Below, piece by piece: positions 1 through 64,000 of a stretch of DNA of 64,000 nucleotides. The notes under the pieces are model-generated. The model had not been told where the DNA came from, ran no database searches, and saw nothing but the letters and a program-made list of their open reading frames with translations. The translations under genes and the position numbers were made by a program. The DNA comes from Escherichia phage AV110. Each line of letters opens with the position of its first letter. The first letter of the stretch is position 1. The stretch lies in sequence record OR352940.1. The stretch is one strand, 5' to 3'.

Positions 1-825
1 TTTGTCATAACACTCAGAAACTAATTTATCGATGAACCATGAATAATCAGCGGCATATTTTGGAGCTAACGCACGAAGCTGTTTGATATCTTTATTTTTC
101 ATTGCTTCTATGACATCATCTACCGTGCCACGATCATTGGTTACAATCGACAAAATACCTGCATCAAGAACACCTTTAGACGAGTACTGGTCTAATTGAC
201 CAATTGTACGTCGAAAGTCCGGGAAGTTCTTTTTAACCAGAGCTGCAACAACTTTCATATCAGCGATTTCGATATTTTCGTTCTTACAGATTTCAACCAT
301 GCGATGAATCATTTTCTTCATCATTGAGATTTTATCTTCTTCGGTTGGACGTCCGAATTCGATAACTCGACAACGACTACGTAACGGTTCGATAATTCCA
401 TCGATGTTGTTGGCAGTAATAATAATAGAACAGTTACTAGAGAATTCTTCCATGAATGTACGAAGGTGACGTTGTGATTCAGCGAGGCCACTACGGTCAA
501 ATTCATCAATAACAATAACTTTAGGCTTGCCTTCCATTGAGACTGAACGAGCGAATGCAGTTAACGGACCACGCACAAAATCAATCTTACAATCAGAACC
601 GTTGACGAACATCATTTCGGCATTGATATCATTACATAATGCTTTTGCTACGGTTGTTTTACCGGTACCAGGAGATGGAGAGTGTAAAATAATATGAGGA
701 AGTTTTCCTTTAGATACTAAAGACTTGAATGTTTCATGGTCATACGCAGGCAGAATACATTCGTCAATGGAAGAAGGACGATATTTCTGTTCTAGAATGT
801 GTTCTTTGGAATTGATAGTAATCAT
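1..825 (-). CDS. 44: Clamp loader large subunit gp44 (AAA+ ATPase); 3' end runs off the window edge
   Basis: Minus-strand ORF read by hand to the window edge, start codon at 825; Walker A SPSPGTGKTT, Walker B VIVIDEFD, RSRC motif; position upstream of 45 as in T4. Confidence 0.9.
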   Translation of the reverse strand, partial: MITINSKEHILEQKYRPSSIDECILPAYDHETFKSLVSKGKLPHIILHSPSPGTGKTTVAKALCNDINAEMMFVNGSDCKIDFVRGPLTAFARSVSMEGKPKVIVIDEFDRSGLAESQRHLRTFMEEFSSNCSIIITANNIDGIIEPLRSRCRVIEFGRPTEEDKISMMKKMIHRMVEICKNENIEIADMKVVAALVKKNFPDFRRTIGQLDQYSSKGVLDAGILSIVTNDRGTVDDVIEAMKNKDIKQLRALAPKYAADYSWFIDKLVSECYDK

Positions 826-900
826 GTAATTTTCCTCATTATCATTAAACTGGAGGATTTCTCCTCCATAATCGTATCACAATAAACGTAAAGCTTTGAC

Positions 901-1587
901 TTAGAAGTCGTGAGTAGAATCGGCTTCCATCGCAATAACATAACTTACTTGAGAGCTTTCAAACTTAGCTGCAACTTTATCACCAGCTCCCCACAACATT
1001 ACTTTATAGTTACCTGGCTGGATTTTCATATTAGCCATATTGATTACGAAGTTAAAGTTATTAGAACCGTCATAATCAGTAAGAGTCAAAGAATACTTAG
1101 GACGAGTTAGTCCGGAATCTTCAACTTTATTATAGCCATTGATAACAATTTTACCATCTTTATTTGTAATAGCAATTGTATCAATCTGAAGTCCACGTGA
1201 AACTCGAAGCAATTGTTGAAGGTCTTCAGCTTTAATTTCAGTAATCACAGAAGCCACTGGGAATTGAATTGGCTTATTAGGAAAAACAATGGTGCTCTTG
1301 TCGGCAGCAGGCCAATAAACTGTGGAACGTGTATCTGCAATTTTAATATTGCCATCAGTATGCATTGAAATTTCGGCATCGTCAGACACTAGACTCAAAA
1401 TGCTTAAGAAGCTATTCAAATCATAAAGTGCTACGTCAAAATCAATTTCATCAGAGATATTTGCTTCCGCATAAGTGGTGCCATTAACTGCACGAGTCAT
1501 AATAAATTTACCTTGACTCAGCAGAATGCCAGAGTTAATAGAGGCAAAGTTTTTCAGAATAGCGATAGTATCTTTAGACAGTTTCAT
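901..1587 (-). CDS. 45: Sliding clamp gp45
   Basis: ORF track 901..1602; start moved to ATG at 1587 (MKLSKDT, SD AAGGAAA upstream); N- and C-termini (..EADSTHDF) match remembered T4 gp45. Confidence 0.93.
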   Translation of the reverse strand: MKLSKDTIAILKNFASINSGILLSQGKFIMTRAVNGTTYAEANISDEIDFDVALYDLNSFLSILSLVSDDAEISMHTDGNIKIADTRSTVYWPAADKSTIVFPNKPIQFPVASVITEIKAEDLQQLLRVSRGLQIDTIAITNKDGKIVINGYNKVEDSGLTRPKYSLTLTDYDGSNNFNFVINMANMKIQPGNYKVMLWGAGDKVAAKFESSQVSYVIAMEADSTHDF

Positions 1588-1629
1588 TTTATTTCCTTTC
1601 AAGACAATTCAAAGTTTATAACAAATTTA

Positions 1630-2046
1630 TTATGCAGCAACCATCTGCTTTTTAATAGCTTCAGGCAGTGATTCAATATATTCTGGAATTTTAGAAGCAA
1701 CAATTTCGCCAGCTGCAATTAGTTGTTCGTCGGCATCAACACAGTAAAAATCTTCAAGGCGTTCAGAACCGTCTTTATCAAGAACGATTTTAGCACCTGC
1801 TTCGATAGAATCTTTATAGTGCTTACGCATCAAATGAATCCACATATCAGACACATCGTTATCAATAAAACCATAAATCATAAAACGAGTTTCTTGTGGC
1901 AAAGATTGGAGTTTTTTAGCACTTGCGTCATCACAATGCAGGACCCATGCTTTACGAACACGATTATGGTTATGCGGGTTAGCGTCAGTACGGATAGAAG
2001 TAACTTTCAGATCAGCAGCGGTAAAACCTTTAGCAGTAGTAAACAT
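1630..2046 (-). CDS. rpbA: RNA polymerase-binding protein RpbA-like
   Basis: 138-aa ORF at the position of T4 rpbA between 45 and 46; assignment by synteny and size. Confidence 0.6.
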   Translation of the reverse strand: MFTTAKGFTAADLKVTSIRTDANPHNHNRVRKAWVLHCDDASAKKLQSLPQETRFMIYGFIDNDVSDMWIHLMRKHYKDSIEAGAKIVLDKDGSERLEDFYCVDADEQLIAAGEIVASKIPEYIESLPEAIKKQMVAA

Positions 2047-2058
2047 ATTATTTCTCTC

Positions 2059-2259
2059 TTATTCGTAGAAGTCGGTAACTGTCCATGCGGAATTGCGATT
2101 AGACATTATTTTATTATACTCATCTTTAAAAGCAGATTTGAGCATTTGTTCAGTAACAATATGTTCTTCACCTGAAAACGTATTGGTCAAAACATATTTT
2201 TTAATTTCAGGGACAACGAGAAGATGTTGTCCAGTTGAATACTCCATGTTGTTCTCCAT
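2059..2259 (-). CDS. Hypothetical small protein (position of T4 45.2)
   Basis: 66-aa ORF tightly packed between rpbA and 46. Confidence 0.45.
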   Translation of the reverse strand: MENNMEYSTGQHLLVVPEIKKYVLTNTFSGEEHIVTEQMLKSAFKDEYNKIMSNRNSAWTVTDFYE

Positions 2260-2301
2260 TTAATTTGATGTGGTCATTATAACCACATCGTGTTAAAGCG
2301 T

Positions 2302-3990
2302 TTATGAAACAGTCATTACAGTAAATCGTCCAACTTTGCTCATTTGCAAATGTTGTCCATAACGTTGAGGGTCATGGTCCCTATGAGAAATAATGAACAC
2401 GTTAGTATTTTGTAAACTTCCAAGAATGGTATCTATAGCCTTAACAGCTTCAGAATCAACTGCCCCATCAAAAACCTCATCAAGAATCAGAGTGTTGATT
2501 TTAACACCAGAGACCTTTTCAGCAATATCTCGCCATGTAAACAACAACGCGATATCAATGCGTGCTTTTTCACCTTGACTAAATGAAGCATAACTAAAAT
2601 CTTCACGACCACGTGATTTTATAGATTCATTGAATTCTTCATCAATAGAAAACACGTAATCAGCTTCCATAATTTTAAGATAATGGTTAATCTGCTTGTT
2701 GAACAGAGGCACATATTTTTTAATGATAGCACCTTTAATACCAGAATCTTTTAACATATCTGTGATAATACCACGATGGTATTTTTCAAGAACGATATCC
2801 GATTTTGTTTTAATGATTTTATCAAGTTCTTTTTGAAGCAAAGCTATCTCATCGGCATGGTCGATAAATTCTGCTGAGGCTTGCTCTATTGCAGCTTTAA
2901 CTTTCTTAGCTTTATCAATAGTGGCAATCATTGCTTGTTTCTTGGTACGAATATCAGATGCAAGGTCCTGTTTAGTCTTAACATTAGCTCTATATTCGTC
3001 CACTAGGACACTCAGATTATCTCTGTGACATGTAAGTTGCTCGAATGAGTGATTACATTCATGAAGCTTATCGGTAATCTTAGAGACAATAGGATCACCC
3101 TGGTGCAACTGTGATGCGCAAGTAGGACATGTACCGCCGTCATGATACATCTTAATAACTTTGTTGTATGAGTCAATTTTAGATTTAATCAAGAATGCTT
3201 CTTGTCCTATCTTGTTGAATGCCTCAGTAGGGTCTTCATCAAGAACGATATTAAGTAGTCGCTCATTAGCTTCTTCGATTTCTGCTTTTAATGAACGAGC
3301 TTCTTTGGCTAGGTCGTCATACATATTCTGTAGACGCGCTACATTATCACCAGATAATTTCTTTTGACGTTCGATATTCTCGTTATAAATCTTAATTTGT
3401 TGGATAACACCATCTTTCTTGGCATCGAGAACTTGTCCCTGAGAATTAAGTTCGCGAACTTGAGACTTATTGATTTTATCCATTTCAGCGAGTGTGCCGA
3501 CTTCTAAAAGGTCTTCGACAAGTTTTCTACGAGCAGGGGTGCTAAGAGCCATGAAAGGGGTATACCCTGCCGTCCCAAGCACAACGATCTGTTTAAAAGA
3601 CGCGTATGACATTCCGATGCTACGTTCAAATTCTTCTTGGAAGTCACGACTGCTGGCAGATTCATCGAGACGAACACCGTCAACGGAGATTTCGAAAATA
3701 TTGGGCTTTTGGCCACGTTTAATGAAGTATTTTTTATCATCGAATTCCATCCAAAGCTCAACTAAGAGCTCTTTCTTGTTCGTGCTATTAATGATTTGTC
3801 CTTTCTTAACATCACGAAATGGTTTACCGAAAAGTCCGAAAGTAATGGCTTCTAACATCGTAGATTTACCACCGCCATTTTTACCGGTGATTAAGGTCTT
3901 TTGGACTTTATCTAATTGGATATCGATAGGATTCCCACCTACCGACATGATGTTTTGATAACGAACACGATTTAATTTAAATGATTTCAT
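2302..3990 (-). CDS. 46: Recombination endonuclease ATPase subunit gp46 (Rad50/SbcC-like)
   Basis: 562-aa ORF; N-terminal Walker A GKNGGGKST, long coiled-coil middle, C-terminal Walker B LILDEVFDG; synteny with 47. Confidence 0.92.
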   Translation of the reverse strand: MKSFKLNRVRYQNIMSVGGNPIDIQLDKVQKTLITGKNGGGKSTMLEAITFGLFGKPFRDVKKGQIINSTNKKELLVELWMEFDDKKYFIKRGQKPNIFEISVDGVRLDESASSRDFQEEFERSIGMSYASFKQIVVLGTAGYTPFMALSTPARRKLVEDLLEVGTLAEMDKINKSQVRELNSQGQVLDAKKDGVIQQIKIYNENIERQKKLSGDNVARLQNMYDDLAKEARSLKAEIEEANERLLNIVLDEDPTEAFNKIGQEAFLIKSKIDSYNKVIKMYHDGGTCPTCASQLHQGDPIVSKITDKLHECNHSFEQLTCHRDNLSVLVDEYRANVKTKQDLASDIRTKKQAMIATIDKAKKVKAAIEQASAEFIDHADEIALLQKELDKIIKTKSDIVLEKYHRGIITDMLKDSGIKGAIIKKYVPLFNKQINHYLKIMEADYVFSIDEEFNESIKSRGREDFSYASFSQGEKARIDIALLFTWRDIAEKVSGVKINTLILDEVFDGAVDSEAVKAIDTILGSLQNTNVFIISHRDHDPQRYGQHLQMSKVGRFTVMTVS

Positions 3991-4241
3991 ATGTATTCTC
4001 TTCGAATGAAGTCCTCTACATATTTTAACATGTCATCTCTATCAGCAAAATATTCATCTAGTTCTGCATACATAACAACACCTGGTGCATACTCACAGGT
4101 AACATACATTGTTCCAAAGAAACGAGGAGTTGATTCCTCGTAATTCTCAGTCCATTCAACGATACCAATATAACCGTCACCAATACTAAATTCATGACGA
4201 TGGATTTCATAATCAGTCTTCGTCATTATACGCATCCTCAA
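3987..4241 (-). CDS. Hypothetical protein (46.1 position)
   Basis: 84-aa ORF; stop overlaps gp46 start. Confidence 0.5.
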   Translation of the reverse strand: MRMRIMTKTDYEIHRHEFSIGDGYIGIVEWTENYEESTPRFFGTMYVTCEYAPGVVMYAELDEYFADRDDMLKYVEDFIRREYI

Positions 4242-4470
4242 TACACGCTTCAGCCATTTTAAGAATAGAGCCGGGAGTATCGTTGTCCATTATATTAAAG
4301 CTAAATTCAATAGCCCAGTCGGTGCAGACATGAACTGCTTTAACTTCATTGCCTTCAACGCGTAATGGCTCAATCCAATACTTGATGGTGTTCTCGAATC
4401 CATCATCGTCTTTAACGTCTATTTCAACTTCAAGCCCGAGCCCAGCATTGTTAAATTCATCTAAAGTCAT
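4213..4470 (-). CDS. Hypothetical acidic protein (46.2 position)
   Basis: 85-aa ORF coupled to gp47 stop. Confidence 0.5.
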   Translation of the reverse strand: MTLDEFNNAGLGLEVEIDVKDDDGFENTIKYWIEPLRVEGNEVKAVHVCTDWAIEFSFNIMDNDTPGSILKMAEACIEDAYNDED

Positions 4471-5486
4471 TGTGTTGCCTCAATATAAAGTTCGTTGGAA
4501 TATTTGACCAGCGCTTCTCTGTCTTCGTCTGAGATATCTGGAATCGCGTCAATATATTCTTTAATGATATCTTGAAGTGATTTAATCTCAATTTCCTGGT
4601 CATCATCAGATTCAACACTGTTATCAAATTTAGAAACCATACGAAGAGAGTGAACTACTTTTTCAAGTTCAGATTCAAACTTAGTCAACTCTGAATCAAT
4701 TTCTGATACTATAACACGTACGGCTAGATTAGTATAATCAGAATAATTAATTTTGCCTTTAAACGGATAAGTGATTCGTCGATGCCATGTTGTTTCATTA
4801 GGAATAAATTCCATACGTTCAACATCAGTGTCAAATACCCAGAATCCGCGTGGGTCGTTCTCATCGCCTGCAGTAAGGGTCCATGGTGTCCCAATATATT
4901 TGACGTTAGCAGCTTCAGAGATTGTGTGGAAGTGGCCGGACCAGACTTGTTTATAGGTCTTTAAGAAATCAGGTTCAAGCCCATGAGACTTCATTCCTTT
5001 ATAGAAATAAAAGCCATTTAATTCCCAGTGCCCAACACAATACGCGGCGGAAGAAGTCTTGATGTGCTCTAAGATTTCACCTGTATTTTCTTCACACATC
5101 CATGGAACGATATCAATCAGACATCCGTCAAAATCTACAGTAGTCGGATGCTCGTAAATAGTAAAGTTTTCAAATTGAGTTAACAATTCAGAAACAGTGT
5201 TAGGTGTTATTGTATTCTTAAACGCCATGTCATGGTTTCCTATCGTGACATGAACGTGAATGCCTGCTTTAGAAATCATATCAACGATTTCACGATTGAA
5301 TTCCATTGTACGATGTGTTATTGCTTTACGGACGTCAAACCAATCACCGTACTGAATCCAAGTTTTAATCCCGTGTTTCTTAGAGTATTCAATTGCTTGT
5401 TGAATACCATCACGTTGAATATCTTGAACCCATGGGTCGTCTTGTTTGACTCCGATATGGAAGTCGCCTAAGTGCAAAATTTTCAT
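4467..5486 (-). CDS. 47: Recombination nuclease subunit gp47 (Mre11/SbcD-like phosphoesterase)
   Basis: 339-aa ORF; calcineurin-like motifs LHLGDFHIG, GDWFD, GNHD, GHWE, GHFH. Confidence 0.92.
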   Translation of the reverse strand: MKILHLGDFHIGVKQDDPWVQDIQRDGIQQAIEYSKKHGIKTWIQYGDWFDVRKAITHRTMEFNREIVDMISKAGIHVHVTIGNHDMAFKNTITPNTVSELLTQFENFTIYEHPTTVDFDGCLIDIVPWMCEENTGEILEHIKTSSAAYCVGHWELNGFYFYKGMKSHGLEPDFLKTYKQVWSGHFHTISEAANVKYIGTPWTLTAGDENDPRGFWVFDTDVERMEFIPNETTWHRRITYPFKGKINYSDYTNLAVRVIVSEIDSELTKFESELEKVVHSLRMVSKFDNSVESDDDQEIEIKSLQDIIKEYIDAIPDISDEDREALVKYSNELYIEATQ

Positions 5487-5538
5487 ATTATTTCCTCATT
5501 AGTTAATTCATTTTATCATCCGTTTATAAAGCAAAAAA

Positions 5539-5556
5539 GGAACTCCGAAGAGTTCC
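5539..5556 (-). terminator. Stem-loop GGAACTC-TTCG-GAGTTCC followed by a T-run on the minus strand
   Basis: Perfect 6-7 bp stem with tetraloop, then TTTTTTGC on the transcribed strand; lies between a small ORF and the gene 47 start. Confidence 0.5.
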
Positions 5557-5729
5557 TATCCACATAGTACACCGTACAGAGGCTCATTTGAACTTTTAAA
5601 TCGAATGGGCTTGTACGTAATAGTTCCTTCGGCAGAAGCTTTATCATAAGACTCTTTAAAACGTCTCATTCTTTCTGCTTTGCCTTTACGGATTTTATCG
5701 AAATTTTCAGAAGTCGGGATGTTCGTCAT
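5556..5729 (-). CDS. Hypothetical small basic protein (57 aa)
   Basis: Hand-translated ORF MTNIPTSENFDKIRKGKAER.., below the ORF-track size cutoff. Confidence 0.35.
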   Translation of the reverse strand: MTNIPTSENFDKIRKGKAERMRRFKESYDKASAEGTITYKPIRFKSSNEPLYGVLCG

Positions 5730-5768
5730 GCATAATCACCTCTCAGAAAATACCTAAACCGATTTCTC

Positions 5769-5990
5769 TCATCGTTTCCACCATTTCTTAACTTGAAATG
5801 AATCGACCCACACGAGTTGTTTTGGGTCTGCCTTTACAATAGGCGGACAAATTTCTGTAATAGAACCGTCGTGATATTCCTTTTCAGAAATTTTAACACA
5901 AAGAGGACCTCCCAATTTAAGGGTGAACCCTGCGTTCAGCTTCAGATGTTTAAACTTTGTTTGAACTAGCGCCATTAATGATGTCCTCAA
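5769..5990 (-). CDS. Hypothetical protein
   Basis: 73-aa ORF. Confidence 0.4.
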   Translation of the reverse strand: MRTSLMALVQTKFKHLKLNAGFTLKLGGPLCVKISEKEYHDGSITEICPPIVKADPKQLVWVDSFQVKKWWKR

Positions 5991-6273
5991 TAGCCTGACG
6001 AGTAGTAACCCACTGGATTTTAATTAACTTGTCATTGTATGGTTGTCGTAGAATATCCCGAGATTTCTTAATAGCATATTCGTAAGCTTCGAAGTTGTTT
6101 TGAATTGCTGCTTCTTGAGCATGTGCATAAAGACGGTTTAGTTCAAAACGATTCTTTTTAAGAATCTTTTCGGATTTTTTACGTGCTTCAGCTTCATTTT
6201 TCTTTTGGATTTCTTGTAGCATTTTAGCTACTGCATCTTCTGCTTCTTTATTTTCAATAATCTCGGTAGTCAT
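5950..6273 (-). CDS. Hypothetical protein, predicted helical
   Basis: 107-aa ORF. Confidence 0.5.
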   Translation of the reverse strand: MTTEIIENKEAEDAVAKMLQEIQKKNEAEARKKSEKILKKNRFELNRLYAHAQEAAIQNNFEAYEYAIKKSRDILRQPYNDKLIKIQWVTTRQAIEDIINGASSNKV

Positions 6274-6274
6274 A

Positions 6275-6490
6275 TTATCTCATTAAATTAAAATAAAAAC
6301 GTCCGTCCTCTTCAATACAGAACTCGTACTCAACTGGAGTTCCATTTATCGAAAATGACACGTCATGTGGGTTCAAAGGGTCGATGTCAAAATTAATTTT
6401 AAATTCTCGACCCAACAGTTTTACCAAATAAGGGATTGCTTCGTCAAAAGGTTCTTCTAAGTAGTTAGAGATGTCAATTGTCATCCTCAT
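6275..6490 (-). CDS. Hypothetical protein
   Basis: ORF track 6275..6568, trimmed to an internal Met to avoid deep overlap with gene 55. Confidence 0.4.
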
Positions 6491-7049
6491 ATAAAAAATC
6501 CAAACTAGGCGAATCGCTAACAACTTCCTTCTTTTCAGCCCCAGGAGCTTTATAAGCGGATTCTTCATAATGCGTCATTTTATCGTAGATGTCTTGAATA
6601 AACGTTTCATCTACCAACGCTACCATATCATCGTCATGACTGTCGTAGACATTATGAACGAAGTAACTATATTTCTTTGCAACTTCCTTACGTTCTTTTT
6701 TGATACGTTGGACAAAAGCATTAAAACAAGCTCGAGTTATGTATGCATGTGGGTTATTGTACTTAGTTTCGTCGAAATTATGAAGTCCCTTAATAGAGGC
6801 TTCAATCCCATCTGCAATCATCTCCTGCTTCCAAGACTGGGTATATCCTGAAAAGTTGAAACGTTTGGACAGGCCTTCGGCGATAAGCATAATTGCTAAA
6901 CCGATAGTATCATTCTGACGAATAATTTTGTTTGGGTCTTTATTATTTAAGAGCTCCTTTTTCCACTCGATTATAGCGGCGAGAAGCTCTTTATTATTCA
7001 CATAGTTATTTTTAGGTTTTTGTTCAGTCATAAGTACCTCTTGGCTCAA
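6474..7049 (-). CDS. 55: Late-transcription sigma factor gp55
   Basis: 191-aa ORF; long near-identical stretches to remembered T4 gp55 ([39 protein letters not shown]..). Confidence 0.92.
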
Positions 7050-7103
7050 TTCATAGGTCTATTATATCATAATATTTAGAGACCTATCTTAAAGCACGAG
7101 ATA

Positions 7104-7373
7104 CTATCGGAGCAAACAATAAGCCTGAAACACTTTTTCCATTAAACGTTTGAACTCATGGATATCGATATAAAGCTCAGTAAGACCGGCATTATAAAGA
7201 AAATCTAAAAAGTTCTCATGTGTTTCGTTATAGTCGCCTTCGTTTAATTGAGATACATGAGTTTCCCAAAAACCAACACCTTTAACGAATGGAAAATACG
7301 TGACTTTCATGTATTCGTCAACATAAAATTCGCCAAGCTTTTCTTCAGTTATACTGATTCGAGTTAATTTCAT
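7104..7373 (-). CDS. Hypothetical protein
   Basis: 89-aa ORF. Confidence 0.5.
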   Translation of the reverse strand: MKLTRISITEEKLGEFYVDEYMKVTYFPFVKGVGFWETHVSQLNEGDYNETHENFLDFLYNAGLTELYIDIHEFKRLMEKVFQAYCLLR

Positions 7374-7597
7374 TCTAGTTCCTTTGCTGCTTCAAGAGCA
7401 GCATCCAGCGAGTCAAATTGGTCAACGAAATCAATATTCAACGCATCGTCAACCGTAGCATATAACCACCATTGTTTGAATTCGTATTCTAGAATAAATC
7501 CAGGACCTTCAATCTGAGGAAGACCTAGGCTATTTGTACCAACTTCGTAACCAGCTAGATGCAGGTCATTAATCAAAATTTCTGTTAATACGCTCAT
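7370..7597 (-). CDS. Hypothetical acidic protein
   Basis: 75-aa ORF, start/stop coupled to neighbours. Confidence 0.5.
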   Translation of the reverse strand: MSVLTEILINDLHLAGYEVGTNSLGLPQIEGPGFILEYEFKQWWLYATVDDALNIDFVDQFDSLDAALEAAKELE

Positions 7598-7926
7598 TTT
7601 ACCGCCTTAACAATTTTCAAGTCAGCGAATTTTTTCTTACGTTGATTTTTCATACGACGGATAGTTTTTTCAGAGATTTCATGTTTCTGATAAGCTTTAG
7701 ATTCAACACCAAATGCAGCAACGTCAAATTCAGAAAGAATATATTGTACTAGAATTTCGCGAATAGAATTACGTCCAATTTTCTGGTCGTGTTTTTGCAT
7801 GATTTCATAAAGACGGAATTCCCACGCGTCAAGAACTTGAGGAGTAACAATATTGCCGGATTCCAGAAGAGCAACAACTTTATCGAAAGCGAAAGAATTA
7901 ACTACGTTTTTGATTTTAGTAGACAT
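7594..7926 (-). CDS. Hypothetical protein
   Basis: ORF track 7594..7974 trimmed to MSTKIKN at 7926 (SD GAGGAAA upstream); the longer form would read through the promoter stem-loop. Confidence 0.5.
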   Translation of the reverse strand: MSTKIKNVVNSFAFDKVVALLESGNIVTPQVLDAWEFRLYEIMQKHDQKIGRNSIREILVQYILSEFDVAAFGVESKAYQKHEISEKTIRRMKNQRKKKFADLKIVKAVK

Positions 7927-7956
7927 ATTATTTTCCTCGGTTATTTTATTATCCAA

Positions 7957-7993
7957 CGAGAGAATTATACTCATCTCTCAAGAGTTTGTATAC
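7957..7993 (-). promoter_or_regulatory. Early sigma70-type promoter inside an inverted repeat (PeSL-type), arms GAGAGA/TCTCTC around TATAAT
   Basis: Minus-strand reading ..GTATACaaactcttgagagatgagTATAATtctctcgttgg..; near-identical copy at 37255-37320. Confidence 0.6.
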
Positions 7994-8232
7994 TATTTTT
8001 TAAGCATGAAAAGTAAGTAATTTGTATCACGTGGAGTAATATCAACACCCATATCAAAGATGCCTTTATAGATTGGGTATTTGTTTTCGGTTGTATCGAA
8101 GCTGAAACTATTTCCATCACAACTAACAGTAATAGCATCTGTTAAAATGTCATACTCAATCCTAACAATTGAATCCCCAATTTTAACGTCTAGGTGTTTT
8201 TTGAATTTGATAAAATCTAATTCTTGGGCCAT
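7993..8232 (-). CDS. Hypothetical protein
   Basis: 79-aa ORF with SD GAGGAAA. Confidence 0.5.
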   Translation of the reverse strand: MAQELDFIKFKKHLDVKIGDSIVRIEYDILTDAITVSCDGNSFSFDTTENKYPIYKGIFDMGVDITPRDTNYLLFMLKK

Positions 8233-8254
8233 GATATTTTCCTCATTTTAAGAC

Positions 8255-8293
8255 GATAGGAAGATAATAACATGTCTTCCTATCGTTGTACAT
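8255..8293 (-). promoter_or_regulatory. PeSL-type early promoter: 10-bp perfect inverted repeat GATAGGAAGA/TCTTCCTATC with -10 TATTAT in the loop
   Basis: Minus-strand reading aTGTACAacGATAGGAAGAcatgtTATTATCTTCCTATC, 17-bp spacing. Confidence 0.6.
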
Positions 8294-8295
8294 TA

Positions 8296-8508
8296 TTAAC
8301 CGAACTTTTTAGCGCCTTTCCAGCCTTCGTACATAACTGCGCAAGTCAGTAGTACAGCGTGCTGGCATTCTTTGTATTTGTAAATCCAGAACCAGCGTAA
8401 GAAGTCTTCGTCCTCAACACCGTTGAGTTTCATATTGGCAAAGAATTCGGCCCGTTCTTCACGAAGCTTTTGCGATAACATAGATTCAGGATTCATTTTG
8501 TGTTCCAC
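8296..8508 (-). CDS. Hypothetical protein
   Basis: 70-aa ORF. Confidence 0.45.
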   Translation of the reverse strand: MEHKMNPESMLSQKLREERAEFFANMKLNGVEDEDFLRWFWIYKYKECQHAVLLTCAVMYEGWKGAKKFG

Positions 8509-8634
8509 ACCCCATTTTCATCGATGAACTTAATCCAGTCATTTACAGACCATTTAGTTGTATCACCCTTTGGATTAACATTTAAAGTATATAATCCCTG
8601 CTTAAAAAGCATTCGTTTGATATTCATAATTTCC

Positions 8635-8928
8635 TCAACTGTAACGATAACATTCGTTAGCTTTACGTTTGGCTTCAGTATGAGAAGTATTATAATCATA
8701 ATCTTCTTTACTGTAAACATCTTTTTTCAACTTACGAACTTCTTTGCGGAGTTGTCGATTCATTTCATTCTTGACTTCAGAATCAACGCCTTTCATACGT
8801 TTCCATTTATCTGAGCGGAAAATGTTTTCAACCATGACTTTGTGGCTAACACCGTCAGGAGCTTTACGCTTACCAAAATAGTCGTAATCGCGAACTTTCA
8901 AATCTTTACGACGATATGTTTTACCCAT
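8635..8928 (-). CDS. Hypothetical highly basic protein
   Basis: ORF track 8635..8955 trimmed to MGKTYRR at 8928; Lys/Arg-rich. Confidence 0.4.
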   Translation of the reverse strand: MGKTYRRKDLKVRDYDYFGKRKAPDGVSHKVMVENIFRSDKWKRMKGVDSEVKNEMNRQLRKEVRKLKKDVYSKEDYDYNTSHTEAKRKANECYRYS

Positions 8929-8935
8929 AAGTACC

Positions 8936-9184
8936 TCAGAGGTTGATTGATACAATGCGTTTGATAAAATTCACTTCACTTACTGAAAGGTCTTTAAGAC
9001 CGATTGATTCTAAACGCTGAGTAAGCGTCAACATTGGGATATAATCCCAATGAGTTTTATTTGCTTGATAAGTACGAACGCCATTAGCAATTTCAACATA
9101 CAAATCGGAAATGGTAACGAATACCGGTCGCTCGTTATTTACATTAAGAGATAGAACAACTTTCTTTGAATCTAAACTAATCAT
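8936..9184 (-). CDS. Hypothetical protein
   Basis: 82-aa ORF. Confidence 0.5.
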   Translation of the reverse strand: MISLDSKKVVLSLNVNNERPVFVTISDLYVEIANGVRTYQANKTHWDYIPMLTLTQRLESIGLKDLSVSEVNFIKRIVSINL

Positions 9185-9363
9185 GGCTTAATTTCCTTCG
9201 CAATTGAACAGAAGATACCACGGTCACAAAGCATTTCACCAATTTCTGGATATTTGATTGAACGGTACCAAACATCCAGGTTTGAAACTTTGGTTATCTG
9301 TACTGCATTACCGTTGACAGAATAGTACTGGTCAACCTTAATTTCTTTATCTTCAATTGTCAT
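9181..9363 (-). CDS. Hypothetical small protein
   Basis: ORF track 9181..9525 trimmed to MTIEDKEIKV at 9363; the upstream part of the long ORF crosses a promoter and terminator. Confidence 0.4.
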   Translation of the reverse strand: MTIEDKEIKVDQYYSVNGNAVQITKVSNLDVWYRSIKYPEIGEMLCDRGIFCSIAKEIKP

Positions 9364-9514
9364 TTTATTTTCCTCTATAGTAGATGGTTTAATCTTAACA
9401 CATTTATTGAGGATGTAAACTGTTTTATGAAAATATTTTTTGATTTGAGAGGGGCACAAGGAGATAGTGAAGTGAAGATTCCAATGGATTATATTAGAAA
9501 TGAGATAAAGAAGA

Positions 9515-9529
9515 CCAGGCGGCACCTGG
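9515..9529 (-). terminator. Hairpin CCAGG-cggca-CCTGG directly after the nrdH-like stop
   Basis: 5-bp GC stem followed by a T-rich tract (TCTTCTTTATCT) on the minus strand. Confidence 0.4.
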
Positions 9530-9850
9530 TCAATCTTCTATGATATCAGAGTCATATCCTAATGAAATCAAGGACTTTTTAAACTCTGCAATATTCTTTT
9601 GTTTCTTATCATTTAAAAATATGACAGGATAACGAATATTAAGTGAAGTGAATCCTGCACGTTTAGCAAGAGATACGATTAAAGGACGGTCATATTCAAT
9701 CTTACCATTGTTAGTGAGGACTTTATAAAATGTATAAGGAGCATTGAGCTCCTTTAAAAGTTTTGTAACAGTATAACATCCTGGACAACGTCCAACTTCT
9801 TCAGGGATGCCATAAACTTCAATTTTATTCTTTGGGTTCGAGTTTTGTTC
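9530..9850 (-). CDS. nrdH: Glutaredoxin-like protein (NrdH-like, CPGC redox motif); start codon uncertain
   Basis: C-terminal ~100 aa of ORF 9530..10027 carries EVYGIPEEVGRCPGCY; no in-frame ATG near the domain start, so GTG at 9848-9850 (AAGGA 10 nt upstream) or ATT at 9821-9823 proposed. Confidence 0.6.
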   Translation of the reverse strand, partial: EQNSNPKNKIEVYGIPEEVGRCPGCYTVTKLLKELNAPYTFYKVLTNNGKIEYDRPLIVSLAKRAGFTSLNIRYPVIFLNDKKQKNIAEFKKSLISLGYDSDIIED

Positions 9851-10136
9851 CACGAGAAATAATTCCTTGATAAGCCCAGTACGGCGGGTTAACAGAATCA
9901 TCACCAGAATTTTCTTCAGGGAAATAAACCTGAATAACGAATCCGGATTCGTCAAAGGTAAAATACACTGTAGGCAGTTCACCAAGCAATTCGGAACGAG
10001 CGTTAATTTCTTCGAGGTCTTGCTCACGTCCAGCCCAAAAACTAGGATTTAAACTACATTCGTAAAAATAATAGTCATTACCAAACATATCAAAACCCTT
10101 CCAACTCTCTACCACGTACCGCTCAAAACTAATCAT
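9825..10136 (-). CDS. Hypothetical protein
   Basis: 103-aa ORF. Confidence 0.5.
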   Translation of the reverse strand: MISFERYVVESWKGFDMFGNDYYFYECSLNPSFWAGREQDLEEINARSELLGELPTVYFTFDESGFVIQVYFPEENSGDDSVNPPYWAYQGIISRGTKLEPKE

Positions 10137-10138
10137 AA

Positions 10139-10354
10139 TTAAGCCTTTTTATCAAGAACAGAATTCAGTTTATTAGTAATTTTGTCCAAACGTTCATTGA
10201 ATTCGCTGGAGGATAAACCCTTTTCCGGAGAAATTAAACTAATCACGAAAAATACACCAGTAAAAGGAATAAGAAAAATAGCTCCAACTGCCATAAACAA
10301 AAAGAACGTTACAGTTGTAAGAAAATCAGCTAAACCTTTACGAAATTTATACAT
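10139..10354 (-). CDS. Hypothetical small membrane protein
   Basis: 71-aa ORF with one long hydrophobic segment. Confidence 0.5.
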   Translation of the reverse strand: MYKFRKGLADFLTTVTFFLFMAVGAIFLIPFTGVFFVISLISPEKGLSSSEFNERLDKITNKLNSVLDKKA

Positions 10355-10464
10355 ATTTACCCTTAATTAACTAAGCATTGATAAGCATTAAACTATATTG
10401 CGAATAAAATTCTGGACCAAAATTAAAAATCATATCATTTATAGTATCCATAATGTAATTCAAT

Positions 10465-10935
10465 TTAATCATGTTTCCACACCCCATCGGTATTTGACCA
10501 AAGTCGCTGGTTATCTGATCCTCGCCACAGTTTTTTGGTCGGAAGATTTTTCTCATACTTCCCATCAATAATAACATCAACATATTTAAGCATTTCTAGT
10601 TGTTTAATATCTTCAAACTTATATCCTGTCCACAACCAAATGCTTTTATTTGGATAAAGATTTTTTACTGTTTGAACAATGCAATGAATAACATCTCGGT
10701 TATCAGGATAGAGAGGGTCACCTCCGGTTATAGTCAATCCTTCTATATAATCATTATTCAAACATTCAATTAATTGTTCTAGTGTTTCGCCAGTGAATGG
10801 AATACCATTTCTAGCATTCCATGTTGATTTATTATAACACCCTTCACATTTATGCAAACAACCTGTAACGAAAAGAACGACCCTGCAACCAGGGCCATTC
10901 ACAAAATCGCAAGGATAAAATCTATCATAATTCAT
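10465..10935 (-). CDS. nrdG: Anaerobic ribonucleotide reductase activating protein NrdG (radical SAM)
   Basis: 156-aa ORF; Cys-rich N-terminal cluster (..GCLHKCEGCYN..); stop overlaps nrdD start as in T4. Confidence 0.88.
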   Translation of the reverse strand: MNYDRFYPCDFVNGPGCRVVLFVTGCLHKCEGCYNKSTWNARNGIPFTGETLEQLIECLNNDYIEGLTITGGDPLYPDNRDVIHCIVQTVKNLYPNKSIWLWTGYKFEDIKQLEMLKYVDVIIDGKYEKNLPTKKLWRGSDNQRLWSNTDGVWKHD

Positions 10936-12749
10936 TGGTGTTTAACCCTATGCATGATTTCTTTATTTTTACCGAGATTAAATCCGCGTTCGTTCGGATT
11001 TCCCAAATAACCACAAGTTCTTCTTATTGTGTTCATCTTTTTAGGATCAGTTTCTCCGCAAACTGAACAAACAAATCCATTTTCAGTAGGAGTCATTTCA
11101 TGAGTACTTCCGCATGTAAAACATTTATCTACTGGCATATTAACACCAAAATAATCTAAATGTTGTGCAGCATAATCCCATACAGCCTCAAGTCCCTTTA
11201 AATTGTTTTTCATATCTGGAAGTTCAACATAAGAAATGTGACCGCCTGTCGCAATGAAATGATACGGCGCTTCACGAGAAATCTTTTCAAACGGAGTAAT
11301 ATTTTCTTCTACTGAAACATGGAAACTATTAGTGTACCAGCCTTTATCTGTAACATCTTTTACACTTCCATATTTTTCTGTGTCGAGTTTACAAAAGCGA
11401 TAACAAAGGTTTTCAGCAGGAGTAGAATATAAACTAAAAGCAAATCCGGTTCTTTCAGTCCACTGTTTAAGATGAGCATTCATTTTAGTTAAAATTTCTT
11501 GTCCAATATCACGACCGACAAGAATATTCAATTCGTGAATACCAATGTATCCCAAAGACACTGAACTTCTACCGTTTTTAAATAACTCAATTATATCGTC
11601 ATCAGGTTTAAGACGAACCCCAAATGCACCTTCTTGGTAAAGAATAGGAGCAACAGTCGCTTTAACTCCTTTTAAGGAACTAATTCTACACATCAAAGCT
11701 TCAAAACACAGGTCCATTCGTTCGTTAAATAGCTCAACAAATTTCTGTTCATTGAACTGTGTTCCAATATAAGAATCTAACGCAATACGAGGAAGATTCA
11801 GTGTTACAACACCAAGATTATTACGTCCATCAAGAATTTCATTACCAGTCGAATCTTTCCATACGCTCAAGAAACTACGGCAACCCATCGGAGAAACAGG
11901 AACTGAAGAACCGGTAATAGCTTTATTATTCTTAACCGAAATAATGTCAGGATACATTCTTTTGCTTGCACATTCTAACGCAAGTTGTTTAATATCATAG
12001 TTCGGATCGTCTTTATAAAGATTAACACCTTCTTCAACGAACATAACAAGCTTAGGGAAAATAGGAGTTATTCCATCACGACCAAGACCTTTAATGCGGT
12101 TTTTAAGAATTGCCTTCTGAATCATTCGTTCAGTCCAATCGGTTCCCGTACCAAATGTAATTGTTACAAAAGGAGTTTGTCCGTTTGAACTAAAGAGAGT
12201 ATTTACTTCATATTCATAAGCTTGGAATGCGTCATAGACATCTTTTTCTGTTTTAGATTGAGCATAATTCAGAATGTCTGGTATTTGCCATTTTTCTGCA
12301 TCTTCAACATGTTTAGCGTATGTACGTTTAACATAAGGAGAAAGAACTTTATCGACATTCGCAAATGTAGTTCCGCCATACTGATGTGAAGCAACCTGTG
12401 CAGTAATTTGTGCCATAATTGCAGTAGCAACGCCAATAGATTTAGGCGTTTCAATTTGAGCATTGCCTAATTTAAATCCATTCTCAAGCATCCCCTTTAA
12501 ATCGACTAAACAGCAATTGGTAAACGGAAGAGCAGGAGAATAATCAATATCATGCATGTGAATGATTCCGCTTTCATGCGCATTCATAATAAAAGACGGG
12601 ACCATATTTTTGGCAATGTGCTTAGACACAATACCAGCCATAAGGTCCCGTTGAGTTGGAAAAACACGAGAATCTTTATTAGCATTCTCGTTTAAAAGGT
12701 CTTTATTAGTTTTATGAATTAATCCTTCAATTTCTTTTTCAATTTTCAT
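10932..12749 (-). CDS. nrdD: Anaerobic ribonucleoside-triphosphate reductase NrdD (glycyl radical enzyme), uninterrupted
   Basis: 605-aa continuous ORF; C-terminal Zn-ribbon cysteines and glycyl-radical motif RRTCGYLG. Confidence 0.93.
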   Translation of the reverse strand: MKIEKEIEGLIHKTNKDLLNENANKDSRVFPTQRDLMAGIVSKHIAKNMVPSFIMNAHESGIIHMHDIDYSPALPFTNCCLVDLKGMLENGFKLGNAQIETPKSIGVATAIMAQITAQVASHQYGGTTFANVDKVLSPYVKRTYAKHVEDAEKWQIPDILNYAQSKTEKDVYDAFQAYEYEVNTLFSSNGQTPFVTITFGTGTDWTERMIQKAILKNRIKGLGRDGITPIFPKLVMFVEEGVNLYKDDPNYDIKQLALECASKRMYPDIISVKNNKAITGSSVPVSPMGCRSFLSVWKDSTGNEILDGRNNLGVVTLNLPRIALDSYIGTQFNEQKFVELFNERMDLCFEALMCRISSLKGVKATVAPILYQEGAFGVRLKPDDDIIELFKNGRSSVSLGYIGIHELNILVGRDIGQEILTKMNAHLKQWTERTGFAFSLYSTPAENLCYRFCKLDTEKYGSVKDVTDKGWYTNSFHVSVEENITPFEKISREAPYHFIATGGHISYVELPDMKNNLKGLEAVWDYAAQHLDYFGVNMPVDKCFTCGSTHEMTPTENGFVCSVCGETDPKKMNTIRRTCGYLGNPNERGFNLGKNKEIMHRVKHQ

Positions 12750-13219
12750 TTTAAACTCTTTCTAAGCTGCTTTTTGAATGAAGCTATTAATTGTGTTTTA
12801 GTATCTGATTCATTATATTCAAATCCTCTTTGAAGCATCTCGGTCATCATTTCCTCTTTACCTAGTCTTGAGAACTCTTTAGTTTTGTCTGGAACAAAAT
12901 TAGGATGGATATTATTATCAGAATAATCTTGTTTCAAATAAGCGAGAAGAGCTTCAAGCCATTCTAGGTAGTCGACATCACGGCCTTTAAGACCAGAACG
13001 GTTGAACTTATGCTTCATTTGACCTTCTGCTGCGTTGCACAGAGAACAGAGTAATCCACGAACTCTACCGGCTTTTGGCCCGTTTAATTCATGGTCGTGG
13101 TCAAGATGGTTACCTTGAACATCAGGGTCTAATTCACGGTGGCAAATAGGACACTTACCGTTCTGTGCATCATAAAATTTTTGTTTTTCTTCTTTATATT
13201 TTGCGCCTGATAATAACAT
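12746..13219 (-). CDS. 49: Endonuclease VII gp49 (Holliday junction resolvase)
   Basis: 157-aa ORF; N-terminal Zn-binding region and C-terminus match remembered T4 gp49. Confidence 0.9.
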   Translation of the reverse strand: MLLSGAKYKEEKQKFYDAQNGKCPICHRELDPDVQGNHLDHDHELNGPKAGRVRGLLCSLCNAAEGQMKHKFNRSGLKGRDVDYLEWLEALLAYLKQDYSDNNIHPNFVPDKTKEFSRLGKEEMMTEMLQRGFEYNESDTKTQLIASFKKQLRKSLK

Positions 13220-13254
13220 GATAAACCCTTACCTTAAATAGATAAGGGTATTTA

Positions 13255-13668
13255 TTAACTTAAACGTCTTTCTAAATATTCAATGTATTCTGCGGCTGCT
13301 TGCATCAGGTTACCTTCATAGCCGTCGTTATTTTCTTGTCCGGCTAATTTAGCTAAAGCATAAGAAATACGTTCACCTTCGAATTCGCCAAGTCCACCAT
13401 CACAAACTACTTGGTCAATTTCTTCGAGTTCATCTATTGAATGGGATTCCCAGAAGCACCAAAGAGAAGTATCACGGTCATAGATGCAAAGTTTCTCACC
13501 TGTGTTCAACAACACTTCGATAATGCCATGGTCGCCATAACCATCTTCGGTAGTAGTACCAATTACCTTGATGATCGTATCTTTCTTTAATTCAGGAAAC
13601 TTGACTTGTAGTTCTTCATCTTCTTTAACAATCTTGAACCATTTACCGCGAGTTTCAGAAATATTCAT
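13255..13668 (-). CDS. Hypothetical protein
   Basis: ORF track 13255..13806 trimmed to MNISETRGKW at 13668. Confidence 0.45.
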   Translation of the reverse strand: MNISETRGKWFKIVKEDEELQVKFPELKKDTIIKVIGTTTEDGYGDHGIIEVLLNTGEKLCIYDRDTSLWCFWESHSIDELEEIDQVVCDGGLGEFEGERISYALAKLAGQENNDGYEGNLMQAAAEYIEYLERRLS

Positions 13669-13669
13669 A

Positions 13670-13867
13670 TCAATATTCTCTATAAAAGTTACGATGAGAA
13701 CGTTTAGCTTTGCGAAGCTGACGTTTAGTAGGACGAACTGTAAATGGTTGTCCAGAGAAAAAATTCGGATCGGTTTTAATAAGCAAATACCAATCATGTT
13801 TACCATTTTTTAATAAACGGTACAATAATTTAACTTGCATAATAATCTCTTCCCATTTCCATATCAA
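13670..13867 (-). CDS. Hypothetical basic protein
   Basis: 65-aa ORF. Confidence 0.4.
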   Translation of the reverse strand: MIWKWEEIIMQVKLLYRLLKNGKHDWYLLIKTDPNFFSGQPFTVRPTKRQLRKAKRSHRNFYREY

Positions 13868-13968
13868 TTAATTCATTTATTGAAGGTTCATCATAACATG
13901 GTTCTTCGTCGTTGTAAACCGTTTTGACGTCTGGCTCGACAGTCTCCCATCGAGCAGAATACCACGGT

Positions 13969-14325
13969 TTAACCCCGGAGTTTATTGAGCTCTTCATAAT
14001 CAATCCAGGATTCTAGCCCTGACGGCAGGTCACATTCAATGTTCCACAGAAGCTCTTCAATGGCTTGCAGGCGATTATATTCTTCAACGGTAATGGTAAC
14101 CATTGGTGCAACCGGTTCTGCCTTTTTAACCATCATATCGTTCATCAGGACGTAAAGGTCATCACGAACGACAGTGTCGTTCCAACCCCATGATTTGGCT
14201 TCGTAAGCTAATGATGAAGGGAGCACATTTAAAACTTCAATAATAGTTGGAGCATCAGGACCAAGTTCATTGGCACAAACTTCGTATACATCTTGGAAAT
14301 CTTTAAGATTTAATGAATATGTCAT
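13969..14325 (-). CDS. Hypothetical protein
   Basis: 118-aa ORF coupled to nrdC. Confidence 0.5.
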   Translation of the reverse strand: MTYSLNLKDFQDVYEVCANELGPDAPTIIEVLNVLPSSLAYEAKSWGWNDTVVRDDLYVLMNDMMVKKAEPVAPMVTITVEEYNRLQAIEELLWNIECDLPSGLESWIDYEELNKLRG

Positions 14326-14585
14326 TTAAAATATTCTCGTAGTTGGTCAAAGCCACCGATCGAAGTTCCATCAGGAGCAAACACTTGAGGCATAGTCAAT
14401 CCGACTTGTGATTCACGTCCAAGCTTAGTCAGAAGCTCAGCAATTTTTTCTTCATCGAATACACCTTTTTCTGGCATAACATTAATGAATTCGAACGGCT
14501 GTTTCTTAACAGTCAGCAATCGTTTCGCATTATCACAATAAATGCATTTATGAATAGTAGAGTCATACCCGTACACTTTAAACAT
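14322..14585 (-). CDS. nrdC: Thioredoxin/glutaredoxin NrdC
   Basis: ORF track 14322..14600; start at MFKVYGYD (14585); CIYC active site; matches remembered T4 NrdC along its length. Confidence 0.88.
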   Translation of the reverse strand: MFKVYGYDSTIHKCIYCDNAKRLLTVKKQPFEFINVMPEKGVFDEEKIAELLTKLGRESQVGLTMPQVFAPDGTSIGGFDQLREYFK

Positions 14586-14991
14586 TATTTTTCCTTTCAT
14601 CGATTAAATATGCAATGCCAAATACAATACATGTAATAAAACCTGTGATACAGATAGAAACCAACAACACCGTACCAAAGAACCAAATCAAGTTATCTTT
14701 AGTAGTTTGTTTGATATCCATCTCACGAATTTCTATAGCTATCGTATCACCTTTATTCAGAAGCGTATAAAATGATGGAGATACACGCCTGTCAAAAACT
14801 CGTCCTTGCTCATCTTTATAAACTGCAATAAATTCTAATTTAGAATATTTTCCTGTAGATTGACCTGAAATTAATTCCACTACCTCCACAGGAATTACTT
14901 TAGTTTCCATGTAAGTATTCTGGCTGTTCCAAATGAATGGAATGATGGCAAAAACTAAAGCTGCGATAAAACAACGAAGGCTATATCTCAT
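14578..14991 (-). CDS. Hypothetical membrane protein
   Basis: 137-aa ORF with N- and C-terminal hydrophobic segments. Confidence 0.5.
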   Translation of the reverse strand: MRYSLRCFIAALVFAIIPFIWNSQNTYMETKVIPVEVVELISGQSTGKYSKLEFIAVYKDEQGRVFDRRVSPSFYTLLNKGDTIAIEIREMDIKQTTKDNLIWFFGTVLLVSICITGFITCIVFGIAYLIDERKNNV

Positions 14992-15296
14992 TATAATGTT
15001 CTCTCAAATTTATGGAAGCATTTACGGCATTTCAATTTCAAGTTATCAGTGGTCCAGTTAACCAGTTGGACTTGGATAGTTCCACATTCCGGGCATGGAT
15101 GTTTTGCTGCCGATTTGGCAGCATTTTCACGTCGTTCAACCATTTTCATTATTTCGTTCCATGCCGGAGGAACGAACTCTTCTTCACCGTGGATTTTATC
15201 TCGCTGAACAAATTCGATCTTTGAACTATCGTCAATAAACTTAACCAAGCCATGATTAGTGCTCATATCAATATCCTCTAAAAGACGTAGTTTCAT
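14991..15296 (-). CDS. Hypothetical protein with putative zinc ribbon (CPEC..CRKC)
   Basis: 101-aa ORF. Confidence 0.5.
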   Translation of the reverse strand: MKLRLLEDIDMSTNHGLVKFIDDSSKIEFVQRDKIHGEEEFVPPAWNEIMKMVERRENAAKSAAKHPCPECGTIQVQLVNWTTDNLKLKCRKCFHKFERTL

Positions 15297-16246
15297 TATA
15301 ACACCTCAATGGCATTTCGTAAACCATCCGCTTTCGCATTCAGAGCTTTTAACGATTTAGTTTGTTCTGCAATCTGGGCTTCGACTTCTTTCAGACGAGA
15401 TTTGAGATATTCGCGTTCTTCTCTTAAGTTATCAACTTTTTCTGCTTTAGGCTCTTTAATAGGCTTAGGCTTATACTCGTTAGGGTTCTTCAACTTAATT
15501 TGAATGCGAGAACTGTATAACATTGAACCATTAGCTTCGGTTTCATCATACATTTCTACCACGTCCATGATTCTTAACATCATGCGAAGTTTATAAGACA
15601 GCGAACGAACGGTTTTGTTGCGCTTATTAATTTCTTCGGCTTTCATGGTACCGAGATTACGTGAGTAGTAATAAGGAACCTGGATATCAATTGATAATGA
15701 TGCGTTACCATTACCGGTTGGTTTGAATACTGCAGTAACCCAATCTTTAACATGAACTTTATTTGTACGATCATCGCCGCCTGTGAATAATTTACGAGAA
15801 TGTTTAAAAAGCATATTCACTTGGTTATTGAATTCACAAGCAAATTTATCAGCAAATTTAGTTTCAGGAATGGTAGATAACCAATCAGCCAAATGAGTCT
15901 TTTTAACATCATTAACAATAGTGAATTCAACCAAATCGGTTTTAGATGTCACAGATTTAATAAAGCTCGGCTTCATAAAGTTTTTAATGTTATCGCGAGC
16001 TACAGTAGAAGATAATAAACGAGAACGTTTAAACCATTGAAGCAACGTCCCTAACGAATGAGAATACGCATTTTGAGTATCTTTACAGATATGATTTTCT
16101 TGGCCTATGTATGTACCAAAATCGCGAAGAATACCACTTACTACATCTCGGTGTGGAACATCAAATCCTAGTGCACCAGAAGCACGTTGGGCATGAACGT
16201 TAGCGATAAGACCTGCAAAGTATTCAATGTAATGTGAACGTGTCAT
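15296..16246 (-). CDS. Hypothetical protein with C-terminal coiled coil
   Basis: 316-aa ORF; heptad-like Lys/Glu-rich tail. Confidence 0.55.
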   Translation of the reverse strand: MTRSHYIEYFAGLIANVHAQRASGALGFDVPHRDVVSGILRDFGTYIGQENHICKDTQNAYSHSLGTLLQWFKRSRLLSSTVARDNIKNFMKPSFIKSVTSKTDLVEFTIVNDVKKTHLADWLSTIPETKFADKFACEFNNQVNMLFKHSRKLFTGGDDRTNKVHVKDWVTAVFKPTGNGNASLSIDIQVPYYYSRNLGTMKAEEINKRNKTVRSLSYKLRMMLRIMDVVEMYDETEANGSMLYSSRIQIKLKNPNEYKPKPIKEPKAEKVDNLREEREYLKSRLKEVEAQIAEQTKSLKALNAKADGLRNAIEVL

Positions 16247-16303
16247 AATATTTTCCTCTCGTTAAGATAGATTCATTATACTCCAACCATCCTTGGTTGT
16301 ACA

Positions 16304-17299
16304 TCATTCCTTAAGAAGTTTTACTACTTGAATAAGATTAGCTCGTTCTGTTTTATTTTTACCATTTAAGCCTGCTAATCGTGAGATTTCATCGTCGGTC
16401 TGTTGAATAGTTACATTAAGTTCGTTAATCAAAGCTTCAAAGTATTTGATTTGCTCAGCATGTTTTGATTCAAATTTCTGAACAGGAATAACGTCTTGGT
16501 TTAGTTCATCAATAAGGTCTTTAAGAGCATCTTCTTGGTTGATATCATATTCAACTTCTTTTATTTCTTCAACGAGCTCGTCTTTATATCTAACGTCTTT
16601 TAGTCCTGGTGCTGGTCCTGAAATCTCTTCTTTAAGAGTACAAACATACCCAATACGGTATCCAATGCCGTCTCGCTTGATATCAACTTCGTCGATAAAT
16701 CCACAATGTTTAAGACCAGAGCCGATTAGGTCAAAATATCCTTGACGTCGTCCTTCAAACGTTACACGAACTACTAAGACAGTTTTGCCACCAACCTTTT
16801 GAAGCTCACATTTATAAAAGTCTGTTGAACCTGAATAACTTGGATGAGTTTTAAAGTTCATCTGACGATCTAGGCCCATTTGTAAACGTGCTGTTACGGC
16901 CATAAAACGTGTTTGGTTCTCGTTAAGATGAGCAACAATCCATTTCAAAGGCATTTTACACTGTTCACGACCGAACAAATCGGTACGTCCTAGATTACGC
17001 AGGATGTTGTTAGAGTTAATCATCGACAGAACGTTAAGTTTATTCAGCGCGCTGAAGATTCCATCAGCCATTGATTTTCCATAACCTTTACACGCTTTAA
17101 TAAGTGCTCGCGGCAGATTAGTATAGATTTCAGACGGCATATGAAAATCAAATTTACTAGTCAGTAATTGATGAACTTGGATAGCAATTTGCTCATAATT
17201 AAGTGCTCTGCGATCGTTATGGTCTTTAAACCACACTTTAATCTGTGAAGCACATAAACCGTTAATTTCATGTTTTACCGCATCAGATGTAATGCTCAT
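16304..17299 (-). CDS. Hypothetical protein with C-terminal coiled coil
   Basis: 331-aa ORF. Confidence 0.55.
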   Translation of the reverse strand: MSITSDAVKHEINGLCASQIKVWFKDHNDRRALNYEQIAIQVHQLLTSKFDFHMPSEIYTNLPRALIKACKGYGKSMADGIFSALNKLNVLSMINSNNILRNLGRTDLFGREQCKMPLKWIVAHLNENQTRFMAVTARLQMGLDRQMNFKTHPSYSGSTDFYKCELQKVGGKTVLVVRVTFEGRRQGYFDLIGSGLKHCGFIDEVDIKRDGIGYRIGYVCTLKEEISGPAPGLKDVRYKDELVEEIKEVEYDINQEDALKDLIDELNQDVIPVQKFESKHAEQIKYFEALINELNVTIQQTDDEISRLAGLNGKNKTERANLIQVVKLLKE

Positions 17300-17361
17300 A
17301 ACTATTTCCTCAGATTGAATTGGAACTCAAAACCATTATAACCCGTCCTTGGGTAAAGCGT

Positions 17362-17889
17362 TTATGCGTGAACCGTCTTTAAACGTTCTTCAAATTTCCG
17401 AAGAGTACTAATACGTTCTGCTTTCTGTTTTGTATAGTTTGCAATACGTTCTGAAGTGAGAGCGTATCGTTCGTTTACTGTTTCTTTCATGAAGTCAGGG
17501 ATTTCACGAGAAGCTTTAATTTCATCAAACTTATCGAGTACTGCCTGGTCTTCAGCGATTAAATTTTCATACATCTCGATATCTTTCTTGATAAACTCGA
17601 TATCTTCCTGGGTTACTTTGGATAAACGAGATGCTTTATCCTTTTTGTACTGCTCGTTAGTTTCACGAGACCAGAATAATGTACGTTTTTTGTTAGTGTT
17701 TTTGTAGACTTCCGCAATTCCAACTGAATCGATGATAACAATCCAATTCCAGCGAGATTTGAAAATCTGACCTCCGTCTACGGTAATCTCGTTACCATAA
17801 GCAACGTCATTAAAGAACTTGCTTTGTGCTTCAGATTTAAATTTTCCGTCGTTATAATTTACCAGGTTGAAAATATCTTTAGCGTTCAT
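17362..17889 (-). CDS. Hypothetical protein
   Basis: 175-aa ORF. Confidence 0.55.
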   Translation of the reverse strand: MNAKDIFNLVNYNDGKFKSEAQSKFFNDVAYGNEITVDGGQIFKSRWNWIVIIDSVGIAEVYKNTNKKRTLFWSRETNEQYKKDKASRLSKVTQEDIEFIKKDIEMYENLIAEDQAVLDKFDEIKASREIPDFMKETVNERYALTSERIANYTKQKAERISTLRKFEERLKTVHA

Positions 17890-17907
17890 GTTTTACCTCC
17901 AGTAGTT

Positions 17908-17945
17908 GATAGGTCTATAATAACATAACTATAGACCTTGTAAAC
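17908..17945 (-). promoter_or_regulatory. PeSL-type early promoter (arms GGTCTATA/TATAGACC, GTTTAC -35)
   Basis: Plus-strand gataggtctataataacataactatagaccttgtaaac; reverse complement gives GTTTACAA..TATAGTTATGTTATTATAGACC. Confidence 0.55.
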
Positions 17946-17947
17946 AA

Positions 17948-18235
17948 CTAAAAGAAACTTTTTTCGGTATTTTTTCCACTGAACCAAACAGACTTCGGGA
18001 TTTTTTGTAATTTTTCAGATTTAAGTTTCTCTTCCTGTTCTTTCTTATATACACCCTTGTCGTACTGGAGCATCTCTATGGCATTCTTTTGCAAACGATC
18101 TAAGGTAATTAAGGCTTTAGTTTTTCCTTTCAAGGAAGAGTCCTGGCGAACCTCCTCACTATATTGCATCGTAGAACTAACCATACGATGAGCATACAGT
18201 TCGACTGCGGCTTTATTTTTTTGCATAAAATCCAT
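17948..18235 (-). CDS. Hypothetical protein
   Basis: 95-aa ORF. Confidence 0.5.
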   Translation of the reverse strand: MDFMQKNKAAVELYAHRMVSSTMQYSEEVRQDSSLKGKTKALITLDRLQKNAIEMLQYDKGVYKKEQEEKLKSEKLQKIPKSVWFSGKNTEKSFF

Positions 18236-18310
18236 AACATATCCTCTTTGATTTGTACATCATTATTTTAAATATTTCTATGCCCTCAGTAGGTTCCTGG
18301 TGTCCTTCTT

Positions 18311-18357
18311 TGAGGTAAGCCATATGATTATTCATCTTTATGGCTTTTGTTACCTCA
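18311..18357 (-). other. Long imperfect inverted repeat (14-bp arms with a 4-nt bulge) in an intergenic region
   Basis: TGAGGTAAGCCATA ..16 nt.. TATGGCTTttgTTACCTCA; no adjacent U-run. Confidence 0.5.
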
Positions 18358-18372
18358 GAACTTCCTATAAGC

Positions 18373-19374
18373 TTATTTCAGTAAAGTTACTTCAGAGATT
18401 TCCTCCCAACCATCTTTATCAGTTGAAATAAAATCTGCTACATAAAGAGCGGTACGTAATGATACATTGCGAAGACGAGATACATTAGCCTTCATCCAGG
18501 ACAATGCTTTATACGTTTCTGCATCAGTCAGACCACGTTTCTGCATCATGTCAGTAGATAATATTACATCTTCAACTCGAACCATAATCTCTTCATTAGA
18601 GTGTACTCCAAGGTCGAGATACACTGAGCGAGATACTAAAGCTTGAAGGTGTGGAGCAAGTTTCGAACCGCGTTCTAACTCTTTATCGATATCAACGTTT
18701 GTAATGAAAACGATAGTACCTTCAAACTCAAATTCTTTATCAATACCCTTATCATCGAGATAAGATGACGCAGTGCTCCAACAAACTTTGCGTTTATCTC
18801 CAGTATCTAATGCTGCTTTAAGAAGATTCAAGATGTCCATATCTGAGAATACGTCAACGTCATCGATTAAGAGAACGCTGTCTGCATCACGGTTGAGCCA
18901 AAGTTGTTCGTAAAGGCCAATACCAGAGATTTTACCATTAATGCTTTTGTATTTGATGAAACCATTATCATTAGCATTATTAAGTGCTTTATCCAGAGAA
19001 TACGTCTTACCAATACCGGCTGCACCTGAAATAATGAGTGAACGAATTTTGCCATCGATAATGCCATTCGTCATCATGTTCATTACTTTAAAGCGTTTGT
19101 TGATACGAGTTTTCATATCTTCAGTGCTTTCAACAACTGCAACTGGTGATGTCTCAACTCCTTCCATTACGATGTCTGATTTGAAGACCCATACTCCACG
19201 TTCAGAACCATCAATCATAACGAAAATTTTACCGTCACCTAAGTGGGAACATTCAGGATTAAGCTTTGCTGGGAACCAGGTCTTTGTGGCAACATAAGAA
19301 CCAGAGATTTCGTTATTACGATAGATACCTTTTTTGATTTGAACGTTGAACATTTTATTCTCCAATTTACTCAT
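18373..19374 (-). CDS. P-loop NTPase (AAA-like Walker A GAAGIGKT, Walker B LLIDDVD), function unknown
   Basis: 333-aa ORF; motifs read directly from the translation. Confidence 0.6.
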   Translation of the reverse strand: MSKLENKMFNVQIKKGIYRNNEISGSYVATKTWFPAKLNPECSHLGDGKIFVMIDGSERGVWVFKSDIVMEGVETSPVAVVESTEDMKTRINKRFKVMNMMTNGIIDGKIRSLIISGAAGIGKTYSLDKALNNANDNGFIKYKSINGKISGIGLYEQLWLNRDADSVLLIDDVDVFSDMDILNLLKAALDTGDKRKVCWSTASSYLDDKGIDKEFEFEGTIVFITNVDIDKELERGSKLAPHLQALVSRSVYLDLGVHSNEEIMVRVEDVILSTDMMQKRGLTDAETYKALSWMKANVSRLRNVSLRTALYVADFISTDKDGWEEISEVTLLK

Positions 19375-19449
19375 TTCGTTTCGATAGGTCTATAATAACA
19401 TATCCTAAAAGCATGTACACTACTTTTTTAAATATTTTAACCCCCTAAA

Positions 19450-19465
19450 GGGACCCGAAGGTCCC
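19450..19465 (-). terminator. Hairpin GGGACC-cgaa-GGTCCC followed by T-rich tract (minus strand)
   Basis: Perfect 6-bp GC stem 5 nt after the stop of the ORF at 19471..19752. Confidence 0.5.
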
Positions 19466-19470
19466 CACAT

Positions 19471-19752
19471 TTACTTATCGCACTTAGCAACATAATTAGG
19501 CATATCACAGAATACAGAGCGAGTAACTACTCGGCCCTTTGTCCATGCTTCAGTCGCTTGTCCGGCCGTGCTATTAATATAGCTTGATTTAATGTTCTCA
19601 ATACCTTGAGAATGTGATGCATTTACCGAACCATTGGAAGGCCCAGAAGACTGGTTACCACCAGCTCCTGCACTACCGCTGGCTGCACCCGTGGTAGCAC
19701 CAACAGAGAATGTCATCATTACTGCGAATAAACCAATTGCTAATTTTTTCAT
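19471..19752 (-). CDS. Small secreted protein (signal peptide, Gly/Ser/Ala-rich)
   Basis: 93-aa ORF; N-terminus MKKLAIGLFAVMMTFSVGA resembles a Sec signal peptide. Confidence 0.5.
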   Translation of the reverse strand: MKKLAIGLFAVMMTFSVGATTGAASGSAGAGGNQSSGPSNGSVNASHSQGIENIKSSYINSTAGQATEAWTKGRVVTRSVFCDMPNYVAKCDK

Positions 19753-19783
19753 ATTTACCTCAAGTTAAGGGTTATTTATCTAC

Positions 19784-20773
19784 TTATTTATAGTAAGAAT
19801 TATGATTTTCGAGATAGACTTGCTCAAGGAAATCATCCCAGAAACTCATATCTACTTTTTGTTGCATACCATTCTTGGCAGCTTGTTCTGACGCATGTTC
19901 AACTTGGTCAACGATATCTTCTAGGAATTCTTGTACAGTTTTAAACGTATGTTTACCAAGCTTAACATCGAGAATAAATGGAGCATCCTGAAGTGGGTAA
20001 ACCAGGTCGCCGGTTTTGTAAATTTCTAATAGTTGAAGTCCACCACGACATGCATGACTCAATGCTTTCCAGTCAATACCTTCGTTAGCTTCTGCCTTAC
20101 GAGCACGTTCACCGTAGTTCTCTTCCAGTTTAACCAGGATGGCATTGAACTCTTTATTGGTTAACGTATCTTGGAATTTACGGTCTAACAGATTATAGAA
20201 TGTTTGCTTACCTGTTTTCTCGTTTTCGGTTTCAACCCACGAAGCAAATTCACCTACAGGCAGAACATTCTTCATATGTGATAAACGAATTACTGCACCA
20301 TTATCAAAGTATTGTCCCCATTCATTAGAACGTTTAAGGGCTTGACGAAGAACAGCCAGTCGAGAACCCTTGACACCGTATTTAGAAGCTTGCTTACGGA
20401 CATACCCTAAATAAGATTTCATGTTAGTGGTATAGAAGCGAGACCTGTTATCTTGAATATACTTCCATACATCAGGCAAATCAGATTTAACTACTAGACT
20501 TTGCGGAGTGTGAAGCATATCTAATGCGACGGTTTCACCATCCGCAGCTAGTTTAAAGAAATATTTGAGACTATACAATTCATGGTCTACGTCGTCTTTT
20601 GTGTTCTTAGAAGATGTGTTATTCGTGTTCTTGCTCATGTGTTCTTTAACGTTACCGGTCAAAATATCACGAGCATGAGGGATATAAATTTCTTTAAAAT
20701 CTACGTCAGATTCAGGAGTAGACGTTCCATAAAGGTGGCTACCAAAGTAGCCTTTCATAATTGTTTTCATCAT
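19784..20773 (-). CDS. Nucleotidyltransferase-fold protein (Pol-beta-like GS..DVD motif), function unknown
   Basis: 329-aa ORF; N-terminal YFGSHLYGTSTPESDVDFKEIY fits the GS-x(9-13)-DxD NTase signature. Confidence 0.5.
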   Translation of the reverse strand: MMKTIMKGYFGSHLYGTSTPESDVDFKEIYIPHARDILTGNVKEHMSKNTNNTSSKNTKDDVDHELYSLKYFFKLAADGETVALDMLHTPQSLVVKSDLPDVWKYIQDNRSRFYTTNMKSYLGYVRKQASKYGVKGSRLAVLRQALKRSNEWGQYFDNGAVIRLSHMKNVLPVGEFASWVETENEKTGKQTFYNLLDRKFQDTLTNKEFNAILVKLEENYGERARKAEANEGIDWKALSHACRGGLQLLEIYKTGDLVYPLQDAPFILDVKLGKHTFKTVQEFLEDIVDQVEHASEQAAKNGMQQKVDMSFWDDFLEQVYLENHNSYYK

Positions 20774-21243
20774 TTAGCCTTATATTCAAGAGTAGGACAG
20801 ACTTTTTCTTTACGAGCTTTAAGGTATTCACCTATTAATGATTTCTTACGTTCAATAGGCTCAAGTCCATTTTTAATTCGTTCTTGGTTTTGTGCAATGA
20901 GCTCAACTTCTTTATAATACTTCCGCTCTCTGTATAAGTCGATTAGCCACGGTATGCCTAATACTAAAACTATAGAAATACCAACACATAATGCAATGAA
21001 TAAAACACCTACACCAATTGAGGCCGGAACTAATGTCCATAAACTACTAAAGACAAAGAATTTAGTTAAAATTTCCTGGCCAACGATTGTGGCCGCTGCT
21101 AAAATCGCAAATCCAATAATCGAAACAAACAATACCGGGAGAAACGTTTTCCAAAAATAAGCACACAACGTTTTCGGGCGATTCCATGTACTATTAAACG
21201 CGGTATAAATTTTAAAGTGCCAAGAGTTTTCATTGATAATCAT
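20770..21243 (-). CDS. Hypothetical membrane protein
   Basis: 157-aa ORF with at least three hydrophobic segments; stop overlaps the start of the NTase-fold gene. Confidence 0.5.
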   Translation of the reverse strand: MIINENSWHFKIYTAFNSTWNRPKTLCAYFWKTFLPVLFVSIIGFAILAAATIVGQEILTKFFVFSSLWTLVPASIGVGVLFIALCVGISIVLVLGIPWLIDLYRERKYYKEVELIAQNQERIKNGLEPIERKKSLIGEYLKARKEKVCPTLEYKAK

Positions 21244-21252
21244 AATAATTCC

Positions 21253-21783
21253 TTATTTCAAAGTTGGGATAATAGAATCGAGATAAGCTTTAAGAGCAAC
21301 TGCCTCATCTTTGTCTAATGTAATGATATGTTGACGAAGGTCATCAATTTGGCGAATAACTACGACATCACCGTCTTCATAAGAAGGATTAACGCCTAGG
21401 ACTGTTGTATAGTCAGGGCGGTCCTGATTTGTAATAAAAGCATTACGGCATTTAGCCCATTGAAGTTTGGCCTTTTTGGCTGTTTCAGATTCCATTAATT
21501 CTTTCACCTTATTGACAAATGTTTTCCAATTATTAATAGAAAAACATTCGTCTTCAGTTTCGATATTAACCCCACTATAAAGTCCGTGATAAAAACGAAC
21601 TTGAAGGTCTTCATCAATGTTAATTACAGATGCATGGCCGGGTGGATTGAGTTTCAAAATCTTGTCCAGTTCCATAGGAAGAATAGTAGCAGCATCATCT
21701 TCTTGTGTCAGAACATACACATAACCACGTTTTTCGATACATAAATCACCAAACAACTCGGTTGTTTCAATTACAGTTTTCAT
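21253..21783 (-). CDS. Hypothetical protein
   Basis: ORF track 21253..21795; start at MKTVIE (21783), overlapped ATGA-style by the upstream small ORF. Confidence 0.5.
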   Translation of the reverse strand: MKTVIETTELFGDLCIEKRGYVYVLTQEDDAATILPMELDKILKLNPPGHASVINIDEDLQVRFYHGLYSGVNIETEDECFSINNWKTFVNKVKELMESETAKKAKLQWAKCRNAFITNQDRPDYTTVLGVNPSYEDGDVVVIRQIDDLRQHIITLDKDEAVALKAYLDSIIPTLK

Positions 21784-21784
21784 A

Positions 21785-21964
21785 TTATTCACCAATTAAA
21801 GTTTCAACAAAATTCACCAAATCATTCAGACAAGCATCAACCTGTTTTTCATAAAAGTCTTCGTTATCATTTACTGCATGATAAGCTACATCATTCAAAT
21901 CTGAATCGGCTTCACGTAAGTCACGGATAAGGTCCATCAATTTATTAGCTTGTTCACGGGTCAT
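21785..21964 (-). CDS. Hypothetical small acidic protein (59 aa)
   Basis: Hand-translated ORF MTREQANKLMDLIRDL.., below the track cutoff. Confidence 0.35.
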   Translation of the reverse strand: MTREQANKLMDLIRDLREADSDLNDVAYHAVNDNEDFYEKQVDACLNDLVNFVETLIGE

Positions 21965-22090
21965 TTTACCATACTCGTTTCAATAAGATTCACTATGCCG
22001 TTTACCATGTTATAAGTAAACATCGGATAATTATATTGTACTACAACATAAGCGATAAGCAAAAGTTTCATTTTGGTCTCCGTTCGTTTT

Positions 22091-22129
22091 GATAGGACCA
22101 CTATAACATAGTCCTATCAAGATGTAAAC
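22091..22129 (-). promoter_or_regulatory. PeSL-type early promoter (arms ATAGGACC/AGTCCTAT, GTTTAC -35)
   Basis: Plus-strand gataggaccactataacatagtcctatcaagatgtaaac. Confidence 0.55.
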
Positions 22130-22344
22130 TACCGATTATGTTTTAAAATACTATAAAGAGCTTCTACTTGGCTTGCATCCAGGTAAATAACATCATCATC
22201 TTGCTCAATGGAAATTCCGCCAGTATTACCTTCAACGAAATTACATTCGCATACTTCAACAGTGCGATATACATCACCAACTGGATGCTCAGGCTCCAGA
22301 ACAATCACACCATCTTCAGAACAACCGCTTGGGTCATATAACAT
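22129..22344 (-). CDS. Hypothetical small protein (MLYD.. paralog A)
   Basis: ORF track 22129..22419 trimmed to MLYDPSGC at 22344 (SD GAGGAAA). Confidence 0.45.
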   Translation of the reverse strand: MLYDPSGCSEDGVIVLEPEHPVGDVYRTVEVCECNFVEGNTGGISIEQDDDVIYLDASQVEALYSILKHNR

Positions 22345-22435
22345 TACAGTTTCCTCGCTAACCATGAAAAGAATAAACCAATTAAAACAGGTCCTACAGC
22401 CATTGTTAACCAAGCCCAAGGTTCAAGATAATAAA

Positions 22436-22603
22436 TCATCTCATGCTCCTGTGCCAACAGTTTCTTGGTTCACGTTTAAAAATTTCATCATGCATTGATT
22501 GACAACCAACACAATATATCACCACCGTATCGTCATCTTCAGCGCTTTCAGGTAAAAGTTCAAGTACACCGTCTTCAGATTTTCCAGTATAATCGTAAAG
22601 CAT
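22436..22603 (-). CDS. Hypothetical small protein (MLYD.. paralog B, diverged C-terminus)
   Basis: ORF track 22436..22630 trimmed to MLYDYTGK at 22603 (SD GAGGA). Confidence 0.4.
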   Translation of the reverse strand: MLYDYTGKSEDGVLELLPESAEDDDTVVIYCVGCQSMHDEIFKREPRNCWHRSMR

Positions 22604-22610
22604 AATATCC

Positions 22611-22790
22611 TCACATAATCTCGTTAACATACATTTGCAATTCGGTGTGGGCGTCAGCCATCTTTTTCATAGCTCTGTTAATGTCGATGTCTCCATCTTC
22701 GCAACCATGAGCATTTTCCCAATCAGATACCGCATTAGCGTACTCTTCAATCAAAAACATTAACTTAGAAATTTTTTCTTTACGTGACAT
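22611..22790 (-). CDS. Hypothetical small protein
   Basis: ORF track 22611..22859 trimmed to MSRKEKIS at 22790 (SD AGGAGAA). Confidence 0.4.
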   Translation of the reverse strand: MSRKEKISKLMFLIEEYANAVSDWENAHGCEDGDIDINRAMKKMADAHTELQMYVNEIM

Positions 22791-22794
22791 AACG

Positions 22795-22846
22795 TTCTCC
22801 TCTAGTAAGTAAAGTTTACTATAACACAACCTGAGGAGAAGTAAAC
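22795..22846 (-). promoter_or_regulatory. PeSL-type early promoter; stem arms TCTCCTC/GAGGAGA, right arm doubles as the SD
   Basis: Minus-strand reading GTTTACttctcctcaggttgtgtTATAGTaaactttacttactagaggagaacgttATG. Confidence 0.6.
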
Positions 22847-22862
22847 TGATAGATGCCAAAAA

Positions 22863-22884
22863 GCCCCAACCATAAGGAAGGGGC
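22863..22884 (-). terminator. Rho-independent terminator GCCCC-(12 nt)-GGGGC + TTTTTGG after rI
   Basis: GC stem then U-run on the minus strand; same hairpin recurs at 38417-38438. Confidence 0.65.
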
Positions 22885-22891
22885 TAGTAAA

Positions 22892-23194
22892 TTAGATAGA
22901 TGTAGGCTCTAATTTTATTTTCATGAACTCGGCAAATTGTCTGGCAGTTTTTATGCCTTGTTCATGACATTCAAATGCATCATCACAGGGGCTATTTTTG
23001 TAATGCTTTGCCATATACTTATAGAATTTTTCAGAATTCTCGACATTTTGAATTTCAAACAAAGTATATACGTTTTTAATCCCTGATTCCATAAAGTTAT
23101 CAAAATATGGGTCAACATATGCAGTGCCAACAATAGGAGTTGTTGCTGCAAAAAACCCCAGCATCGCCATGACAGCTATCGCTCTTAAGGCCAT
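22892..23194 (-). CDS. rI: Lysis-inhibition regulator rI (periplasmic antiholin)
   Basis: 100-aa ORF with N-terminal signal-anchor; extended similarity to remembered T4 rI (..DPYFDNFMESGIKNVY..). Confidence 0.8.
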   Translation of the reverse strand: MALRAIAVMAMLGFFAATTPIVGTAYVDPYFDNFMESGIKNVYTLFEIQNVENSEKFYKYMAKHYKNSPCDDAFECHEQGIKTARQFAEFMKIKLEPTSI

Positions 23195-23206
23195 ATAGGC
23201 CTCCTG

Positions 23207-23419
23207 TTAATTTTGGCCAGTATTTATTTTTCGCCTTTGGACGGCCTTAACATCTGTGAGGTATTTTTCCAGCTTGCGCTTGCGTGTATAATCAGCTTTA
23301 GAACCAGTTTGACGGATATCCTCGTTTAAATGAGAAATAGAATGTCCTAATTCTCTTCGGATTTCATCCAATTGGGTTACAGTAAGATTACGAAGTTGTC
23401 TTTCGTTTAATTGCTGCAT
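23207..23419 (-). CDS. Hypothetical protein (rI.1 position)
   Basis: 70-aa ORF between tk and rI. Confidence 0.5.
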
Positions 23420-23443
23420 ATATACCTCTTGGTTAGATATTAG

Positions 23444-23451
23444 TATTTATA
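23444..23451 (-). promoter_or_regulatory. Late promoter TATAAATA (minus strand) about 25 nt upstream of the rI.1 start
   Basis: Exact T4 late-promoter octamer on the minus strand, overlapping the tk stop. Confidence 0.5.
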
Positions 23452-24028
23452 ACAACCCTGTCAAATCATTCCAATGCTTCCGGCATAATGACACATATCT
23501 ATCGGTATCACCAATTTCAATTTGACTGCCATCTGTAATTGGAAGTCCGTCTTCCGTGACTCTAGCTACCATTGTGGCCTTTTTACCACAATGACAGACA
23601 CCTTTAAGTTCAACAAGCTTATCAGCAATAGCCATTAATGCTTGAGAACCTTCAAATAGATTACCTTTAAAATCTGTTCGTAGTCCATATGCCATTACCG
23701 GCACATTGTATACGTCAACAATACGACTAAGTTGATACACCTTTTCAGTAGTTAAGAACTGAGCTTCGTCAACAAATACACAATGAATATCCTTTTGTGC
23801 TGCAGCCCATTTATAGAATTCAAAGATATCCATGTCTTTTGTAATTATATTGGCATCCTGACGAATACCAATACGAGAGACTATTTCACCTTTTGAATCA
23901 CGAGTATCAATAGCCGGTTTAAGAACTAATACACCCATGCCACGTTCTTTATAGTTATGTGCGGCAGTAAGTAATGAAGCAGACTTACCAGCATTCATAG
24001 CGGCATATGTAAAAATTAAACTAGCCAT
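23447..24028 (-). CDS. tk: Thymidine kinase
   Basis: 193-aa ORF; P-loop AAMNAGKS, VDEAQF, Zn-ribbon C..C pairs. Confidence 0.9.
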   Translation of the reverse strand: MASLIFTYAAMNAGKSASLLTAAHNYKERGMGVLVLKPAIDTRDSKGEIVSRIGIRQDANIITKDMDIFEFYKWAAAQKDIHCVFVDEAQFLTTEKVYQLSRIVDVYNVPVMAYGLRTDFKGNLFEGSQALMAIADKLVELKGVCHCGKKATMVARVTEDGLPITDGSQIEIGDTDRYVSLCRKHWNDLTGLL

Positions 24029-24037
24029 AAGAGTCCC

Positions 24038-24220
24038 TTATAGTGAATTCACGTAGTCAATGAGTTCTTGTTCTTTCCTGTCAAATGATTCCATCAATGC
24101 TTGATATTCTTCATCTGTTAAAGGAGCATATTCATCGTACGCATTGGTGGCTGCTTGCTCGTCCAATAGGTCATGGATAAGTTCGAACAGTTTAGTTTTC
24201 TCTTCTTTAGTCAATTTCAT
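24038..24220 (-). CDS. Hypothetical small acidic protein
   Basis: 60-aa ORF. Confidence 0.45.
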   Translation of the reverse strand: MKLTKEEKTKLFELIHDLLDEQAATNAYDEYAPLTDEEYQALMESFDRKEQELIDYVNSL

Positions 24221-24444
24221 TTAGGTTCACCTTCTTTAACGAAATCCGGGTAAGGGTAAAATCCTGAGTAAAACCCTTCACCTTTATGATTGCTACAACC
24301 TTTGTTCGAACAGTAACACCAATAATCAAAATCACAAGCCATTTCGTCATTGCATAAAGCAAAAACTACAGGCCATTCGCATTTTTCGCATTTAGCACCT
24401 GTAAGAATTTTTGTTTGACTCATAGCCATGTCACCTTTAAGCAA
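24217..24444 (-). CDS. Hypothetical Cys-rich small protein
   Basis: 75-aa ORF with 8 cysteines. Confidence 0.45.
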   Translation of the reverse strand: MLKGDMAMSQTKILTGAKCEKCEWPVVFALCNDEMACDFDYWCYCSNKGCSNHKGEGFYSGFYPYPDFVKEGEPK

Positions 24445-24647
24445 TATTCTTCTACATGTTGTTTACGGCCTTTCTTATCAATAAAGGTATATTCAACGAA
24501 TGTTCCAATGTAGTCTTTATCTACATCATGTGGACTATTAATTGGACATTTGGTACGACAAATGCGTTCCCATTGACGAATAATTACTGCCTTATTCTTT
24601 GGGTCATATGGATGTGGATAATGTATATTCATAATAATGGTTCCCAA
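24420..24647 (-). CDS. Hypothetical small protein
   Basis: 75-aa ORF. Confidence 0.45.
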   Translation of the reverse strand: MGTIIMNIHYPHPYDPKNKAVIIRQWERICRTKCPINSPHDVDKDYIGTFVEYTFIDKKGRKQHVEEYCLKVTWL

Positions 24648-25126
24648 TCAACAATCACAATTTCTAGTTTAGTGGAATACGTATCTAAAATCTCTTCGAT
24701 GACATCCCAGTTTCCACCACCAATACCTGCACCAATTCTTGGCATATAAATTACAGGCTTTGTTATCTTATTCTTTCCGAATTCATTTAATTCTATTATA
24801 CAATTCATTAAAGCAGAGTACTCAAAATTAGGTCCAGGCTCAAACTGCGTATAAAGATTAAAGCAATAAGCTTTATGGGTCTTAAAATATTTTTCATAAA
24901 CCGAATAAGACCCGAGTTTAGACTCGTCTCCGAATTCGGTTTGAAGTTTATCGGCTTCTAAAATTTTTGGATAAGCCTTTGCTAATTGGCCTGCTACACC
25001 GGCGCCCATTGTATGAAAACAATTACACCCATGAGCAATATTATTACCTTTAGAAAACAGGGCGACAATATCGCCCTTGATATAGTTTTTAATCACTTGC
25101 TGCAAGTCCTCTATTATAAGAGTCAA
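24629..25126 (-). CDS. Macro-domain-like protein (putative ADP-ribose binding/hydrolase)
   Basis: 165-aa ORF; IAHGCNCFHTMGAGVAGQLAKAYP and glycine-rich IGAGIGGG resemble macrodomain signature motifs (from memory). Confidence 0.55.
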   Translation of the reverse strand: MTLIIEDLQQVIKNYIKGDIVALFSKGNNIAHGCNCFHTMGAGVAGQLAKAYPKILEADKLQTEFGDESKLGSYSVYEKYFKTHKAYCFNLYTQFEPGPNFEYSALMNCIIELNEFGKNKITKPVIYMPRIGAGIGGGNWDVIEEILDTYSTKLEIVIVDWEPLL

Positions 25127-25436
25127 CTAGACGGTCCACCATAGAATTGCATGCTGCCTTATCTTTAGGTTCCGCCACCGAGCATTCTAATATTTGCCAT
25201 TTTTTATAGTATCTTTTAATTAAGGTAGACGCCTTGAACCTACTAGACGCCCCATCTTTTTCTCCGTCTTTATACGCATATAACAATTTTTGTGAAAAAT
25301 CTACTTTACACTCTTGACTTTTACCACAATAATCAGACGCCGTTCTGTTTGTATACTCCGTTACATCAGTATATGTAGTATTAGCAAGAGCGTTAAATGA
25401 AACCAAGCCAACTATTAAAGCCAACATTTTGGTCAT
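25089..25436 (-). CDS. Small secreted protein (signal peptide, four Cys)
   Basis: 115-aa ORF; N-terminus MTKMLALIVGLVSFNALA. Confidence 0.5.
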   Translation of the reverse strand: MTKMLALIVGLVSFNALANTTYTDVTEYTNRTASDYCGKSQECKVDFSQKLLYAYKDGEKDGASSRFKASTLIKRYYKKWQILECSVAEPKDKAACNSMVDRLVDSYNRGLAASD

Positions 25437-25975
25437 TCTTTTATTTCCAGTAGTTTATTTGATTTAAGGTAATTAGCCTTTTCTAGGACTTCAGAAGCAT
25501 ATTTACTTCCAGCACTTGTCTTCCATCCCGCATTATATGAGGATATAGCTTTTCTTATATCCCCGTTATGTATATTTAACCAATAAGAAAATTCAATATA
25601 AGCCCATCTGGCTGAATTAGACCGCTTAGATAGCATTTTCTTAATTTGGGCATCAGTCATATTATAACCAAGCTGGTTAATTCTTGCCCTCATTGTTGGT
25701 AGATAATTTTGGAACATTCCATACGCATGGTGACCTTTCTTATCTTTAAGATTAATACCGGCAGATGATTCCTGCCATAGTATGGCGGCCATTATGTATC
25801 CAAGTCCTTTCTTATGCATATTTTCATGCGTTTTAAATTTTCCGTCCTTAGAAAACTGTTCCCCAAACTGATAAGCATAATTCAAGTTATCGAGTTGGAC
25901 ATTACTAAAAGTATGCTCGGAGCTATGTGCTGATAACGAAAGAGCAAATAGACCAGCGAGTAGTGCTTTTCTCAT
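25433..25975 (-). CDS. Secreted lytic transglycosylase-like protein (SLT-domain motifs)
   Basis: 180-aa ORF; signal peptide MRKALLAGLFALSLSAHS; WQESS and AYGMFQ motifs. Confidence 0.6.
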   Translation of the reverse strand: MRKALLAGLFALSLSAHSSEHTFSNVQLDNLNYAYQFGEQFSKDGKFKTHENMHKKGLGYIMAAILWQESSAGINLKDKKGHHAYGMFQNYLPTMRARINQLGYNMTDAQIKKMLSKRSNSARWAYIEFSYWLNIHNGDIRKAISSYNAGWKTSAGSKYASEVLEKANYLKSNKLLEIKE

Positions 25976-25983
25976 GTTTACCT

Positions 25984-26442
25984 CTAGATTTTAATCACTG
26001 CTTTAGAAGCTTTTCCTGGTAGTCGTTTACTGTTAATAATAGCCATTCTGCATTGAAGAGTCTTCATTTTGAATGCTGGATTTTCACGACAAACTGTAAG
26101 ACCTAACCAAAGATTTCCATCAGTTATTTCTAAACGGCCTGGGCGATATTCGACACCTTCGACAAAATCTTCATCAACATCTGGACGTGCCGGCATTGAT
26201 AAAAATTCTGCAACTTCTTTAACATGATTTTTTACTTTATGAAATAATTCAAAAACGTAATTCTCATCTATTTCTCTCTGGATGGCACGATCTAAGAGAT
26301 GTTGAGAATACTTGATATGAAAGCCTGGTAGTCCAAGAGACTTTGCAGCATCTTTTATACCGGCATTTATTTTGCGGAACTCCGTTTCAAAGATTCGACG
26401 GAGTTTATTACGGCGGATAAAAACGTCTGAATTGATAGTCAT
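25984..26442 (-). CDS. regB: Endoribonuclease RegB
   Basis: ORF track 25984..26466; start at MTINSDVF (26442); extended similarity to remembered T4 RegB. Confidence 0.85.
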   Translation of the reverse strand: MTINSDVFIRRNKLRRIFETEFRKINAGIKDAAKSLGLPGFHIKYSQHLLDRAIQREIDENYVFELFHKVKNHVKEVAEFLSMPARPDVDEDFVEGVEYRPGRLEITDGNLWLGLTVCRENPAFKMKTLQCRMAIINSKRLPGKASKAVIKI

Positions 26443-26447
26443 TTTGA

Positions 26448-26499
26448 TTTCTCCTCTAGTTGTCATGTCTATAGTAACACAACTAGAGGAGAAGTAAAC
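26448..26499 (-). promoter_or_regulatory. PeSL-type early promoter with 15-bp perfect inverted repeat upstream of regB
   Basis: TTCTCCTCTAGTTGT ... ACAACTAGAGGAGAA, then GTTTAC -35; right arm supplies the regB SD. Confidence 0.65.
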
Positions 26500-26503
26500 T
26501 ACT

Positions 26504-26719
26504 TTATTGATAAAATGGAGTTAAAGCCCAAGATTCTTTAGATACCATATTGGCGAAATGCCTCATCTCTTCGATTTGGCGACGACGCTGGTCAGCATAG
26601 TCTTCTTCGCCTTCTTCCTTACAATCTTCAAGGTCTTCTTCAAGATACTTTAAGTATTCACTACAAATTTTGTTGACCTTTTCTTGAAAGTCCAATAACC
26701 CAGTAATAGTAGAAGCCAT
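26504..26719 (-). CDS. Hypothetical small protein
   Basis: ORF track 26504..26761 trimmed to an internal Met (TAATG overlap with upstream gene). Confidence 0.4.
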   Translation of the reverse strand: MASTITGLLDFQEKVNKICSEYLKYLEEDLEDCKEEGEEDYADQRRRQIEEMRHFANMVSKESWALTPFYQ

Positions 26720-26985
26720 TAGTATTTTTCCTCGGGTCGAAATACTGCACGACAGGCCCACATGCTGGCTTCTTTTAGATGTTGCTTAGCGTACTTAAGA
26801 GCCTGCACTACATCCATATCTTCTTTGGTTTGTTGCTCTGTTTCATTTTCTTTCAAGATATATGCTTCTTCAATCAGAGCATCAAACATCAATCCAAGAC
26901 GGACTTCGGCATCTTTAATAGCGTTCACTTTGCCGATTTTGTCATCGGTGTGCGGTTTGTAACCTTTAATATCTTCAATCGACAT
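26719..26985 (-). CDS. Hypothetical small protein (regB-denV accessory block)
   Basis: ORF track 26719..27153 trimmed to MSIEDIKGYK at 26985. Confidence 0.4.
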   Translation of the reverse strand: MSIEDIKGYKPHTDDKIGKVNAIKDAEVRLGLMFDALIEEAYILKENETEQQTKEDMDVVQALKYAKQHLKEASMWACRAVFRPEEKY

Positions 26986-27199
26986 AAGGAATTTCCTCAT
27001 CGGTGGCAAGGTCATATTCGACCAATTGGATAGGCTCATTAATACCATATCCACGCACAGTGATATCAGTTGTCGGATAGTTTCCGGTAATATCACCCAT
27101 TCTAAATGCTTCAGTGAATGATTGCTCGCCTGAGCAACTAAACCAGGCGGCAAAACATTTTAAAACATCTTCAGACCCTTCTATAATCAATTTAGCCAT
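26975..27199 (-). CDS. Hypothetical small acidic protein
   Basis: 74-aa ORF. Confidence 0.45.
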   Translation of the reverse strand: MAKLIIEGSEDVLKCFAAWFSCSGEQSFTEAFRMGDITGNYPTTDITVRGYGINEPIQLVEYDLATDEEIPYVD

Positions 27200-27561
27200 T
27201 ATAGACTCTCAGTAAAGGTACGAGCGATAACGTCGCGCTGCTGTTCTGGAGTCAGAGAGTTAAAGCGAACTGCATAACCGGATACACGAATGGTCAGCTG
27301 AGGATATTTTTCCGGATGCTTAACTGCATCTTCCAGAGTTTCACGACGCAGAACGTTAACGTTCAGGTGTTGACCACCTTCAATTTTAACTTTAGGTTGA
27401 TGTTCAATTTCAATTTCACGGGCATTCAAACCGTAGAAAATTTCCGGGTCTACAATAGCGTCTTCTTTAAAAGTCTTAGAGACAATAATCCGGGCCTGAG
27501 TACCGTCTTCAAAATAAATAGTGCCTTTATGCGCACCTTCAAGAATTTGATATGCTTTCAT
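27199..27561 (-). CDS. Autonomous glycyl-radical cofactor (GrcA/YfiD-like)
   Basis: 120-aa ORF; C-terminal half carries glycyl-radical motif [17 protein letters not shown] and closely matches remembered E. coli YfiD. Confidence 0.85.
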
Positions 27562-27567
27562 ATAACC

Positions 27568-27876
27568 TCAATTAGAAAATAAATTTATCCAAGTTTTTTC
27601 TTTAATCAAAAATGGGACGGAATTAAACGCCATTAAACTTTGAGTGATTAATCCCTTAAACGGCCCATCAATAAATTCCATTTTGAAATGCGGAATACTA
27701 GTCATCAACCGTGCATTAGGAGCAGTACAAAGAACCTGCTGACCTGCGAACGGGCCTTTAGTCAAACGATATCGTTTAGGTTTAAAATGGTAGATCTCGT
27801 AATTTTCTACAAGAGCCCTTTTATTGCATACTGGACTGTTATAACAATATTCAAAAACTTCAATAGTGGTCATCAT
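27568..27876 (-). CDS. Hypothetical protein coupled to the upstream P-loop NTPase
   Basis: ORF track 27568..27939 trimmed to MMTTIEVF; ATGATGA start/stop overlap with the NTPase gene. Confidence 0.5.
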   Translation of the reverse strand: MMTTIEVFEYCYNSPVCNKRALVENYEIYHFKPKRYRLTKGPFAGQQVLCTAPNARLMTSIPHFKMEFIDGPFKGLITQSLMAFNSVPFLIKEKTWINLFSN

Positions 27877-28412
27877 TGCATTCCAATCACAAAAAATTGA
27901 GGACGAGCAATACCGCCGCTGCAATATTTGCTTTTGCAACAGTGTTGGACTGTTTTGATATGGATGTCGTAAATCTTATCCATATCAGGAGCTTTAATAG
28001 GCTCGTCAATTATGTACAGAATACGAGAAAGCGTTAATCCACGGAATTTATATCCTTCATTACCAATAAAACTACGGACAGAATCAGTAAATAAACGGAA
28101 TCGAATATCATCGCTAGAATAACGAGAAAATTCTTTTTCAATGTTGCCAGCAGAAATTTTAGAATAAGCTGAAGTATTAGAAAGAACAATAACTGTTCCA
28201 CCGTCATACAGCCAATTAACAGCAAAATTAGTTACTGCGGTCGATTTACCTGATTGTCTGCCGCCGTCTAAACGAAGTGTACAGTACTGCTTGAGTACGT
28301 CTTCAAATGGTGGGGCATAACCGTTCTTACAAATTTCTTCTACTCTAGCATCAGAATGGTGTGTAAAAGCATTCATCAGGGATAGATAAGGTCCAGTTAA
28401 AAATGTTCTCAT
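27873..28412 (-). CDS. Small P-loop NTPase (Walker A GGRQSGKST, Walker B ILYIIDEP), function unknown
   Basis: 179-aa ORF; motifs read from the translation. Confidence 0.55.
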   Translation of the reverse strand: MRTFLTGPYLSLMNAFTHHSDARVEEICKNGYAPPFEDVLKQYCTLRLDGGRQSGKSTAVTNFAVNWLYDGGTVIVLSNTSAYSKISAGNIEKEFSRYSSDDIRFRLFTDSVRSFIGNEGYKFRGLTLSRILYIIDEPIKAPDMDKIYDIHIKTVQHCCKSKYCSGGIARPQFFVIGMQ

Positions 28413-28439
28413 ATTATTTCTCTTAAGGTTGGGGCCATT

Positions 28440-28684
28440 CCATGGCGCATGAATTGTCCATTTCTGTATTTACCCATTACCGCACTTGGGCTCGACCTTA
28501 TTACAGGTTGGCGGGAATCCCTCATAGAATCATGAGGTCCAGGTTGTTCCCATTTTATTTGAATGTAAATATTTTTGCCACGCGTTTACGAATTATACCA
28601 AAAAACACGTGGCAATTCACAGTATTCGGCGATTAAATGTTGATCAGCAAATTTAGATACTAAAGTCAAATTAATATAAGTCAT
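28440..28684 (-). pseudogene. Degraded partial copy of denV (N-terminal 32 codons in frame, then frameshifts and deletion)
   Basis: Hand translation [32 protein letters not shown] vs intact Den[29 protein letters not shown]; DNA alignment continues past the stop. Confidence 0.6.
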
Positions 28685-28740
28685 TTACCCATCCAAGTAA
28701 TTATGAATATACTATCACAATTCTAGGAGAAAGTAAACTG

Positions 28741-29043
28741 TTATTTACCTTTAATTACTTTAGCTGCTTCGATAGCCGCTTGCTGAAGGTCATCCATAGA
28801 CATACCGAATTTAGAAGCAAAGTTATCAATTTTCTTTTCGACAGCATTCAAAGGCTTGGCCTGTTTACCTTCATTAGCGCCAGGAAGAGCGAGAATACGC
28901 TCTTTGTCAATATAAAGGCTTACAAGTTTCTTACGGTCTTTATCGGACAAATCATGAAATGAATGGGCCTTTTTATTTATAGCGGCTTCTAATTTACCTG
29001 CACTCACTCGAGCTTCAGTAATAAATTCTTGATATGTTTTCAT
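28741..29043 (-). CDS. ipII: Internal protein II (capsid-targeted, MKTYQEF signal)
   Basis: 100-aa ORF matching remembered T4 IPII along its length. Confidence 0.8.
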   Translation of the reverse strand: MKTYQEFITEARVSAGKLEAAINKKAHSFHDLSDKDRKKLVSLYIDKERILALPGANEGKQAKPLNAVEKKIDNFASKFGMSMDDLQQAAIEAAKVIKGK

Positions 29044-29069
29044 TTTTGTTCCTATTGTTTTAATTTATG

Positions 29070-29384
29070 TTATTCTTTAGGGAAGTTTTTAGAGTATGCG
29101 TCATAAAGTTTATTACCGATGCGACGGAAAACTTTAGCTGCAAAACGGTTTTCAGGGTTTTTAATCATGATTTGCATCATGTAAGTTCCTGCATCCGAAA
29201 GAGCTTCTTCATAGTACCCATTAATTTCTTTAAGAGTCCTACGTTTACCACCAGGACCATCGACAGTAATTTTCCATTTACCTGTAGAAGTGCGGCTCGG
29301 TGGCTCAACTTGTTCAATCCAAATATAACCACCTTCAACGCGTTGGTTGGCGGATTCTGCAATAAATTCTTTATACGTTTTCAT
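29070..29384 (-). CDS. Internal protein with capsid-targeting signal (MKTYKEFIAE)
   Basis: 104-aa ORF; N-terminal 10 aa is the T4 capsid-targeting sequence, body unrelated to IPII. Confidence 0.65.
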   Translation of the reverse strand: MKTYKEFIAESANQRVEGGYIWIEQVEPPSRTSTGKWKITVDGPGGKRRTLKEINGYYEEALSDAGTYMMQIMIKNPENRFAAKVFRRIGNKLYDAYSKNFPKE

Positions 29385-29447
29385 TTTTGTTTCCTTGTTT
29401 GTTTTGATAGAGTAATTATACCATATTAATACTTAAGCGTAAACAAT

Positions 29448-29708
29448 TTAAGCTTTACCGCCAGAAATAATTCCGAAGTTGTTAAAATCGTATCCAATAT
29501 CGTCAACATCTACTTTAGGACTTGCTACAACATAAGCAATTTCACTACGTTTTGCATAGGTGTTGATTTCTTTACCATCGCCACCTAAGAAAGAATACCC
29601 ATTACGTTTTAATGAGCCAAAGTCTTCCGCATCACCAATGAAAGCTTTAACTTTAAATTTAGGACCTTTGGCATCTGCTTCAGCGATAAATTCTTGATAC
29701 ATTTTCAT
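29448..29708 (-). CDS. Internal protein with capsid-targeting signal (MKMYQEFIAE)
   Basis: 86-aa ORF with the same N-terminal signal. Confidence 0.65.
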   Translation of the reverse strand: MKMYQEFIAEADAKGPKFKVKAFIGDAEDFGSLKRNGYSFLGGDGKEINTYAKRSEIAYVVASPKVDVDDIGYDFNNFGIISGGKA

Positions 29709-29714
29709 TTTTCC

Positions 29715-30128
29715 TTAGTAAATTGATTTACCATAGTATTTGTACCAAGTCGGACGTTGAGCAATTTTTTCATCTAAGCGTGCTTGACTTATCGCAATGG
29801 ACGCTTCGGACGGGACATAATTATTACGAAATTCGGCAGGGATGTCGGAAATATCCTGGACAGTCGTGTCCTTGATTTTGAAACCACGTTTCAAGCATTC
29901 AGCGATTAGCTCGATTTGTCGTAAACGTAAAAATTCGAGTTTGTCGTAAAAGAATGTTACGTGACCTGTGCCTAAGATAAATGTTGGAGAGATTTTAAAA
30001 TCCTTTACACGTTTACCGTTTTGAACATGTTTACGGACTGCACCAAATACGCGTGGTAATTCACGATACTCAGCCATAAGATGTTGGTCGGCCAGTTCAG
30101 AAACAAGTGTTAAATTGATACGGGTCAT
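29715..30128 (-). CDS. denV: Endonuclease V (pyrimidine-dimer DNA glycosylase) DenV
   Basis: ORF track 29715..30140; start at MTRINLTLV (30128); matches remembered T4 DenV throughout. Confidence 0.92.
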
Positions 30129-30186
30129 AATTTCCTCCAAGTAGTTGATGAATGTATAGTATCAAAACCCTTGGAGGAAGTAAACA
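30129..30186 (-). promoter_or_regulatory. PeSL-type early promoter upstream of denV (arms TTCCTCCAAG/CTTGGAGGAA)
   Basis: Minus-strand reading GTTTACttcctccaagggttttgatactatacattcatcaactacttggaggaaattATG. Confidence 0.6.
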
Positions 30187-30468
30187 CTATTTTTCTGAAG
30201 CGCCTGAAATATATTTTTCAAGACGTTGTTTCATTAGCGAGCCGTTCTTAGCGATTTCTTCCGGTTTATCGCACATACGCAACAAGGCTTCAAGCTTAGC
30301 GATATCGCTGGTACGTTCAAATTTGCGAGTATCTATCTTACTAGCAAGTTCAGAAATACGTGCTAATAGACTTTCGGCTTCAACCAAAGCTGCACCTAGC
30401 TTAGTTGCAAATGTGTCAGTAGCTTCGTTAAGAATAGATTCTGATAAAAATTCACTATATGTTTTCAT
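30187..30468 (-). CDS. Internal-protein-like small protein ([11 protein letters not shown]-terminus)
   Basis: ORF track 30187..30483 trimmed to the MKTY start at 30468. Confidence 0.55.
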
Positions 30469-30953
30469 ATATACGCTTTCCAAGTTCCTGTTTTAAATGT
30501 TGAGATTACTCGTTTCGCGCGATTAGGTGTCTGACGATACCATTTAGATTGGGCTAGATTTACTGCCGCTTCATCCCAACGTTTCTGTTGAAGCATACGA
30601 AGAGAATTAGTAAAACCGGCGACGCCTGCTACACCCATTTGGAAGACCATATTGACCAATGCACAACGACGAACTGCATCTAAAGAATCATACACCGGTT
30701 TAAGTTTAGCATTACCCAAGATTCCGCGAACGGCTTTATCAACGTCTTCATTAAATAGCTTTTCAGCCTCATCAAGGGTAATTGTACCGTTGCATTTACG
30801 GCCGATCATTCTGTCAAGTTCAGCTTTAGCTACGGCTAAAGACGGGTTCTTTGTTACTAAATGGCCAATGCCAATCGTCCAAAAGCCTTCAGTGTCTTTG
30901 TATAAAGTCAGTCTAAGACCTTCGTCATTACGAAGCATTTCAAATATATTCAT
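30465..30953 (-). CDS. e: Endolysin (T4 lysozyme e)
   Basis: ORF track 30465..30965; start at MNIFEML (30953); catalytic E11/D20/T26 context conserved. Confidence 0.95.
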
Positions 30954-30987
30954 AATACCTCCCACGTTTATAGGAGGTATTTATTAC

Positions 30988-31446
30988 TTATAGGAGTTTA
31001 GTGAGCACCTTATATAATGATTTGCCCATTACATATTCCCATTGAGAAGGTTTAATTAAAGCGAATGCATCAAATTCAGGAATCTGTCGTCCGTCCGGGA
31101 ATGTATGATAGGAATTACAAACACTGTTTCTGAATTGCTCGTGCTCTACAGGGATGGTATATTGGAACAGATGAATATTCTTATTGTCTGAGTAATGATG
31201 TTCGCCTAGGTCTTTCAGGAAGGCAGGGTCATATTGTGTAAACCCAGTTTCTTCTTCGCATTCACGAATAGCGGCTTCGATAGGAGATTCGCCAGGTTCG
31301 ACACGGCCTTTAGGAATATCCCACCGATGAGCTAATGCACCTTTAGGACGAGAACCAGTTACACGCCCCATGAATAATTCTTTATCTTCGGTAAGGAAAA
31401 TAATACCGGCTGATAGTTCTTTCACTTTATTTTTCTTACTCATCAT
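30988..31446 (-). CDS. nudE: Nudix hydrolase NudE
   Basis: 152-aa ORF; Nudix box GRVEPGESPIEAAIRECEEETG. Confidence 0.85.
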   Translation of the reverse strand: MMSKKNKVKELSAGIIFLTEDKELFMGRVTGSRPKGALAHRWDIPKGRVEPGESPIEAAIRECEEETGFTQYDPAFLKDLGEHHYSDNKNIHLFQYTIPVEHEQFRNSVCNSYHTFPDGRQIPEFDAFALIKPSQWEYVMGKSLYKVLTKLL

Positions 31447-31672
31447 CTCGGTCCCATGATTTGGCCATTAATTCGGACATAAATTCTTCAATGCGCGTTT
31501 CTTTAGATGGACTTTCACTATTAGAGACCGCAAGTTTGTAATCTGCAATAGGACAGAACATATCAAGGTCCATATTAAGGACGTCTTTGATTTTTTCTTC
31601 TGACACATCTTTATCGTATGTGTACAGATAACTATCACATGATTCTGATTTAATGTAAATTGCTATACTCAT
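31436..31672 (-). CDS. Hypothetical acidic protein
   Basis: ORF track 31436..31687 trimmed to MSIAIYIK; ATGA overlap with upstream gene. Confidence 0.45.
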   Translation of the reverse strand: MSIAIYIKSESCDSYLYTYDKDVSEEKIKDVLNMDLDMFCPIADYKLAVSNSESPSKETRIEEFMSELMAKSWDRDDE

Positions 31673-32160
31673 CTCAAATTCCTGCATTCGGTAATAAAAC
31701 GTTCAACTTCATTATTCTTGGCTTTTATCTTGTCTTTATGTTCTTGTAAACTACTTTTAATAAGATTAATAATGATGGCGGCGGTACCGCCGCCAATGAT
31801 GCCACCAACAACACTTATTATACTAGATGCTAATAAGATAGCAATAATATCAACAAAACCGAAAGAACTCACCTTAGTACTAAAAAACCATACCGACGGT
31901 ACAAATATAATCCATCCTGTTATCCATTGGCACTTATTGAAAAACTTTTCAAGCTCAGCTTGAGTTGTTCGTATTACTTCATCGATAGGTTGATATCCAT
32001 TAATGTATCTGTTCACAATAATACCTGCTGGCTGGTCGATTTTAAATTCTTGGCAAATATGTTTCACTAAGTAGAATGGACAGGATGTCCATTCTACTGA
32101 ATAGTATGAAATACCTTCGTTGCCATCGTCTATATTAGACCAATATGTTTTGTTAATCAT
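31669..32160 (-). CDS. Hypothetical membrane protein with C-terminal ..RFITECRNLR tail
   Basis: 163-aa ORF; hydrophobic segments in the C-terminal half. Confidence 0.5.
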   Translation of the reverse strand: MINKTYWSNIDDGNEGISYYSVEWTSCPFYLVKHICQEFKIDQPAGIIVNRYINGYQPIDEVIRTTQAELEKFFNKCQWITGWIIFVPSVWFFSTKVSSFGFVDIIAILLASSIISVVGGIIGGGTAAIIINLIKSSLQEHKDKIKAKNNEVERFITECRNLR

Positions 32161-32846
32161 TACCAGCCTTCCATAGGGAATTCCAGATAAACTTGGGCAT
32201 TGACACGAATTTCATTGGTAATCTTTTTAACTCGGTCTGTATTACGAGATACACGTCCGAACCAACGCCATCCATTACTAATTGCACGAGAACCAGTGTG
32301 CCATGTTTGCCAATCAAACTGAAGAAGAGTACGATCTGGAGCTTCCCATTTCTCTAGTTCACCTTTTTCGATTTTTTCGAGGACTTCTTTGTGCCACTGG
32401 CGATAGATAAGTTCGCCATCAGGAATCTGACTGAACTCTGCAGTTCCTGTTGCAAAATGAGTAGGACACACATCAGCGTTAACAAGACCAAGAATGTGTT
32501 CAGACAAATAGCGAGGATTGTCATAGTCAGGTTGTCCTGCAGTAATAAAGTGTTGACCAACTGGAATATCCGGGCGTGGTACATCGTCATGGTGATAACC
32601 TGGGATAGCAGGGTACCAACCAGGCATCAGCATGTGGACTCGTGAATCAAATACAACCTGGTCGGTGTTCCAATCATCTGGCAAGTTCATGATGAAGCTG
32701 CGAGTAATAGGACCGCCGTTATTATAAGCAAATTCTAAACTACAGTTGAAGAACATAGGTTCGTTTTTAATCTGGTCGTTTTTAATCGCATGAGCAAAAC
32801 CACCTACTGCACGAGCTTGACTATTAAACACTTTAGAACTATTCAT
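32160..32846 (-). CDS. Hypothetical protein (weak HxD..H..RxS pattern)
   Basis: 228-aa ORF; motif assignment speculative. Confidence 0.5.
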   Translation of the reverse strand: MNSSKVFNSQARAVGGFAHAIKNDQIKNEPMFFNCSLEFAYNNGGPITRSFIMNLPDDWNTDQVVFDSRVHMLMPGWYPAIPGYHHDDVPRPDIPVGQHFITAGQPDYDNPRYLSEHILGLVNADVCPTHFATGTAEFSQIPDGELIYRQWHKEVLEKIEKGELEKWEAPDRTLLQFDWQTWHTGSRAISNGWRWFGRVSRNTDRVKKITNEIRVNAQVYLEFPMEGW

Positions 32847-32847
32847 A

Positions 32848-33153
32848 TTATTTTCCTCGACATTCTTTAATGAAATTTTCTAGATTGGTAGATTCAATAG
32901 CTTTTTTACGAGCTTCTGCGTGTTCTTCTTCGGACAATTTACGTTTATAATTGACCCAGACATTATTGTCGAAACCAGACGTGGCATATAATAACAAAGC
33001 TCCAACGAATAGCAAAAATGGTGATAAAAATATACAACCAGGAACACCATCCATACTGTAAGCCTTTTGTAATACTGCAACAGAAAGAGTTGCGTAAAAA
33101 GGTGATGCAAGTATTGTTAAAAGACCAATTCGATTGGTTTCTGTTAATTTCAT
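32848..33153 (-). CDS. Hypothetical membrane protein with C-terminal ..ENFIKECRGK tail
   Basis: 101-aa ORF with two hydrophobic segments. Confidence 0.5.
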   Translation of the reverse strand: MKLTETNRIGLLTILASPFYATLSVAVLQKAYSMDGVPGCIFLSPFLLFVGALLLYATSGFDNNVWVNYKRKLSEEEHAEARKKAIESTNLENFIKECRGK

Positions 33154-33173
33154 AATATTCTCCTCATGTTTTA

Positions 33174-33211
33174 ATAGGACTACTATAACATAGTCCTATA
33201 ATTGTGTAAAC
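33174..33211 (-). promoter_or_regulatory. PeSL-type early promoter (ATAGGACT/AGTCCTAT arms)
   Basis: Plus-strand ataggactactataacatagtcctataattgtgtaaac. Confidence 0.55.
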
Positions 33212-33223
33212 AGTTTTGTGAAG

Positions 33224-34180
33224 TTATTTGAAAGGTTTTACCATATGGAAATTTTGTTTGAAACGTTTTACGTAATCGTCATGTCCTAAGCTTTGGTACA
33301 TACTTACAACTTTGCTGTAGTTTTCCCAGGCGTATTCACGGAACCAACCGGAGGTGATGCTTGTGCAGACTTTTTCTAATGCCATCATGAAACTGGCTTC
33401 AGGGTTAATTTTAAAGTCATTAGGAATCTGAGAACGTTCTAATGCTAGTACACATGATTCTTCATATACACCGGCCAATTTGACCATTTCTGGTAACGAT
33501 TCGAACTTCTCGCGTGAGGTCATGACTTCAGAACCGTCTTTCATATAAAATGTATACGCTGGGCGGTCTGTTAGCGCAATGGCTTCGTGAATAGTATCAT
33601 GGTCATATGTATAGATGTCATCTTTAAAGAACGCACTTTTAGAAGTGTCAAGAACTGGGTGAGCATAGTTCAAGGTTTCTTTCTGGCGTTTCAGCATAAT
33701 TTCAGTAAGTTCATCGTTCAGTGTAACACCTTTACCACGAAGATACTGAATATGGTTCATAGTCTTTAAAAAGAATGGATTATTTTTCTTGAAACGATGA
33801 GACATCTTAATTGCAAGACATATCTCAGGAGTTGCCCAGTAAAACCCGTTCAAACGGTCTTTAGACAAATTTTTCTCGGCGTATTTTAAAAGGTCATAAG
33901 AAGACGTGAAATCTTCAGGAGTGAGTTCACCGACTAATTCACGGACATTAGTGATTGCCGGAACAATATATGCTTCAAAATGAGTTTCGCGTCCATTATG
34001 GAAGCATTTGAAAACTTGGACATCAGGGTTATCTTGGTGAACATATACACCCATCATTTGATTTTTGAATGCATTCCAAGAACATTGGTCCGCAATAAAG
34101 TCCCAATCACTATTTTTGATAGCGCTAGAATCAATAAGACCGTGATAGTGAAGCGCACGAGAACCAATAACTAACATCAT
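33224..34180 (-). CDS. Hypothetical protein with possible nucleotidyltransferase-like N-terminus (GS..DWD)
   Basis: 318-aa ORF; N-terminal VIGSRALHYHGLIDSSAIKNSDWDF loosely fits the NTase pattern. Confidence 0.45.
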   Translation of the reverse strand: MMLVIGSRALHYHGLIDSSAIKNSDWDFIADQCSWNAFKNQMMGVYVHQDNPDVQVFKCFHNGRETHFEAYIVPAITNVRELVGELTPEDFTSSYDLLKYAEKNLSKDRLNGFYWATPEICLAIKMSHRFKKNNPFFLKTMNHIQYLRGKGVTLNDELTEIMLKRQKETLNYAHPVLDTSKSAFFKDDIYTYDHDTIHEAIALTDRPAYTFYMKDGSEVMTSREKFESLPEMVKLAGVYEESCVLALERSQIPNDFKINPEASFMMALEKVCTSITSGWFREYAWENYSKVVSMYQSLGHDDYVKRFKQNFHMVKPFK

Positions 34181-34208
34181 AATATTTTCCTCGGATTAAT
34201 TCATTAAC

Positions 34209-34460
34209 TTAAATTTCACGACATGCGATATCATATTCATCCCAGAGGTCGTCATGTGAAGCCTCTACCAATGGAACGATTGTACCGTTTATGTCTTCAT
34301 TATAAGGACAAATTGTACAGTGCGCATCTTCGAATCGGATGCCTTTGTGTTCAGATTTTTTATAACGCATATCGAATATCTTTGCAAACTTTTCACGAGT
34401 AATAGTTTTAGCAACTACTTCGGTTCCGATACTTTCGTAATAAATCATTGTGGACTCCAT
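34209..34460 (-). CDS. Hypothetical protein
   Basis: 83-aa ORF. Confidence 0.45.
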   Translation of the reverse strand: MESTMIYYESIGTEVVAKTITREKFAKIFDMRYKKSEHKGIRFEDAHCTICPYNEDINGTIVPLVEASHDDLWDEYDIACREI

Positions 34461-34468
34461 TTGTTTTG

Positions 34469-34506
34469 ATAGGACTACTATAACATAGCCCTATCTTGTT
34501 GTAAAC
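34469..34506 (-). promoter_or_regulatory. PeSL-type early promoter
   Basis: Plus-strand gataggactactataacatagccctatcttgttgtaaac. Confidence 0.55.
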
Positions 34507-34510
34507 TGTT

Positions 34511-34708
34511 TTAGCAAGAATAACTAGATGATACCCAGCCTTGAACAGTGATACTATTGTGGGATAATGAGATCGCGTCCTGGATATTCAGACCTGCGTT
34601 ATCTTCAATCCATAATGTAACTTCTTCGCGTTCTTCTGTTGCAATTTGGAACAGGTTTTCCAGGGCAGCTACTGCCGTACGTACAGCACAATCTAATTCA
34701 CGAGACAT
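34511..34708 (-). CDS. Small protein, WVSSS..C-tail family member 1
   Basis: 65-aa ORF ending GWVSSSYSC. Confidence 0.45.
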   Translation of the reverse strand: MSRELDCAVRTAVAALENLFQIATEEREEVTLWIEDNAGLNIQDAISLSHNSITVQGWVSSSYSC

Positions 34709-34717
34709 ATTGTTTCC

Positions 34718-34990
34718 TTAGCAAGTGTGAGAAGATGCAACCCAACCACCAGTTTCGAGGCTCAGGTTGTAGTCGTATTGGTAAACGTCAGCCCATTCAG
34801 CATAGCCATTTTTTGTACAACGTTCAAGATCGGCTTTAAGATGTCCGGGTGAATGATAGGTTCCACCCATACCATAAGCTGGGTACAAGTTGAATGTTGT
34901 GTTTTGTTTATCAGCAATTTCTTTGGCAGCCTCAATAGCTGCATAGATTTTTGCTACAGCTTCAGCCAGTTCGGTTTGTTCTTTAGACAT
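34718..34990 (-). CDS. Small protein, WVSSS..C-tail family member 2
   Basis: 90-aa ORF ending GGWVASSHTC. Confidence 0.5.
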   Translation of the reverse strand: MSKEQTELAEAVAKIYAAIEAAKEIADKQNTTFNLYPAYGMGGTYHSPGHLKADLERCTKNGYAEWADVYQYDYNLSLETGGWVASSHTC

Positions 34991-34999
34991 AATGATTCC

Positions 35000-35305
35000 T
35001 TAGCACAACGCAGAAGACGAAACCCAAGCACCTTCAGTAATAACGTATCCATTACCTTCACGCTTAACATCGCCGCCATTATTTTCAATTTCATCTTTCA
35101 TCCACTGGGATACGATTTCACCCTTAGGATAATAAGTACGACCGCTACCATAATCACCTACAGAAAATGATACGGCATATTGGTCTGCGATCTTTGTTGC
35201 TTCTTCTTCGATACGTTCAGCTTGATTCAGAAGTTTATAAATTGCATCTGAAGCGGATTTGGCATCATTAAACTCTGGTACTTTAATTTCAATAATCTTA
35301 CTCAT
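35000..35305 (-). CDS. Small protein, WVSSS..C-tail family member 3
   Basis: 101-aa ORF ending GAWVSSSALC; central region homologous to member 2. Confidence 0.5.
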   Translation of the reverse strand: MSKIIEIKVPEFNDAKSASDAIYKLLNQAERIEEEATKIADQYAVSFSVGDYGSGRTYYPKGEIVSQWMKDEIENNGGDVKREGNGYVITEGAWVSSSALC

Positions 35306-35661
35306 TTTCTACATTCCTTAATAAAGTTTTCGATTGTTTCATTTTCACGTCTAGCTAGGAGTTCATTATAACTAATCATTTGAGAAGCGTAAACCTTTTT
35401 ATTTTTCTTGTTGTGGTTTATAAAACCGTAGTAAAAATAGACTACAGTACAAAATGATGCGATGGATGCAAAGGCTTGGGTATACCGTAAGTCCTGCCAT
35501 TGGTCTGTGAATCCACCAGTGTTCCCTATAAATCCTAACACAACGCCGTCAATAAGAAATCCAACTAATCCAAAGGCAAATCCCATGCCAATACTCATAA
35601 TAAAAATTAGAATGTTCTCACCAAGAGAAGGCCATACGGTTAAGAGTTGTGGCTTTTGCAT
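35302..35661 (-). CDS. Hypothetical membrane protein with C-terminal ..ENFIKECRK tail
   Basis: 119-aa ORF with hydrophobic segments. Confidence 0.5.
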   Translation of the reverse strand: MQKPQLLTVWPSLGENILIFIMSIGMGFAFGLVGFLIDGVVLGFIGNTGGFTDQWQDLRYTQAFASIASFCTVVYFYYGFINHNKKNKKVYASQMISYNELLARRENETIENFIKECRK

Positions 35662-36035
35662 CTTATCTCCTTAACGAATTCCATAGCTTCTTCATATTCA
35701 TACTTTTTAACAGCTTCATCATACTGAGCTTGGGCTTTTGCGCACTGAACTTTCCACTCACGAACTCGAGCTCTGTGATGACGGCCTTGGTGCCAATATC
35801 CTACCCAATTAATAGGCATTAATAAAAACGGTACAATAAGTGGTGCGACGAACATTAATGAAAACGCTGCATCGGACGATATAACTTTATTGGAATCTAA
35901 AACAGCTCCTATAATCATAAAGATTAAAAATGCTAAAGCTAAAATAGGGCCAAATAGTACTTCGTTTGGGATTAATTTACGTTTGTATTCGTATGCCCAG
36001 GGCTTACTTGGCATGTATAGGGTTGGCTTTGACAT
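35640..36035 (-). CDS. Hypothetical membrane protein
   Basis: ORF track 35640..36065 trimmed to MSKPTLYMP at 36035. Confidence 0.45.
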   Translation of the reverse strand: MSKPTLYMPSKPWAYEYKRKLIPNEVLFGPILALAFLIFMIIGAVLDSNKVISSDAAFSLMFVAPLIVPFLLMPINWVGYWHQGRHHRARVREWKVQCAKAQAQYDEAVKKYEYEEAMEFVKEIRCKSHNS

Positions 36036-36606
36036 ATTCTCTACATTCCATAATAAATTGCTCAAGGATTAAATTGTTAGTGAAATTAGGACTAACAACC
36101 ATAGTTTCATAAAGCGCATCAATAGCACTTAAAGCATCAACTCTTTTAAGCAAAGGCTTGCCTTCATACATAGTTTCAGAATCGACGATTAAAGTGAAGT
36201 AGTATTTTTTATTATTGACCAGAACTTCTGTATCAATATAAAACATGTTAGACCTTAAAAGCTTATCTCTAAAACCATAATAATCTTTAGAGCGTTCGCT
36301 GATATATTCCCATTCGGTGTTTAAACAACAAACAGACCATGTAGGAGCAACGAAATCGGTGAATCTAATATCATGGTCTGCAACTAGTTTAGCAATAGCT
36401 CCGATATCATGAATCATAATACCTGGGGCTAATAAAGATTTTCTGCTATGGCTAGCTGTTTTCTCAGTAGTCTCATAAGAAGACGACCAGTACCATTTAC
36501 GCCCAGTTGCAACATATCGTAATGAATCAACTAAAGACGTAGGTGGATTTACCTTATCTCGGAACTCTTCGAACATTGAGTCAATATCATTATTTTGGTT
36601 TCGCAT
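36004..36606 (-). CDS. Hypothetical protein with C-terminal ..EQFIMECREY.. motif
   Basis: ORF track 36004..36627 trimmed to MRNQNN at 36606 (SD AAGGAG). Confidence 0.5.
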   Translation of the reverse strand: MRNQNNDIDSMFEEFRDKVNPPTSLVDSLRYVATGRKWYWSSSYETTEKTASHSRKSLLAPGIMIHDIGAIAKLVADHDIRFTDFVAPTWSVCCLNTEWEYISERSKDYYGFRDKLLRSNMFYIDTEVLVNNKKYYFTLIVDSETMYEGKPLLKRVDALSAIDALYETMVVSPNFTNNLILEQFIMECREYVKANPIHAK

Positions 36607-36628
36607 GTTAACTCCTTTATTATCCAAA

Positions 36629-36646
36629 AGGAGGACCGGAGTCCTC
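36629..36646. terminator. Perfect hairpin GGAGGAC-cgga-GTCCTCC with T-runs on both sides
   Basis: 7-bp stem; on the minus strand followed by TTTTGG, directly after the stop of the gene at 36656..37249. Confidence 0.6.
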
Positions 36647-36655
36647 CGTATTATT

Positions 36656-37249
36656 TTATTTCAAAGAGTTAATATATTCTTGTACATCAGCAGAAGTGGT
36701 TTCAACGCCGGCTGGAGTGCCATTGAACGTTTCAACACGAGTCAGAGTGTCTTCGATATCAACCTTAGTCAGTGCAGCGATTTCAATTACATCATCGGCC
36801 GTAGAGATACCAAGGGCATTGGCTGCTCGAGTTTCACGAATGTATTCGAGTTTGATTGCCAGGTTCTGACGAGCATCGTCAAGTTCAACCACCTTACGAG
36901 CAATTTCAATTCGCATAGCGGCATACCCGTCAGCTTTTGTATTAAGTTGTTCGGCAGTTCGACGATACAGAAGACCAAGCTTAGCATGCATGGTAACATC
37001 TTGTCCTTCAGCCAGGAGCTTACGAATTTCACGTTCCTTAGAAGCGGCTTGCTTGTTCTTTTCATTAACAAGTTCGCGAATACGTTTTTCTTCATTAATA
37101 GATTTAACAGAAGCCGTTTTTAGTTCTTTGATTTGGGTAATCAACTTATCTGCAGCTGCGTTATACTGTTCTTCGACAGTCAGATTTTTAGCCATAGCAG
37201 TACCCAGTTTAGTGCGGATGAATTCAACAAGTTTCTTCAGTGTGTTCAT
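36656..37249 (-). CDS. Coiled-coil protein, function unknown
   Basis: ORF track 36656..37264 trimmed to MNTLKK (SD GAAAGG); strongly helical, charged composition. Confidence 0.55.
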
Positions 37250-37254
37250 ATTAT

Positions 37255-37320
37255 TACCTTTCAATTGGTGGTTTATTATCCAACGAGAGCATTATACTCT
37301 GCTCTCAAGAGTTTGTAAAT
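37255..37320 (-). promoter_or_regulatory. Early promoter in stem-loop; near-copy of the element at 7957-7993 with compensatory arm change (GAGAGC/GCTCTC)
   Basis: Minus-strand reading TTTACAaactcttgagagcagagTATAATgctctcgttggataataa. Confidence 0.65.
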
Positions 37321-37547
37321 TATTTTTTAATCAAATTGACATAAAACTTGGCGTCTTCGGGGTGCATGCCTTCGCAGTATTCTTCAACCATGAACTTCTT
37401 AACAGCTTCATAAGGACCACTCAGATTAAGCTCAGTTGCCCAGAACTTGGAATCTTGGACTGAATCGATACGAACTTCGGGGTGGCGGTTGCGAATAACT
37501 TCTTCTGTGTATTCATAATCAACGACATCAATATTAACTTTAGCCAT
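37320..37547 (-). CDS. Hypothetical protein
   Basis: 75-aa ORF. Confidence 0.5.
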   Translation of the reverse strand: MAKVNIDVVDYEYTEEVIRNRHPEVRIDSVQDSKFWATELNLSGPYEAVKKFMVEEYCEGMHPEDAKFYVNLIKK

Positions 37548-37593
37548 TTTGTTTTCCTCTTGATTTGATAGGACTACTATAACATAAACTTAC

Positions 37594-37758
37594 TTAGATG
37601 TAAATTATTTCAACGTCACCTTTAGCTGCTTTATAACCTTCAGCCCAAGATACAACAGAGTTTTTATCCGAGGATTCAAATTCAGGCATTGGACTTTCAC
37701 CAATATTCACACAGTATGTTTCTTCATTTTCATCGAACCAAATAATTAAAGTAGTCAT
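37594..37758 (-). CDS. Hypothetical small protein
   Basis: ORF track 37594..37821 trimmed to MTTLIIWFD at 37758 (SD GGAG). Confidence 0.4.
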   Translation of the reverse strand: MTTLIIWFDENEETYCVNIGESPMPEFESSDKNSVVSWAEGYKAAKGDVEIIYI

Positions 37759-37817
37759 TTTGTTTACTCCTCTGTAGTTGATAAGTCTATAGTACCACCA
37801 TCCTTGGCGTTTGTACA

Positions 37818-38321
37818 TCATTTATTTTTAATTTTGCAAATTTTTTCTGCTTCAGTAATTGCAGCGTCAATGATGCTTTGTGCAATTTTATTACTAGTTG
37901 ACCTGGCAATCACACTAAGAACAATTTCTTTTTCTTCACCACCCCAACCCCAAGTCCTTTGTTCGTGGGTACCTTTAACTACAGCTGAAACTTCAACAGA
38001 ACGTCCACCATCAGAAGTTTTAACATCTACAACCCAATCACCATCTTTCTCTTCTACCCTTGATTTATCCCAAGAAATACTAATATATGATTCGCCGTCA
38101 ATAGAAGTCGCCGGGTTTTTCTCTACCGTAAGACCTTCACTTTCCAGCCATTCAATAGTATTTGCGCATAAATCAGAAGAACACCTCATCGGAAACCGGC
38201 AAGATTTTTCACCTTTAGATGCTGCATCGTACATCTTTTCCAAAATACGCTTTTGCACGTTTTTAAAAATAGTTTCAGCAAATTCTTCAGATTTTTTATT
38301 CAGTTCAGTGTAAAGACTCAT
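37818..38321 (-). CDS. Hypothetical protein
   Basis: 167-aa ORF. Confidence 0.5.
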   Translation of the reverse strand: MSLYTELNKKSEEFAETIFKNVQKRILEKMYDAASKGEKSCRFPMRCSSDLCANTIEWLESEGLTVEKNPATSIDGESYISISWDKSRVEEKDGDWVVDVKTSDGGRSVEVSAVVKGTHEQRTWGWGGEEKEIVLSVIARSTSNKIAQSIIDAAITEAEKICKIKNK

Positions 38322-38416
38322 AACATTTTCCTCTATGGTTGATAAGTCTATAGTATCATGTCCTTAGAAGAAGTAAACATCTTTATGAAATATTTTTATG
38401 CCCTAGATACCAAAAG

Positions 38417-38438
38417 GCCCCAACCATAAGGAAGGGGC
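38417..38438 (-). terminator. Rho-independent terminator GCCCC-(12 nt)-GGGGC + CTTTTGG (repeat of 22863-22884)
   Basis: Same stem and loop sequence as the rI terminator, followed by a U-run. Confidence 0.6.
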
Positions 38439-38444
38439 ATTCTA

Positions 38445-38909
38445 TTATTTAATTTGTTTAGCAGACCAGATACGGTCTTTAATAAGTTTTTGGATATCTT
38501 CAACATACTCAAGGCTATGAGCGTGAGGATTATCTTTGAAGCTATGTGCTCGTGCCAGTTTCTGGCCTTCTGTTTTGATTACTAAAAGCTCTTTAAGAAT
38601 TGCTTCATACTTAGAAATAATTCCTTTGGCGATATTTTTTTCTTGAGTTGCTTTAGGGTCTGTTTTTGGCGCAGGTGCTTTACCTGTAGCTTTCTGGAAC
38701 AATTCACCTGATGCAGCTAGGCTTTTAAAAACTCGGCTAACAGTATTAGCATTAGTAAAACCTTCGGCTTTAAAATCTCTAATAAAACGGAAACGTTCTT
38801 CATCAGAGGCGTCTTTGTAAGAATATTTACCTGCTTGAATTGCTGCAATCGCAGCGGCTTTTACATCTGAACTAGATTGTTCAGTCAAAAATTCAGCGTA
38901 TGATTTCAT
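38445..38909 (-). CDS. Internal-protein-like protein with capsid-targeting signal (MKSYAEFLTE)
   Basis: 154-aa ORF; N-terminus resembles the capsid-targeting sequence; Ala/Lys-rich body. Confidence 0.6.
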   Translation of the reverse strand: MKSYAEFLTEQSSSDVKAAAIAAIQAGKYSYKDASDEERFRFIRDFKAEGFTNANTVSRVFKSLAASGELFQKATGKAPAPKTDPKATQEKNIAKGIISKYEAILKELLVIKTEGQKLARAHSFKDNPHAHSLEYVEDIQKLIKDRIWSAKQIK

Positions 38910-38957
38910 GTTGCTTTTCCTAAGTTAATTAACTTATCTATTTATTATTATGCCAAA

Positions 38958-38981
38958 AAGCCCCGACCTTTCGGAAGGGCT
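38958..38981 (-). terminator. Hairpin AGCCC-(13 nt)-GGGCT + TTTTTGG closing the tRNA/small-RNA transcription unit
   Basis: GC stem then U-run on the minus strand, between the RNA locus and the internal-protein gene. Confidence 0.55.
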
Positions 38982-39030
38982 AAGCCTTGCGGCAACCTTG
39001 TCGGGGTTCCACCTGCTAAGGCAAGTGTTT

Positions 39031-39125
39031 GTACGAAACGCCGGGATTTGAACCCGGTTATTAAGCAGTTGACGCTACTCAATATTTTTAAAAGGCCATA
39101 TCTCGACCATATCCGAACGTTCCGT
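39031..39125 (-). ncRNA. Putative small stable RNA with tRNA-like T-arm and acceptor stem (possible counterpart of T4 RNA C/D)
   Basis: Minus-strand CCGGG-TTCAAAT-CCCGG T-arm followed by a 7-nt strand complementary to CGGAACG about 85 nt upstream; no convincing D or anticodon arm; ~290 nt with no ORF. Confidence 0.3.
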
Positions 39126-39292
39126 CAAAAACGCTACTCGGCTTACGGCAAAGATATTTCCTCGAATCGATAATTCGGTGCGCCGTTTCTGCTGTGATGT
39201 AAGGGGATATTAATAAATCGTAAAGATTTATTAAGACCAGTCCTTACTCAGGGAACATCAGTCCGACGACTTGCCGGTAGCGACCCGGCTTC

Positions 39293-39661
39293 TTATTTTG
39301 GCATATCATCAATTTGCTCTCGACGCCGACGCCATAGATTAATCGCTTCATAAACACATTCAGCATTTGGTATATGACGACAATAGTATAGTGATTCGCG
39401 TTTCTGGAACCGATGTTGTAATGGAATTTCGTTTAAAAGGTCTTTACGGTCAAAGTATTCAAAACTAGTTAACCCGGAACGGTTTTTAAGAAACTTCCAA
39501 TGGCCAAATTCATTTTGGAAATAAACGTAATCGGCGTGTTGATATAACGAATTAATCAACCGGTCGGAAATAACTGTATCCTGTTCATTAAAATAAAACG
39601 TTAAATCATGAACTACCAAATAAATATTGCCTTTCATATTTTCCTCACAGTGGTATATCAA
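39293..39661 (-). CDS. Hypothetical protein within the tRNA region
   Basis: 122-aa ORF. Confidence 0.5.
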   Translation of the reverse strand: MIYHCEENMKGNIYLVVHDLTFYFNEQDTVISDRLINSLYQHADYVYFQNEFGHWKFLKNRSGLTSFEYFDRKDLLNEIPLQHRFQKRESLYYCRHIPNAECVYEAINLWRRRREQIDDMPK

Positions 39662-40178
39662 ATTTAGTAGATTTTGAATCTAATTTTCTAATTATAGAAT
39701 TTATATCATGGAAGAAAAACCATTCGCCGTTTACATGGTCAGATTCATAAATTGAATGTAAGTATTTTTCGAGTTCAACCGCATCTTGAGAATATCTAAA
39801 TGATAGTATTTTAAAACTTTTAAATGGAGAAAATGTATTTGCCGATAAAGCTCTTATATCAGGTTCTATACTTCTTCCTATTTTATAATAATTTGGATTT
39901 TTAGTGTCAGCCATTATATAAACAAATGCCTGACGGTGGCTTTTTTCTATATCAAACTCATCTTTAAATTTTAAGAGATTTAAAGCAGCAGTTCTACAAA
40001 ACACTCGCCAAATAGCTTGTTGTTTTGCTCTTGACTTTAAAAGAAAATTTTCTTTATCCACAATTTTAAGATAGGCCACCTTTTCGATAAGTTCTTTAGT
40101 CATTTCAAAATTATAATGACCAATTAAGCCTTTTTTAATAGCCAAATTAATTTGGTCCCAATCTACATCGCTTCTCAT
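39645..40178 (-). CDS. T5orf172-like (GIY-YIG superfamily) domain protein in the tRNA cluster
   Basis: ORF track 39645..40271 trimmed to MRSDVDWD at 40178 (longer form overlaps a tRNA-like gene); C-terminal VYIMADTKNPNYYKIGRS..LEKYLH..GEWFFF resembles the T5orf172 pattern. Confidence 0.5.
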   Translation of the reverse strand: MRSDVDWDQINLAIKKGLIGHYNFEMTKELIEKVAYLKIVDKENFLLKSRAKQQAIWRVFCRTAALNLLKFKDEFDIEKSHRQAFVYIMADTKNPNYYKIGRSIEPDIRALSANTFSPFKSFKILSFRYSQDAVELEKYLHSIYESDHVNGEWFFFHDINSIIRKLDSKSTKFDIPL

Positions 40179-40196
40179 AGTGTTATTCTCATAAAT

Positions 40197-40273
40197 TGGC
40201 CAGTGTGGAAGGATTCTAACCTTCAACCTACGGTTTAGAGGACCGCTGCTCTGTACATTTGAGCTACACACTG
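40197..40273 (-). tRNA. tRNA-like gene, anticodon TCT (Arg) by position, with atypical D-loop, T-loop and position 33
   Basis: Hand-folded cloverleaf: acceptor CAGTGTG/CACACTG, encoded CCA, anticodon stem GCGGT/ACCGT, loop CCTCTAA; D-loop lacks GG and T-loop is TTAGAAT. Confidence 0.5.
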
Positions 40274-40301
40274 TACTAACTTTTATACTATATAAATTGT
40301 T

Positions 40302-40376
40302 TGGTGACCCTGGCTGGTTTCGATCCAGCTACCTATCAGTTATGAGCTGACAGCTCTCCCATTGAGCTACAGGGCC
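40302..40376 (-). tRNA. tRNA with anticodon CAT (elongator Met or lysidine-modified Ile)
   Basis: Hand-folded cloverleaf: acceptor GGCCCTG/CAGGGTC, D-arm GCTC-AATGGGA-GAGC, anticodon loop CTCATAA, T-arm GCTGG-ATCGAAA-CCAGC, encoded ACCA. Confidence 0.75.
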
Positions 40377-40455
40377 TAAATAACTTTCTATTATGAAAGG
40401 CACTTTAGAGCACCTTTGGTAATAGAGGGTATGAATTAATAATAACACATAATTC

Positions 40456-40971
40456 TTAAAGCAAATCAATCATTTTAACAGTCGGCAAAACAATTTCTTC
40501 TTCAATATAAGCGAATTCAACACGTTCAACTACACGCAAGAAATCATAGTCGTAGTATTCAGAAGCATAGCCAAGAATATCAATAAGTCCTTGAGATATC
40601 TCATCGCCTTTCACAAAGAACAGGTCGAATACGCGGCCTTCGTCTTCTTCAGATTTATCACCAAGGTCTACTTCAATACCAAAGACCTTTTTAATGAATT
40701 CCGGCTGGAGCTGGTCTGAGAACAGTCCTTCAACCAAGTATTCATAGATTAAAAGCGAGCAATCACTGAATGGTGTATTACCACAGTAACGTTCAGCTTT
40801 AGTGCTTGAATGACGACTCTTAAATTTCTTCAAGAGATATTTAAACTGTTGGAGCTCATGCTCTTCCACACCAAATAATGTTTTGGTTTTATAGTTGTCC
40901 CCGTCGTTTTCCCAAGTAGTGACATCAATTACGTAACCCTTAGGAATTGTACTGCCTAAACAAATATTCAT
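40456..40971 (-). CDS. Hypothetical acidic protein
   Basis: 171-aa ORF. Confidence 0.5.
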   Translation of the reverse strand: MNICLGSTIPKGYVIDVTTWENDGDNYKTKTLFGVEEHELQQFKYLLKKFKSRHSSTKAERYCGNTPFSDCSLLIYEYLVEGLFSDQLQPEFIKKVFGIEVDLGDKSEEDEGRVFDLFFVKGDEISQGLIDILGYASEYYDYDFLRVVERVEFAYIEEEIVLPTVKMIDLL

Positions 40972-40975
40972 TTAC

Positions 40976-41266
40976 TCACCGTACCATATTAATGTAATTA
41001 TATTCAATGCAACGTAATTTCAAAGGATTCTTGAAAATATCATATTCAAGAGGGCCTTTTTCTGTTTCAACAAAGAAATCGAAGTTAACGCTGTTAAATT
41101 TACGGTCTTCCCAGAGTAATTTAACTTGCGAAGACGAACGGTCGATATAAACCTTTTCAACCACGAAGTTGGTCAGAATACCATAGTCATCGACTAGTGC
41201 TTTAGCTGCAGCTCGGTCGCTTTCATATCCGTTCTCGACAGATTTTACTTTAGCATAAAGAATCAT
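40976..41266 (-). CDS. Hypothetical protein
   Basis: 96-aa ORF. Confidence 0.5.
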   Translation of the reverse strand: MILYAKVKSVENGYESDRAAAKALVDDYGILTNFVVEKVYIDRSSSQVKLLWEDRKFNSVNFDFFVETEKGPLEYDIFKNPLKLRCIEYNYINMVR

Positions 41267-41634
41267 GAATGTTCCACCATTTCAAAGGTACGAGCATCAA
41301 CAATATGATACCAGTCAAAATTTTCTTCCGCGTTTTTATAAATTTCGCGAAGAGCTTCAACAGTTTTTCCTGTAGCAACAAGGTCGTCAATACCACCAAG
41401 AGGATAACAGTCATAACCAGCAAACAGAAGGAAATTAATAGTTTCTGTAGGTTCTGTAGGTTCTGGATGCAGAACACCATTATCATCTACTACTTCAAAG
41501 AATGTGTAAGAAGGAGTACAAGTTTTAATCCAGGCCCATGCTTGAGCTGCTGAATCAAACGGATTACGGAATAAACGACAATCCGGGTCTTTAGAAGGAT
41601 TTGCTTCAAAATCCGCATATACGTGATATTTCAT
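41263..41634 (-). CDS. Hypothetical protein containing a PEPTEPTE repeat
   Basis: ORF track 41263..41667 trimmed to MKYHVYADF at 41634. Confidence 0.5.
   Translation of the reverse strand: MKYHVYADFEANPSKDPDCRLFRNPFDSAAQAWAWIKTCTPSYTFFEVVDDNGVLHPEPTEPTETINFLLFAGYDCYPLGGIDDLVATGKTVEALREIYKNAEENFDWYHIVDARTFEMVEHS
41443..41469 (-). repeat. Tandem 9-bp repeat (ttctgtagg x2 plus a partial copy) encoding PEPTEPTE
   Basis: Direct tandem repeat inside the CDS. Confidence 0.6.
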
Positions 41635-41635
41635 T

Positions 41636-41821
41636 TTACTCACCTTTTGCAATTTTATCCATAACAATAGCGATTAAACCGATTAGAAATGCTACTACCA
41701 ATGAGATAGAATTTTCGGTTGTTGTCAGTAGTCCGCAAATGAATCCTACAAACATCGAAAAACTAAAAGCCATTGAAGCAATTACTACAGCAACATTACG
41801 AATCAGTTCAGCGCGTTTCAT
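41636..41821 (-). CDS. Hypothetical small membrane protein
   Basis: ORF track 41636..41842 trimmed to MKRAELIRN (SD GGAG); single hydrophobic helix. Confidence 0.4.
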   Translation of the reverse strand: MKRAELIRNVAVVIASMAFSFSMFVGFICGLLTTTENSISLVVAFLIGLIAIVMDKIAKGE

Positions 41822-41850
41822 TTTATTTCTCCATTTACTCATTTTGTTTT

Positions 41851-41890
41851 GATAGGACTACTATAACATAGTCCTATCGTGTTGTAAACT
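41851..41890 (-). promoter_or_regulatory. PeSL-type early promoter (perfect ATAGGACT/AGTCCTAT arms)
   Basis: Minus-strand reading GTTTACaacacGATAGGACTatgttatagtAGTCCTATC. Confidence 0.6.
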
Positions 41891-41892
41891 AC

Positions 41893-42180
41893 TTACAGAA
41901 GAGTTTTTGCAATAATTTTAAGCTGAGCTACAGAAATATGCTTAGCTTTAAACAGTGCAGTCTCTTCAGCCGGAGAGATAACAATAGTAGCGCCATCTTT
42001 CTTAGCAGACCATCCGTCCCCTAAGTAAACAGTACCTTTTACTTCTTCACCGTCAACCAGACTAATCATTGGTTTACCCTCACGTCCTTTATTTGCTTTA
42101 ATAACTTCGGAAGTAAGGGTTGCTTCGGTTAGAGTAGAAACGTTAGCATCAGGTGATATAAATTCTTTATAGGTTTTCAT
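41893..42180 (-). CDS. Internal protein with capsid-targeting signal (MKTYKEFISP)
   Basis: 95-aa ORF with the conserved N-terminal signal. Confidence 0.6.
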   Translation of the reverse strand: MKTYKEFISPDANVSTLTEATLTSEVIKANKGREGKPMISLVDGEEVKGTVYLGDGWSAKKDGATIVISPAEETALFKAKHISVAQLKIIAKTLL

Positions 42181-42257
42181 TTTATTTCCTTGAGGTCGTT
42201 TATTTGATAGAATGATAGTAACACACCATCATCCTTATGTAAACTGTTTTGTGAAAA

Positions 42258-42943
<686 letters not shown>

Positions 42944-42947
42944 TTTA

Positions 42948-43682
42948 TTACCTTAAGATTGTTTCAATTTTAGAATAAAGCTCTTCTAAAGAGCCGTCGT
43001 TTGTAATAACTAAATCGCCTTCTTCAATAGGCAACCCAGCTTCTGTAATATGTTTATCGGTGGATTCCGTACCAGAGCGAACCACATGAATAACTGTAGC
43101 ACCCATCGCTCTAGCGGTTTCCATTTCATGGACTTGGCGTGTATCGGTTACAACATAGTAATCGAAATCACTTCCAATATAATCCATATAGTTTAATGCA
43201 AAAAGCTTAACCCAATACATACGGTCAAATAAATTAACGACAACATCCGTACCGAGGGCTTGCATAAGACGGCGGATTGACCATGTGTCGTTGATATTAT
43301 TTATAGCTTCACGCAGGGCTTCGTATGGTTTAATATCTAGATATGAATACCCACCTTCTAATGATGATAATACTTTAACATTATTAATTGGTAAATATTG
43401 ACTTTGTAAATAAATTAGCGCTTCTTCCATTAATTCAAGAACATCCAACTTATTGATATTTAATGGTGTTTCACGGTCGTATCCAACACCTTCAAAGTAT
43501 TCATATTTCAACTCAGTGAATACATCAGGGTTTTCAGCATGTTTACGTCCCCAGGCTATTGCTAGAGCGTCTTTAATCGGATATGCCAATTGGTATTTTA
43601 CGGATTTAAAGTTTGAATTGATGTAATCAGCAGTGGTGTCTTTACCACTACGTTTGATGCCGCTTAAAAAGATTAGCTCCAT
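42948..43682 (-). CDS. 1: dNMP kinase gp1
   Basis: 244-aa ORF; extended similarity to remembered T4 gp1 (LSGVKRSGKDTTAD.., ..GDLVITNDGSLEEL). Confidence 0.9.
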   Translation of the reverse strand: MELIFLSGIKRSGKDTTADYINSNFKSVKYQLAYPIKDALAIAWGRKHAENPDVFTELKYEYFEGVGYDRETPLNINKLDVLELMEEALIYLQSQYLPINNVKVLSSLEGGYSYLDIKPYEALREAINNINDTWSIRRLMQALGTDVVVNLFDRMYWVKLFALNYMDYIGSDFDYYVVTDTRQVHEMETARAMGATVIHVVRSGTESTDKHITEAGLPIEEGDLVITNDGSLEELYSKIETILR

Positions 43683-43735
43683 AGGTTTTCCTCATATAAT
43701 TTATGAGTGATTATAACATACGGAGCTAGAAGCGA

Positions 43736-44320
43736 TTAACGCAAGGAAGGGTGTCTAGAAATGGATTTAGATTCGGCTGCCTGACGTGGTTGTTGAGATA
43801 CAATGACTTCGCCATCCTTTTCTATCGTCATATACGCGTAGTGAATAGTTGCTACGCACGTAACGGCAGGGTCAGAGTCTTCAGTGTAACTAAATTCAAT
43901 TTCACTCAAATCAGAAATCCATGGTTTATAGAAATTTGCCGTCAAAACGACTTCAGTCTTATTGTTGTTTAAAATGTGCAAAGTAACAAACTCAGGACCA
44001 TCGGAGTGGGCCGTATTATGTCCGGTTATATAGTTATTAGTGCTGAGCATCCATTTATACATGTTCATCCAGGACGTCATGTCTTCATCAACTATAAATC
44101 GTACAACAAAAGGGTCATATTCAAATGTGGTGCCTGCACGCATTGCACGTCCTAACCCCATTGTGCCTGTCACAGTTTCAACAACAGGAATTCTCACACC
44201 TGGCAATGGAGCCGTTTGGGCATTGAGCACAAAACCCGAAGTTCGTGTACTATCTGGGATATCCACAACAAAGTTTGTTATATTTGTTTGGTTAAAAATC
44301 TGTCTCGCTGGACGAGTCAT
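43736..44320 (-). CDS. 3: Tail completion/sheath-terminator protein gp3
   Basis: ORF track 43736..44326 trimmed to MTRPARQ; assignment by synteny and size. Confidence 0.7.
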   Translation of the reverse strand: MTRPARQIFNQTNITNFVVDIPDSTRTSGFVLNAQTAPLPGVRIPVVETVTGTMGLGRAMRAGTTFEYDPFVVRFIVDEDMTSWMNMYKWMLSTNNYITGHNTAHSDGPEFVTLHILNNNKTEVVLTANFYKPWISDLSEIEFSYTEDSDPAVTCVATIHYAYMTIEKDGEVIVSQQPRQAAESKSISRHPSLR

Positions 44321-44422
44321 AAGCACCTCAAAAACGCTTTAATAAAAATGCAGTATAATGGTTTTAGGTCTCTTCCATTAATCTGGTTCAACAGAATATC
44401 AGAAGAACGGAAGAGAATAGAA

Positions 44423-45244
44423 TTAAGATTTCCAAACAGTATTCGCAGAGAAACGTTTTCCTTTTGACATAAACTGCTGAGTAGGTAACATGATTATGTT
44501 AGCCCAGTCTTTAGGAGCTATTTCTGTTATTGTTCCTCTAATGTGGCCTGGCAGATATGCTTTAATCATTTTGTCAGCACCTTGAAATCCTTTCACCTTG
44601 CTCCAGTCTATCTTCAACTTTGTGTTATTAGTAATAGTAGTTGTGCTAGCATATTGCTTCAGCAATTCTTCAAGAAACTGTTGACGTGCTTTAGGTGGGA
44701 TATAGTGCAAGTTTAATCCATACATCAAATTATGTTTACCTAATCCTAAATAAATAATCAAAGGATATCTGTCCCAATACGGCAGAGTATCTTTATGTTT
44801 AGCATCATACACGTAAGTATAAATTTTGCCTGGCGTAGGCTTGACTACTTTATGACCTTTTACACTTTTCTTAATTGTTTCAACAAACCACTTAGATGAT
44901 TTGTTGTTTACTGCTGCGCCTTCATTTCTAATCTTTTCTCGTATTGAACTGCGAAACGAGTTTATCATCAGAAGTTGACGTTCTTGCTTATTGAGTTTAT
45001 TTTTAGGTTTAGATTCAAGCGTTTCAATTTTCTGTGCGGTCTTAATAGATGATGCATATCTAGACATTGCAGATGTAAACGACGAGTATTTTATTCCTTT
45101 TGATTCTGCAAATGCTTTTGCAGTGATTCCTTTCTCTTTAGCTTTCTTGTATTCTAATCCTATCTCAATCCATTTTCTTTCATTCATAGACTGAGCAATC
45201 TTAGGGGCTTGTACGCCTTCAGATATAATTTGGAATATGCTCAT
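44423..45244 (-). CDS. 2: DNA end-protector protein gp2
   Basis: 273-aa ORF; synteny and size. Confidence 0.7.
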
Positions 45245-45246
45245 AA

Positions 45247-45696
45247 TTACCCCTTGTATCCGAGTTTTCTAAGACCATCTTCGGTTAGAACTCGAAATTT
45301 TATATTTCTCTTTTCTGCGACAGCAGAAGCAGCTTTCCATTTGTCGCAGTTCACAGACCAGGTGTATATTTCATTCATATAACGTTTCTTTGCTGCGGTA
45401 GTAAGATTTGCAGGCTTAATAGGTGGTTGAGTTTCTTTCTTTGGTTTTATTTCTACAAAGAACTCTTGACCTGATGCATCTTTCATCCATATGTCCATAT
45501 AGTATCGACGTTTCTTACCTTCAGCATTACAAAAATATGGAATTACTGCTGTTTCACTACCCCATGCAATAATTTCCGGATTTTTATCCAACCATTCGAA
45601 AAAGAATTTTTCCCAGTTTGAACGATACGTTATTTTGGTATGGTCTCCACGGTATTTTTTTAAATTTTTCGGGACCCATTTACCAGAGTAGGCCAT
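45247..45696 (-). CDS. 4: Head completion protein gp4
   Basis: ORF track 45247..45840 trimmed to MAYSGKWVP at 45696 (SD GGAGGA); late promoter upstream. Confidence 0.75.
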
Positions 45697-45707
45697 GTTG
45701 TCCTCCT

Positions 45708-45715
45708 TATAAATA
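45708..45715 (+). promoter_or_regulatory. Late promoter TATAAATA (plus strand) for gene 53
   Basis: Exact octamer 43 nt upstream of the gene 53 start. Confidence 0.65.
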
Positions 45716-45723
45716 GTATTATT

Positions 45724-45731
45724 ATTTATAC
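45724..45731 (-). promoter_or_regulatory. Late promoter TATAAATA (minus strand) for gene 4
   Basis: Exact octamer 28 nt upstream of the gene 4 start. Confidence 0.65.
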
Positions 45732-45757
45732 CAATTTCATATTGGAAGGAGACTATC

Positions 45758-46333
45758 TTGTTATTTACATTCTTCGACCCAATAGGATATAGTGCTAAAA
45801 CAGTTAATAAGAACGCACCTACTATTCCTATGACAGACATATTTCGTAACTATAAAGAGTACTTTAAGCGTGTTGCTGCCAATTATAGATTACGTTCTTA
45901 TTATATTAAAGGCTCTCCGCGTCCTGAAGAACTAGCGAATATCATTTATGGTAACCCGCAATTATACTGGGTTCTTTTGATGTGCAACGATAACTACGAC
46001 CCGTATTATGGTTGGATTACATCTCAGGAAGCAGCGTATCAAGCGTCTATTCAGAAATATGCAAATGCTGGTGGAGACCAAATTCTTTACCATATTAACG
46101 AGAACCGTGAGAAATTTTACAATTTGGTTTCATATCCAGACGAGCCTTTAGTGTGGTACGATAAAGGTGATGAAGCTCGTAAGTATCCGCAATATAAAGG
46201 ACCTTTAGCTGCAGTAGATACTTATGAAGCTGCAGTATTAGATAATGAAAAACTTCGTAAAATAAAAATTGTTGCAAAAGAAGATATAAACTCGTTTATC
46301 ACAGATTTGATTCGTGAGATGGAGATTGCATAA
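45758..46333 (+). CDS. 53: Baseplate wedge protein gp53 (apparent TTG start)
   Basis: 191-aa ORF beginning at TTG 45758 with SD GGAAGGAG 7 nt upstream; N-terminus MLFTFFDP matches remembered T4 gp53. Confidence 0.85.
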   Translation: MLFTFFDPIGYSAKTVNKNAPTIPMTDIFRNYKEYFKRVAANYRLRSYYIKGSPRPEELANIIYGNPQLYWVLLMCNDNYDPYYGWITSQEAAYQASIQKYANAGGDQILYHINENREKFYNLVSYPDEPLVWYDKGDEARKYPQYKGPLAAVDTYEAAVLDNEKLRKIKIVAKEDINSFITDLIREMEIA

Positions 46334-48066
46334 TGGAAATGATTAGCAGTAGCCTTAATTGGTTCGTGGGTGTTGTCGAGGACAGAATGGACCCATTAAA
46401 ACAAGGGCGAGTTCGAGTGCGAGTAGTTGGACTTCATCCCGCACAGAGAGTACAAGGCGACGTGCAGGGTATTCCTACAGAAAAACTTCCATGGATGACT
46501 GTTATTCAACCTATTACGTCTGCATCAATGTCAGGTATTGGTGGTTCTGTTACAGGTCCTGTTGAAGGAACTCGAGTATATGGTCATTTCTTAGACAAAT
46601 GGAAAACAAACGGGATTGTACTTGGTACATATGGTGGAATCGTACGTGAAAAGCCTAATAGACTTGAAGGTTTTTCAGACCCGACAGGTCAGTATCCGCG
46701 TCGTTTAGGTAATGATACGAACGTATTAAACCAAGGTGGTGAAGCTGGTTATTATTCGAACTCTAACGTAATTCAAGATAACAACTTGGATTATGGTATA
46801 AACCCAGATGATACAGATTTAGCAAATATTCCAGAAGATGATGACCCTAATTTTACAATAACAGAAATGTTACGTCGTGATGAAGGTCTTCGTGATAAAG
46901 TGTATTGGGACCATCTCGGGTATCCTACAGTAGGTATTGGACACCTTATCGTAATGGAAAAGACCCGAGATATGTCTCGAATTAATAAATTGTTATCTGA
47001 TCAAGTAGGGCGTGAAGTAACAGGAAATCCGGGAACTATTACATTAGAAGAAGCAACAGCGTTATTTGAGAAGGACCTTGCTAAGATGCAGAAAGACATT
47101 CGTTCTAATTCTAAAGTGGGTCCTGTTTATGCTAAAATGAACAGATCTCGCCAAATGGCATTAGAAAACATGTGCTTCCAAATGGGCGTTGGTGGTGTAG
47201 CAAAATTCAATACTATGCTTAAAGCAATGGCCGAAGGTGATTGGAAAACTGCATACAAATCTGGGCGCGATTCATTATGGTTCCAACAGACTAAAGGACG
47301 CGCTTCACGTGTAACAACAATTATTTTAACCGGTAACATGGAATCATACGGTGTTCCTGTTAAAACACCGCCTTCACCAGGAGTTGGTGCCGATTTAGTT
47401 ACTAGAAATACTGATTCAGAAGACCCGGCTGGTCCTCCTGTTCCATTAGATTCACGCATCCTTTTTAAAGAACCGGAATCAAGTTATCGTGGTGAGTATC
47501 CATATGTTCATGCTATGGAAACAGAAAGCGGTCATATCCAAGAATTTGATGACACTCCAGGTAATGAACGTTATCGTTTAGTTCATCCAACAGGGTCATA
47601 TGAGGAAGTTTCTCCGTCTGGGCGTCGTACTCGTAAAACTGTAGAAGACCTTTTTGACATCACTAATGGTGATGGGAACTTCTTGATTTCTGGCGATAAG
47701 CTTGTTAACGTTGGTGCTAATGAAATATATTATAACATGGCAGACCGCCTCCATCAAATAGACGGCAATGACACAATCTTTATTCGTGGTAACCAATCTA
47801 AAACTGTTGAAGGCGATGGAACTCTTTACGTTAAGGGTAATATCAAAATAGTTGTTGACGGAAATGCAGATATTCTTGTTAAAGGTGATGCTAAAACTCA
47901 GGTCGAAGGGAATCATGATTACACCGTCAACGGAAACGTTAAATGGACCGTTAATGGTAATGTTGATATGACTGTTGCCGGGGATTGGGCAGAAACAATG
48001 TCTACAATGAGCTCAGTAGCTTCAGGACAATACACTGTTGACGGATCTCGTATTGATATTGGGTAA
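46333..48066 (+). CDS. 5: Baseplate hub / tail-associated lysozyme gp5
   Basis: 577-aa ORF; internal lysozyme domain (..MLRRDEGLRDKVYWDHLGYPTVGIGHL..) and C-terminal VxGxxxxx beta-helix repeats. Confidence 0.95.
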   Translation: MEMISSSLNWFVGVVEDRMDPLKQGRVRVRVVGLHPAQRVQGDVQGIPTEKLPWMTVIQPITSASMSGIGGSVTGPVEGTRVYGHFLDKWKTNGIVLGTYGGIVREKPNRLEGFSDPTGQYPRRLGNDTNVLNQGGEAGYYSNSNVIQDNNLDYGINPDDTDLANIPEDDDPNFTITEMLRRDEGLRDKVYWDHLGYPTVGIGHLIVMEKTRDMSRINKLLSDQVGREVTGNPGTITLEEATALFEKDLAKMQKDIRSNSKVGPVYAKMNRSRQMALENMCFQMGVGGVAKFNTMLKAMAEGDWKTAYKSGRDSLWFQQTKGRASRVTTIILTGNMESYGVPVKTPPSPGVGADLVTRNTDSEDPAGPPVPLDSRILFKEPESSYRGEYPYVHAMETESGHIQEFDDTPGNERYRLVHPTGSYEEVSPSGRRTRKTVEDLFDITNGDGNFLISGDKLVNVGANEIYYNMADRLHQIDGNDTIFIRGNQSKTVEGDGTLYVKGNIKIVVDGNADILVKGDAKTQVEGNHDYTVNGNVKWTVNGNVDMTVAGDWAETMSTMSSVASGQYTVDGSRIDIG

Positions 48067-48069
48067 TAT

Positions 48070-48585
48070 ATGGCACAAATACTTCCTTTAAATACCGACT
48101 TAGGAGAAGACATGGAAGGGGCGTCTATTGACGTCCTTTTTACTCCACAGTTAGAAACAACCGAAACTTTAGTGTCAATAAATATAACAGATTATGAACC
48201 GACACAAGGCATTACGGTAGATGGTAATCGTTTATATGGAACATATGAAAGTGTGTTTAGCTTTTCTTCGGATGCATTGAAATACCGATTAAATGATGAT
48301 TTTGAAACCGCATCTTCATGGGATGATTTACCAAAAGATGAATCCACACAGTTATATTTGTGGAGAGCTCCTCAGAATCTTCGTAAAGTGTTTAGTTATA
48401 CGGTTGAAATGATTTATAACTACCAAGAAGAAAGTTCATCGGGCGGTTCTAGAAGTGACTCTGGTACAGAACCTCCACCGGCTCCAGTACAAAAAACTCT
48501 TACTAAGGTTTATACAAAAACTATAGTAGGAAATTGGAGCAAATGGGCTCATCAATTAAGAAACTATGTTTATGCGAGGCCGTGA
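48070..48585 (+). CDS. Hypothetical protein (5.1 position)
   Basis: 171-aa ORF between gene 5 and 5.4. Confidence 0.6.
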
Positions 48586-48587
48586 AA

Positions 48588-48881
48588 ATGTCTGGCTTAA
48601 GTTACGACAAGTGCGTTACAACAGGTCATGAAGCATGGCCTCCTACTGTAATAAATGCTTCCCAATCTAAAGTGTTCACCGGCGGTATTCCTGTTCTTGT
48701 GGCAGGAGACCAAATAACACCTCATACAGAAATTAAAAAACCATACGAGACTCATGGAGGTGTTACTGAACCTCGTACATCTAAAGTATACGTCACCGGT
48801 AAAAAGGCCGTTCAAATGGCCGACCCAATTTCATGCGGGGATACTGTTTCTCAGGCCTCGTCAAAAGTCTTTATAAAATAG
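48588..48881 (+). CDS. 5.4: PAAR-repeat tail-spike tip protein gp5.4
   Basis: ORF track 48534..48881 trimmed to MSGLSYDK at 48588; matches remembered T4 gp5.4. Confidence 0.85.
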
Positions 48882-48889
48882 GAATTAAA

Positions 48890-50863
48890 ATGGCAAACAC
48901 TCCTGTAAATTATCAATTAACCCGAACAGCGAATGCTATTCCCGAGATTTTTATCGGGGGCACATTTGCCGAAATCAAACAGAACATTATCGAATGGCTT
49001 AATGGGCAGAATGAATTTCTTGATTATGATTTTGAAGGTTCACGCTTAAACGTATTGTGCGACCTTTTAGCATATAACACTCTTTACATCCAACAGTTCA
49101 GTAATAGTGCAGTGTATGAAAGTTTTATGCGTACTGCAAACTTGCGTAGTTCTGTTGTACAAGCGGCTCAAGATAACGGATATCTGCCTTCATCTAAATC
49201 AGCAGCACAAACAGAAATTATGCTCACATGTACGGATGCATTAAATAGAAACTATATCACCATTCCACGTGGCACTCGTTTCTTAGCATACGCTAAAGAT
49301 ACTTCTGTTAACCCGTATAACTTTGTTTCTACTGAAGACGTCATTGTAGTTAAAGACAAAAATAACCAATATTTCCCACGTCTTCGATTAGCTCAGGGTC
49401 GTATTGTTCGCACTGAATTAACATTTGATAGATTAAAACCTATCATTATTCGTGATAAGAATATTGACCGTAATTTGGTTAAGTTGTATGTTGATGGAGC
49501 AGAATGGATTAACTGGACTCGTAAGTCGATGGTTCACGCTGGTTCTACGTCAACAATCTATTATATGCGTGAAACAGTTGATGGGAACACCGAATTTTAT
49601 TTTGGTGAAGGCGAAATCTCTATTAACACATCAGAAGGTGCGTTAACATCTAACTATATTGGTGGCCTTAAACCTGTTCAGGGTTCTAAAATCGTAATTG
49701 AGTATATTTCTACTAATGGCGCAGATGCTAACGGTGCTGTAGGATTTTCTTATGCTGATACATTAGCTAATATCACGGTAATCGATATTAACGAGAACCC
49801 TAGCAATAACCCAGACTTTGTCGGGGCCGATGGTGGTGGTGACCCTGAAGATATTGAACGTATCCGCGAATTAGGCACAATTAAACGCGAAACTCAACAA
49901 CGTTGTGTAACCGCTTCCGACTATGACACATTCGTCTCTGAGCGGTTTGGTTCTATTATTCAAGCGGTTCAGACGTTCACTGATTCTACTAAACCCGGTT
50001 ATGCATTTATTGCTGCTAAACCTAAATCAGGTCTGTATTTAACTTCTGTCCAACGCGATGATATCAAAAACTATTTAAATGATTATAACTTAGGGACTAT
50101 TACACCTGTTGTTATTTCGCCTGATTATTTGTTTATCAAAATGAATATCAAGGTTACATACGCGTTGAATAAACTCCAAGAATCAGAACAATATCTTGAA
50201 GGGCAGATTATTAATAAAATAGACCGATATTATATCGAAGATGTAGAAATTTTTAACTCATCGTTTGCAAAATCTAAAATGCTAACTTATGTCGATGATG
50301 CAGATATTTCTATTATTGGTTCTTCAGCTACTATTCAAATGGTTCGCGAAGTACAAAACTTCTATAAAACGCCTGAGGCCGGTATTAAATACAATAATCA
50401 GATTAAAGATAGATCGATGGAATCTAATATATTCTCGTTTGATTCGCACAGACCTAATCCAGAAAATGCAAACGAAACTATTAAATACGGTGTTCGCATA
50501 GTATCTTCTGACCGTAATGACCGTGGCATAGGTCAAGTTATTATTGGTCCATTTGCAGACGGTGATGTTGTTGAAAACGAAAATATACAACCTTATACAG
50601 GTAATGATTTTAATAAACTTACTGTTACTGACGGACGAAACAAATACTATTCAATTGGTGAAGTGAATTATCCTGCCGATTCGATTTATTGGAACATTGC
50701 TAAAATTGACCTCACTTCAGACCGTTTTGAAGTTCAAACAATTGAACTTTATTCAGACCCTGCAGATGATATTATTTTTACAAAGGACGGTTCTTTAATC
50801 GTATTCGAAAATGACTTACGTCCTCAGTACTTAACTATAGATTTGGAGCCTATTTCACAATGA
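48890..50863 (+). CDS. 6: Baseplate wedge protein gp6
   Basis: ORF track 48833..50863 trimmed to MANTPVNYQ; size and synteny. Confidence 0.85.
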   Translation: MANTPVNYQLTRTANAIPEIFIGGTFAEIKQNIIEWLNGQNEFLDYDFEGSRLNVLCDLLAYNTLYIQQFSNSAVYESFMRTANLRSSVVQAAQDNGYLPSSKSAAQTEIMLTCTDALNRNYITIPRGTRFLAYAKDTSVNPYNFVSTEDVIVVKDKNNQYFPRLRLAQGRIVRTELTFDRLKPIIIRDKNIDRNLVKLYVDGAEWINWTRKSMVHAGSTSTIYYMRETVDGNTEFYFGEGEISINTSEGALTSNYIGGLKPVQGSKIVIEYISTNGADANGAVGFSYADTLANITVIDINENPSNNPDFVGADGGGDPEDIERIRELGTIKRETQQRCVTASDYDTFVSERFGSIIQAVQTFTDSTKPGYAFIAAKPKSGLYLTSVQRDDIKNYLNDYNLGTITPVVISPDYLFIKMNIKVTYALNKLQESEQYLEGQIINKIDRYYIEDVEIFNSSFAKSKMLTYVDDADISIIGSSATIQMVREVQNFYKTPEAGIKYNNQIKDRSMESNIFSFDSHRPNPENANETIKYGVRIVSSDRNDRGIGQVIIGPFADGDVVENENIQPYTGNDFNKLTVTDGRNKYYSIGEVNYPADSIYWNIAKIDLTSDRFEVQTIELYSDPADDIIFTKDGSLIVFENDLRPQYLTIDLEPISQ

Positions 50864-53800
50864 CAGTAAAAGCGCCAGCAGTCACAAGTCTCAGAATATC
50901 CAAGTTGTCCGCTAACCAAGTTCAAATACGCTGGGATGACGTTGGTGCTAATTTCTACTATTTCGTAGAAATCGCTGAGACTAAAACGGCAGACGGTGGA
51001 ATAATTCCCCCTGCCAGCTACAGATGGATAAATTTAGGATATACTCCTAATAGCAACTGGTTCGAAAATAGCTTAGACCCATTAACTTCTTATATTATTC
51101 GTGTATCAACTGCCGCCGAAGGCTTTGAGAGATCTGATTGGGTATATACCGAAATATTTGAATCATTTCAGACTAACGCGTATACATTTCAACATATGAT
51201 TGAAATGCAATTGGCTAACACTTTTATTAGAGAAAAATTTACAAATAACAACATGGCTTATGTCGATTTTAATAACGACACTATAATGGCAGCTCTAATG
51301 AATGAATCGTTCCAATTTAGCCCTGCTTATGCGGATATTTCATCTATTAAAAATTTCATTATTGGCGAAAATGAGTATCATGAAATTCAAGGTTCGATTC
51401 AACAGGTGTGTCATGATATAAACCGTGTTTATTTGATGGAATCCGAAGGAATTCTTTATTTGTTTGAACGGTATCAGCCTGTGGTTAAAGTCTCTAATGA
51501 TAAGGGACAAACCTGGAAATCGGTTAAATTGTTTAATGACCGTGTAGGGTATCCTGTATCAAGAACAGTGTATTACCAGACAGATTACACCACGTATGTT
51601 CTTGGGTACGATAAATTATTTTACGGCCGTAAATCAACTGACGTTCGTTGGTCTGCTGATGATGTGAGATTTAGTTCTCAAGATATAACATTTGCTAAAA
51701 TTGGTGACCAGTTAAATTTAGGATATGATGTAGAAATATTTGGTAACTATGCATCATTACCTGCTAACGTATCACGTATTGCAGAAGCTATCGTTTGCAA
51801 TGACGATTATGTATACGTTGCTGCTCGAGATAAAGTTCGTTTTATTAAAACTAGTAATGCCCCTATTGATTCAGACCCGTTATCTCCGACATATTCCGAA
51901 CGTTTGTTTGAACAAGAAACATTTAACATCACAGGTAACCCTAAGGCAGTTTGCTATAAAATGGATTCTGTCGGTGGTAAAATATTTGCACTGATTATCG
52001 GTGAAGTTGTTAATCTTAATGACGACCCGAGGACCACTCCTATTGTTGATTCTGCTGATAAGGGTGTTTACGTTCTAGACCATGATGCTGGCACATTTAA
52101 ACGTGTGTTTGGTAATACTGAAGAAGAACGCCGTCGTATTGAACCTGGGTACACCAGTATGTCTACTGATGGTGTTGAGTTATCTATTTCATCTAGTAAT
52201 TTTAAATTTTTAGAATCAGATATTGTTGATGACCCAAAAACACAAATCAAGTACGGTTTAATCGGTGCTGTTAAATATGAGTATCCTCGCGAATGGTTGG
52301 CTGATAAACATTATCATATGATGGCATTTATTTCAACTGAAGACTCTCAATGGGAATCGTTCACTCCTCAACCAATGGAATACTATGCTGAGCCATTCTT
52401 TAGTTATTCTAGAAAGTCTGGTACTCGTTGTTGGATTAATAACTCAGACAAGGCCGTTGTAATTTATTCTGATTTACTTTACACTAAGGTTATTGAGAAT
52501 CATCCACTTAGTTCTTCAGACCGTGAAGTTCATGAATATTGGAAGGACGGTGACTGTACAATAGTGATGCCTAACGTAGATTTCACCGGATTTAAAAAAT
52601 ATGCATCAGGCATGATTTTCTATAAATCATCAGGTGAGATTATTTCTTATTATGATTTTAGTTATCGTGTTAGAGATAATGTTTCTATAATTTGGAAGCC
52701 TACTAATATATTCTTAACAGCATCGTTACAAAACCAAGAAAAAGATACCACATGGACTCCTGTAGAAGAGAATGGTATTGCAGACCCAGATTTACGACCA
52801 TTGCTCACTACAATGATGCCGGAGTCTTATCTTTTAGATAATTCAAACTTCGAAGCATTCTGTGAGGCTTATATTCAGTATCTTTCTGACGGCTATGGGA
52901 CCCATTATAACAACCTTTTAAATCTTATTAAAAATCAATATCCGCGAGAAGAACATGCGTGGGAATATTTATGGTCCGAGATTTATAAACGAAACATTTA
53001 TTTAAACGCCGAAAAACGCGATTTAGTGTCTCGTTTCTTTGAATCAAGAAGTTATGACTTCTATTCAACTAAAGGAACTGAAGCATCATATAAATTCTTG
53101 TTTAAAGTGCTTTATAACGAAGATGTTGAAATTGAAATTGAATCTAGCTCCGGGACCGAATATGATATCATCATTGAATCTGATTCGTTGACAGAAGATT
53201 TGGTCGGACAAACCATATACACCGCGACAGGACGTTGTAATGTGACGTATATCGAGAGAAGTTACTCTAAAGGTAAATTACAATGGACTGTAACAATTCA
53301 CAACCTCTTAGGACGTTTAATCCAAGGACAGGAAGTTAAAGCTGAAAGACTCCCTGGTTTTGAAGGTGAAATTGTTCGTGGTATTAAAGGTAAAGAGCTT
53401 TCTCAGAACAACATCGATTACATAAATCGTGGTAGAGCATACTACGTAATGAAGATTAAATCTAAACTTCCATCATCTCGTTGGAAATCAGACGTATTAC
53501 GGTTTGTTCATCCGGTTGGATTTGGATTTATCGCAATTACCCTTCTCACAATGTTTATTAACACCGGATTAACACTTAAACATGTTGAAACCGTTATTAA
53601 TAAATACAAAAACTATAAGTGGGATTCTGGATTACCGACTAAATATGCAGACCGAGTGGCTAAATTAGACCCACAAGGAAATGTTGAGTTTGACCCTATT
53701 ACAGGTAAAGCGATATATGAAATAGGCCCTATGGCTGGTCAAGATTATCCATTACCTGAAGATTATAACGCTGAAAACAATAACTCCATATTTCAAGGTC

Positions 53801-53958
53801 AACTTCCATCGGAACGACGTAAACTGATGAGCCCATTATTTGATGCGTCCGGAACAACATTCTCTAAATTTAGAGATTTGGTTGAACAGCGGTTAATCGA
53901 TAATGTAGGAAATCCAAGAGACCCCGTGAATCCACCACAGGTTAAATTAGATGAATGA
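50860..53958 (+). CDS. 7: Baseplate wedge protein gp7
   Basis: 1032-aa ORF, same length as T4 gp7; ATGA overlap with gene 6. Confidence 0.85.
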   Translation: MTVKAPAVTSLRISKLSANQVQIRWDDVGANFYYFVEIAETKTADGGIIPPASYRWINLGYTPNSNWFENSLDPLTSYIIRVSTAAEGFERSDWVYTEIFESFQTNAYTFQHMIEMQLANTFIREKFTNNNMAYVDFNNDTIMAALMNESFQFSPAYADISSIKNFIIGENEYHEIQGSIQQVCHDINRVYLMESEGILYLFERYQPVVKVSNDKGQTWKSVKLFNDRVGYPVSRTVYYQTDYTTYVLGYDKLFYGRKSTDVRWSADDVRFSSQDITFAKIGDQLNLGYDVEIFGNYASLPANVSRIAEAIVCNDDYVYVAARDKVRFIKTSNAPIDSDPLSPTYSERLFEQETFNITGNPKAVCYKMDSVGGKIFALIIGEVVNLNDDPRTTPIVDSADKGVYVLDHDAGTFKRVFGNTEEERRRIEPGYTSMSTDGVELSISSSNFKFLESDIVDDPKTQIKYGLIGAVKYEYPREWLADKHYHMMAFISTEDSQWESFTPQPMEYYAEPFFSYSRKSGTRCWINNSDKAVVIYSDLLYTKVIENHPLSSSDREVHEYWKDGDCTIVMPNVDFTGFKKYASGMIFYKSSGEIISYYDFSYRVRDNVSIIWKPTNIFLTASLQNQEKDTTWTPVEENGIADPDLRPLLTTMMPESYLLDNSNFEAFCEAYIQYLSDGYGTHYNNLLNLIKNQYPREEHAWEYLWSEIYKRNIYLNAEKRDLVSRFFESRSYDFYSTKGTEASYKFLFKVLYNEDVEIEIESSSGTEYDIIIESDSLTEDLVGQTIYTATGRCNVTYIERSYSKGKLQWTVTIHNLLGRLIQGQEVKAERLPGFEGEIVRGIKGKELSQNNIDYINRGRAYYVMKIKSKLPSSRWKSDVLRFVHPVGFGFIAITLLTMFINTGLTLKHVETVINKYKNYKWDSGLPTKYADRVAKLDPQGNVEFDPITGKAIYEIGPMAGQDYPLPEDYNAENNNSIFQGQLPSERRKLMSPLFDASGTTFSKFRDLVEQRLIDNVGNPRDPVNPPQVKLDE

Positions 53959-54955
53959 TTCAAGTGTTATCTATCGTGCAATAGTTACATCAAAATTTAG
54001 AACAGAGAAAATGCTGAATTTTTATAATTCAGTTGGGGATGGAGATGATAAGAACTCCATTTATATTACGTTTGGACGTTCAGAGCCTTGGGCGTCAAAT
54101 GAAAATGAGGTGGGCTTCGCCCCACCTTATCCTACAGATTCTGTTCTTGGTGTTACTGATATGTGGACCCACATGATGGGTACCGTTAAAGTTTTACCTT
54201 CAATGTTAGATTCTGTTATTCCTAGACGTGATTGGGGAGATGTGCGATATCCAGACCCTTACACGTTTAGAATTAACGATATAGTCGCATGTAATACTGC
54301 TCCGTACAACGCGACAGAAGTTGGAGCCGGTTGGTTAATTTACCGTTGTTTAGACGTCCCTGACGTAGGGCTCTGTTCAATAGAATCTTTAGATAATAAA
54401 GACGAATGTCTTAAATTAGGTGGTAAATGGACTCCGTCTGTTCGTTCTATGTCTCCTCCTGAAGGCAGAGGCGATGCTAATGGGGTTATCGAAACCGGTG
54501 ATGGATATATTTGGGAATATCTTTATGAGATTCCTGCCGATGTGTCAATTAACCGTTGCACTAATGAATATCTTGTAGTTCCATGGCCGGAAGAAATTAA
54601 AGAAGACCCCACCCGTTGGGGATATGAAAATAACTTAACTTGGCAACAAGACGACTACGGCTTGATTTATCGTGTTAAAGCTAATACAATGCGGTTTAAA
54701 GCATATTTTGATTCTGTTTATTTCCCTGAGGCAGCTTTGCCAGGTAACAAGGGTTTTAGACAGATATCAATTATCGCAAACCCATTAGAAGCTAAGAAAA
54801 ATCCAAATGACCCTAATGTTAAAGCAGAAAAGGATTATTACGACCCTAGAGACCTGCAACGTCATTCTGGTGAAATGATTTATATGGAAAACCGACCACC
54901 TGTTATTATGGCAATGGACCAAACAGAAGAAATTAACATTTTGTTTATGTTTTAA
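53951..54955 (+). CDS. 8: Baseplate wedge protein gp8
   Basis: 334-aa ORF, same length as T4 gp8. Confidence 0.85.
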   Translation: MNDSSVIYRAIVTSKFRTEKMLNFYNSVGDGDDKNSIYITFGRSEPWASNENEVGFAPPYPTDSVLGVTDMWTHMMGTVKVLPSMLDSVIPRRDWGDVRYPDPYTFRINDIVACNTAPYNATEVGAGWLIYRCLDVPDVGLCSIESLDNKDECLKLGGKWTPSVRSMSPPEGRGDANGVIETGDGYIWEYLYEIPADVSINRCTNEYLVVPWPEEIKEDPTRWGYENNLTWQQDDYGLIYRVKANTMRFKAYFDSVYFPEAALPGNKGFRQISIIANPLEAKKNPNDPNVKAEKDYYDPRDLQRHSGEMIYMENRPPVIMAMDQTEEINILFMF

Positions 54956-54958
54956 TTA

Positions 54959-54983
54959 GGGAGCCTTCGGGCTCCCATTTTTG
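54959..54983 (+). terminator. Rho-independent terminator GGGAGCC-ttcg-GGCTCCC + ATTTTTG after gene 8
   Basis: Perfect 7-bp stem with tetraloop and T-run on the plus strand. Confidence 0.75.
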
Positions 54984-54987
54984 TATC

Positions 54988-54995
54988 TATAAATA
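54988..54995 (+). promoter_or_regulatory. Late promoter TATAAATA for gene 9
   Basis: Exact octamer about 33 nt upstream of the gene 9 ATG. Confidence 0.7.
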
Positions 54996-55027
54996 GAATA
55001 TAATATCGGACAACAAAAGGCAGAATT

Positions 55028-55900
55028 ATGGCATTTTTTAAGCAAACTCCTAAACAATTAATCGATACCGGCGAAATTGGTAATGCCTCAACAGGTGATA
55101 TCTTATTCGACGGTGGTAATAAAATAAATGACGATATCAACGCTATTTACAATGCATTTGGCGATCAACGTAAAATGGCCGTAGCAGATGGAACCGGACC
55201 TACAGGTCAAACTATTCATGCCACAGGTTATTATCAAAAAGGAAAGGCGGTCGATTATCAAACTCCTATTAAACCAGGCACTATGCATGATATTGATGCT
55301 TCTGATGGTGGTGTGATTGTTATTATTGACCGTCCTGAATTAGGTGACTCTGTAGAATTCATAAACTCTAATGGGTCTATTTCTGTTAACAATCCTTTAA
55401 GTATCCAAGTAACTGATGGTTCAATTAAAGGTGTTCTTAATAATCTTGTTATTTCCACCCCTTATACCCATGTTGTTCTTCGTTGTGTTGAAATTAATGG
55501 GCCGACTTCAGTATGGAATTATTCTACTGATAGCATGTTTGGGCAGAAAGAATCTCCTGTCGATGGGACTTGGAGTCTTACAGGAAACACAGTTTCTATT
55601 CCTCTGTTTTATCGCACAGATTATAACATGGCTAAATTGCTTGTTACATGTCAATCCGCTGACGGCAGAAAAATAAAAACATGTGAAATAAATATTCTAA
55701 TAGATACAATTAACTCAGAAGTTCTTTCTACCGAATTTGCAGTAATGCGAGTTGGTAATGTAGATGAAACCGACGAGATTGCTAATATTAGCTTTAGTAT
55801 TATTAACAACTTTGCTACTATGACGATTACATCCGATATTATTGGATTACGTTCGGCAGTTAAAATTATCTCAACTCAGAAAATTGGGGTCGCTCAATAA
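55028..55900 (+). CDS. 9: Baseplate wedge / long tail fiber socket protein gp9
   Basis: 290-aa ORF; extended similarity to remembered T4 gp9. Confidence 0.9.
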   Translation: MAFFKQTPKQLIDTGEIGNASTGDILFDGGNKINDDINAIYNAFGDQRKMAVADGTGPTGQTIHATGYYQKGKAVDYQTPIKPGTMHDIDASDGGVIVIIDRPELGDSVEFINSNGSISVNNPLSIQVTDGSIKGVLNNLVISTPYTHVVLRCVEINGPTSVWNYSTDSMFGQKESPVDGTWSLTGNTVSIPLFYRTDYNMAKLLVTCQSADGRKIKTCEINILIDTINSEVLSTEFAVMRVGNVDETDEIANISFSIINNFATMTITSDIIGLRSAVKIISTQKIGVAQ

Positions 55901-57705
55901 TGAAACAAAATATTAAAATTGGTAACGTCGTTGATGACGGACAAGGCGATTACCTTCGTCGAGGTGGTGAAAAAATAAATGAGAACTTTGACGAAATCTA
56001 TTATGAATTAGGTGATGGTGAAGTTCCTTATGCCGCTGGCGCATGGAAGACTTATGATGCGGCTGATGGTCTTAATCTTAAGGCTGCTTGGGGTAAATCT
56101 TATGCAATTAATACTACTTCTGGGCGAGTTTCGGTAAATCTTCCTAAAGGGACAATTGCAGACTATAATAAAGTTATTCGTGCTCGTGACGTATTTGCAA
56201 CTTGGAACATTAACCCTGTTACTTTAATTCCGGCAAACGGGGACACGATTAAAGGTTCTTCATCTCCGGTGGAAATTAACGTTCAGTTCTCTGATTTAGA
56301 ATTAGTTTATTGTGCTCCTGGACGTTGGGAATACATCAAGAACAAACAAATTGACAAAATAGTTAGCTCTGACATTAGTAACGTTGCTCGTAGAGAATAT
56401 CTGGTTGAAACCCAAGGTCAGACCGATTTCATGGATGTTTTTAACGGGACCTCTTATAATGTTAACAACATTCGCGTAAAACATCGTGGCAACGAATTGT
56501 ACTATGGTGATGTATTCAGTGATAATAGTGATTTTGGTTCTCCAGGCGCTAATCCTGGTGAACTGGTTGCACTCGATGGATTTAATATTAGATTACGCCA
56601 ACCGTGTAATGTTGGGGACACTGTACAAATTGAGACATTCCTAGATGGTGTTTCTCAGTGGCGTAGTTCATATACTCGTCGCCAAGTTCGCATTTTAGAT
56701 AGTAAATTGACTGCTAAAAAGTCTATTGACGGAAGTATTTACGTCACTGATTTGAGTACGTTCCGGTCTATTCCATTTACAGCATTTGGTATTAATCCTA
56801 CGGAACCACCTAACCCTAATTCGTTAGAAGTTCGCTTCAATGGTATTCTCCAAGAATTAGCTGGTACTGTTGGAACTCCTATTTTCCGTTGTGAAGGTGT
56901 GGATGCTGATTCTGAAGAGTCATGCGCTAATCTCGGTGGGACGTGGACTCAATCGTATACAGATTATGCGATTGAATATACTGATAATATCCCTAGCGCA
57001 ATTCTGTTTGACCGTCAATTTGAAGACCAAGACATTATTACCATCACATGGTTTAATAACGATTTAGGAACTCTTCTTGAAATGGAAGAAATCCTTGATG
57101 TCGCTGATGAGAAATATGTTTCTCAAGGGTCTAACATTGAAATTACTGGTGACGTTGCATTAACCGATTTCGATAAAATTGGATGGCCTAATGTAGAACC
57201 TGTTCCTAAGTATGAACGTGAATTCTCGACTATCTCAGCAATATTTGATACAATTTATCCTGTCGGGACTATTTACGAAAATGCGGTTAACCCTAATAAT
57301 CCGGCAACTTATTTAGGTTTTGGTTTGTGGAAAATTTGGGGACAAGGCAAAGTATTAGCAGGTTGGAATGACGACGCATCCGATCCTAATTTTGCATTAA
57401 ATAATAATGACCTTGACGTCAATGGTAACCCTACTCATACCGCAGGTGGTACCGTTGGTGTAACAACCATCACATTAGAAAATGCTGATTTACCAGCTAC
57501 ACAAACCGATGAAAAGGTTCTTATTTCTGATGATAATGGTACAGTAATTATAGGCGGTTGCCAATATGACCCGGATGAAGAAGGTCCTATTTACACTAAA
57601 TATCGTGAAGACCATGCAAAGACTAATGGATCTCATGTTCCAGCGCGTTCTATAACTAATATTCAGCCATCTATAACTGTATACCGTTGGGTAAGGATTG
57701 CATAA
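55900..57705 (+). CDS. 10: Baseplate wedge protein gp10
   Basis: 601-aa ORF; size and synteny. Confidence 0.88.
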
Positions 57706-58364
57706 TGACTGTACTTAATACAAAGGCGGGAGTTATTTCCCGTCATGCTGATTTTTTGAATTACAGAAAAAATCCAGCTCAAATTGATGTTTTAAACAAC
57801 CAAGCTGTAGGTTCCGTGACTATTTCTCAGTTAGCTCGCGGTTTTTATGATGCTAACGTAGAATCTGCAATAAATGATGTCCATAATATGGCACGAGCTG
57901 ATATTGGTACTGTTGTCACAAACACTTCAGGCGTATCGCCTGAAGGTACAGCACAAGTTGATTATTGGACTTTTTCTGGTGATGTTCTCGACGATACTTT
58001 GACCACTGGAACGCCAGTCGTTATTAACGTATTTGGACTTGCTGTTAAAGCAACAATCGGTATGACTGATAACGAATTAACGGCACAAGTTCGTATAGCT
58101 TTACAAGAAGCCATTGCTAATCAAATCGCTATTTCTTCTTATAAAGACCATCCATCCGAAGGTAATAAACTTCAGGTGACATATTTAGATAACCAACGTC
58201 ATGTGTTGCCAACATATGCTTCGTTTGGTGTAACAATTTCGCAAGAAATTTTGTCTGAAGCAAAATCCGGATACGGAACATGGAATTTATTAGGTGCCCA
58301 AACGGTTACTCTTGATAACCATGATACTCCTACCGTTTTCTACCACTTTGTGAGAGCCTCATGA
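57705..58364 (+). CDS. 11: Baseplate wedge protein gp11
   Basis: ORF track 57687..58364 trimmed to [10 protein letters not shown] (TAATG overlap with gene 10); matches remembered T4 gp11. Confidence 0.9.
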
Positions 58365-59944
58365 GTAATAACAATACATACCAACACGTTTCAAATGAAT
58401 CTATTTACGTTGAATTCGACCCTACTGGGTCGAATTTTCCAGATACAGTCACTAATGTCCAAGCCGCATTAGCTGCTATTTCTCCTTCAGGTGTTAATGG
58501 CGTACCGGAAGCAACAACTACTACACCTGGAATTATTCAAATAGCCACTCCACAAGAAGTTATTGATGGATTAGATAATAGTAAAGCTGTTACTCCGGCA
58601 TCACTGAATGCTCGTCTACAATATCCTAATGCAACCGAAACTCAATATGGTTTAACTCGTTATGCTACTGAAGATGAAGCAGTAGCCGGAGCTATTGACG
58701 ATGCATCAATTACTCCGCTTAAATTGAATCAAAAAATAGACAATGTATTCCAGACAAAAGTATCAACAGAAGCAACAAATGGTGTAATTAAAATTTCAAC
58801 TTCTGCTGCGGCATTAGCTGGTTCTGACGATACAACGGCAATGACACCGTTAAAAACACAACAATTAGCAATTAAACTTATTTCACAAATTGCTCCAAAT
58901 AATAGTGACGCCACCGAATCTATTACAGGTGTTGTTCGTTTAGCTACAGTTGCACAAGCACAACAAGGCACCCTGCGTGAAGGCTATGCAATTTCACCTT
59001 ATACCTTTATGAATTCAGTAGCATCAGAAACTAATAAAGGTGTCGTTAAACTAGGGACACAGACTGAAGTAAATAGTAACAACTCTTCAGTTGTAGTGAC
59101 CGGCGCAACATTAAACGGGCGCGGGGCTACAACTTCTTTACGTGGAGTTGTTCGTTTAACTACACAAGCGGGTAGCCAATCAGGTGGTGATGGTTCTTCT
59201 GCCCTTGCTTGGAATGCTGATGTTATCCACCAACGAGGCGGTCAAACTATTAATGGCACGCTTCGCATTAATAATACGTTGACGGTTGGTTCTGGTGGTG
59301 CTAATATAACGGGTAATGTCAATATGACCGGTGGTTATATTCAAGGCAATCGTATTGTGACTCAAAATGAATTAGACCGAATTCTTCCAGTTGGCGCTAT
59401 TACAATGTGGGCTGCAGATAGTTTGCCGAGTTCGGACTGGCGTTTCTGTCACGGTGGGACCGTTTCTGCTTCAGAATGTCCTGTATATGCTTCCAGAATT
59501 GGGACACGATATGGTGGTAGTTCTTCTAACCCAGGCTTGCCCGATATGCGTGGATTATTTGTTCGCGGCTCAGGTCGTGGTAACCATTTAACTAACCCTA
59601 ATGTTAATGGTAATGACCAATTCGGTAAGCCTCGTCTGGCGGTAGGTTGTACCGGTGGATATGTTGGTGAGGTGCAAAAACAACAGATGTCATATCATAA
59701 GCATGCTGGCGGTTTTGGTGAACATGACGATGCAGGAGCATTCGGTAATACTCGTCGTTCAAACTTTGTTGGTACTCGTAAAGGACTTGACTGGGATAAC
59801 CGTTCGTATTTTACTAACGATGGATATGAAATTGATCCAGCGTCTCAGCGTAACTCTAAATATACCCTGAATCGTCCAGAATTAATTGGAAATGAAACTC
59901 GCCCATGGAATATTTCTTTAAACTATATCATTAAGGTAAAATAA
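58361..59944 (+). CDS. 12: Short tail fiber protein gp12
   Basis: 527-aa ORF, same length as T4 gp12. Confidence 0.9.
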
Positions 59945-61392
59945 TGACTGATATAACTCTGGTAGATTTACCATATGTTGACGGCCCACCAGACGCGGGT
60001 CAGAGTCGTATTGAATGGATTAAAAACGATGAAGAAATAACAGGTGCTGACACAAAATACGGTTCTGAAGGTGTAATGAACCGTCCTATTGTTGAAGTTC
60101 AACGTAACGTAGAAGCGTTAGATGTTAATATTAAAACTATAGCATCTTCTTTGAATACGGCCAATGAAGATATCAAAGCTATTCAAGGTATTTTAGATGT
60201 TTCTGGGGATGTTGATGCTCTTGCACAGATAGGCCAGAACACCCAAGATATCGATGTCATTAAAGTCACAGTTCAAACCCATGCCAGTGAATTGAATGAT
60301 TTGAATGAACATATTGATGCGAATACTGACGATATTGGTGTTTATAATCAGGAAACAGATTCAGTTTATAGAACGGTTCGTAACGACCTGCTTTGGATTA
60401 AAAATGAATTAGGACAATATACCGGTCAAGATATTAATGGGGTTCCTACTCCAGGAAATGATAGCACTGGTATGAAACGCCGTATTATGACTAATAGCTC
60501 CGTAATTGTTGACCACGGTGTTCGATTAACTGATTTGGAAACTAAATTTGCTGATTCTGACGTCGGCTCTTTAACTGTTGAAGTTGAACACTTGCGCGAA
60601 GAAATGGGGCCTCGCACTTCTTTCACTACTCCAGTGTTTAGTCGTCTTTCCGGTATTGATTTAACTTTGTCGCGTCAAAATGCTGACTTGGATGGCATTA
60701 AACAGTCTATTGGGTATCCTAATACGACTTCTATTATTACTACAACTAATGCGAATAGTTCAGCAATAAACGACATTAATCTTGAGCTCAATCAATCTGG
60801 TGGTATTAAACCTCGTTTGACTACAGTAGAAACTGCCATTGGCGCCGATGATTTGCCTACTACAATCCAAGGACGTATTAAACTCAATACTGATGCTATC
60901 GGAGCATTGAATACTGTTGTCGGCTCTGATTCTTCGTCAGGATTGCGTTTTAATGTGTCATGGTTAAATAACGTAGTTGGTGTTGACGCTTCAGGTGGGA
61001 AACCGGAACCAGACGGCTCTTTGCTTTATCGTACTCGAGAGCTTGAAGGAACTATCGGTGGGCTGAGTAATGACATTCAGAACATTCAAACTGATGTTGG
61101 GACTAATTCCACAGGAATTAAGGGTTCTGTAAACACATTAAATACTCTTATAAATGGCACCAACCCAAATGGTTCGACTGTTGAAGAACGCGGTATATTG
61201 CCTACAGTTAAAAGTCATGATACGACAATTAATGGTTTAACTTCTAGAATTGCTACTCTTGAAACTGATTTGGCCGCTGCAGAAGCTGAAATCCAAACTC
61301 TTAAGGACGCTGGATATATTGAAGATGCTCCTTCAGACGGTAAATTCTATGTTCGCAAAGATGGTGCATGGGTTGAACTTCCTACAGCTTAA
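59944..61392 (+). CDS. wac: Fibritin (whisker antigen control) Wac
   Basis: 482-aa ORF with coiled-coil repeats and C-terminal foldon-like GYIEDAPSDGKFYVRKDGAWVELPTA. Confidence 0.9.
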   Translation: MTDITLVDLPYVDGPPDAGQSRIEWIKNDEEITGADTKYGSEGVMNRPIVEVQRNVEALDVNIKTIASSLNTANEDIKAIQGILDVSGDVDALAQIGQNTQDIDVIKVTVQTHASELNDLNEHIDANTDDIGVYNQETDSVYRTVRNDLLWIKNELGQYTGQDINGVPTPGNDSTGMKRRIMTNSSVIVDHGVRLTDLETKFADSDVGSLTVEVEHLREEMGPRTSFTTPVFSRLSGIDLTLSRQNADLDGIKQSIGYPNTTSIITTTNANSSAINDINLELNQSGGIKPRLTTVETAIGADDLPTTIQGRIKLNTDAIGALNTVVGSDSSSGLRFNVSWLNNVVGVDASGGKPEPDGSLLYRTRELEGTIGGLSNDIQNIQTDVGTNSTGIKGSVNTLNTLINGTNPNGSTVEERGILPTVKSHDTTINGLTSRIATLETDLAAAEAEIQTLKDAGYIEDAPSDGKFYVRKDGAWVELPTA

Positions 61393-61398
61393 TGAAAA

Positions 61399-61412
61399 GG
61401 GCCTTCGGGCCC
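61399..61412 (+). other. GC hairpin GGGCC-ttcg-GGCCC after wac, no U-run
   Basis: Perfect 5-bp stem with tetraloop followed by TAAAGG. Confidence 0.35.
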
Positions 61413-61424
61413 TAAAGGATTTAT

Positions 61425-62351
61425 ATGTCAGGTTATAATGCACAAAACCCTAAAGAATTAAAAGATGTAATATTACGTCGTTTAGGCGCTCCTATTGTAA
61501 ATGTTGAATTAACTACAGACCAAATTTATGATTGTATTTCACGAGCGTTAGAACTTTATGGCGAATACCATTTTGACGGGTTGAATAAAGGTTTCCATGT
61601 ATTTTTTGTTGATGACGAAGAAAAATACCGTCACGGCGTATTTGATATGCGTGGTTCTAACGTATTTGCTGTAACAAGAATTATAAGAACAAACGTTGGC
61701 TCTATTACTTCAATGGATGGTAATGCAACTTATCCATGGTTCACTGATTTCCTTTTAGGAATGGCCGGTGTTTCAGGTGGTATGGGTAGTAATTGTGGTA
61801 AATTCTACGGTCCGAACGCTTTTGGCGCTGACCTCGGGTATTATTCTCAATTAGTATCTTATATGGGTATGCTTCAAGATATGATTGCTCCTCTTCCAGA
61901 TTTTTGGTTTAACTCTGCAAACGAGCAATTAAAAGTAATGGGTAACTTTAGACAGAAAGATGTCATTATCGTTGAATCGTATGTTCGCTCTTATATCGAG
62001 ACCCATAAGATGGTAGGAAATACAGTAGGGTACGGTCAGGTCGGTCCTCGTGATTCATGGTCTATTTCTGAACGTTATGATAATCCAGACCATAATTTGG
62101 TCGGACGTCGAGTTGGTGAAGATCCTGCAACTAAACAAGGCGCATATAACAACCGCTGGGTTAAAGATTATGCAACTGCATTAGCTAAAGAGCTTAATGG
62201 ACAAATTCTTGCTAAACATCAAGGTATGATGTTACCTGGTGGCGTCACTGTTGATGGTGTTCGATTAATTGAAGAAGCTCGTTTAGAGAAAGAAGCTTTA
62301 CGAGAAGAGCTATATTTACTGGACCCTCCTGCAGGTATTTTGGTAGGTTAA
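61425..62351 (+). CDS. 13: Neck protein gp13
   Basis: 308-aa ORF; size and synteny. Confidence 0.85.
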
Positions 62352-62352
62352 T

Positions 62353-63117
62353 ATGGCAACTTATGATAAAAATCTTTTCGCCAAACTAGAAAATCGTGGT
62401 GGGTATTCTCAGACAAATGAGACTGAAATCCTCAATCCATTTGTCAATTTTAATAATTATGAGAATAGTCAGACATTAGCCGATGTTCTAGTGGCAGAAA
62501 GCATACAGATGCGCGGTATTGAATGTTTTTATGTTCCACGTGAATATGTTGCCGTGGACCTTATCTTTGGTGAGGACCTTAAAAATAAATTTACTAAAGC
62601 ATGGAAATTTGCTGCATATCTGAACTCTTTTGAAGGTTATGAAGGAGCGAAATCGTTCTTCAGCAACTTCGGAATGCAAGTTCAAGACGAAGTTACATTA
62701 TCTATTAACCCGGGTCTTTTCAAACACCAGGTCAACAATCAGGAGCCCAAGGAAGGTGATTTAATATACTTCCCAATGGACAACAGTTTGTTTGAGATTA
62801 ACTGGGTTGAACCATATGACCCATTCTATCAAGTAGGTAAAAATGCGATTCGTAAAATTACTGCAGGCAAGTTTATTTACTCTGGCGAAGAAATCAATCC
62901 GGTGCTTCAGAAAAATGAAGGTATCAATATACCTGAATTTAGTGACTTGGAACTTAACCCTGTTAGAAATCTTGACGGTATCCATGACATTAATATCGAT
63001 GAGTATTCTGAAGTTGAGCAAATCAATTCAGAGGCAAGTGAATACGTTGAGCCGTATGTAGTAGTTAACAACCGTGGTAGACAAAATTCACCATTTGACG
63101 ATGGGTTTATGAATTAA
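62353..63117 (+). CDS. 14: Neck protein gp14
   Basis: 254-aa ORF; size and synteny. Confidence 0.85.
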
Positions 63118-63166
63118 TAAATAGATAAGATAAAGCAAACACCGGTCGAAAGGCCGGTTAGGAGAA

Positions 63167-63991
63167 ATGATGTTTGGCTATTTTTACAACTCGTCGTTCA
63201 GGCGATATATCACAATGATGGGCGATTTGTTTTCAAATATCCAAGTTAACCGTCAATTGTCTACAGGCAATAAATTAATTAGAGTTCCTATTACGTATGC
63301 ATCTAAAGAGCACTTTATGATGAAACTTAATAAATGGACCTCTATAAACTCACAAGAAGATGTGGCTAAAGTCGAAACTATTCTACCACGTATAAATCTC
63401 CAAATGGTAGATTTCGTTTATAACCCAACGTTTAAAACGAATATATTGAATAACTCTCTTTTGAGTAAATCGACTAAGGATATTGTAGACCAATACAACC
63501 CATCACCAATTAAAATGATTTTTGAACTGAGCATCTTTACTCGTTATGAAGATGATATGTTCCAAATCGTTGAGCAAATTATTCCATATTTTCAGCCACA
63601 TTTTAATACGACTATGATTGAGCAATATGGGCAGGATATTCCATTTGAAAGAGATATTAAAGTCGTATGGATGGCAGCAGCAATGGATGAACAAATAGAC
63701 GGTGATAATTTATCCCGTCGACGTTTAGAGTGGTCATTAACATTTGAAGTAAATGGATGGATGTATCCTCCGGTAGGCGCAGCAGAAGGCCTTATTAAAA
63801 CGACTTATCTTGATTTTCATGCTAATGAACGAGACCTTCAAACAGCCGCCAGTGTTTTTGAATCAGTTGATACAGAAATTAAACCGAGAGACGTTGAAGC
63901 ACAAGATTGGAATGGTGAAGTTGAACAAACTTATACTCATGATATTCCAATCCCGACTCCACCAACCCCTCCTGGTCCTAGAAAACAATAA
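63167..63991 (+). CDS. 15: Tail sheath stabilizer/completion protein gp15
   Basis: 274-aa ORF; size and synteny. Confidence 0.85.
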   Translation: MMFGYFYNSSFRRYITMMGDLFSNIQVNRQLSTGNKLIRVPITYASKEHFMMKLNKWTSINSQEDVAKVETILPRINLQMVDFVYNPTFKTNILNNSLLSKSTKDIVDQYNPSPIKMIFELSIFTRYEDDMFQIVEQIIPYFQPHFNTTMIEQYGQDIPFERDIKVVWMAAAMDEQIDGDNLSRRRLEWSLTFEVNGWMYPPVGAAEGLIKTTYLDFHANERDLQTAASVFESVDTEIKPRDVEAQDWNGEVEQTYTHDIPIPTPPTPPGPRKQ

Positions 63992-64000
63992 GAGGTAAAT

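Follow-up and report, generated by a model that had tools for sequence, protein, structure and literature searches.

Six capsid-targeting-sequence genes in an RB69-like T-even phage form a probable internal-protein set with one widely conserved candidate member

How many internal proteins does a T-even phage place in its head together with its DNA, and do they serve against host defences? Internal proteins (Ips) are the first phage molecules met by host immunity, and the T4 internal proteins and their capsid-targeting sequence (CTS) have reportedly been characterized by Mullaney & Black (1996) and by Bair, Rifat & Black (2007). We analyzed a 64,000-nucleotide stretch of Escherichia phage AV110 (OR352940.1; hereafter the window), which is 98–99% identical to Mosigvirus genomes and derives from an RB69/JS09/ST0-like T-even phage. 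An initial annotation, made from the sequence alone, had pointed to six open reading frames (ORFs) with a T4-type CTS, and all six were recovered at its coordinates, all on the minus strand (O1 to O6; Table 1). The evidence presented here makes it highly probable that these genes are the CTS internal-protein set of an RB69-like T-even phage.

The six ORFs open with MK[TSM]Y.EF[IL], for which about 0.003 matches are expected by chance. A six-frame scan of the window with MK.Y.EF[ILVM] returned six matches, exactly O1 to O6, against an analytic expectation of 0.0028 per window and 0 matches in shuffled windows (n = 300). The consensus proposed initially, MKTY[QK]EF[IL], describes O1, O2, and O6 and is too narrow for O3 (MKMYQEFIAE), O4, and O5 (MKSYAEFLTE). 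Tyr4, Phe7, and Ile/Leu8 are kept in 6/6 ORFs and Glu10 in 5/6, the exception being O6, which has Pro10 but carries LTE at residues 17–19, like T4 IpI. According to a suppressor analysis, CTS residues 4 and 7 govern targeting, and residues 8 and 10 govern processing (PMC9026906). Cleavage sites for the gp21 protease, whose specificity is known from the literature, were predicted as motif matches (L/I-x-E at residues 8–10, or at 17–19 in the IpI type), and end at residue 10 in O1 (ITE), O2 and O3 (both IAE), O4 (LSE), and O5 (LTE). Genes 21 and 22, which encode the gp21 protease and the gp22 scaffolding core, are core genes of T4-related phages (PMC9026906) and have positions outside the 64-kb window. 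A loose CTS scan also returned a candidate at 9825–10136 (MISFERYVVE); it lacks K2, E6, and F7, belongs to an unrelated PHROG, and is probably a chance match.

Table 1 Features of the window in order of position; a solidus marks a predicted cleavage point
Feature	Position	Strand	Description
Second denV promoter element and denV 5′ remnant	28601..28737	-	Downstream of O1; direct repeat, 81%
O1	28741..29043	-	IpII orthologue, 100 aa, MKTYQEFITE/A
O2	29070..29384	-	Ip10-family internal protein, 104 aa, MKTYKEFIAE/S
Early (sigma-70 type) promoter of O2	29415..29443	-	TTTACG-N17-TATAAT, TG before -10 box; 10/12 consensus
O3	29448..29708	-	RB69ORF125c-family internal head protein, 86 aa, MKMYQEFIAE/A
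denV (endonuclease V)	29715..30128	-	Not an internal protein; embedded in the cluster; annotation of ST0, RB69, phi25-307
Promoter and stem-loop serving denV	30132..30184	-	Downstream of O4; fold -19.1 kcal/mol, z = -3.97
O4	30187..30468	-	Ip5-like internal head protein, 93 aa; residue 10, then /SILNE/A
Terminator hairpin, downstream copy flanking O5	38407..38436	-	Direct repeat of 38950–38979
O5	38445..38909	-	Candidate internal protein, RB32ORF133c / fD1 g140 family, 154 aa, MKSYAEFLTE/Q
Late-promoter-like AATAAATA	38939..38946	-	30 nt upstream of O5, where homologues have TATAAATA
rnaC-type terminator hairpin, upstream copy flanking O5	38950..38979	-	30-nt direct repeat, 80% identical to 38407–38436
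Promoter and stem-loop downstream of O6	41843..41888	-	GTTTAC..TATAGT, 11-bp hairpin, z = -5.53; serves next gene
O6	41893..42180	-	IpI orthologue, 95 aa; predicted mature IPI* = residues 20–95, after LTE19
Early promoter of O6	42215..42243	-	GTTTAC...TACTAT, directly upstream; hairpin across -10 region, fold z = -2.63

The reading of these genes as an internal-protein set is supported by the fact that five of the six ORFs fall in families already named internal head or virion proteins. O1, initially described as IPII-like, is indeed 93% identical to T4 IpII across 100/100 residues and matches phrog_7857 (“internal virion protein”; E = 4.5e-55). O6 is 88% identical to T4 IpI and matches both Pfam PF11634 (IPI_T4; E = 1.4e-50, 169.6 bits against a cut-off of 25), with residues 20–95 on profile positions 1–76/76, and PDB 2JUB (E = 6e-42), where the same residues correspond to chain positions 1–76, i.e., mature IPI* exactly from residue 20. 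O3 matches phrog_2667 (“internal head protein”; E = 7e-21) and is 95% identical to the RB69 protein of that name, while O4 matches phrog_3499 (“internal head protein”; E = 2e-46) and shares 48–51% identity over 90% of its length with ip5 of T2, PP01, and AR1, which sits in the ipI locus and not, like O4, next to gene e. Relatives of both O3 and O4 are annotated as internal head proteins in RefSeq. O2 shares 96% identity with PP01 ip10 and 72% with Ip10 of VR20, VR25, and SP18, and belongs to phrog_3966, which has no assigned function. PHROG coverage of the ORFs was 1-100/100, 1-112/117, 1-85/85, 1-172/178, and 1-92/92. IpIII is absent from the window, and a search for a diverged copy gave matches of CTS length only. 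That these particular proteins are packaged and processed is predicted from their sequences.

Behind the shared start, the bodies of the proteins had been called unrelated. BLASTP bears this out, as body-only comparisons gave no pair with E < 0.02; a weak exception is O5, which resembles IpII as far as residue 41 or so (hhalign, E = 4e-5, probability 69.7%). Searches for function with O2–O5 gave no sequence or fold match to known inhibitors, no matches in NCBIfam, sub-threshold noise only in Pfam (DUF7412, CsgH, and Dimeth_PyL), and one chance-level match in PADLOC. A PDB sequence search with O1, O3, O4, and O5 was empty, and an AlphaFold2 model of O2, built on an alignment of 3 sequences, was unusable (pLDDT 46.8). 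A literature search on Ip10 and Ip5 returned unrelated papers only, and Ips are not discussed in Petrov 2010.

The sixth ORF, O5, matches 511 phage records from several genera and belongs to a family found in most sequenced T-even coliphages. It is “hypothetical” in all of the 40 records sampled from the 511, none of which uses an Ip name; its PHROG, phrog_2280, has no function, and no mention of “RB32ORF133c” was found in the literature. In all homologues compared, the most distant at 34% identity, an aromatic residue stands at the equivalent of T4 CTS Tyr4 and I/L-x-E is kept. A hydrophobic residue stands at the Phe7 equivalent in all except a MKFKEFLAE form, whose register is shifted by the deletion of one residue; the residues beside these conserved positions vary. 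Homologues from Tequatrovirus start MKSYAQFLNEAVLNEA, close to the first 16 residues of O4. An exact TATAAATA late promoter precedes the homologues in RB32, Klebsiella phage M198, and fD1, which represent three genera, and the AATAAATA variant found before O5 also precedes the late gene e, at 30978–30985. At the site where two terminator copies flank O5, T4 has a single copy and no gene, and the RB32 record annotates its homologue as “flanked by 34 bp imperfect direct repeat”. LC-MS/MS placed g140, the homologue in fD1, on a permissive list of particle-associated proteins that also contains g129, another CTS protein (PMC8309999 Table S3); since DenV, lysozyme, and NudE are on the list as well, it argues weakly for O5.

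On the basis of these sequence features we lean towards O5 being a CTS internal-protein gene. Its start could be read otherwise, namely as that of a late cytoplasmic protein which acquired a CTS-like beginning by descent from, or recombination with, an Ip gene and is neither targeted nor cleaved. To the missing Ip name and PHROG function can be added that MKSYAEFLTE is the most divergent CTS of the six, that one Klebsiella-phage homologue starts MITFNDILAE, without K2 and with Ile at position 7, that the conservation of the family is far above that of typical Ips, and that its virion evidence comes from the permissive fD1 list alone. What makes a cytoplasmic role somewhat unlikely is the persistence of the Tyr4-equivalent aromatic and of I/L-x-E in every homologue compared, with a hydrophobic Phe7 equivalent save in MKFKEFLAE, along with a canonical late promoter in three genera, which would time expression as suits a component of the head, a likeness to IpII that reaches past the CTS, and an N-terminus much like the one of the Ip5-like O4.

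Taken as a candidate internal protein, O5 appears to be modular, with an N-terminal helical domain, a Pro/Lys-rich linker, and a C-terminal helical module. Residues 11–70 are conserved among T4-like phages of Escherichia, Yersinia, Klebsiella, and Serratia and have a distant relationship with the beginning of IpII, and the C-terminal helical module differs from genus to genus. This layout may be the pattern expected of an effector that joins a constant handle to a swappable target-binding part. In a Foldseek search against BFVD, the structure model (pLDDT 72.9) matched only members of its own family and an uncharacterised protein of Serratia phage PS2. The family is also narrow, since HMMER, run against 1.8 billion representatives, recovered only 9 relatives (8 with a word-indexed search). 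The fuller reading, in which O5 is an unrecognised, widely conserved injected protein encoded at a third locus by a late-promoter cassette inserted in the rnaC terminator, is in our judgment evenly balanced. Its wide rather than patchy conservation is unlike that of a fast-turnover anti-defence effector, and the description of the six genes as a diversifying set does not suit O5, which behaves more as a conserved gene would.

How such proteins would act can be proposed in four steps. Tyr4 and Phe7 of the approximately 10-residue CTS would bind the gp22 scaffolding core during prohead assembly; gp21 would then cleave after the Glu of I/L-x-E, at residue 10 (residue 19 in IpI), leaving the mature protein free in the head; the mature protein would be ejected into the cell together with the DNA; and there it would act stoichiometrically and at once on first-line defences. 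The main proposed targets are GmrSD-family type IV nucleases, which attack glycosylated hydroxymethylcytosine (hmC) DNA. Each of T4 Ip1, Ip2, and Ip3 inhibits a different GmrSD type IV nuclease (Silas 2025; PMC12373910), and RB69 IpI blocks restriction by GmrSD-family enzymes (PMC6024577). The DNA sugar of Mosigviruses is arabinose and that of T4 glucose, i.e., arabinosyl-hmC instead of glucosyl-hmC (PMC6024577), so the Ips here may have other targets than the T4 Ips. By family match, O6 is a putative IpI/IPI*-type GmrSD inhibitor. For O2–O5, an anti-defence role could go either way, and the targets proposed for them are predictions.

The same proteins could instead be packaged in a mainly structural capacity, as basic DNA-associated proteins that neutralise charge and aid the packaging or ejection of DNA. 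Mature O1, O2, and O5 are basic (pI 9.6–9.7), like T4 IpII and IpIII, and, according to the T4 head review, internal-protein lysines touch the phosphates of the DNA and may make packaging faster (PMC3012670); O3, O4, and O6, however, are near neutral (pI 6.3–6.8), and both unrelated folds and cassette turnover would be superfluous for charge neutralisation. T4 Ip1–3 are moreover dispensable on laboratory hosts, yet each rescues infection of one particular GmrSD host, and does so without the CTS as well when expressed in the cell (PMC9391042, PMC12373910). We therefore consider a mainly structural function improbable. The initial core reading, that of a CTS-targeted and injected internal-protein set larger than the three of T4 and plausibly anti-defence, is supported, except for its treatment of O5 as part of a diversifying set and for its account of the promoters.

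That account gave each gene a stem-loop promoter of its own, whereas an early promoter lies directly upstream of O2 and O6 only. The window contains six GTTTAC-N17/18-TAnnnT elements, of which two precede these Ip genes; the other four, downstream of O1, O4, O5, and O6, serve whichever gene follows. No significant stem-loop was found near the O2 promoter (fold z = -0.65). The O4 ATG overlaps the e stop codon (ATGA), O3 starts 6 nt past the denV stop, and O1 is preceded by a 26-nt unstructured spacer, all three genes being without a promoter element of their own. Shine-Dalgarno-like sequences are present in front of all six ORFs. In the element serving denV, which folds better than its shuffles (0/200 folded as well), the -10 box is enclosed by a 10-bp stem whose 3′ arm extends over the Shine-Dalgarno sequence of denV. 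No exact TATAAATA late promoter precedes O1–O4 or O6, the only nearby copy lying within O1, and T4 ipI, ipII, and ipIII likewise have no exact TATAAATA in front. An Rfam scan returned two tRNAs only and no family for rnaC/rnaD-like RNAs. In the transcription units that we infer, e-O4-denV-O3-O2-O1 would form one co-directional unit, in which late transcription probably starts at promoters upstream of e and early transcription at those of denV and O2; O5 would be a separate late cassette, and O6 would use its own early promoter.

Related Mosigviruses differ at the e/denV locus by whole Ip cassettes. Between flanks that are >97% identical, phi25-307 carries 5, this window and ST0 carry 4, and Shf125875, which lacks O2, carries 3. 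The CTS-coding 5′ end is a 32-nt direct repeat present in four copies (81–84% identity). Downstream of O1, a copy of the denV promoter element (28709–28737) is followed by a denV 5′ remnant of 28 codons (28601–28684), 23/28 residues of which are identical to the denV N-terminus (tblastn, E = 2e-13). The 32-nt 5′ ends and the flanking promoter or terminator hairpins may act as recombination handles, at which single cassettes would be inserted, deleted, or swapped. That some of the CTS ORFs are themselves decaying, silent, or non-functional leftovers of such shuffling would agree with this debris and with the lack of own promoters for O1, O3, and O4, but is very improbable given that each of the six ORFs is intact and spans the full length typical of its family, that their proteins are 95–100% conserved in dozens of independent isolates, and that all have Shine-Dalgarno-like sequences, with a co-directional block readable from upstream promoters as in T4 ipII/ipIII.

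Compared with the IpI, IpII, and IpIII genes of T4, the probable internal-protein set described here shares the CTS with Y4, F7, and I/L8-x-E10, the two loci (e-denV and 57B-tRNA) with their orthologues O1 and O6, the gene orientation, and the predicted dependence on promoters upstream of e. This phage differs in having four further CTS genes and no IpIII, and denV lies within its Ip cluster but after the cluster in T4. Polymorphic CTS-bearing Ip genes, with at least 10 Ips, are attributed to Repoila et al. 1994 (EMBO J 13:4181) where that work is cited in PMC12373910, PMC9026906, and PMC3012670. As in these Ip4–Ip13 type genes, unrelated bodies stand behind a conserved CTS and 5′ DNA segment and vary in presence among close relatives; O2 corresponds to Ip10, whereas O4, at about 50% identity to Ip5, lies beside e instead of ipI, and O5 occupies a third site, the rnaC terminator. 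The phenomenon is thus already published, and RefSeq annotation and the literature already cover most of the families. The new point is modest: a family that is “hypothetical” in all sampled records, and likely packaged, is flagged as a candidate internal protein. A phage with six Ips would offer four or five further candidate nuclease inhibitors, which in an arabinosyl-hmC phage may act on type IV enzymes of different sugar specificity, and such candidates could be of use in predicting host range for phage therapy and in the search for new nuclease inhibitors.

P1 DarA/DarB and T7 Ocr share with these Ips the concept of a protein that protects at, or right after, DNA entry, and have no sequence relationship to them. 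T7 Ocr is made after entry and is not injected, and the Dar proteins follow a different incorporation pathway. The layout of the loci also resembles the promoter-early stem-loop (PeSL) cassettes reportedly described by Arbiol et al. (2010) and Comeau et al. (2014), with TTTACW-N17-TAYWAT early promoters and hairpins at cassette boundaries in hyperplastic regions. No mini-circle or recombination event was seen in this sequence, and instead of one element per Ip gene, only two of the six elements precede Ips. Duplicated copies of the promoter element flank denV-O3-O2-O1, duplicated terminators flank O5, and several of the hairpins overlap a promoter and a Shine-Dalgarno sequence rather than being placed upstream as terminators.

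A six-frame scan of the window with the pattern MK.Y.EF[ILVM] recovered O1 to O6, the six ORFs with a T4-type capsid targeting sequence (CTS) at their N-terminus, and no others (chance expectation 0.0028 per window; 0 matches in 300 shuffles). The ORF list of the initial annotation is therefore borne out, with all six members on the minus strand, although the literal motif given there, MKTY[QK]EF[IL], fits only three of them. Residues 4 and 7 of the CTS control targeting and residues 8 and 10 control processing (PMC9026906). Y4, F7 and I/L8 are present in all six ORFs and E10 in five, while O6 lacks E10 and carries LTE at residues 17-19, the same as T4 IpI. In nucleotide sequence, O1, O2, O3 and O4 share a 32-nt 5' end that forms a direct-repeat family with 81-84% identity. 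A 103-aa ORF of phrog_2749 has an aromatic residue at position 4, Y at 7, V at 8 and E at 10, but its likeness to a CTS is probably due to chance, since K2, E6 and F7 are missing.

Positions of the CTS-bearing ORFs and associated features in the window
Feature	Position	Strand	Detail
O1	28741-29043	-	MKTYQEFITE
O2	29070-29384	-	MKTYKEFIAE
O3	29448-29708	-	MKMYQEFIAE
O4	30187-30468	-	T4-type CTS
O5	38445-38909	-	MKSYAEFLTE
O6	41893-42180	-	MKTYKEFISP...LTE19
CTS-like ORF	9825-10136	-	MISFERYVVE
Early promoter upstream of O2	29415-29443	-	10/12 consensus positions; hairpin not significant, z = -0.65
Early promoter upstream of O6	42215-42243	-	hairpin z about -2.6
Early promoters downstream of O4, O1, O5, O6			serve denV, a denV remnant, two unrelated genes
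denV 5' remnant	within 28601-28737	-	28 codons
denV hairpin	30132-30184	-	10 bp, z = -3.97
Similar layout after O5	~38325-38377
Exact late box within O1	28974-28981	-	TATAAATA
Late-box variants before e	30978-30992	-	TATAAGTA and AATAAATA
Repeat flanking O5	38407-38436, 38950-38979		30 nt
rnaC/rnaD-like RNAs	~38950-39215	-
ORF in segB position	39645-40271	-	GTG start
tRNA-Arg	40197-40273

Sequence comparisons place most of these genes in known internal protein (Ip) families. O6 is assigned as the IpI orthologue: it is 88% identical to T4 IpI, its residues 20-95 align to the whole 76-residue Pfam IPI_T4 model (E 1.4e-50), and the alignment to mature IPI* as solved by NMR (2JUB) likewise starts at residue 20. 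O1 is assigned as IpII (93% identical to T4 IpII) and O2 to the Ip10 family, which carries that name in PP01, VR20, VR25 and SP18 and has no function given in PHROGs. O3 (phrog_2667) and O4 (phrog_3499) both belong to families annotated as internal head protein; O3 is 95% identical to an RB69 gene with that annotation, and O4 is approximately 50% identical to ip5 of T2, PP01 and AR1, which sits in the other Ip locus. IpIII is absent from the window, where only CTS-length matches to it were found. The protein bodies are unrelated at the sequence level, as initially proposed, because no body-only pair reaches E < 0.02 in BLASTP with the first 12 residues removed.

Families already labelled as internal proteins thus cover five of the six genes. 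A conserved CTS preceding unrelated, polymorphic, injected T-even proteins was reportedly described in 1994 by Repoila, and reviews and a functional study from 2025 describe the phenomenon again. Together, the earlier description and the existing labels mean that the Ip set, while real and mostly rightly interpreted in the initial annotation, was already known.

The residual interest lies in O5, the only one of the six without an existing internal-protein annotation. O5 matches 511 phage records from Escherichia, Shigella, Yersinia, Klebsiella, Citrobacter and Salmonella phages, is "hypothetical" in all 40 records sampled across the ranking of these matches, and belongs to a PHROG with no function. 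The N-terminal pattern of the family is kept down to 34% identity although adjoining residues vary: MKSYAQFLNEAVLNEA in RB32 and Yersinia phage fD1, MKFKEFLAE and MITFNDILAE in Klebsiella phages, and MLKFNEFLAE and MLEYSEFLKE in metagenomic relatives. The Tequatrovirus O5 N-terminus resembles that of O4, including the double L-x-E, and in a profile comparison the family and IpII align over 41 columns, extending past the CTS (hhalign 69.7%, E 4e-5). The fD1 homologue, g140, is listed among particle-associated proteins (PMC8309999 Table S3), but this is weak evidence because the list also takes in DenV, lysozyme and NudE. An AlphaFold2 model (pLDDT 72.9) predicts that residues 11-70 form a small helical N-domain, joined by a Pro/Lys-rich linker to a long helical hairpin. 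The N-domain is conserved between genera, whereas coliphage and Klebsiella-phage versions have different C-terminal halves; searches for O5 gave no fold or family match pointing to an activity.

The surroundings of O5 resemble a cassette. Its homologues in RB32, fD1 and Klebsiella phage M198 are preceded by an exact T4 late promoter, TATAAATA, which directly follows the upstream terminator and lies ~40 nt from the ATG. At this position the window has the variant AATAAATA, which also precedes the undisputed late gene e. An imperfect direct repeat (80% identical) flanks O5 and represents a duplication of the rnaC-type terminator hairpin; at the corresponding site, T4 carries one such hairpin and lacks a gene. 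A direct repeat flanking the homologue had been recorded by the RB32 annotators. We read O5 as an unannotated, conserved late cassette that probably encodes a further internal protein.

For T4 it is established that the proteins enter the prohead core by way of the CTS, are cut by gp21 after L/I-x-E and are ejected with the DNA (PMC9026906, PMC3012670). Each of Ip1, Ip2 and Ip3 inhibits a single GmrSD-type type IV nuclease, without cross-protection (PMC12373910), and Ip3 is active in the cytoplasm even when it lacks the CTS (PMC9391042). RB69, whose DNA contains arabinosyl-hmC, encodes an IpI with 4 residues unlike those of T4 that prevents its restriction by GmrSD and related enzymes (PMC6024577). 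Motif and orthology evidence for the window genes is direct; for O2 to O5, packaging, processing and targets are inferred. The basic members O1, O2 and O5 (pI about 9.6) may act structurally or in charge neutralization, but such a role would leave both the near-neutral members and the cassette turnover unexplained.

The 2-kb stretch around the Ip cluster is 98-99% identical to genomes of the RB69-related Mosigviruses AlbertHofmann, SA79RD, ST0 and JS09. T4-map gene order is kept (vs.8/denV to e, nudE, e.2-e.8, stable RNAs and tRNAs, then ipI, 57B, 57A and gene 1), and transcription in this region is on the minus strand throughout. Among Mosigviruses with flanks >97% identical, phi25-307 carries e, Ip5-like, denV, O3-type, Ip10, IpIII and IpII; ST0 and the window lack IpIII, and Shf125875 lacks both IpIII and Ip10. 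In T4 denV follows ipII, whereas in the window it lies between O4 and O3. A denV 5' remnant with 82% identity to the N-terminus of intact denV lies downstream of O1 and is preceded by another copy of the denV early-promoter element. As this is the T4 position of denV, recombination has rearranged the locus. The obvious substrates for recombination are the CTS-coding repeat and the duplicated promoter and terminator hairpins. Recombination via repeated segments was reportedly proposed for Ip genes by Repoila in 1994. The PeSL papers likewise proposed recombination at such repeats (Arbiol 2010, Comeau 2014). Yersinia phage fD1 has zero Ip genes between e and denV. Directly downstream of its denV, g129 (L009 186-659, minus strand; 157 aa, MKTYQEFITE) is a "protein of unknown function" in GenBank and a particle-associated "Head protein" in PMC8309999 Table S3, and represents a further Ip family missing from the window.

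The proposal that each Ip gene has its own stem-loop promoter needs correction. T4-type early promoters (GTTTAC-N17/18-TAnnnT) occur in six places, of which only two are upstream of Ip genes (O2 and O6), and the strongest hairpins are in downstream elements (z = -3.97 after O4, about -5.5 after O6). The e stop codon and O4 ATG overlap (ATGA), the denV stop is 6 nt from the O3 start, and the 26-nt spacer from O2 to O1 is unstructured. These promoter/stem-loop elements, which resemble PeSL cassettes (Arbiol 2010, Comeau 2014), mark cluster boundaries rather than single genes. In the likely co-directional block e-O4-denV-O3-O2-O1, late transcription would start upstream of e and early transcription at the denV and O2 promoters; T4 ipIII and ipII likewise lack an exact late promoter of their own and lie downstream of two TATAAATA boxes before e.

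Before e in the window, TATAAGTA and AATAAATA stand in for these two exact boxes, which suggests that late-promoter variants are tolerated in this phage lineage; the conserved hairpin covering the ribosome site of e is retained. The sole exact box of the e-denV region, within the O1 coding sequence, may drive late transcription of genes downstream or be a chance match. The 3' arm of the denV hairpin holds the denV Shine-Dalgarno sequence and its 5' arm lies between the -35 and -10 boxes of the denV early promoter, such that e/O4 read-through transcripts would mask the ribosome site and promoter-initiated transcripts would not, an arrangement resembling that known for gene e of T4. O5 is followed by a similar layout. 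Near-copies of rnaC and rnaD, the small stable RNAs of T4 (species 1 and 2), are present and match no Rfam family at the gathering threshold. The ORF that takes the segB position gives weak GIY-YIG/homing-endonuclease matches (phrog_5032, from residue 32), and its true start is probably internal, as the listed GTG overlaps tRNA-Arg.

Follow-up and report, generated by a model that had tools for sequence, protein, structure and literature searches.

A C-terminal Cys tail defines a family of small phage proteins encoded almost always beside one uncharacterised enzyme-like gene

Three small genes of Escherichia phage AV110 share a C-terminal tail

Three consecutive small ORFs in the T4-like Escherichia phage AV110 (record OR352940.1) appeared to share a Ser-rich C-terminal tail ending in Cys, and we wondered whether this tail is a genuine protein feature and what it might be for. 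To address this, we analysed the 64,000-nucleotide stretch that carries the genes (hereafter, the window). The three ORFs (65, 90 and 101 aa; here ORF1, ORF2 and ORF3) lie on the minus strand and end in QGWVSSSYSC, GGWVASSHTC and GAWVSSSALC, confirming what the initial annotation had observed. The tail Ser codons differ between the copies as had been stated there (TCA TCT AGT, GCA TCT TCT and TCG TCT TCT), and each ORF has an AAGGA Shine-Dalgarno sequence upstream of its ATG. In a six-frame translation of the whole window, W[VIL][SA]SS occurred only three times, each time at one of these C-termini, and only 5 of 184 ORFs of at least 50 aa end in Cys.

ORF2 and ORF3 are paralogs over their whole length (BLASTP E=2e-6, 30% identity over 73 aa). 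In contrast, ORF1 shares only the tail region with them (BLASTP E=4e-4 and 2e-3), and HHalign aligned just 14 columns, the last ones of the family. The description of the three genes as a triplet of paralogs is therefore not supported as worded, as ORF1 is only demonstrably related through the tail.

The window is an RB69-like Mosigvirus sequence; the segment is 98.9% identical to Escherichia phage APCEc01 and other Mosigvirus (RB69-type, T4-like) genomes. The genes lie in the accessory region between lysozyme e/e.2 and e.3-e.6/the tRNA genes. In the RB69 reference, the ORF3 ortholog is split into two ORFs (139c and 138c). Every deposited annotation of these genes reads 'hypothetical protein'. 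The triplet and the larger gene downstream appear to be separate transcription units, and expression of the small proteins is inferred from conservation and ribosome-binding sites only.

Table 1. Features of the small-gene cluster and its surroundings (window coordinates)
Feature	Position	Strand	Description	Family or RB69 counterpart
ORF3	35000..35305	-	101 aa; N-terminal helix, YGSGRTYYP core, tail GAWVSSSALC	RB69ORF139c+138c; phrog_899 (E=1.3e-22)
ORF2	34718..34990	-	90 aa; paralog of ORF3, YGMGGTYHSP core, tail GGWVASSHTC	RB69ORF137c; phrog_899 (E=5e-19)
ORF1	34511..34708	-	65 aa; minimal member, no YG.GG core, tail QGWVSSSYSC	RB69ORF136c; phrog_4882 (E=1.2e-36)
ORF3 tail-coding segment	35000..35032	-	G-A-W-V-S-S-S-A-L-C-stop; TAA stop is part of the TAAGGA Shine-Dalgarno sequence of ORF2	
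ORF2 tail-coding segment	34718..34750	-	G-G-W-V-A-S-S-H-T-C-stop; TAA stop is part of the Shine-Dalgarno sequence of ORF1	
ORF1 tail-coding segment	34511..34543	-	Q-G-W-V-S-S-S-Y-S-C-stop	
Partner gene	33224..34180	-	318 aa; putative enzyme; DUF7277 (residues 2-101; E=1.4e-27, 96.7 bits) plus DUF7275 (residues 120-305; E=4.9e-79, 265 bits); Pfam cut-off 27 bits	RB69ORF134c
KVCTSITSGW codons of partner	33344..33373	-	Residues 270-279; includes Cys272	
G6-S7 through D25-W-D27 codons of partner	34100..34165	-	Pol-beta-nucleotidyltransferase-like motif, supported at motif level only	
Intervening ORF	34209..34460	-	83 aa, contains a CTIC motif; not part of the module in distant phages, membership doubtful	phrog_3723
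Promoter-like site	35365..35393	-	Inside the e.3 homolog, upstream of ORF3; a related record annotates a T4 middle promoter at the same place	
Early-promoter-like site	34477..34505	-	TTTACA-17-TATAGT, just after the ORF1 stop; a related record annotates a terminator here	

The tail defines a large family without a described function

To determine how widely the tail occurs, we searched a profile of ORF2, ORF3 and close relatives with HMMER against 1.84 billion representative proteins. This returned 203 clusters (50% identity) at E<=1e-3, nearly all of 70-120 aa, with the match running to the last residue of both profile and protein. Typical members have an N-terminal helix, a YG(M/S)GGTYYP core, an acidic linker (26% D+E) and the tail. 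Of 192 members, 176 end exactly in Cys, 8 have one further residue, and 8 do not end in the tail, several of them being evidently truncated or frameshifted. Among 132 Cys-terminal representatives at 50% identity or less, W at -8 is present in 131, S at -5 in 131 and S at -4 in 129, position -6 is S, A or P, and the W-to-C spacing is 6 in 130. All three window ORFs fit this pattern, G-x-W-x-[SAP]-S-S-x-x-C-COOH. As the tail is kept across representatives with unrelated DNA, selection acts on the peptide and not on an overlapping DNA signal, as the initial annotation had proposed.

Conservation of the tail outlasts similarity of the protein body. In addition to the ORF1 family, which lacks the YG.GG core, proteins of different size carry the tail in Pseudomonas phiPsa374-like loci, and about 6% of members repeat W.SS.C-like motifs in their linkers. 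Shorter terminal variants also exist (WDSSSC, WVQSSC, WNSSDC and NWDSSTC). Two long proteins from the profile search were checked as possible fusions, but they carry neither the YG.G core nor the Cys tail and we treat them as spurious; no fusion between a tail protein and the partner described below was found.

None of the three ORFs matched Pfam, NCBIfam or PADLOC, there was no PDB fold match, and the PHROG families that they do match are of unknown function. Literature searches on the RB69 ORFs, on the DUF and PHROG families and on the motifs returned nothing relevant, and a paper on RB69 DNA modification concerns other genes. This agrees with the initial annotation, which knew of no described function for the tail. 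Within the libraries and papers searched, we found no record linking the small-protein families to each other or to the neighbouring gene.

Tail genes lie beside a DUF7277/DUF7275 gene

Inspection of the loci of two distant members revealed the same DUF7277/DUF7275 gene just downstream, which in the window corresponds to the 318-aa ORF located 331 bp downstream of ORF1. To examine this association from the partner side, we fetched 30 IMG/VR loci with the 318-aa protein, of which 27 carry 1-4 tail ORFs immediately upstream on the same strand. Conversely, from the small-protein side, all 30 loci with enough DNA carry the partner within 2 kb downstream. When fetched loci and the window were pooled, the strict tail (W.[SAP]SS..C$) was present in 142 of 1116 ORFs within 3 kb upstream of the partner gene, against 3 of 10022 other ORFs, and we read those three as boundary cases that are also adjacent to the partner gene. 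As many loci come from related T4-like phages, we counted clusters rather than loci where possible. A larger, profile-based sample found 195 relatives of the partner in IMG/VR, of which 80 were kept, forming 19 clusters at 60% identity: 14 clusters have a strict tail, 4 have variant tails and 1 has none within 4 kb.

To search independently of the protein body, we scanned IMG/VR with a DNA pattern for the tail alone. Of the 33 stretches returned, two were chance matches with an internal stop. The new contigs inspected all had the partner adjacent, and the stretches with no partner detected sat too close to the end of their fetched locus, apart from one metagenomic lineage that has a tail protein but no partner within 10 kb. 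A further exception is phage CC31, which has no tail gene within 6 kb of the partner. Nonetheless, the pairing, with tail genes within about 3 kb of a roughly 310-aa DUF7277/DUF7275 gene and usually upstream of it on the same strand, holds in T4-like phages of Escherichia, Klebsiella, Enterobacter, Aeromonas and Acinetobacter, in Phapecoctavirus, Otagovirus, Pseudomonas phiPsa374-like phages, a Stenotrophomonas phage (where the tail genes lie downstream) and jumbo phages, and in phage-like contigs binned into bacterial MAGs.

An invariant Cys of the partner covaries with the Cys tail

We next compared partner proteins from different loci. Those beside Cys-tail genes always contain KVC[TS][SG]ITSGW, with the Cys at position 272 in window numbering, and all 80 partners of the second sample keep KVC[TS][SG]ITSG. 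In contrast, a sister clade from phages of Streptomyces, Gordonia and Vibrio (including KVP40-like phages) and from many metagenomic contigs has I, V, A or L at this position, lacks R129 and H174 in the five phage members aligned, and has no Cys-tail gene nearby. Instead, in 26 of 32 loci it is flanked by 1-3 copies of a different small-protein family ending in G[WY]Y.S[YW].G..[WY]DG...EV.P..K.ITV[YF], which shows no detectable homology to the Cys-tail family and has no Pfam match. Over 34 partner clusters, Cys272 occurred with a Cys tail in 18 and without a tail in 1, whereas 15 clusters had neither and none had a tail without the Cys. Although this is what direct Cys-to-Cys chemistry or contact would predict, the correlation is essentially one deep clade split and thus counts as a single evolutionary event.

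The partner has many invariant polar residues that look like an active site (G6 S7 D25 D27 E69 K125 H128 R129 H174 H194 D195 H198 E240 E241 E248 R249 C272). Its N-domain carries a hhhGSxA...[DE]xDhh...hEh pattern like that of Pol-beta nucleotidyltransferases: in 18 diverse sequences G6, S7 and D27 are invariant, position 25 is D or E, and E69 or an equivalent is present. The motif is also found in the Cys-less clade, and a few depositors label homologs 'putative nucleotidyltransferase'. However, no similarity test supported this label. Pfam searches at E<=10 with 14 members gave no nucleotidyltransferase or HD hit, PDB profile searches with the full protein and with the N-domain, as well as NCBIfam, gave nothing significant, and HHalign against AadA/ANT(3'') (query sequence 99.6% identical to aadA) gave a probability of 0.1%. 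Likewise, despite the invariant H128, H194-D195 and H198, HHalign of the partner against a phage HD hydrolase gave a probability of 0.3%. A single-sequence AF2 model of the partner was unusable (pLDDT 38.7). The nucleotidyltransferase label is therefore a lead resting on a motif only.

A model in which the tail engages the partner

Overall, these data suggest that the three ORFs belong to a large, uncharacterised phage family of small acidic alpha/beta proteins which, together with the DUF7277-DUF7275 gene, form a conserved two-part module. That Cys-tail proteins function together with the DUF7275 protein we consider likely. More tentatively, and with somewhat less than even confidence, we propose that the tail is the element through which each small protein engages the enzyme-like partner, and that the small proteins are its protein substrates or thiol-bearing co-substrates. 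In this model, the Trp would anchor the tail, and the Ser hydroxyls and/or the terminal Cys thiol would react at a site that includes Cys272 and the His/Asp/Glu cluster of the partner. The one to four paralogs with different bodies would then direct the same chemistry to different ends, possibly different host targets. Whereas the family, the conservation of its tail, the gene association and the clade-level Cys-to-Cys correlation rest directly on our analyses, physical contact, catalysis, covalent modification and the biological role are inferences from them. The interpretation given in the initial annotation, that the tail is a recognition tag, for example for a modifying enzyme, a protease, or a metal or lipid attachment, is partly supported: the idea of a modifying enzyme now has a concrete candidate in the DUF7277/DUF7275 gene and a Cys-to-Cys clade correlation, but the tail is not predicted to be a floppy tag, as AF2 places it in ORF3 (pLDDT 91.9) as the last beta-strand (93-96) plus a short helix (97-100) of a folded domain.

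This prediction leaves room for the view that the tail is conserved, at least partly, for folding, with adjacency to DUF7275 reflecting a shared pathway or shared inheritance and not tail recognition. In its favour, pLDDT is about 90 for residues 91-100 (74 for the last residue), and W94, S97, S98 and C101 are invariant together with core residues A40, Y52 and G55. However, we consider a purely structural role unlikely, as the tail persists where the YG.GG core is absent and in larger proteins, is duplicated in linkers, and switches type together with the partner clade; a strictly terminal Cys with fixed spacing, in proteins with no other conserved Cys, is not a typical folding requirement. 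The main alternative, possible but less favoured than our model, is that the small proteins are non-covalent regulators, inhibitors or adaptors of the DUF7275 protein (antitoxin-like or target-recruiting), whose tail would plug or dock at the active site, for example with the Cys thiol ligating a catalytic metal. Small genes upstream of a larger enzyme-like gene resemble toxin-antitoxin and enzyme-inhibitor layouts, several paralogs with different bodies suit adaptors, the invariant His/Asp/Glu cluster could bind a metal, and individual paralogs are sometimes lost, as in the split RB69 ORF3 ortholog and the frameshifted ORF2 of mar005P1. On the other hand, the five module proteins had no PADLOC hit better than E=0.01 and no toxin-antitoxin family match, the phages are lytic, up to four partners per enzyme is unusual for an antitoxin, and metal capping alone does not explain the covariation of the two Cys residues.

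Chemistry unrelated to DUF7275 appears improbable. S-x-x-C at the exact C-terminus, which all three ORFs have, is the topology used for AviCys rings in epidermin-type lanthipeptides, and lanthionine or aminovinyl-cysteine-type Ser-to-Cys crosslinking, C-terminal Cys decarboxylation by a host flavoenzyme, lipidation, metal or persulfide carriage, or a degradation signal could be envisaged. However, no dehydratase, cyclase, HFCD flavoprotein or radical-SAM domain was found among the ten neighbouring proteins tested in this phage or in distant loci, a 'sulfurtransferase' label on a neighbouring gene in phage JK36 has no Pfam support, 8 of 192 members have one residue after the Cys, and the constant DUF7275 neighbour would remain unexplained. 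Finally, chance or a DNA-level signal, that is, a translational-coupling junction, is excluded. Although two of the tail stop codons are part of the next gene's Shine-Dalgarno sequence (Table 1), and a different junction motif in the window (FIKECR) does overlap ribosome-binding sites, the Ser codons differ, the ORF1 tail is not followed by a coupled gene, the peptide is conserved across hundreds of clusters with unrelated DNA and gene order, and the tail is rare among control ORFs.

Comparison with known systems and biological implications

Compared with known systems, the module fails on at least one defining feature tested in each case. GlnD/PII likewise pairs an enzyme, a uridylyltransferase/uridylyl-removing enzyme, with a small signalling protein whose conserved hydroxyl-bearing motif is the site of action, and the logic would be similar if the GS...DxD motif of the partner reflects a real nucleotidyltransferase. 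However, the partner shows no sequence or profile similarity to nucleotidyltransferase or HD families, and the small proteins here are phage-specific, number one to four, and carry the motif at the extreme C-terminus with an obligatory Cys. MNT-HEPN and MenAT/AbiE toxin-antitoxin modules also combine a small protein with a roughly 300-aa protein that has an N-terminal GS/DxD-type motif and a helical C-terminal domain, and in MNT-HEPN the transferase AMPylates its partner. Here, there was no DUF1814, HEPN or NTase Pfam match and no PADLOC match, the module is found in lytic phage accessory regions with multiple paralogous partners, and the tail is unlike any antitoxin motif known to us. RiPP precursors with C-terminal Cys chemistry (epidermin-type AviCys; scaffold peptides such as TglA-Cys) share the genetically fixed, strictly C-terminal Cys, preceded here by Ser at -4, and the idea that a carrier polypeptide presents its C-terminus to an enzyme. 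In contrast, the tail proteins are predicted folded domains of 65-175 aa and not leader-core peptides, no LanB/M/D, PEARL or radical-SAM genes are nearby, and the neighbour is a DUF protein. What is already catalogued are the PHROG and Pfam families, of which the window proteins are clear members but which carry no function. We assign the module to the general kind of an enzyme with dedicated small-protein partners recognised through a terminal motif.

A bolder reading, which we regard as doubtful but not excluded, is that this is a previously unrecognised and widespread phage enzyme-substrate system, in which a DUF7277/DUF7275 enzyme with a catalytic Cys would act on the W-x-S-S-S-x-x-Cys tail of dedicated small carrier proteins, for example by Ser nucleotidylation, by a Cys-Cys thiol relay, or by building a small molecule on a protein scaffold. 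A sister enzyme clade would use a second, unrelated carrier family, and phages would use the system early in infection to rewire or disarm the host. The setting in an accessory region with early/middle promoter-like sites, and the location of the partner beside NAD-salvage genes in three unrelated phages, are compatible with host takeover or counter-defence but prove nothing.

The module is present in at least 733 deposited phage genomes by tblastn of the partner and in 195 IMG/VR loci, including the long-studied model phage RB69 and phages of Klebsiella, Acinetobacter, Pseudomonas, Aeromonas and Stenotrophomonas hosts, and no function, fold or publication could be found for either component. 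A strictly C-terminal, almost invariant ten-residue motif tied to one neighbouring gene makes it unusually testable whether phages carry an unknown protein-modification or thiol-relay chemistry. If it proves to be a host-takeover or counter-defence device, the module would also explain part of the hypervariable e-to-tRNA accessory region of T4-like phages.

Neighbouring genes and transcription units around the Cys-tail triplet

The three Cys-tail genes lie in an accessory region. Five minus-strand ORFs, at least two of which are predicted membrane proteins and which include the e.3, e.4 and e.5 homologs, share a near-C-terminal [EN]F[IV]xECR motif. The codons for this motif (for example ATT AAG GAA TGT AGA) lie directly before, and in part form, the ribosome-binding site and start of the next gene; it may be a protein motif, a junction signal, or both. 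The same motif recurs in phage CC31 (fetched locus L016). The e.5 homolog, located two genes upstream of the triplet, also contains an internal ...GRKWYWSSSYETT... stretch that resembles the W-x-S-S-S-Y part of the ORF1 tail, although this resemblance is probably due to chance. Phage JK36 and a few other records label the e.4 homolog 'sulfurtransferase'. However, as this protein showed no Pfam match at E<=0.01 and looks like a small membrane protein, the label appears unfounded.

Variation in the pairing of Cys-tail and DUF7275 genes

Whereas Cys-tail genes pair with DUF7275 proteins that carry the invariant Cys, a Cys-less clade of DUF7275 proteins (from actinophages, Vibrio KVP40-like phages and others) is flanked by 1-3 copies of a second uncharacterised small-protein family, which ends ...G[WY]Y.S[YW].G..[WY]DG...EV.P..K.ITV[YF]. 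This second family has no Pfam match and shows no detectable homology to the Cys-tail family. The one clear exception to the pairing was found in two 168-kb metagenomic viral contigs (L146/L147), which encode a 68-aa protein ending TGGWQSSSYNC, with no DUF7275 gene within 10 kb on either side. In Acinetobacter phage Acj9, Vibrio phage K412 and Stenotrophomonas phage Ps15, the DUF7275 gene lies within a few kb of NAD-salvage genes, namely a ribose-phosphate pyrophosphokinase-like gene together with a nicotinamide/nicotinate phosphoribosyltransferase gene, and in phi-pp2 a Sir2 gene is nearby.

Features in the window and in the fetched phage loci (L numbers)
Coordinates	Strand	Feature
window 31663-32211, 32848-33153, 35302-35661, 35640-36065, 36004-36627	-	Five ORFs with the near-C-terminal [EN]F[IV]xECR motif, including the e.3, e.4 and e.5 homologs
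window 36004-36627	-	e.5 homolog with the internal tail-like stretch
L001 7541-7915 (= window about 35640-36014)	-	e.4 homolog labelled 'sulfurtransferase' in some records
window 34209-34460	-	83-aa ORF between the triplet and the partner gene (phrog_3723)
window 34460-34510	-	Early-promoter-like site directly after the ORF1 stop
L068, L069, L076-L078, L080-L110 (ORFs next to the DUF7275 gene)		Second small-protein family beside Cys-less DUF7275 proteins
L067 5783-8437; L077 210-3163; L079 1-675		NAD-salvage genes near the DUF7275 gene (phages Acj9, K412 and Ps15)
L078 6660-7325		Sir2 gene (phi-pp2)
L113 2235-2541 (RB69 69734-70040)		Split ORF3 ortholog in RB69
L146/L147 10001-10207		68-aa Cys-tail protein of the exception lineage

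Possible paralog loss and organization of the module

In the RB69 reference genome, the ORF3 ortholog is split into ORF139c (71 aa) and ORF138c (33 aa), and in phage mar005P1 the ORF2 ortholog (protein P0049) is frameshifted. Single paralogs therefore appear dispensable, or these are sequencing errors. The ORF located between the triplet and the DUF7275 partner gene has a C-x-x-C pair (HCTICPY); it is conserved in enterobacterial T4-like phages but absent from the module in distant phages. Directly after the ORF1 stop, where a related record annotates a rho-independent terminator, lies an early-promoter-like site (TTTACA-17-TATAGT), indicating that the triplet and the 83-aa/partner genes are probably separate transcription units.

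What the first reader, a model, noticed from the sequence alone, without database searches (positions are those of the whole stretch)
38958..40376. Reduced tRNA locus with an atypical tRNA-like gene, a T5orf172-type protein and a 290-nt ORF-free RNA region
Only two tRNA-like genes are present where T4 has eight tRNAs. The CAT tRNA (40302-40376) folds canonically. The TCT-anticodon gene (40197-40273) has an acceptor stem and encoded CCA but no GG in the D-loop, A at T-loop position 56 and C at position 33, so it may be a divergent tRNA, a pseudo-tRNA, or a tRNA-like element with another role. Between them and the terminator at 38958 lie two protein genes, one with a T5orf172/GIY-YIG-like C-terminal domain (T4 carries the homing endonuclease segB in its tRNA cluster), and a 290-nt stretch with no ORF that contains a tRNA-like T-arm plus acceptor stem (39031-39125) and a direct repeat GAGTAGCGT.
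Basis: partly seen in the sequence, partly recalled or inferred. Interest (0 to 1): 0.5.

Follow-up and report, generated by a model that had tools for sequence, protein, structure and literature searches.

The report
Mobile nuclease gene with odd tRNA-Arg
This is the tRNA and small-RNA locus of a T4-like coliphage; most of it is already known, but its arginine tRNA breaks a near-universal tRNA rule (C instead of U at position 33) and travels as a unit with a selfish nuclease gene, a pairing that recurs in several unrelated phage groups.

Summary
The window is a Mosigvirus-like T4-type phage.

- **ORF-free stretch:** it is not new. It holds the homologues of T4 rnaD (39177-39296) and rnaC (39032-39170; 136/139 identical to T4). 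These are known stable RNAs whose function is still unknown.
- **TCT element:** it scores as a standard tRNA (Rfam 62.1 bits, gathering 29). The missing GG and A56 are a compensated tertiary pair (U19:A56; C19:G56 in relatives). It is therefore not a pseudo-tRNA.
- **C33:** this deviation is real and rare: 1 of 101 matching anticodon arms in IMG/VR.
- **Linkage:** C33 occurs only where a 177-aa T5orf172 (GIY-YIG-fold) gene lies 19-22 nt downstream, in three T-even genera and in metagenomes.
- **Wider pattern:** more distant homologues sit beside tRNA-Arg(UCU) with G32, and beside tRNA-Lys with C33 in BF23. In T5-like phages, the same sites without the gene carry canonical C32-U33 tRNAs.
- **Recent movement:** the cassette is 99-100% identical between two phages whose flanks differ by 12%.

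Best reading (about 0.5): a free-standing homing endonuclease that targets tRNA genes, analogous to T4 SegB, with the 32/33 changes protecting its own copy. The main rival is that these changes make the tRNA resistant to anticodon nucleases.

The parts
40302..40376 (-). tRNA with anticodon CAU, with encoded CCA. Probably the counterpart of T4 tRNA-Ile (lysidine-modified CAU reading AUA) rather than tRNA-Met.
   Evidence: ARAGORN; Rfam tRNA 59.4 bits. The first 18 nt (GGCCCUGUAGCUCAAUGG) are identical to T4 tRNA-Ile, and it has the C4-G69 and C5-G68 pairs. The role of those pairs in lysidine synthesis is recalled from memory. 99-100% identical in all Mosigviruses compared.
40274..40301 (-). 28-nt spacer that belongs to the left end of the mobile cassette. 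It is absent from phages that lack the cassette.
   Evidence: Alignment with moha, ATK47 and ESh27. 100% identical to ECO111 5-P.
40197..40273 (-). tRNA-Arg(UCU) with encoded CCA. Loop CCUCUAA with C33 (window 40240) and G27; tertiary pair U19 (40255):A56 (40217); A20 and C35 present.
   Evidence: ARAGORN; Rfam 62.1 bits. Structure counts: 100% of 198 cells paired, 12 of 22 pairs changed on both sides, 0/500 shuffles reach this. C33 in 1 of 101 matching arms in IMG/VR.
39645..40178 (-). 177-aa protein: helical N-terminal domain (about residues 1-75) plus C-terminal T5orf172/MUG113 (GIY-YIG fold) nuclease domain. Putative free-standing homing endonuclease. Its stop codon overlaps the ribosome-binding site of the next gene.
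39293..39637 (-). 114-aa conserved protein of unknown function (RB69ORF150c homologue, phrog_3355). In phages without the cassette it starts 18 nt after tRNA-Arg. Its stop codon (39293-39295) overlaps the first bases of the rnaD homologue.
39177..39296 (-). Homologue of T4 rnaD (species 2 stable RNA). The 5' and 3' cores are conserved; the central hairpin varies.
   Evidence: About 88% identical to T4 rnaD. Alignment and consensus fold of 16 homologues.
39032..39170 (-). Homologue of T4 rnaC (species 1 stable RNA), a tRNA-like RNA. It has an acceptor-like terminal stem, a long hairpin in place of the D-arm, a 10-bp anticodon-like stem and a canonical T-arm (39039-39055). It holds both copies of GAGTAGCGT.
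   Evidence: 136/139 identical to T4 rnaC. Annotated as rnaC in ATK47. Consensus structure with covariation. The repeat is unique to this RNA within the window.
38955..39031 (-). Conserved 3' trailer and intrinsic terminator (stem CCCCGAC...GUCGGGG at 38961-39006, U-run at 38955-38959).
   Evidence: Terminator scan; fold (z-score -1.1, so not distinctive). The trailer is about 93% identical to T4.

Best explanation
The region is the tRNA and stable-RNA transcription unit of a Mosigvirus-type T-even phage. It reads right to left on the minus strand and ends at one terminator. The order is: tRNA(CAU), then a mobile cassette, then the ORF150c-like gene, rnaD, rnaC and the terminator. The cassette is a 28-nt spacer, tRNA-Arg(UCU) with C33, and a T5orf172 nuclease gene.

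Shown:
- The two tRNAs are real and structurally constrained.
- The ORF-free stretch is rnaD plus rnaC.
- The nuclease gene and the C33 tRNA-Arg form one unit that has replaced the resident U33 tRNA-Arg.
- The unit is patchily distributed in three genera and has recently moved between Mosigvirus backgrounds.
- The protein is under purifying selection and has a GIY-YIG-type fold.
- In four gene-present versus gene-absent comparisons, tRNAs next to a gene of this family carry C33 or G32. In three of them the alleles without the gene are canonical C32-U33. In the fourth (Jiaodavirus and relatives) the alleles without the gene also carry G32.

Inferred mechanism:
- The protein is a free-standing homing endonuclease that works like T4 SegB. 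In a mixed infection it cuts the tRNA-Arg(UCU) gene of a phage that lacks it.
- Repair from the donor copies in both the nuclease gene and its linked tRNA.
- The changes at positions 32 and 33 (plus G27) lie in the only segment shared by all the target tRNA-Arg genes, the anticodon loop CTTCTAA. They make the carrier's own copy uncuttable.

The tRNA still works as an AGA decoder. AGA makes up 17.6% of Arg codons in this window. A BF23 tRNA-Lys with C33 becomes an effective amber suppressor once its anticodon is changed to CUA.
For: Identity of the locus:
- Best matches are Mosigviruses.
- rnaC is 136/139 identical to T4 and rnaD about 88%. ATK47 annotates rnaC at this position.

The tRNA is genuine:
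- Rfam 62.1 bits.
- 100% pairing, with 12 of 22 pairs changed on both sides, including tertiary 19:56.

Cassette boundaries and recent transfer:
- Boundaries come from the alignment.
- The cassette is 99.4-100% identical to ECO111 5-P. The adjacent ORF150c 5' half is only 88% identical to ECO111, against 95-97% to moha and ATK47.

Linkage, group A:
- All 14 phage records with a protein at least 77% identical are, apart from ESh27 (which has lost the tRNA), the same records as the top hits for this tRNA-Arg.
- C33 was read directly in the window, ECO111, VR7, VR26, UFV-AREG1, teqskov and eight metagenomic contigs. The gene always lies 19-22 nt downstream.
- U33 was read in moha, ATK47, PhAPEC2, VR20, SEA1 and T4, none of which has the gene.
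- In IMG/VR, 100 arms have U33 and 1 has C33; that one is VR26.

Linkage, other groups:
- Homologues at 56-63% identity in Jiaodavirus, Winklervirus, Muldoonvirus and metagenomes lie 19-20 nt after a tRNA-Arg(UCU) with G32.
- None of 45 T4-type C32 arms has the gene.
- In T5-like phages, Gostya9-type genomes carry the gene with a G32 tRNA-Arg. SP15 has the same flanks, no gene and a canonical CUUCUAA tRNA-Arg. About 220 other records match only the upstream flank, so their tRNA-Arg was not read.
- BF23 carries a paralogue next to a C33 tRNA-Lys, while T5 and SP15 have no gene and U33.

Nuclease character:
- Pfam, fold, conserved catalytic-type residues, dN/dS 0.12-0.19.

Precedents:
- SegB is a homing endonuclease in the T4 tRNA cluster. 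It recognises a conserved tRNA motif and drives inheritance of the surrounding tRNA genes (PMC2330249).
- T5orf172 proteins are regarded as GIY-YIG-type homing endonucleases, and one has shown nuclease activity (PMC10448857).
Against: - No cleavage or homing experiment exists for this protein family. The target site is inferred only from comparison.
- Immunity could be gained more cheaply by changes in the stems, so recurrent use of the near-invariant positions 32 and 33 is not an obvious expectation of DNA-level immunity.
- Alleles with G32 but no gene exist (Kpn6N, Shark_ER15, L161, phC11). G32 is therefore not strictly tied to the gene. They fit only if they are sites left behind after loss of the gene.
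- Alleles with and without the gene differ at many other positions.
- The comparisons are few and phylogenetically structured, so the association has no formal significance.
- Strong purifying selection over dS of about 1 is more than a purely selfish element needs.
- There is no detectable sequence similarity to SegB.
Confidence: 0.5

Rival explanations
1. The changes at positions 32 and 33 are adaptations of the RNA, not of the DNA. They make phage tRNA-Arg(UCU) and tRNA-Lys(UUU) insensitive to host anticodon nucleases. This would work either directly or by preventing t6A/ct6A37 from being installed. The nuclease gene is merely the vehicle that spreads this useful cargo.
For: - All variant tRNAs decode ANN codons (AGA, AAA). 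Their E. coli counterparts carry modified U34 and t6A37 (from memory) and belong to the PrrC/RloC substrate class.
- RloC cuts tRNA-Arg to a lesser extent (PMC3025547).
- U33C abolishes t6A formation by E. coli TsaBCDE, and C32 is required by yeast KEOPS (PMC8887486).
- PrrC is stated to need ct6A37 (PMC12409363).
- Phage tRNAs are known to escape tRNA-targeting defences through anticodon-loop or stem changes (PMC10264068, PMC11464382, PMC12409363).
- C33 has been kept across dS of about 1.
- G32 alleles persist without the gene.
Against: - It gives no causal reason why the variants sit next to this one gene family in four separate systems, on either side of the tRNA.
- No nuclease known to act mainly on tRNA-Arg(UCU) in E. 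coli phage defence was found in the papers searched.
- No C33 tRNA-Arg without the gene was found.
- The modification state of these tRNAs is unknown.
Confidence: 0.22
2. The T5orf172 protein is not a homing enzyme. It is a domesticated nuclease or DNA-binding protein with a function for the phage, for example attacking competitor or host DNA or regulating the tRNA operon. C33 is a tolerated hitch-hiker fixed in the cassette's ancestor.
For: - dN/dS of 0.12-0.19 over long divergence.
- T5orf172 domains have been domesticated in ICP1 (Odn) and in PLE (CapR) (PMC10448857; PMC8263062 listed).
- The N-terminal domain has no recognisable DNA-binding fold.
Against: - Recurrent 32/33 variants in non-homologous tRNAs next to different family members are hard to explain by one founder event.
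- The patchy distribution and the sharp identity break at the cassette edge are typical of mobile endonuclease genes.
Confidence: 0.13
3. One reading: the TCT element is a pseudo-tRNA or a tRNA-like element with a role outside translation.
For: - C33 departs from the U-turn rule.
- ESh27 and the L143/L144 contigs have lost or truncated the tRNA yet keep the gene.
Against: - Rfam 62.1 bits.
- Every stem pair and the 19:56 tertiary pair are maintained by compensatory change.
- A20 and C35 are present.
- It is the only phage tRNA-Arg in these genomes, and AGA is used about four times more than in E. coli (the host figure is from memory).
- BF23 tRNA-Lys, which has C33, becomes an effective amber suppressor when its anticodon is changed to CUA (record note).
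Confidence: 0.05
4. The protein acts on RNA. It cleaves canonical host or competitor tRNA-Arg(UCU) in the anticodon loop, and the linked C33 or G32 tRNA is the resistant replacement.
For: It would explain the causal link between the gene and the loop variants, and also the strong purifying selection.
Against: GIY-YIG enzymes are DNA nucleases as far as is known (memory). All structural neighbours found act on DNA. There is no direct evidence.
Confidence: 0.05

Closest known systems
T4 rnaC and rnaD (species 1 and species 2 stable RNAs)
   Same: - Same sequences: rnaC 136/139 identical, rnaD about 88%.
- Same order (rnaD then rnaC), same strand and same place at the 3' end of the tRNA cluster before the terminator.
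- rnaC lies between tRNA genes in Winklervirus and Gelderlandvirus phages.
   Different: Here rnaD follows a protein gene (the ORF150c homologue) rather than tRNA-Arg directly. The function is unknown in T4 as well (PMC3014915, PMC9697503).
T4 SegB, the GIY-YIG homing endonuclease of the tRNA cluster
   Same: - A free-standing nuclease gene inside the tRNA operon, next to tRNA-Arg.
- Patchy among relatives.
- SegB targets a conserved tRNA-gene motif and drags the neighbouring tRNA genes with it (PMC2330249).
   Different: - No sequence similarity (BLASTP E = 0.55).
- The nuclease domain is C-terminal and of the T5orf172/MUG113 type, not N-terminal GIY-YIG plus NUMOD3.
- The gene lies downstream, not upstream, of tRNA-Arg.
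- The presumed target is the anticodon loop, not the T-loop motif.
- Activity is untested.
T5orf172-type putative homing endonucleases of ICP1 and T5-like phages
   Same: Same Pfam domain and GIY-YIG-type core. They sit at boundaries of genetic exchange (PMC10448857), as seen here. Homologues at 38-44% identity lie in T5-like tRNA regions.
   Different: - Most of those carry CapR, DUF723 or DUF4397 zinc-finger DNA-binding domains. This family has a small helical N-terminal domain with no such hit.
- That survey states that T4 has no T5orf172 genes, and none of its four mentions of tRNA concerns tRNA genes next to these nuclease genes.
Phage tRNAs with anticodon-arm changes that escape host tRNA nucleases (T5 tRNA-Lys against PARIS AriB; mycobacteriophage tRNAs)
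   Same: A phage-encoded isoacceptor differs from the host tRNA within the anticodon arm (PMC12409363, PMC10264068).
   Different: The T5 escape changes lie at the AriB cut site between positions 40 and 41 in the stem, not at 32 or 33. No nuclease is known for this tRNA-Arg. Linkage to a nuclease gene is not part of that model.
Initiator tRNA-Met of multicellular eukaryotes (C33)
   Same: It is the only natural class of tRNA with C33 that the papers read here describe (PMC8887486).
   Different: That is an initiator tRNA. This is a bacterial-virus elongator tRNA-Arg.

Membership tests
tRNA (Rfam RF00005) | Cloverleaf scoring above the family's gathering score (29 bits) | tested here: met
   62.1 bits (TCT) and 59.4 bits (CAT), full-length matches. 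ARAGORN agrees.
tRNA (Rfam RF00005) | Stems and the 19:56 tertiary pair are maintained in evolution | tested here: met
   198 of 198 cells paired. 12 of 22 pairs changed on both sides. 19:56 is U:A in seven sequences and C:G in two. 0/500 shuffles reach this.
tRNA (Rfam RF00005) | U at position 33 (U-turn) | tested here: not met
   The loop is CCUCUAA. Fold and identity elements are intact, so it is still filed as a tRNA, but as a variant.
T4 rnaC (species 1 RNA) | Sequence homology over the full length and the same genomic position | tested here: met
   136/139 identical to NC_000866 rnaC. It lies before the terminator of the tRNA cluster.
T4 rnaC (species 1 RNA) | Accumulates as a stable small RNA in infected cells | not testable with these tools
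   Shown for T4 by northern blot (PMC9697503), not for this phage.
T4 rnaD (species 2 RNA) | Sequence homology and a position immediately upstream of rnaC | tested here: met
   About 88% identical over 119-120 nt, 6 nt before rnaC.
T5orf172 / MUG113 (Pfam GIY-YIG clan) | Profile score above Pfam's curated cut-off | tested here: met
   PF13455 35.7 bits (cut-off 22.3); PF10544 30.6 bits (cut-off 20); residues 85-155.
T5orf172 / MUG113 (Pfam GIY-YIG clan) | GIY-YIG fold with conserved Tyr, Tyr, Arg and Glu residues | tested here: met
Free-standing homing endonuclease gene | Sporadic presence among close relatives at one conserved site, with a sharp break in identity at its edges | tested here: met
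   Only 2 of 803 records that match the locus cover at least 80% of it, both Mosigvirus-like. The gene is also present in a minority of Gaprivervirus and Tequatrovirus phages. Identity break.
Free-standing homing endonuclease gene | The neighbouring target gene differs between genomes with and without the endonuclease gene (self-immunity) | tested here: inconclusive
   C33 with G27, or G32, accompanies the gene in four comparisons. Whether these positions control cleavage is unknown. G32 alleles without the gene exist.
Free-standing homing endonuclease gene | Site-specific double-strand cleavage of the allele that lacks the gene, and gene-dependent over-inheritance in mixed infection | not testable with these tools
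   Needs enzyme assays and phage crosses, as were done for SegB (PMC2330249).
Seg family (SegA-G of T4) | Sequence similarity to Seg proteins: N-terminal GIY-YIG (PF01541) with NUMOD3 | tested here: not met
   BLASTP against SegB gives E = 0.55. There is no PF01541 hit. It works like a Seg protein but is not a member.

The most novel reading that the evidence does not exclude
A small family of T5orf172 nucleases (only 12 clusters among 5.8 billion proteins) specialises in tRNA genes that read AGA or AAA. It recognises them through the anticodon-loop DNA. Self-immunity forces changes at the near-invariant positions 32 and 33. Those same changes strip t6A37 and so create tRNAs that escape modification-dependent anticodon nucleases. 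Under this reading a selfish element and an anti-defence cargo evolve together. In a stronger version, the protein itself cleaves canonical tRNA-Arg and the linked variant is its antidote.
Probability: 0.15. Interest if true: 0.75.

Novelty: new variant of a known kind. Interest (0 to 1): 0.5.

Why it matters
- Most of the locus is ordinary: a genus-typical reduced tRNA set plus the long-known rnaC and rnaD.
- The new element is a repeatable rule. tRNA genes flanked by this nuclease family carry substitutions at positions 32 or 33, positions that are otherwise almost never changed.
- If the rule reflects target-site immunity, selfish nucleases can push functional tRNAs away from universal sequence rules. 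The case would also be a clean, testable second example, after SegB, of homing aimed at tRNA genes.
- If it reflects escape from nucleases, it points to a cheap route to nuclease-proof tRNAs through loss of t6A37.
- Either way, a C33 elongator tRNA that works in E. coli is useful for tRNA biology and engineering.
- The covariation-supported tRNA-like fold of rnaC also gives a firmer starting point for a 50-year-old RNA of unknown function.

Tried and rejected
- Rfam at permissive E-values found nothing credible in 38800-40500 apart from the two tRNAs, so rnaC and rnaD have no Rfam family.
- PADLOC gave weak hits that share only the domain (PDC-S57, PD-Lambda-1). These were not taken as evidence for a defence role.
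- I first supposed that G32 is specific to genomes carrying the gene. Kpn6N, Shark_ER15 and L161 have G32 without it, so this was rejected for Jiaodavirus-type phages.
- Most G-type matches to the IMG/VR pattern for the T4-type arm were coding sequence rather than tRNA, and were discarded.
- Homology to SegB was rejected.
- The 3' trailer after rnaC folds no better than shuffled sequence (z = -1.1).
- The eLife paper on phage tRNA anticodon-loop mutations does not mention position 32, position 33 or tRNA-Arg.
- Literature searches found no description of a phage C33 tRNA or of T5orf172 genes tied to tRNAs. The library is incomplete, so prior description cannot be excluded.
Full report
**What the window is.** The 1.5-kb region matches 803 T-even-type phage records. 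The closest are Mosigvirus or Mosigvirus-like genomes: ECO111 5-P, ESh27, moha and ATK47. All genes in the region lie on the minus strand. Flanking genes correspond to T4 trna.2, trna.3 and trna.4 on one side and to e.8-side genes on the other, so this is the counterpart of the T4 tRNA cluster.

**The two tRNAs.**
- ARAGORN finds only two tRNAs in the 64 kb: Arg(tct) at 40197-40273 and 'Met'(cat) at 40302-40376.
- Rfam's tRNA model scores them 62.1 and 59.4 bits against a gathering score of 29.
- Two or three tRNAs is the normal number for Mosigvirus.
- The CAT tRNA shares its first 18 nt and its acceptor pairs C4-G69 and C5-G68 with T4 tRNA-Ile, which also has a CAU anticodon. It is probably the AUA-reading isoleucine tRNA. 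The role of those pairs in lysidine formation is from memory.
- In 59 long ORFs of the window, AGA is 17.6% of Arg codons and AUA is 15.2% of Ile codons. Both are rare codons in E. coli (from memory), so the retained pair of tRNAs makes sense as codon supplements.

**What is and is not unusual in the TCT tRNA.**
- The D-loop lacks GG and the T-loop has A56. However, G18-U19 with A56 keeps the 19:56 tertiary pair as U:A.
- In two metagenomic relatives the same pair is C19:G56.
- Across nine related tRNA-Arg genes, all 22 pairs (cloverleaf plus 19:56) are formed in all 198 cells. Twelve pairs show changes on both sides, and no shuffle out of 500 reaches these values.
- A20 and C35 are present; these are the arginine identity elements as I recall them.
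- The T-loop and D-loop peculiarity is shared by ordinary Mosigvirus, Gaprivervirus and Gelderlandvirus tRNA-Arg genes. It is a lineage trait.
- What remains is C33 (window 40240) in the loop CCUCUAA.
- This is rare. A search of IMG/VR for the same anticodon arm with either base at position 33 gave 100 with U and 1 with C.
- Among 301 distinct tRNAs in all loci fetched, 290 have U33 and 9 have C33. Six of those nine are this tRNA-Arg type.

**The protein next to it.**
- The ORF at 39645-40178 (177 aa) passes the Pfam thresholds for MUG113 and T5orf172 over residues 85-155. It belongs to phrog_5032, a family of unknown function.
- A 12-sequence alignment gave an AlphaFold2 model with pLDDT 93.
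- The GIY-YIG-type residues are invariant in the family.
- It has no sequence similarity to T4 SegB.
- The family is tiny: 12 clusters in 5.8 billion proteins, all from large phage contigs.
- dN/dS between copies is 0.12-0.19 at dS of about 1, so the protein is kept functional.

**The gene and the C33 tRNA form one mobile unit.**
- Alignment with relatives shows what differs from moha and ATK47. The segment from just after tRNA(CAU) to the ribosome-binding site of the ORF150c homologue is replaced. In its place are a 28-nt spacer, a different tRNA-Arg and the nuclease gene.
- The new tRNA differs from the resident one in six of seven acceptor pairs, all compensated, and at 31:39, G27 and C33.
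- The unit is 99.4-100% identical to that of ECO111 5-P. The adjoining half of ORF150c is only 88% identical to ECO111, but 95-97% identical to moha and ATK47. The same cassette therefore sits in different backgrounds.
- The 14 phage records with a protein at least 77% identical are ESh27, ECO111, VR7, VR26, ESCO10, UFV-AREG1, TB004, teqskov, BCH953P2, LF82-9, REP2, REP3, sutha and 236Ecol005PP. Apart from ESh27, they are the same records as the top matches of this tRNA-Arg.
- I read C33 directly in the window, ECO111, VR7, VR26, UFV-AREG1, teqskov and eight metagenomic contigs, including two new lineages at 74-77% protein identity. The gene always lies 19-22 nt downstream.
- Phages without the gene (moha, ATK47, PhAPEC2, VR20, SEA1, T4) have U33.
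- ESh27 keeps the gene but has lost the tRNA between two CCAA repeats.

**The pattern extends beyond this cassette.**
- Homologues at 56-63% identity occur in KpV477, X20, Muldoon/PS2 and several metagenomic contigs. Each lies 19-20 nt after a T4-type tRNA-Arg(UCU) whose loop is GUUCUAA (G32). In one contig pair the tRNA is 5'-truncated.
- In IMG/VR none of 45 T4-type C32 arms has the gene. Of three true G32 tRNAs, two have it.
- G32 occurs nowhere else among the 301 tRNAs.
- G32 without the gene does exist, in Kpn6N and Shark_ER15.
- In T5-like phages, about 15 records (Gostya9 type) carry a homologue at 43% identity that overlaps the 5' end of a G32 tRNA-Arg(UCU). SP15, with the same flanks, has no such gene and a different tRNA-Arg with the canonical loop CUUCUAA. 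About 220 further records match only the upstream flank, so their tRNA-Arg was not read. phC11 has the G32 tRNA alone.
- In BF23 a paralogue at 38% identity directly precedes a tRNA-Lys(UUU) with loop CCUUUAA (C33). T5 and SP15 lack that ORF and have CUUUUAA.
- The BF23 record notes that this tRNA-Lys becomes an effective amber suppressor when its anticodon is changed. A C33 tRNA can therefore work in translation.

**Interpretation.**
- The closest known system is SegB of T4, a GIY-YIG homing endonuclease inside the tRNA cluster. SegB recognises a conserved tRNA motif (the T-loop) and drives inheritance of itself and the neighbouring tRNA genes. It is transcribed as part of the tRNA precursor that ends after species 1 RNA (PMC2330249).
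- T5orf172 proteins are treated as GIY-YIG-type homing endonucleases that mark recombination boundaries. One has shown glutamate-dependent nuclease activity (PMC10448857).
- I therefore read the 177-aa protein as a free-standing homing endonuclease aimed at tRNA-Arg(UCU) genes.
- The target tRNA-Arg genes in Mosigvirus, Gaprivervirus, T4 and T5-like phages share little apart from the loop CTTCTAA. Variants at positions 32 and 33 in carriers of the gene fit target-site immunity.
- This step is inferred. No enzyme data exist, and immunity could in principle be gained through stem changes.
- The main rival is an advantage at the RNA level. U33C blocks t6A37 formation by the E. coli enzymes and C32 is required by yeast KEOPS (PMC8887486). 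PrrC is stated to need ct6A37 (PMC12409363). RloC cuts tRNA-Arg to a lesser extent (PMC3025547). Loop variants could therefore yield nuclease-proof tRNAs that the nuclease gene merely carries around.
- The two explanations are not exclusive.

**The ORF-free stretch.**
- Window 39177-39296 and 39032-39170 align with T4 rnaD and rnaC (species 2 and species 1 RNAs) at about 88% and 136/139 identity. They have the same order and the same position before the terminator. ATK47 annotates rnaC there.
- Homologues occur in 801 phage records.
- Their function is unknown (PMC3014915). In T4 they are late, northern-confirmed RNAs (PMC9697503). A convergent SNP in rnaD arose in a T4-like phage adapting to a semi-permissive host (PMC12685909).
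- I built a consensus structure for rnaC from ten distinct homologues, including Winklervirus, Karamvirus and Gelderlandvirus phages. In two of those phages rnaC lies between tRNA genes.
- The consensus has four elements: an acceptor-like terminal stem, a long hairpin closed by AGG:CCU, a 10-bp stem-loop and a canonical T-arm. Ten pairs show compensatory change.
- The terminal stem pairs in every sequence and covaries at one pair. This rests on few substitution events.
- rnaD has conserved 5' and 3' cores and a variable central hairpin.
- The GAGTAGCGT repeat is real and confined to rnaC. Its meaning is unknown.

**Verdict.** Most of the locus is already known or genus-typical. The C33 tRNA-Arg linked to a T5orf172 nuclease gene, and the wider 32/33 rule, appear to be undescribed in the literature I could search and can be tested directly.

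Noticed in passing
window 39044-39054 (-); tRNA T-loops at 40211-40221 and 40315-40325: The core SegB recognition motif GGTTCRANTCC (PMC2330249) occurs once in the whole 64-kb window, in the T-arm of rnaC. Both tRNAs of this phage lack it (GGTTAGAATCC and GGATCGAAACC). The odd T-loops, including A56, might themselves be a legacy of pressure from SegB-like endonucleases.
   Followed up: partly
window 40302-40376 (-): The 'tRNA-Met' called by ARAGORN and by most database records looks like the counterpart of T4 tRNA-Ile (CAU anticodon modified to lysidine, reading AUA). It also has an unusual T-loop, AUCGAAA, with A at position 54.
   Followed up: partly
window 38977-39031 (-): The 55 nt between the annotated 3' end of rnaC and the terminator hairpin are about 93% identical to T4, as conserved as the RNAs themselves. 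Their predicted fold is not better than shuffled sequence (z = -1.1).
   Followed up: partly
L121 (Klebsiella phage Shark_ER15) 754-1410: A different 218-aa endonuclease-like ORF sits between tRNA-Leu and the G32 tRNA-Arg. It has a cysteine/histidine motif at the N-terminus and a PD-(D/E)xK-like C-terminus. tRNA clusters seem to be a general landing site for mobile nuclease genes.
   Followed up: no
L142 2560-2949 (metagenomic T4-like contig): A second T5orf172/MUG113 gene lies about 800 nt downstream of the first, just after a tRNA-Lys(UUU). The loop of that tRNA is canonical (CUUUUAA).
   Followed up: no
L123 (Serratia phage LC53) 169-241; L098; L015 585-657: Other phage tRNAs with C33 turned up: tRNA-Ile(GAU) with loop CCGAUAA in LC53, a tRNA-Met(CAU) with loop CCCAUAC in L098, and tRNA-Leu(UAG) in My1. 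I did not check whether nuclease genes flank them.
   Followed up: no
L213 (BF23 tRNA region) 137-239 and 1383-1554: BF23 also carries 'stable RNAs with unknown functions' (RNAIV, RNA 2H) embedded in its tRNA region. This parallels rnaC and rnaD of T-even phages.
   Followed up: no
L006 (VR7), L008 (UFV-AREG1), L009 (teqskov): 3' end of the nuclease ORF: In these phages the nuclease ORF runs into the first 20 or so nucleotides of rnaD (C-terminal ...KKPGRYR is encoded by AAGAARCCGGGUCGCUACCGG). Maturation of rnaD would therefore cut the mRNA at its stop codon, as was proposed for segB and tRNA-Arg in T4.
   Followed up: partly
window 38445-38909 (-): The 154-aa gene downstream of the terminator is 99.8% identical to moha and ATK47. 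It is absent from ECO111 5-P and ESh27, which share the cassette. This is another mosaic boundary close to the locus.
   Followed up: no
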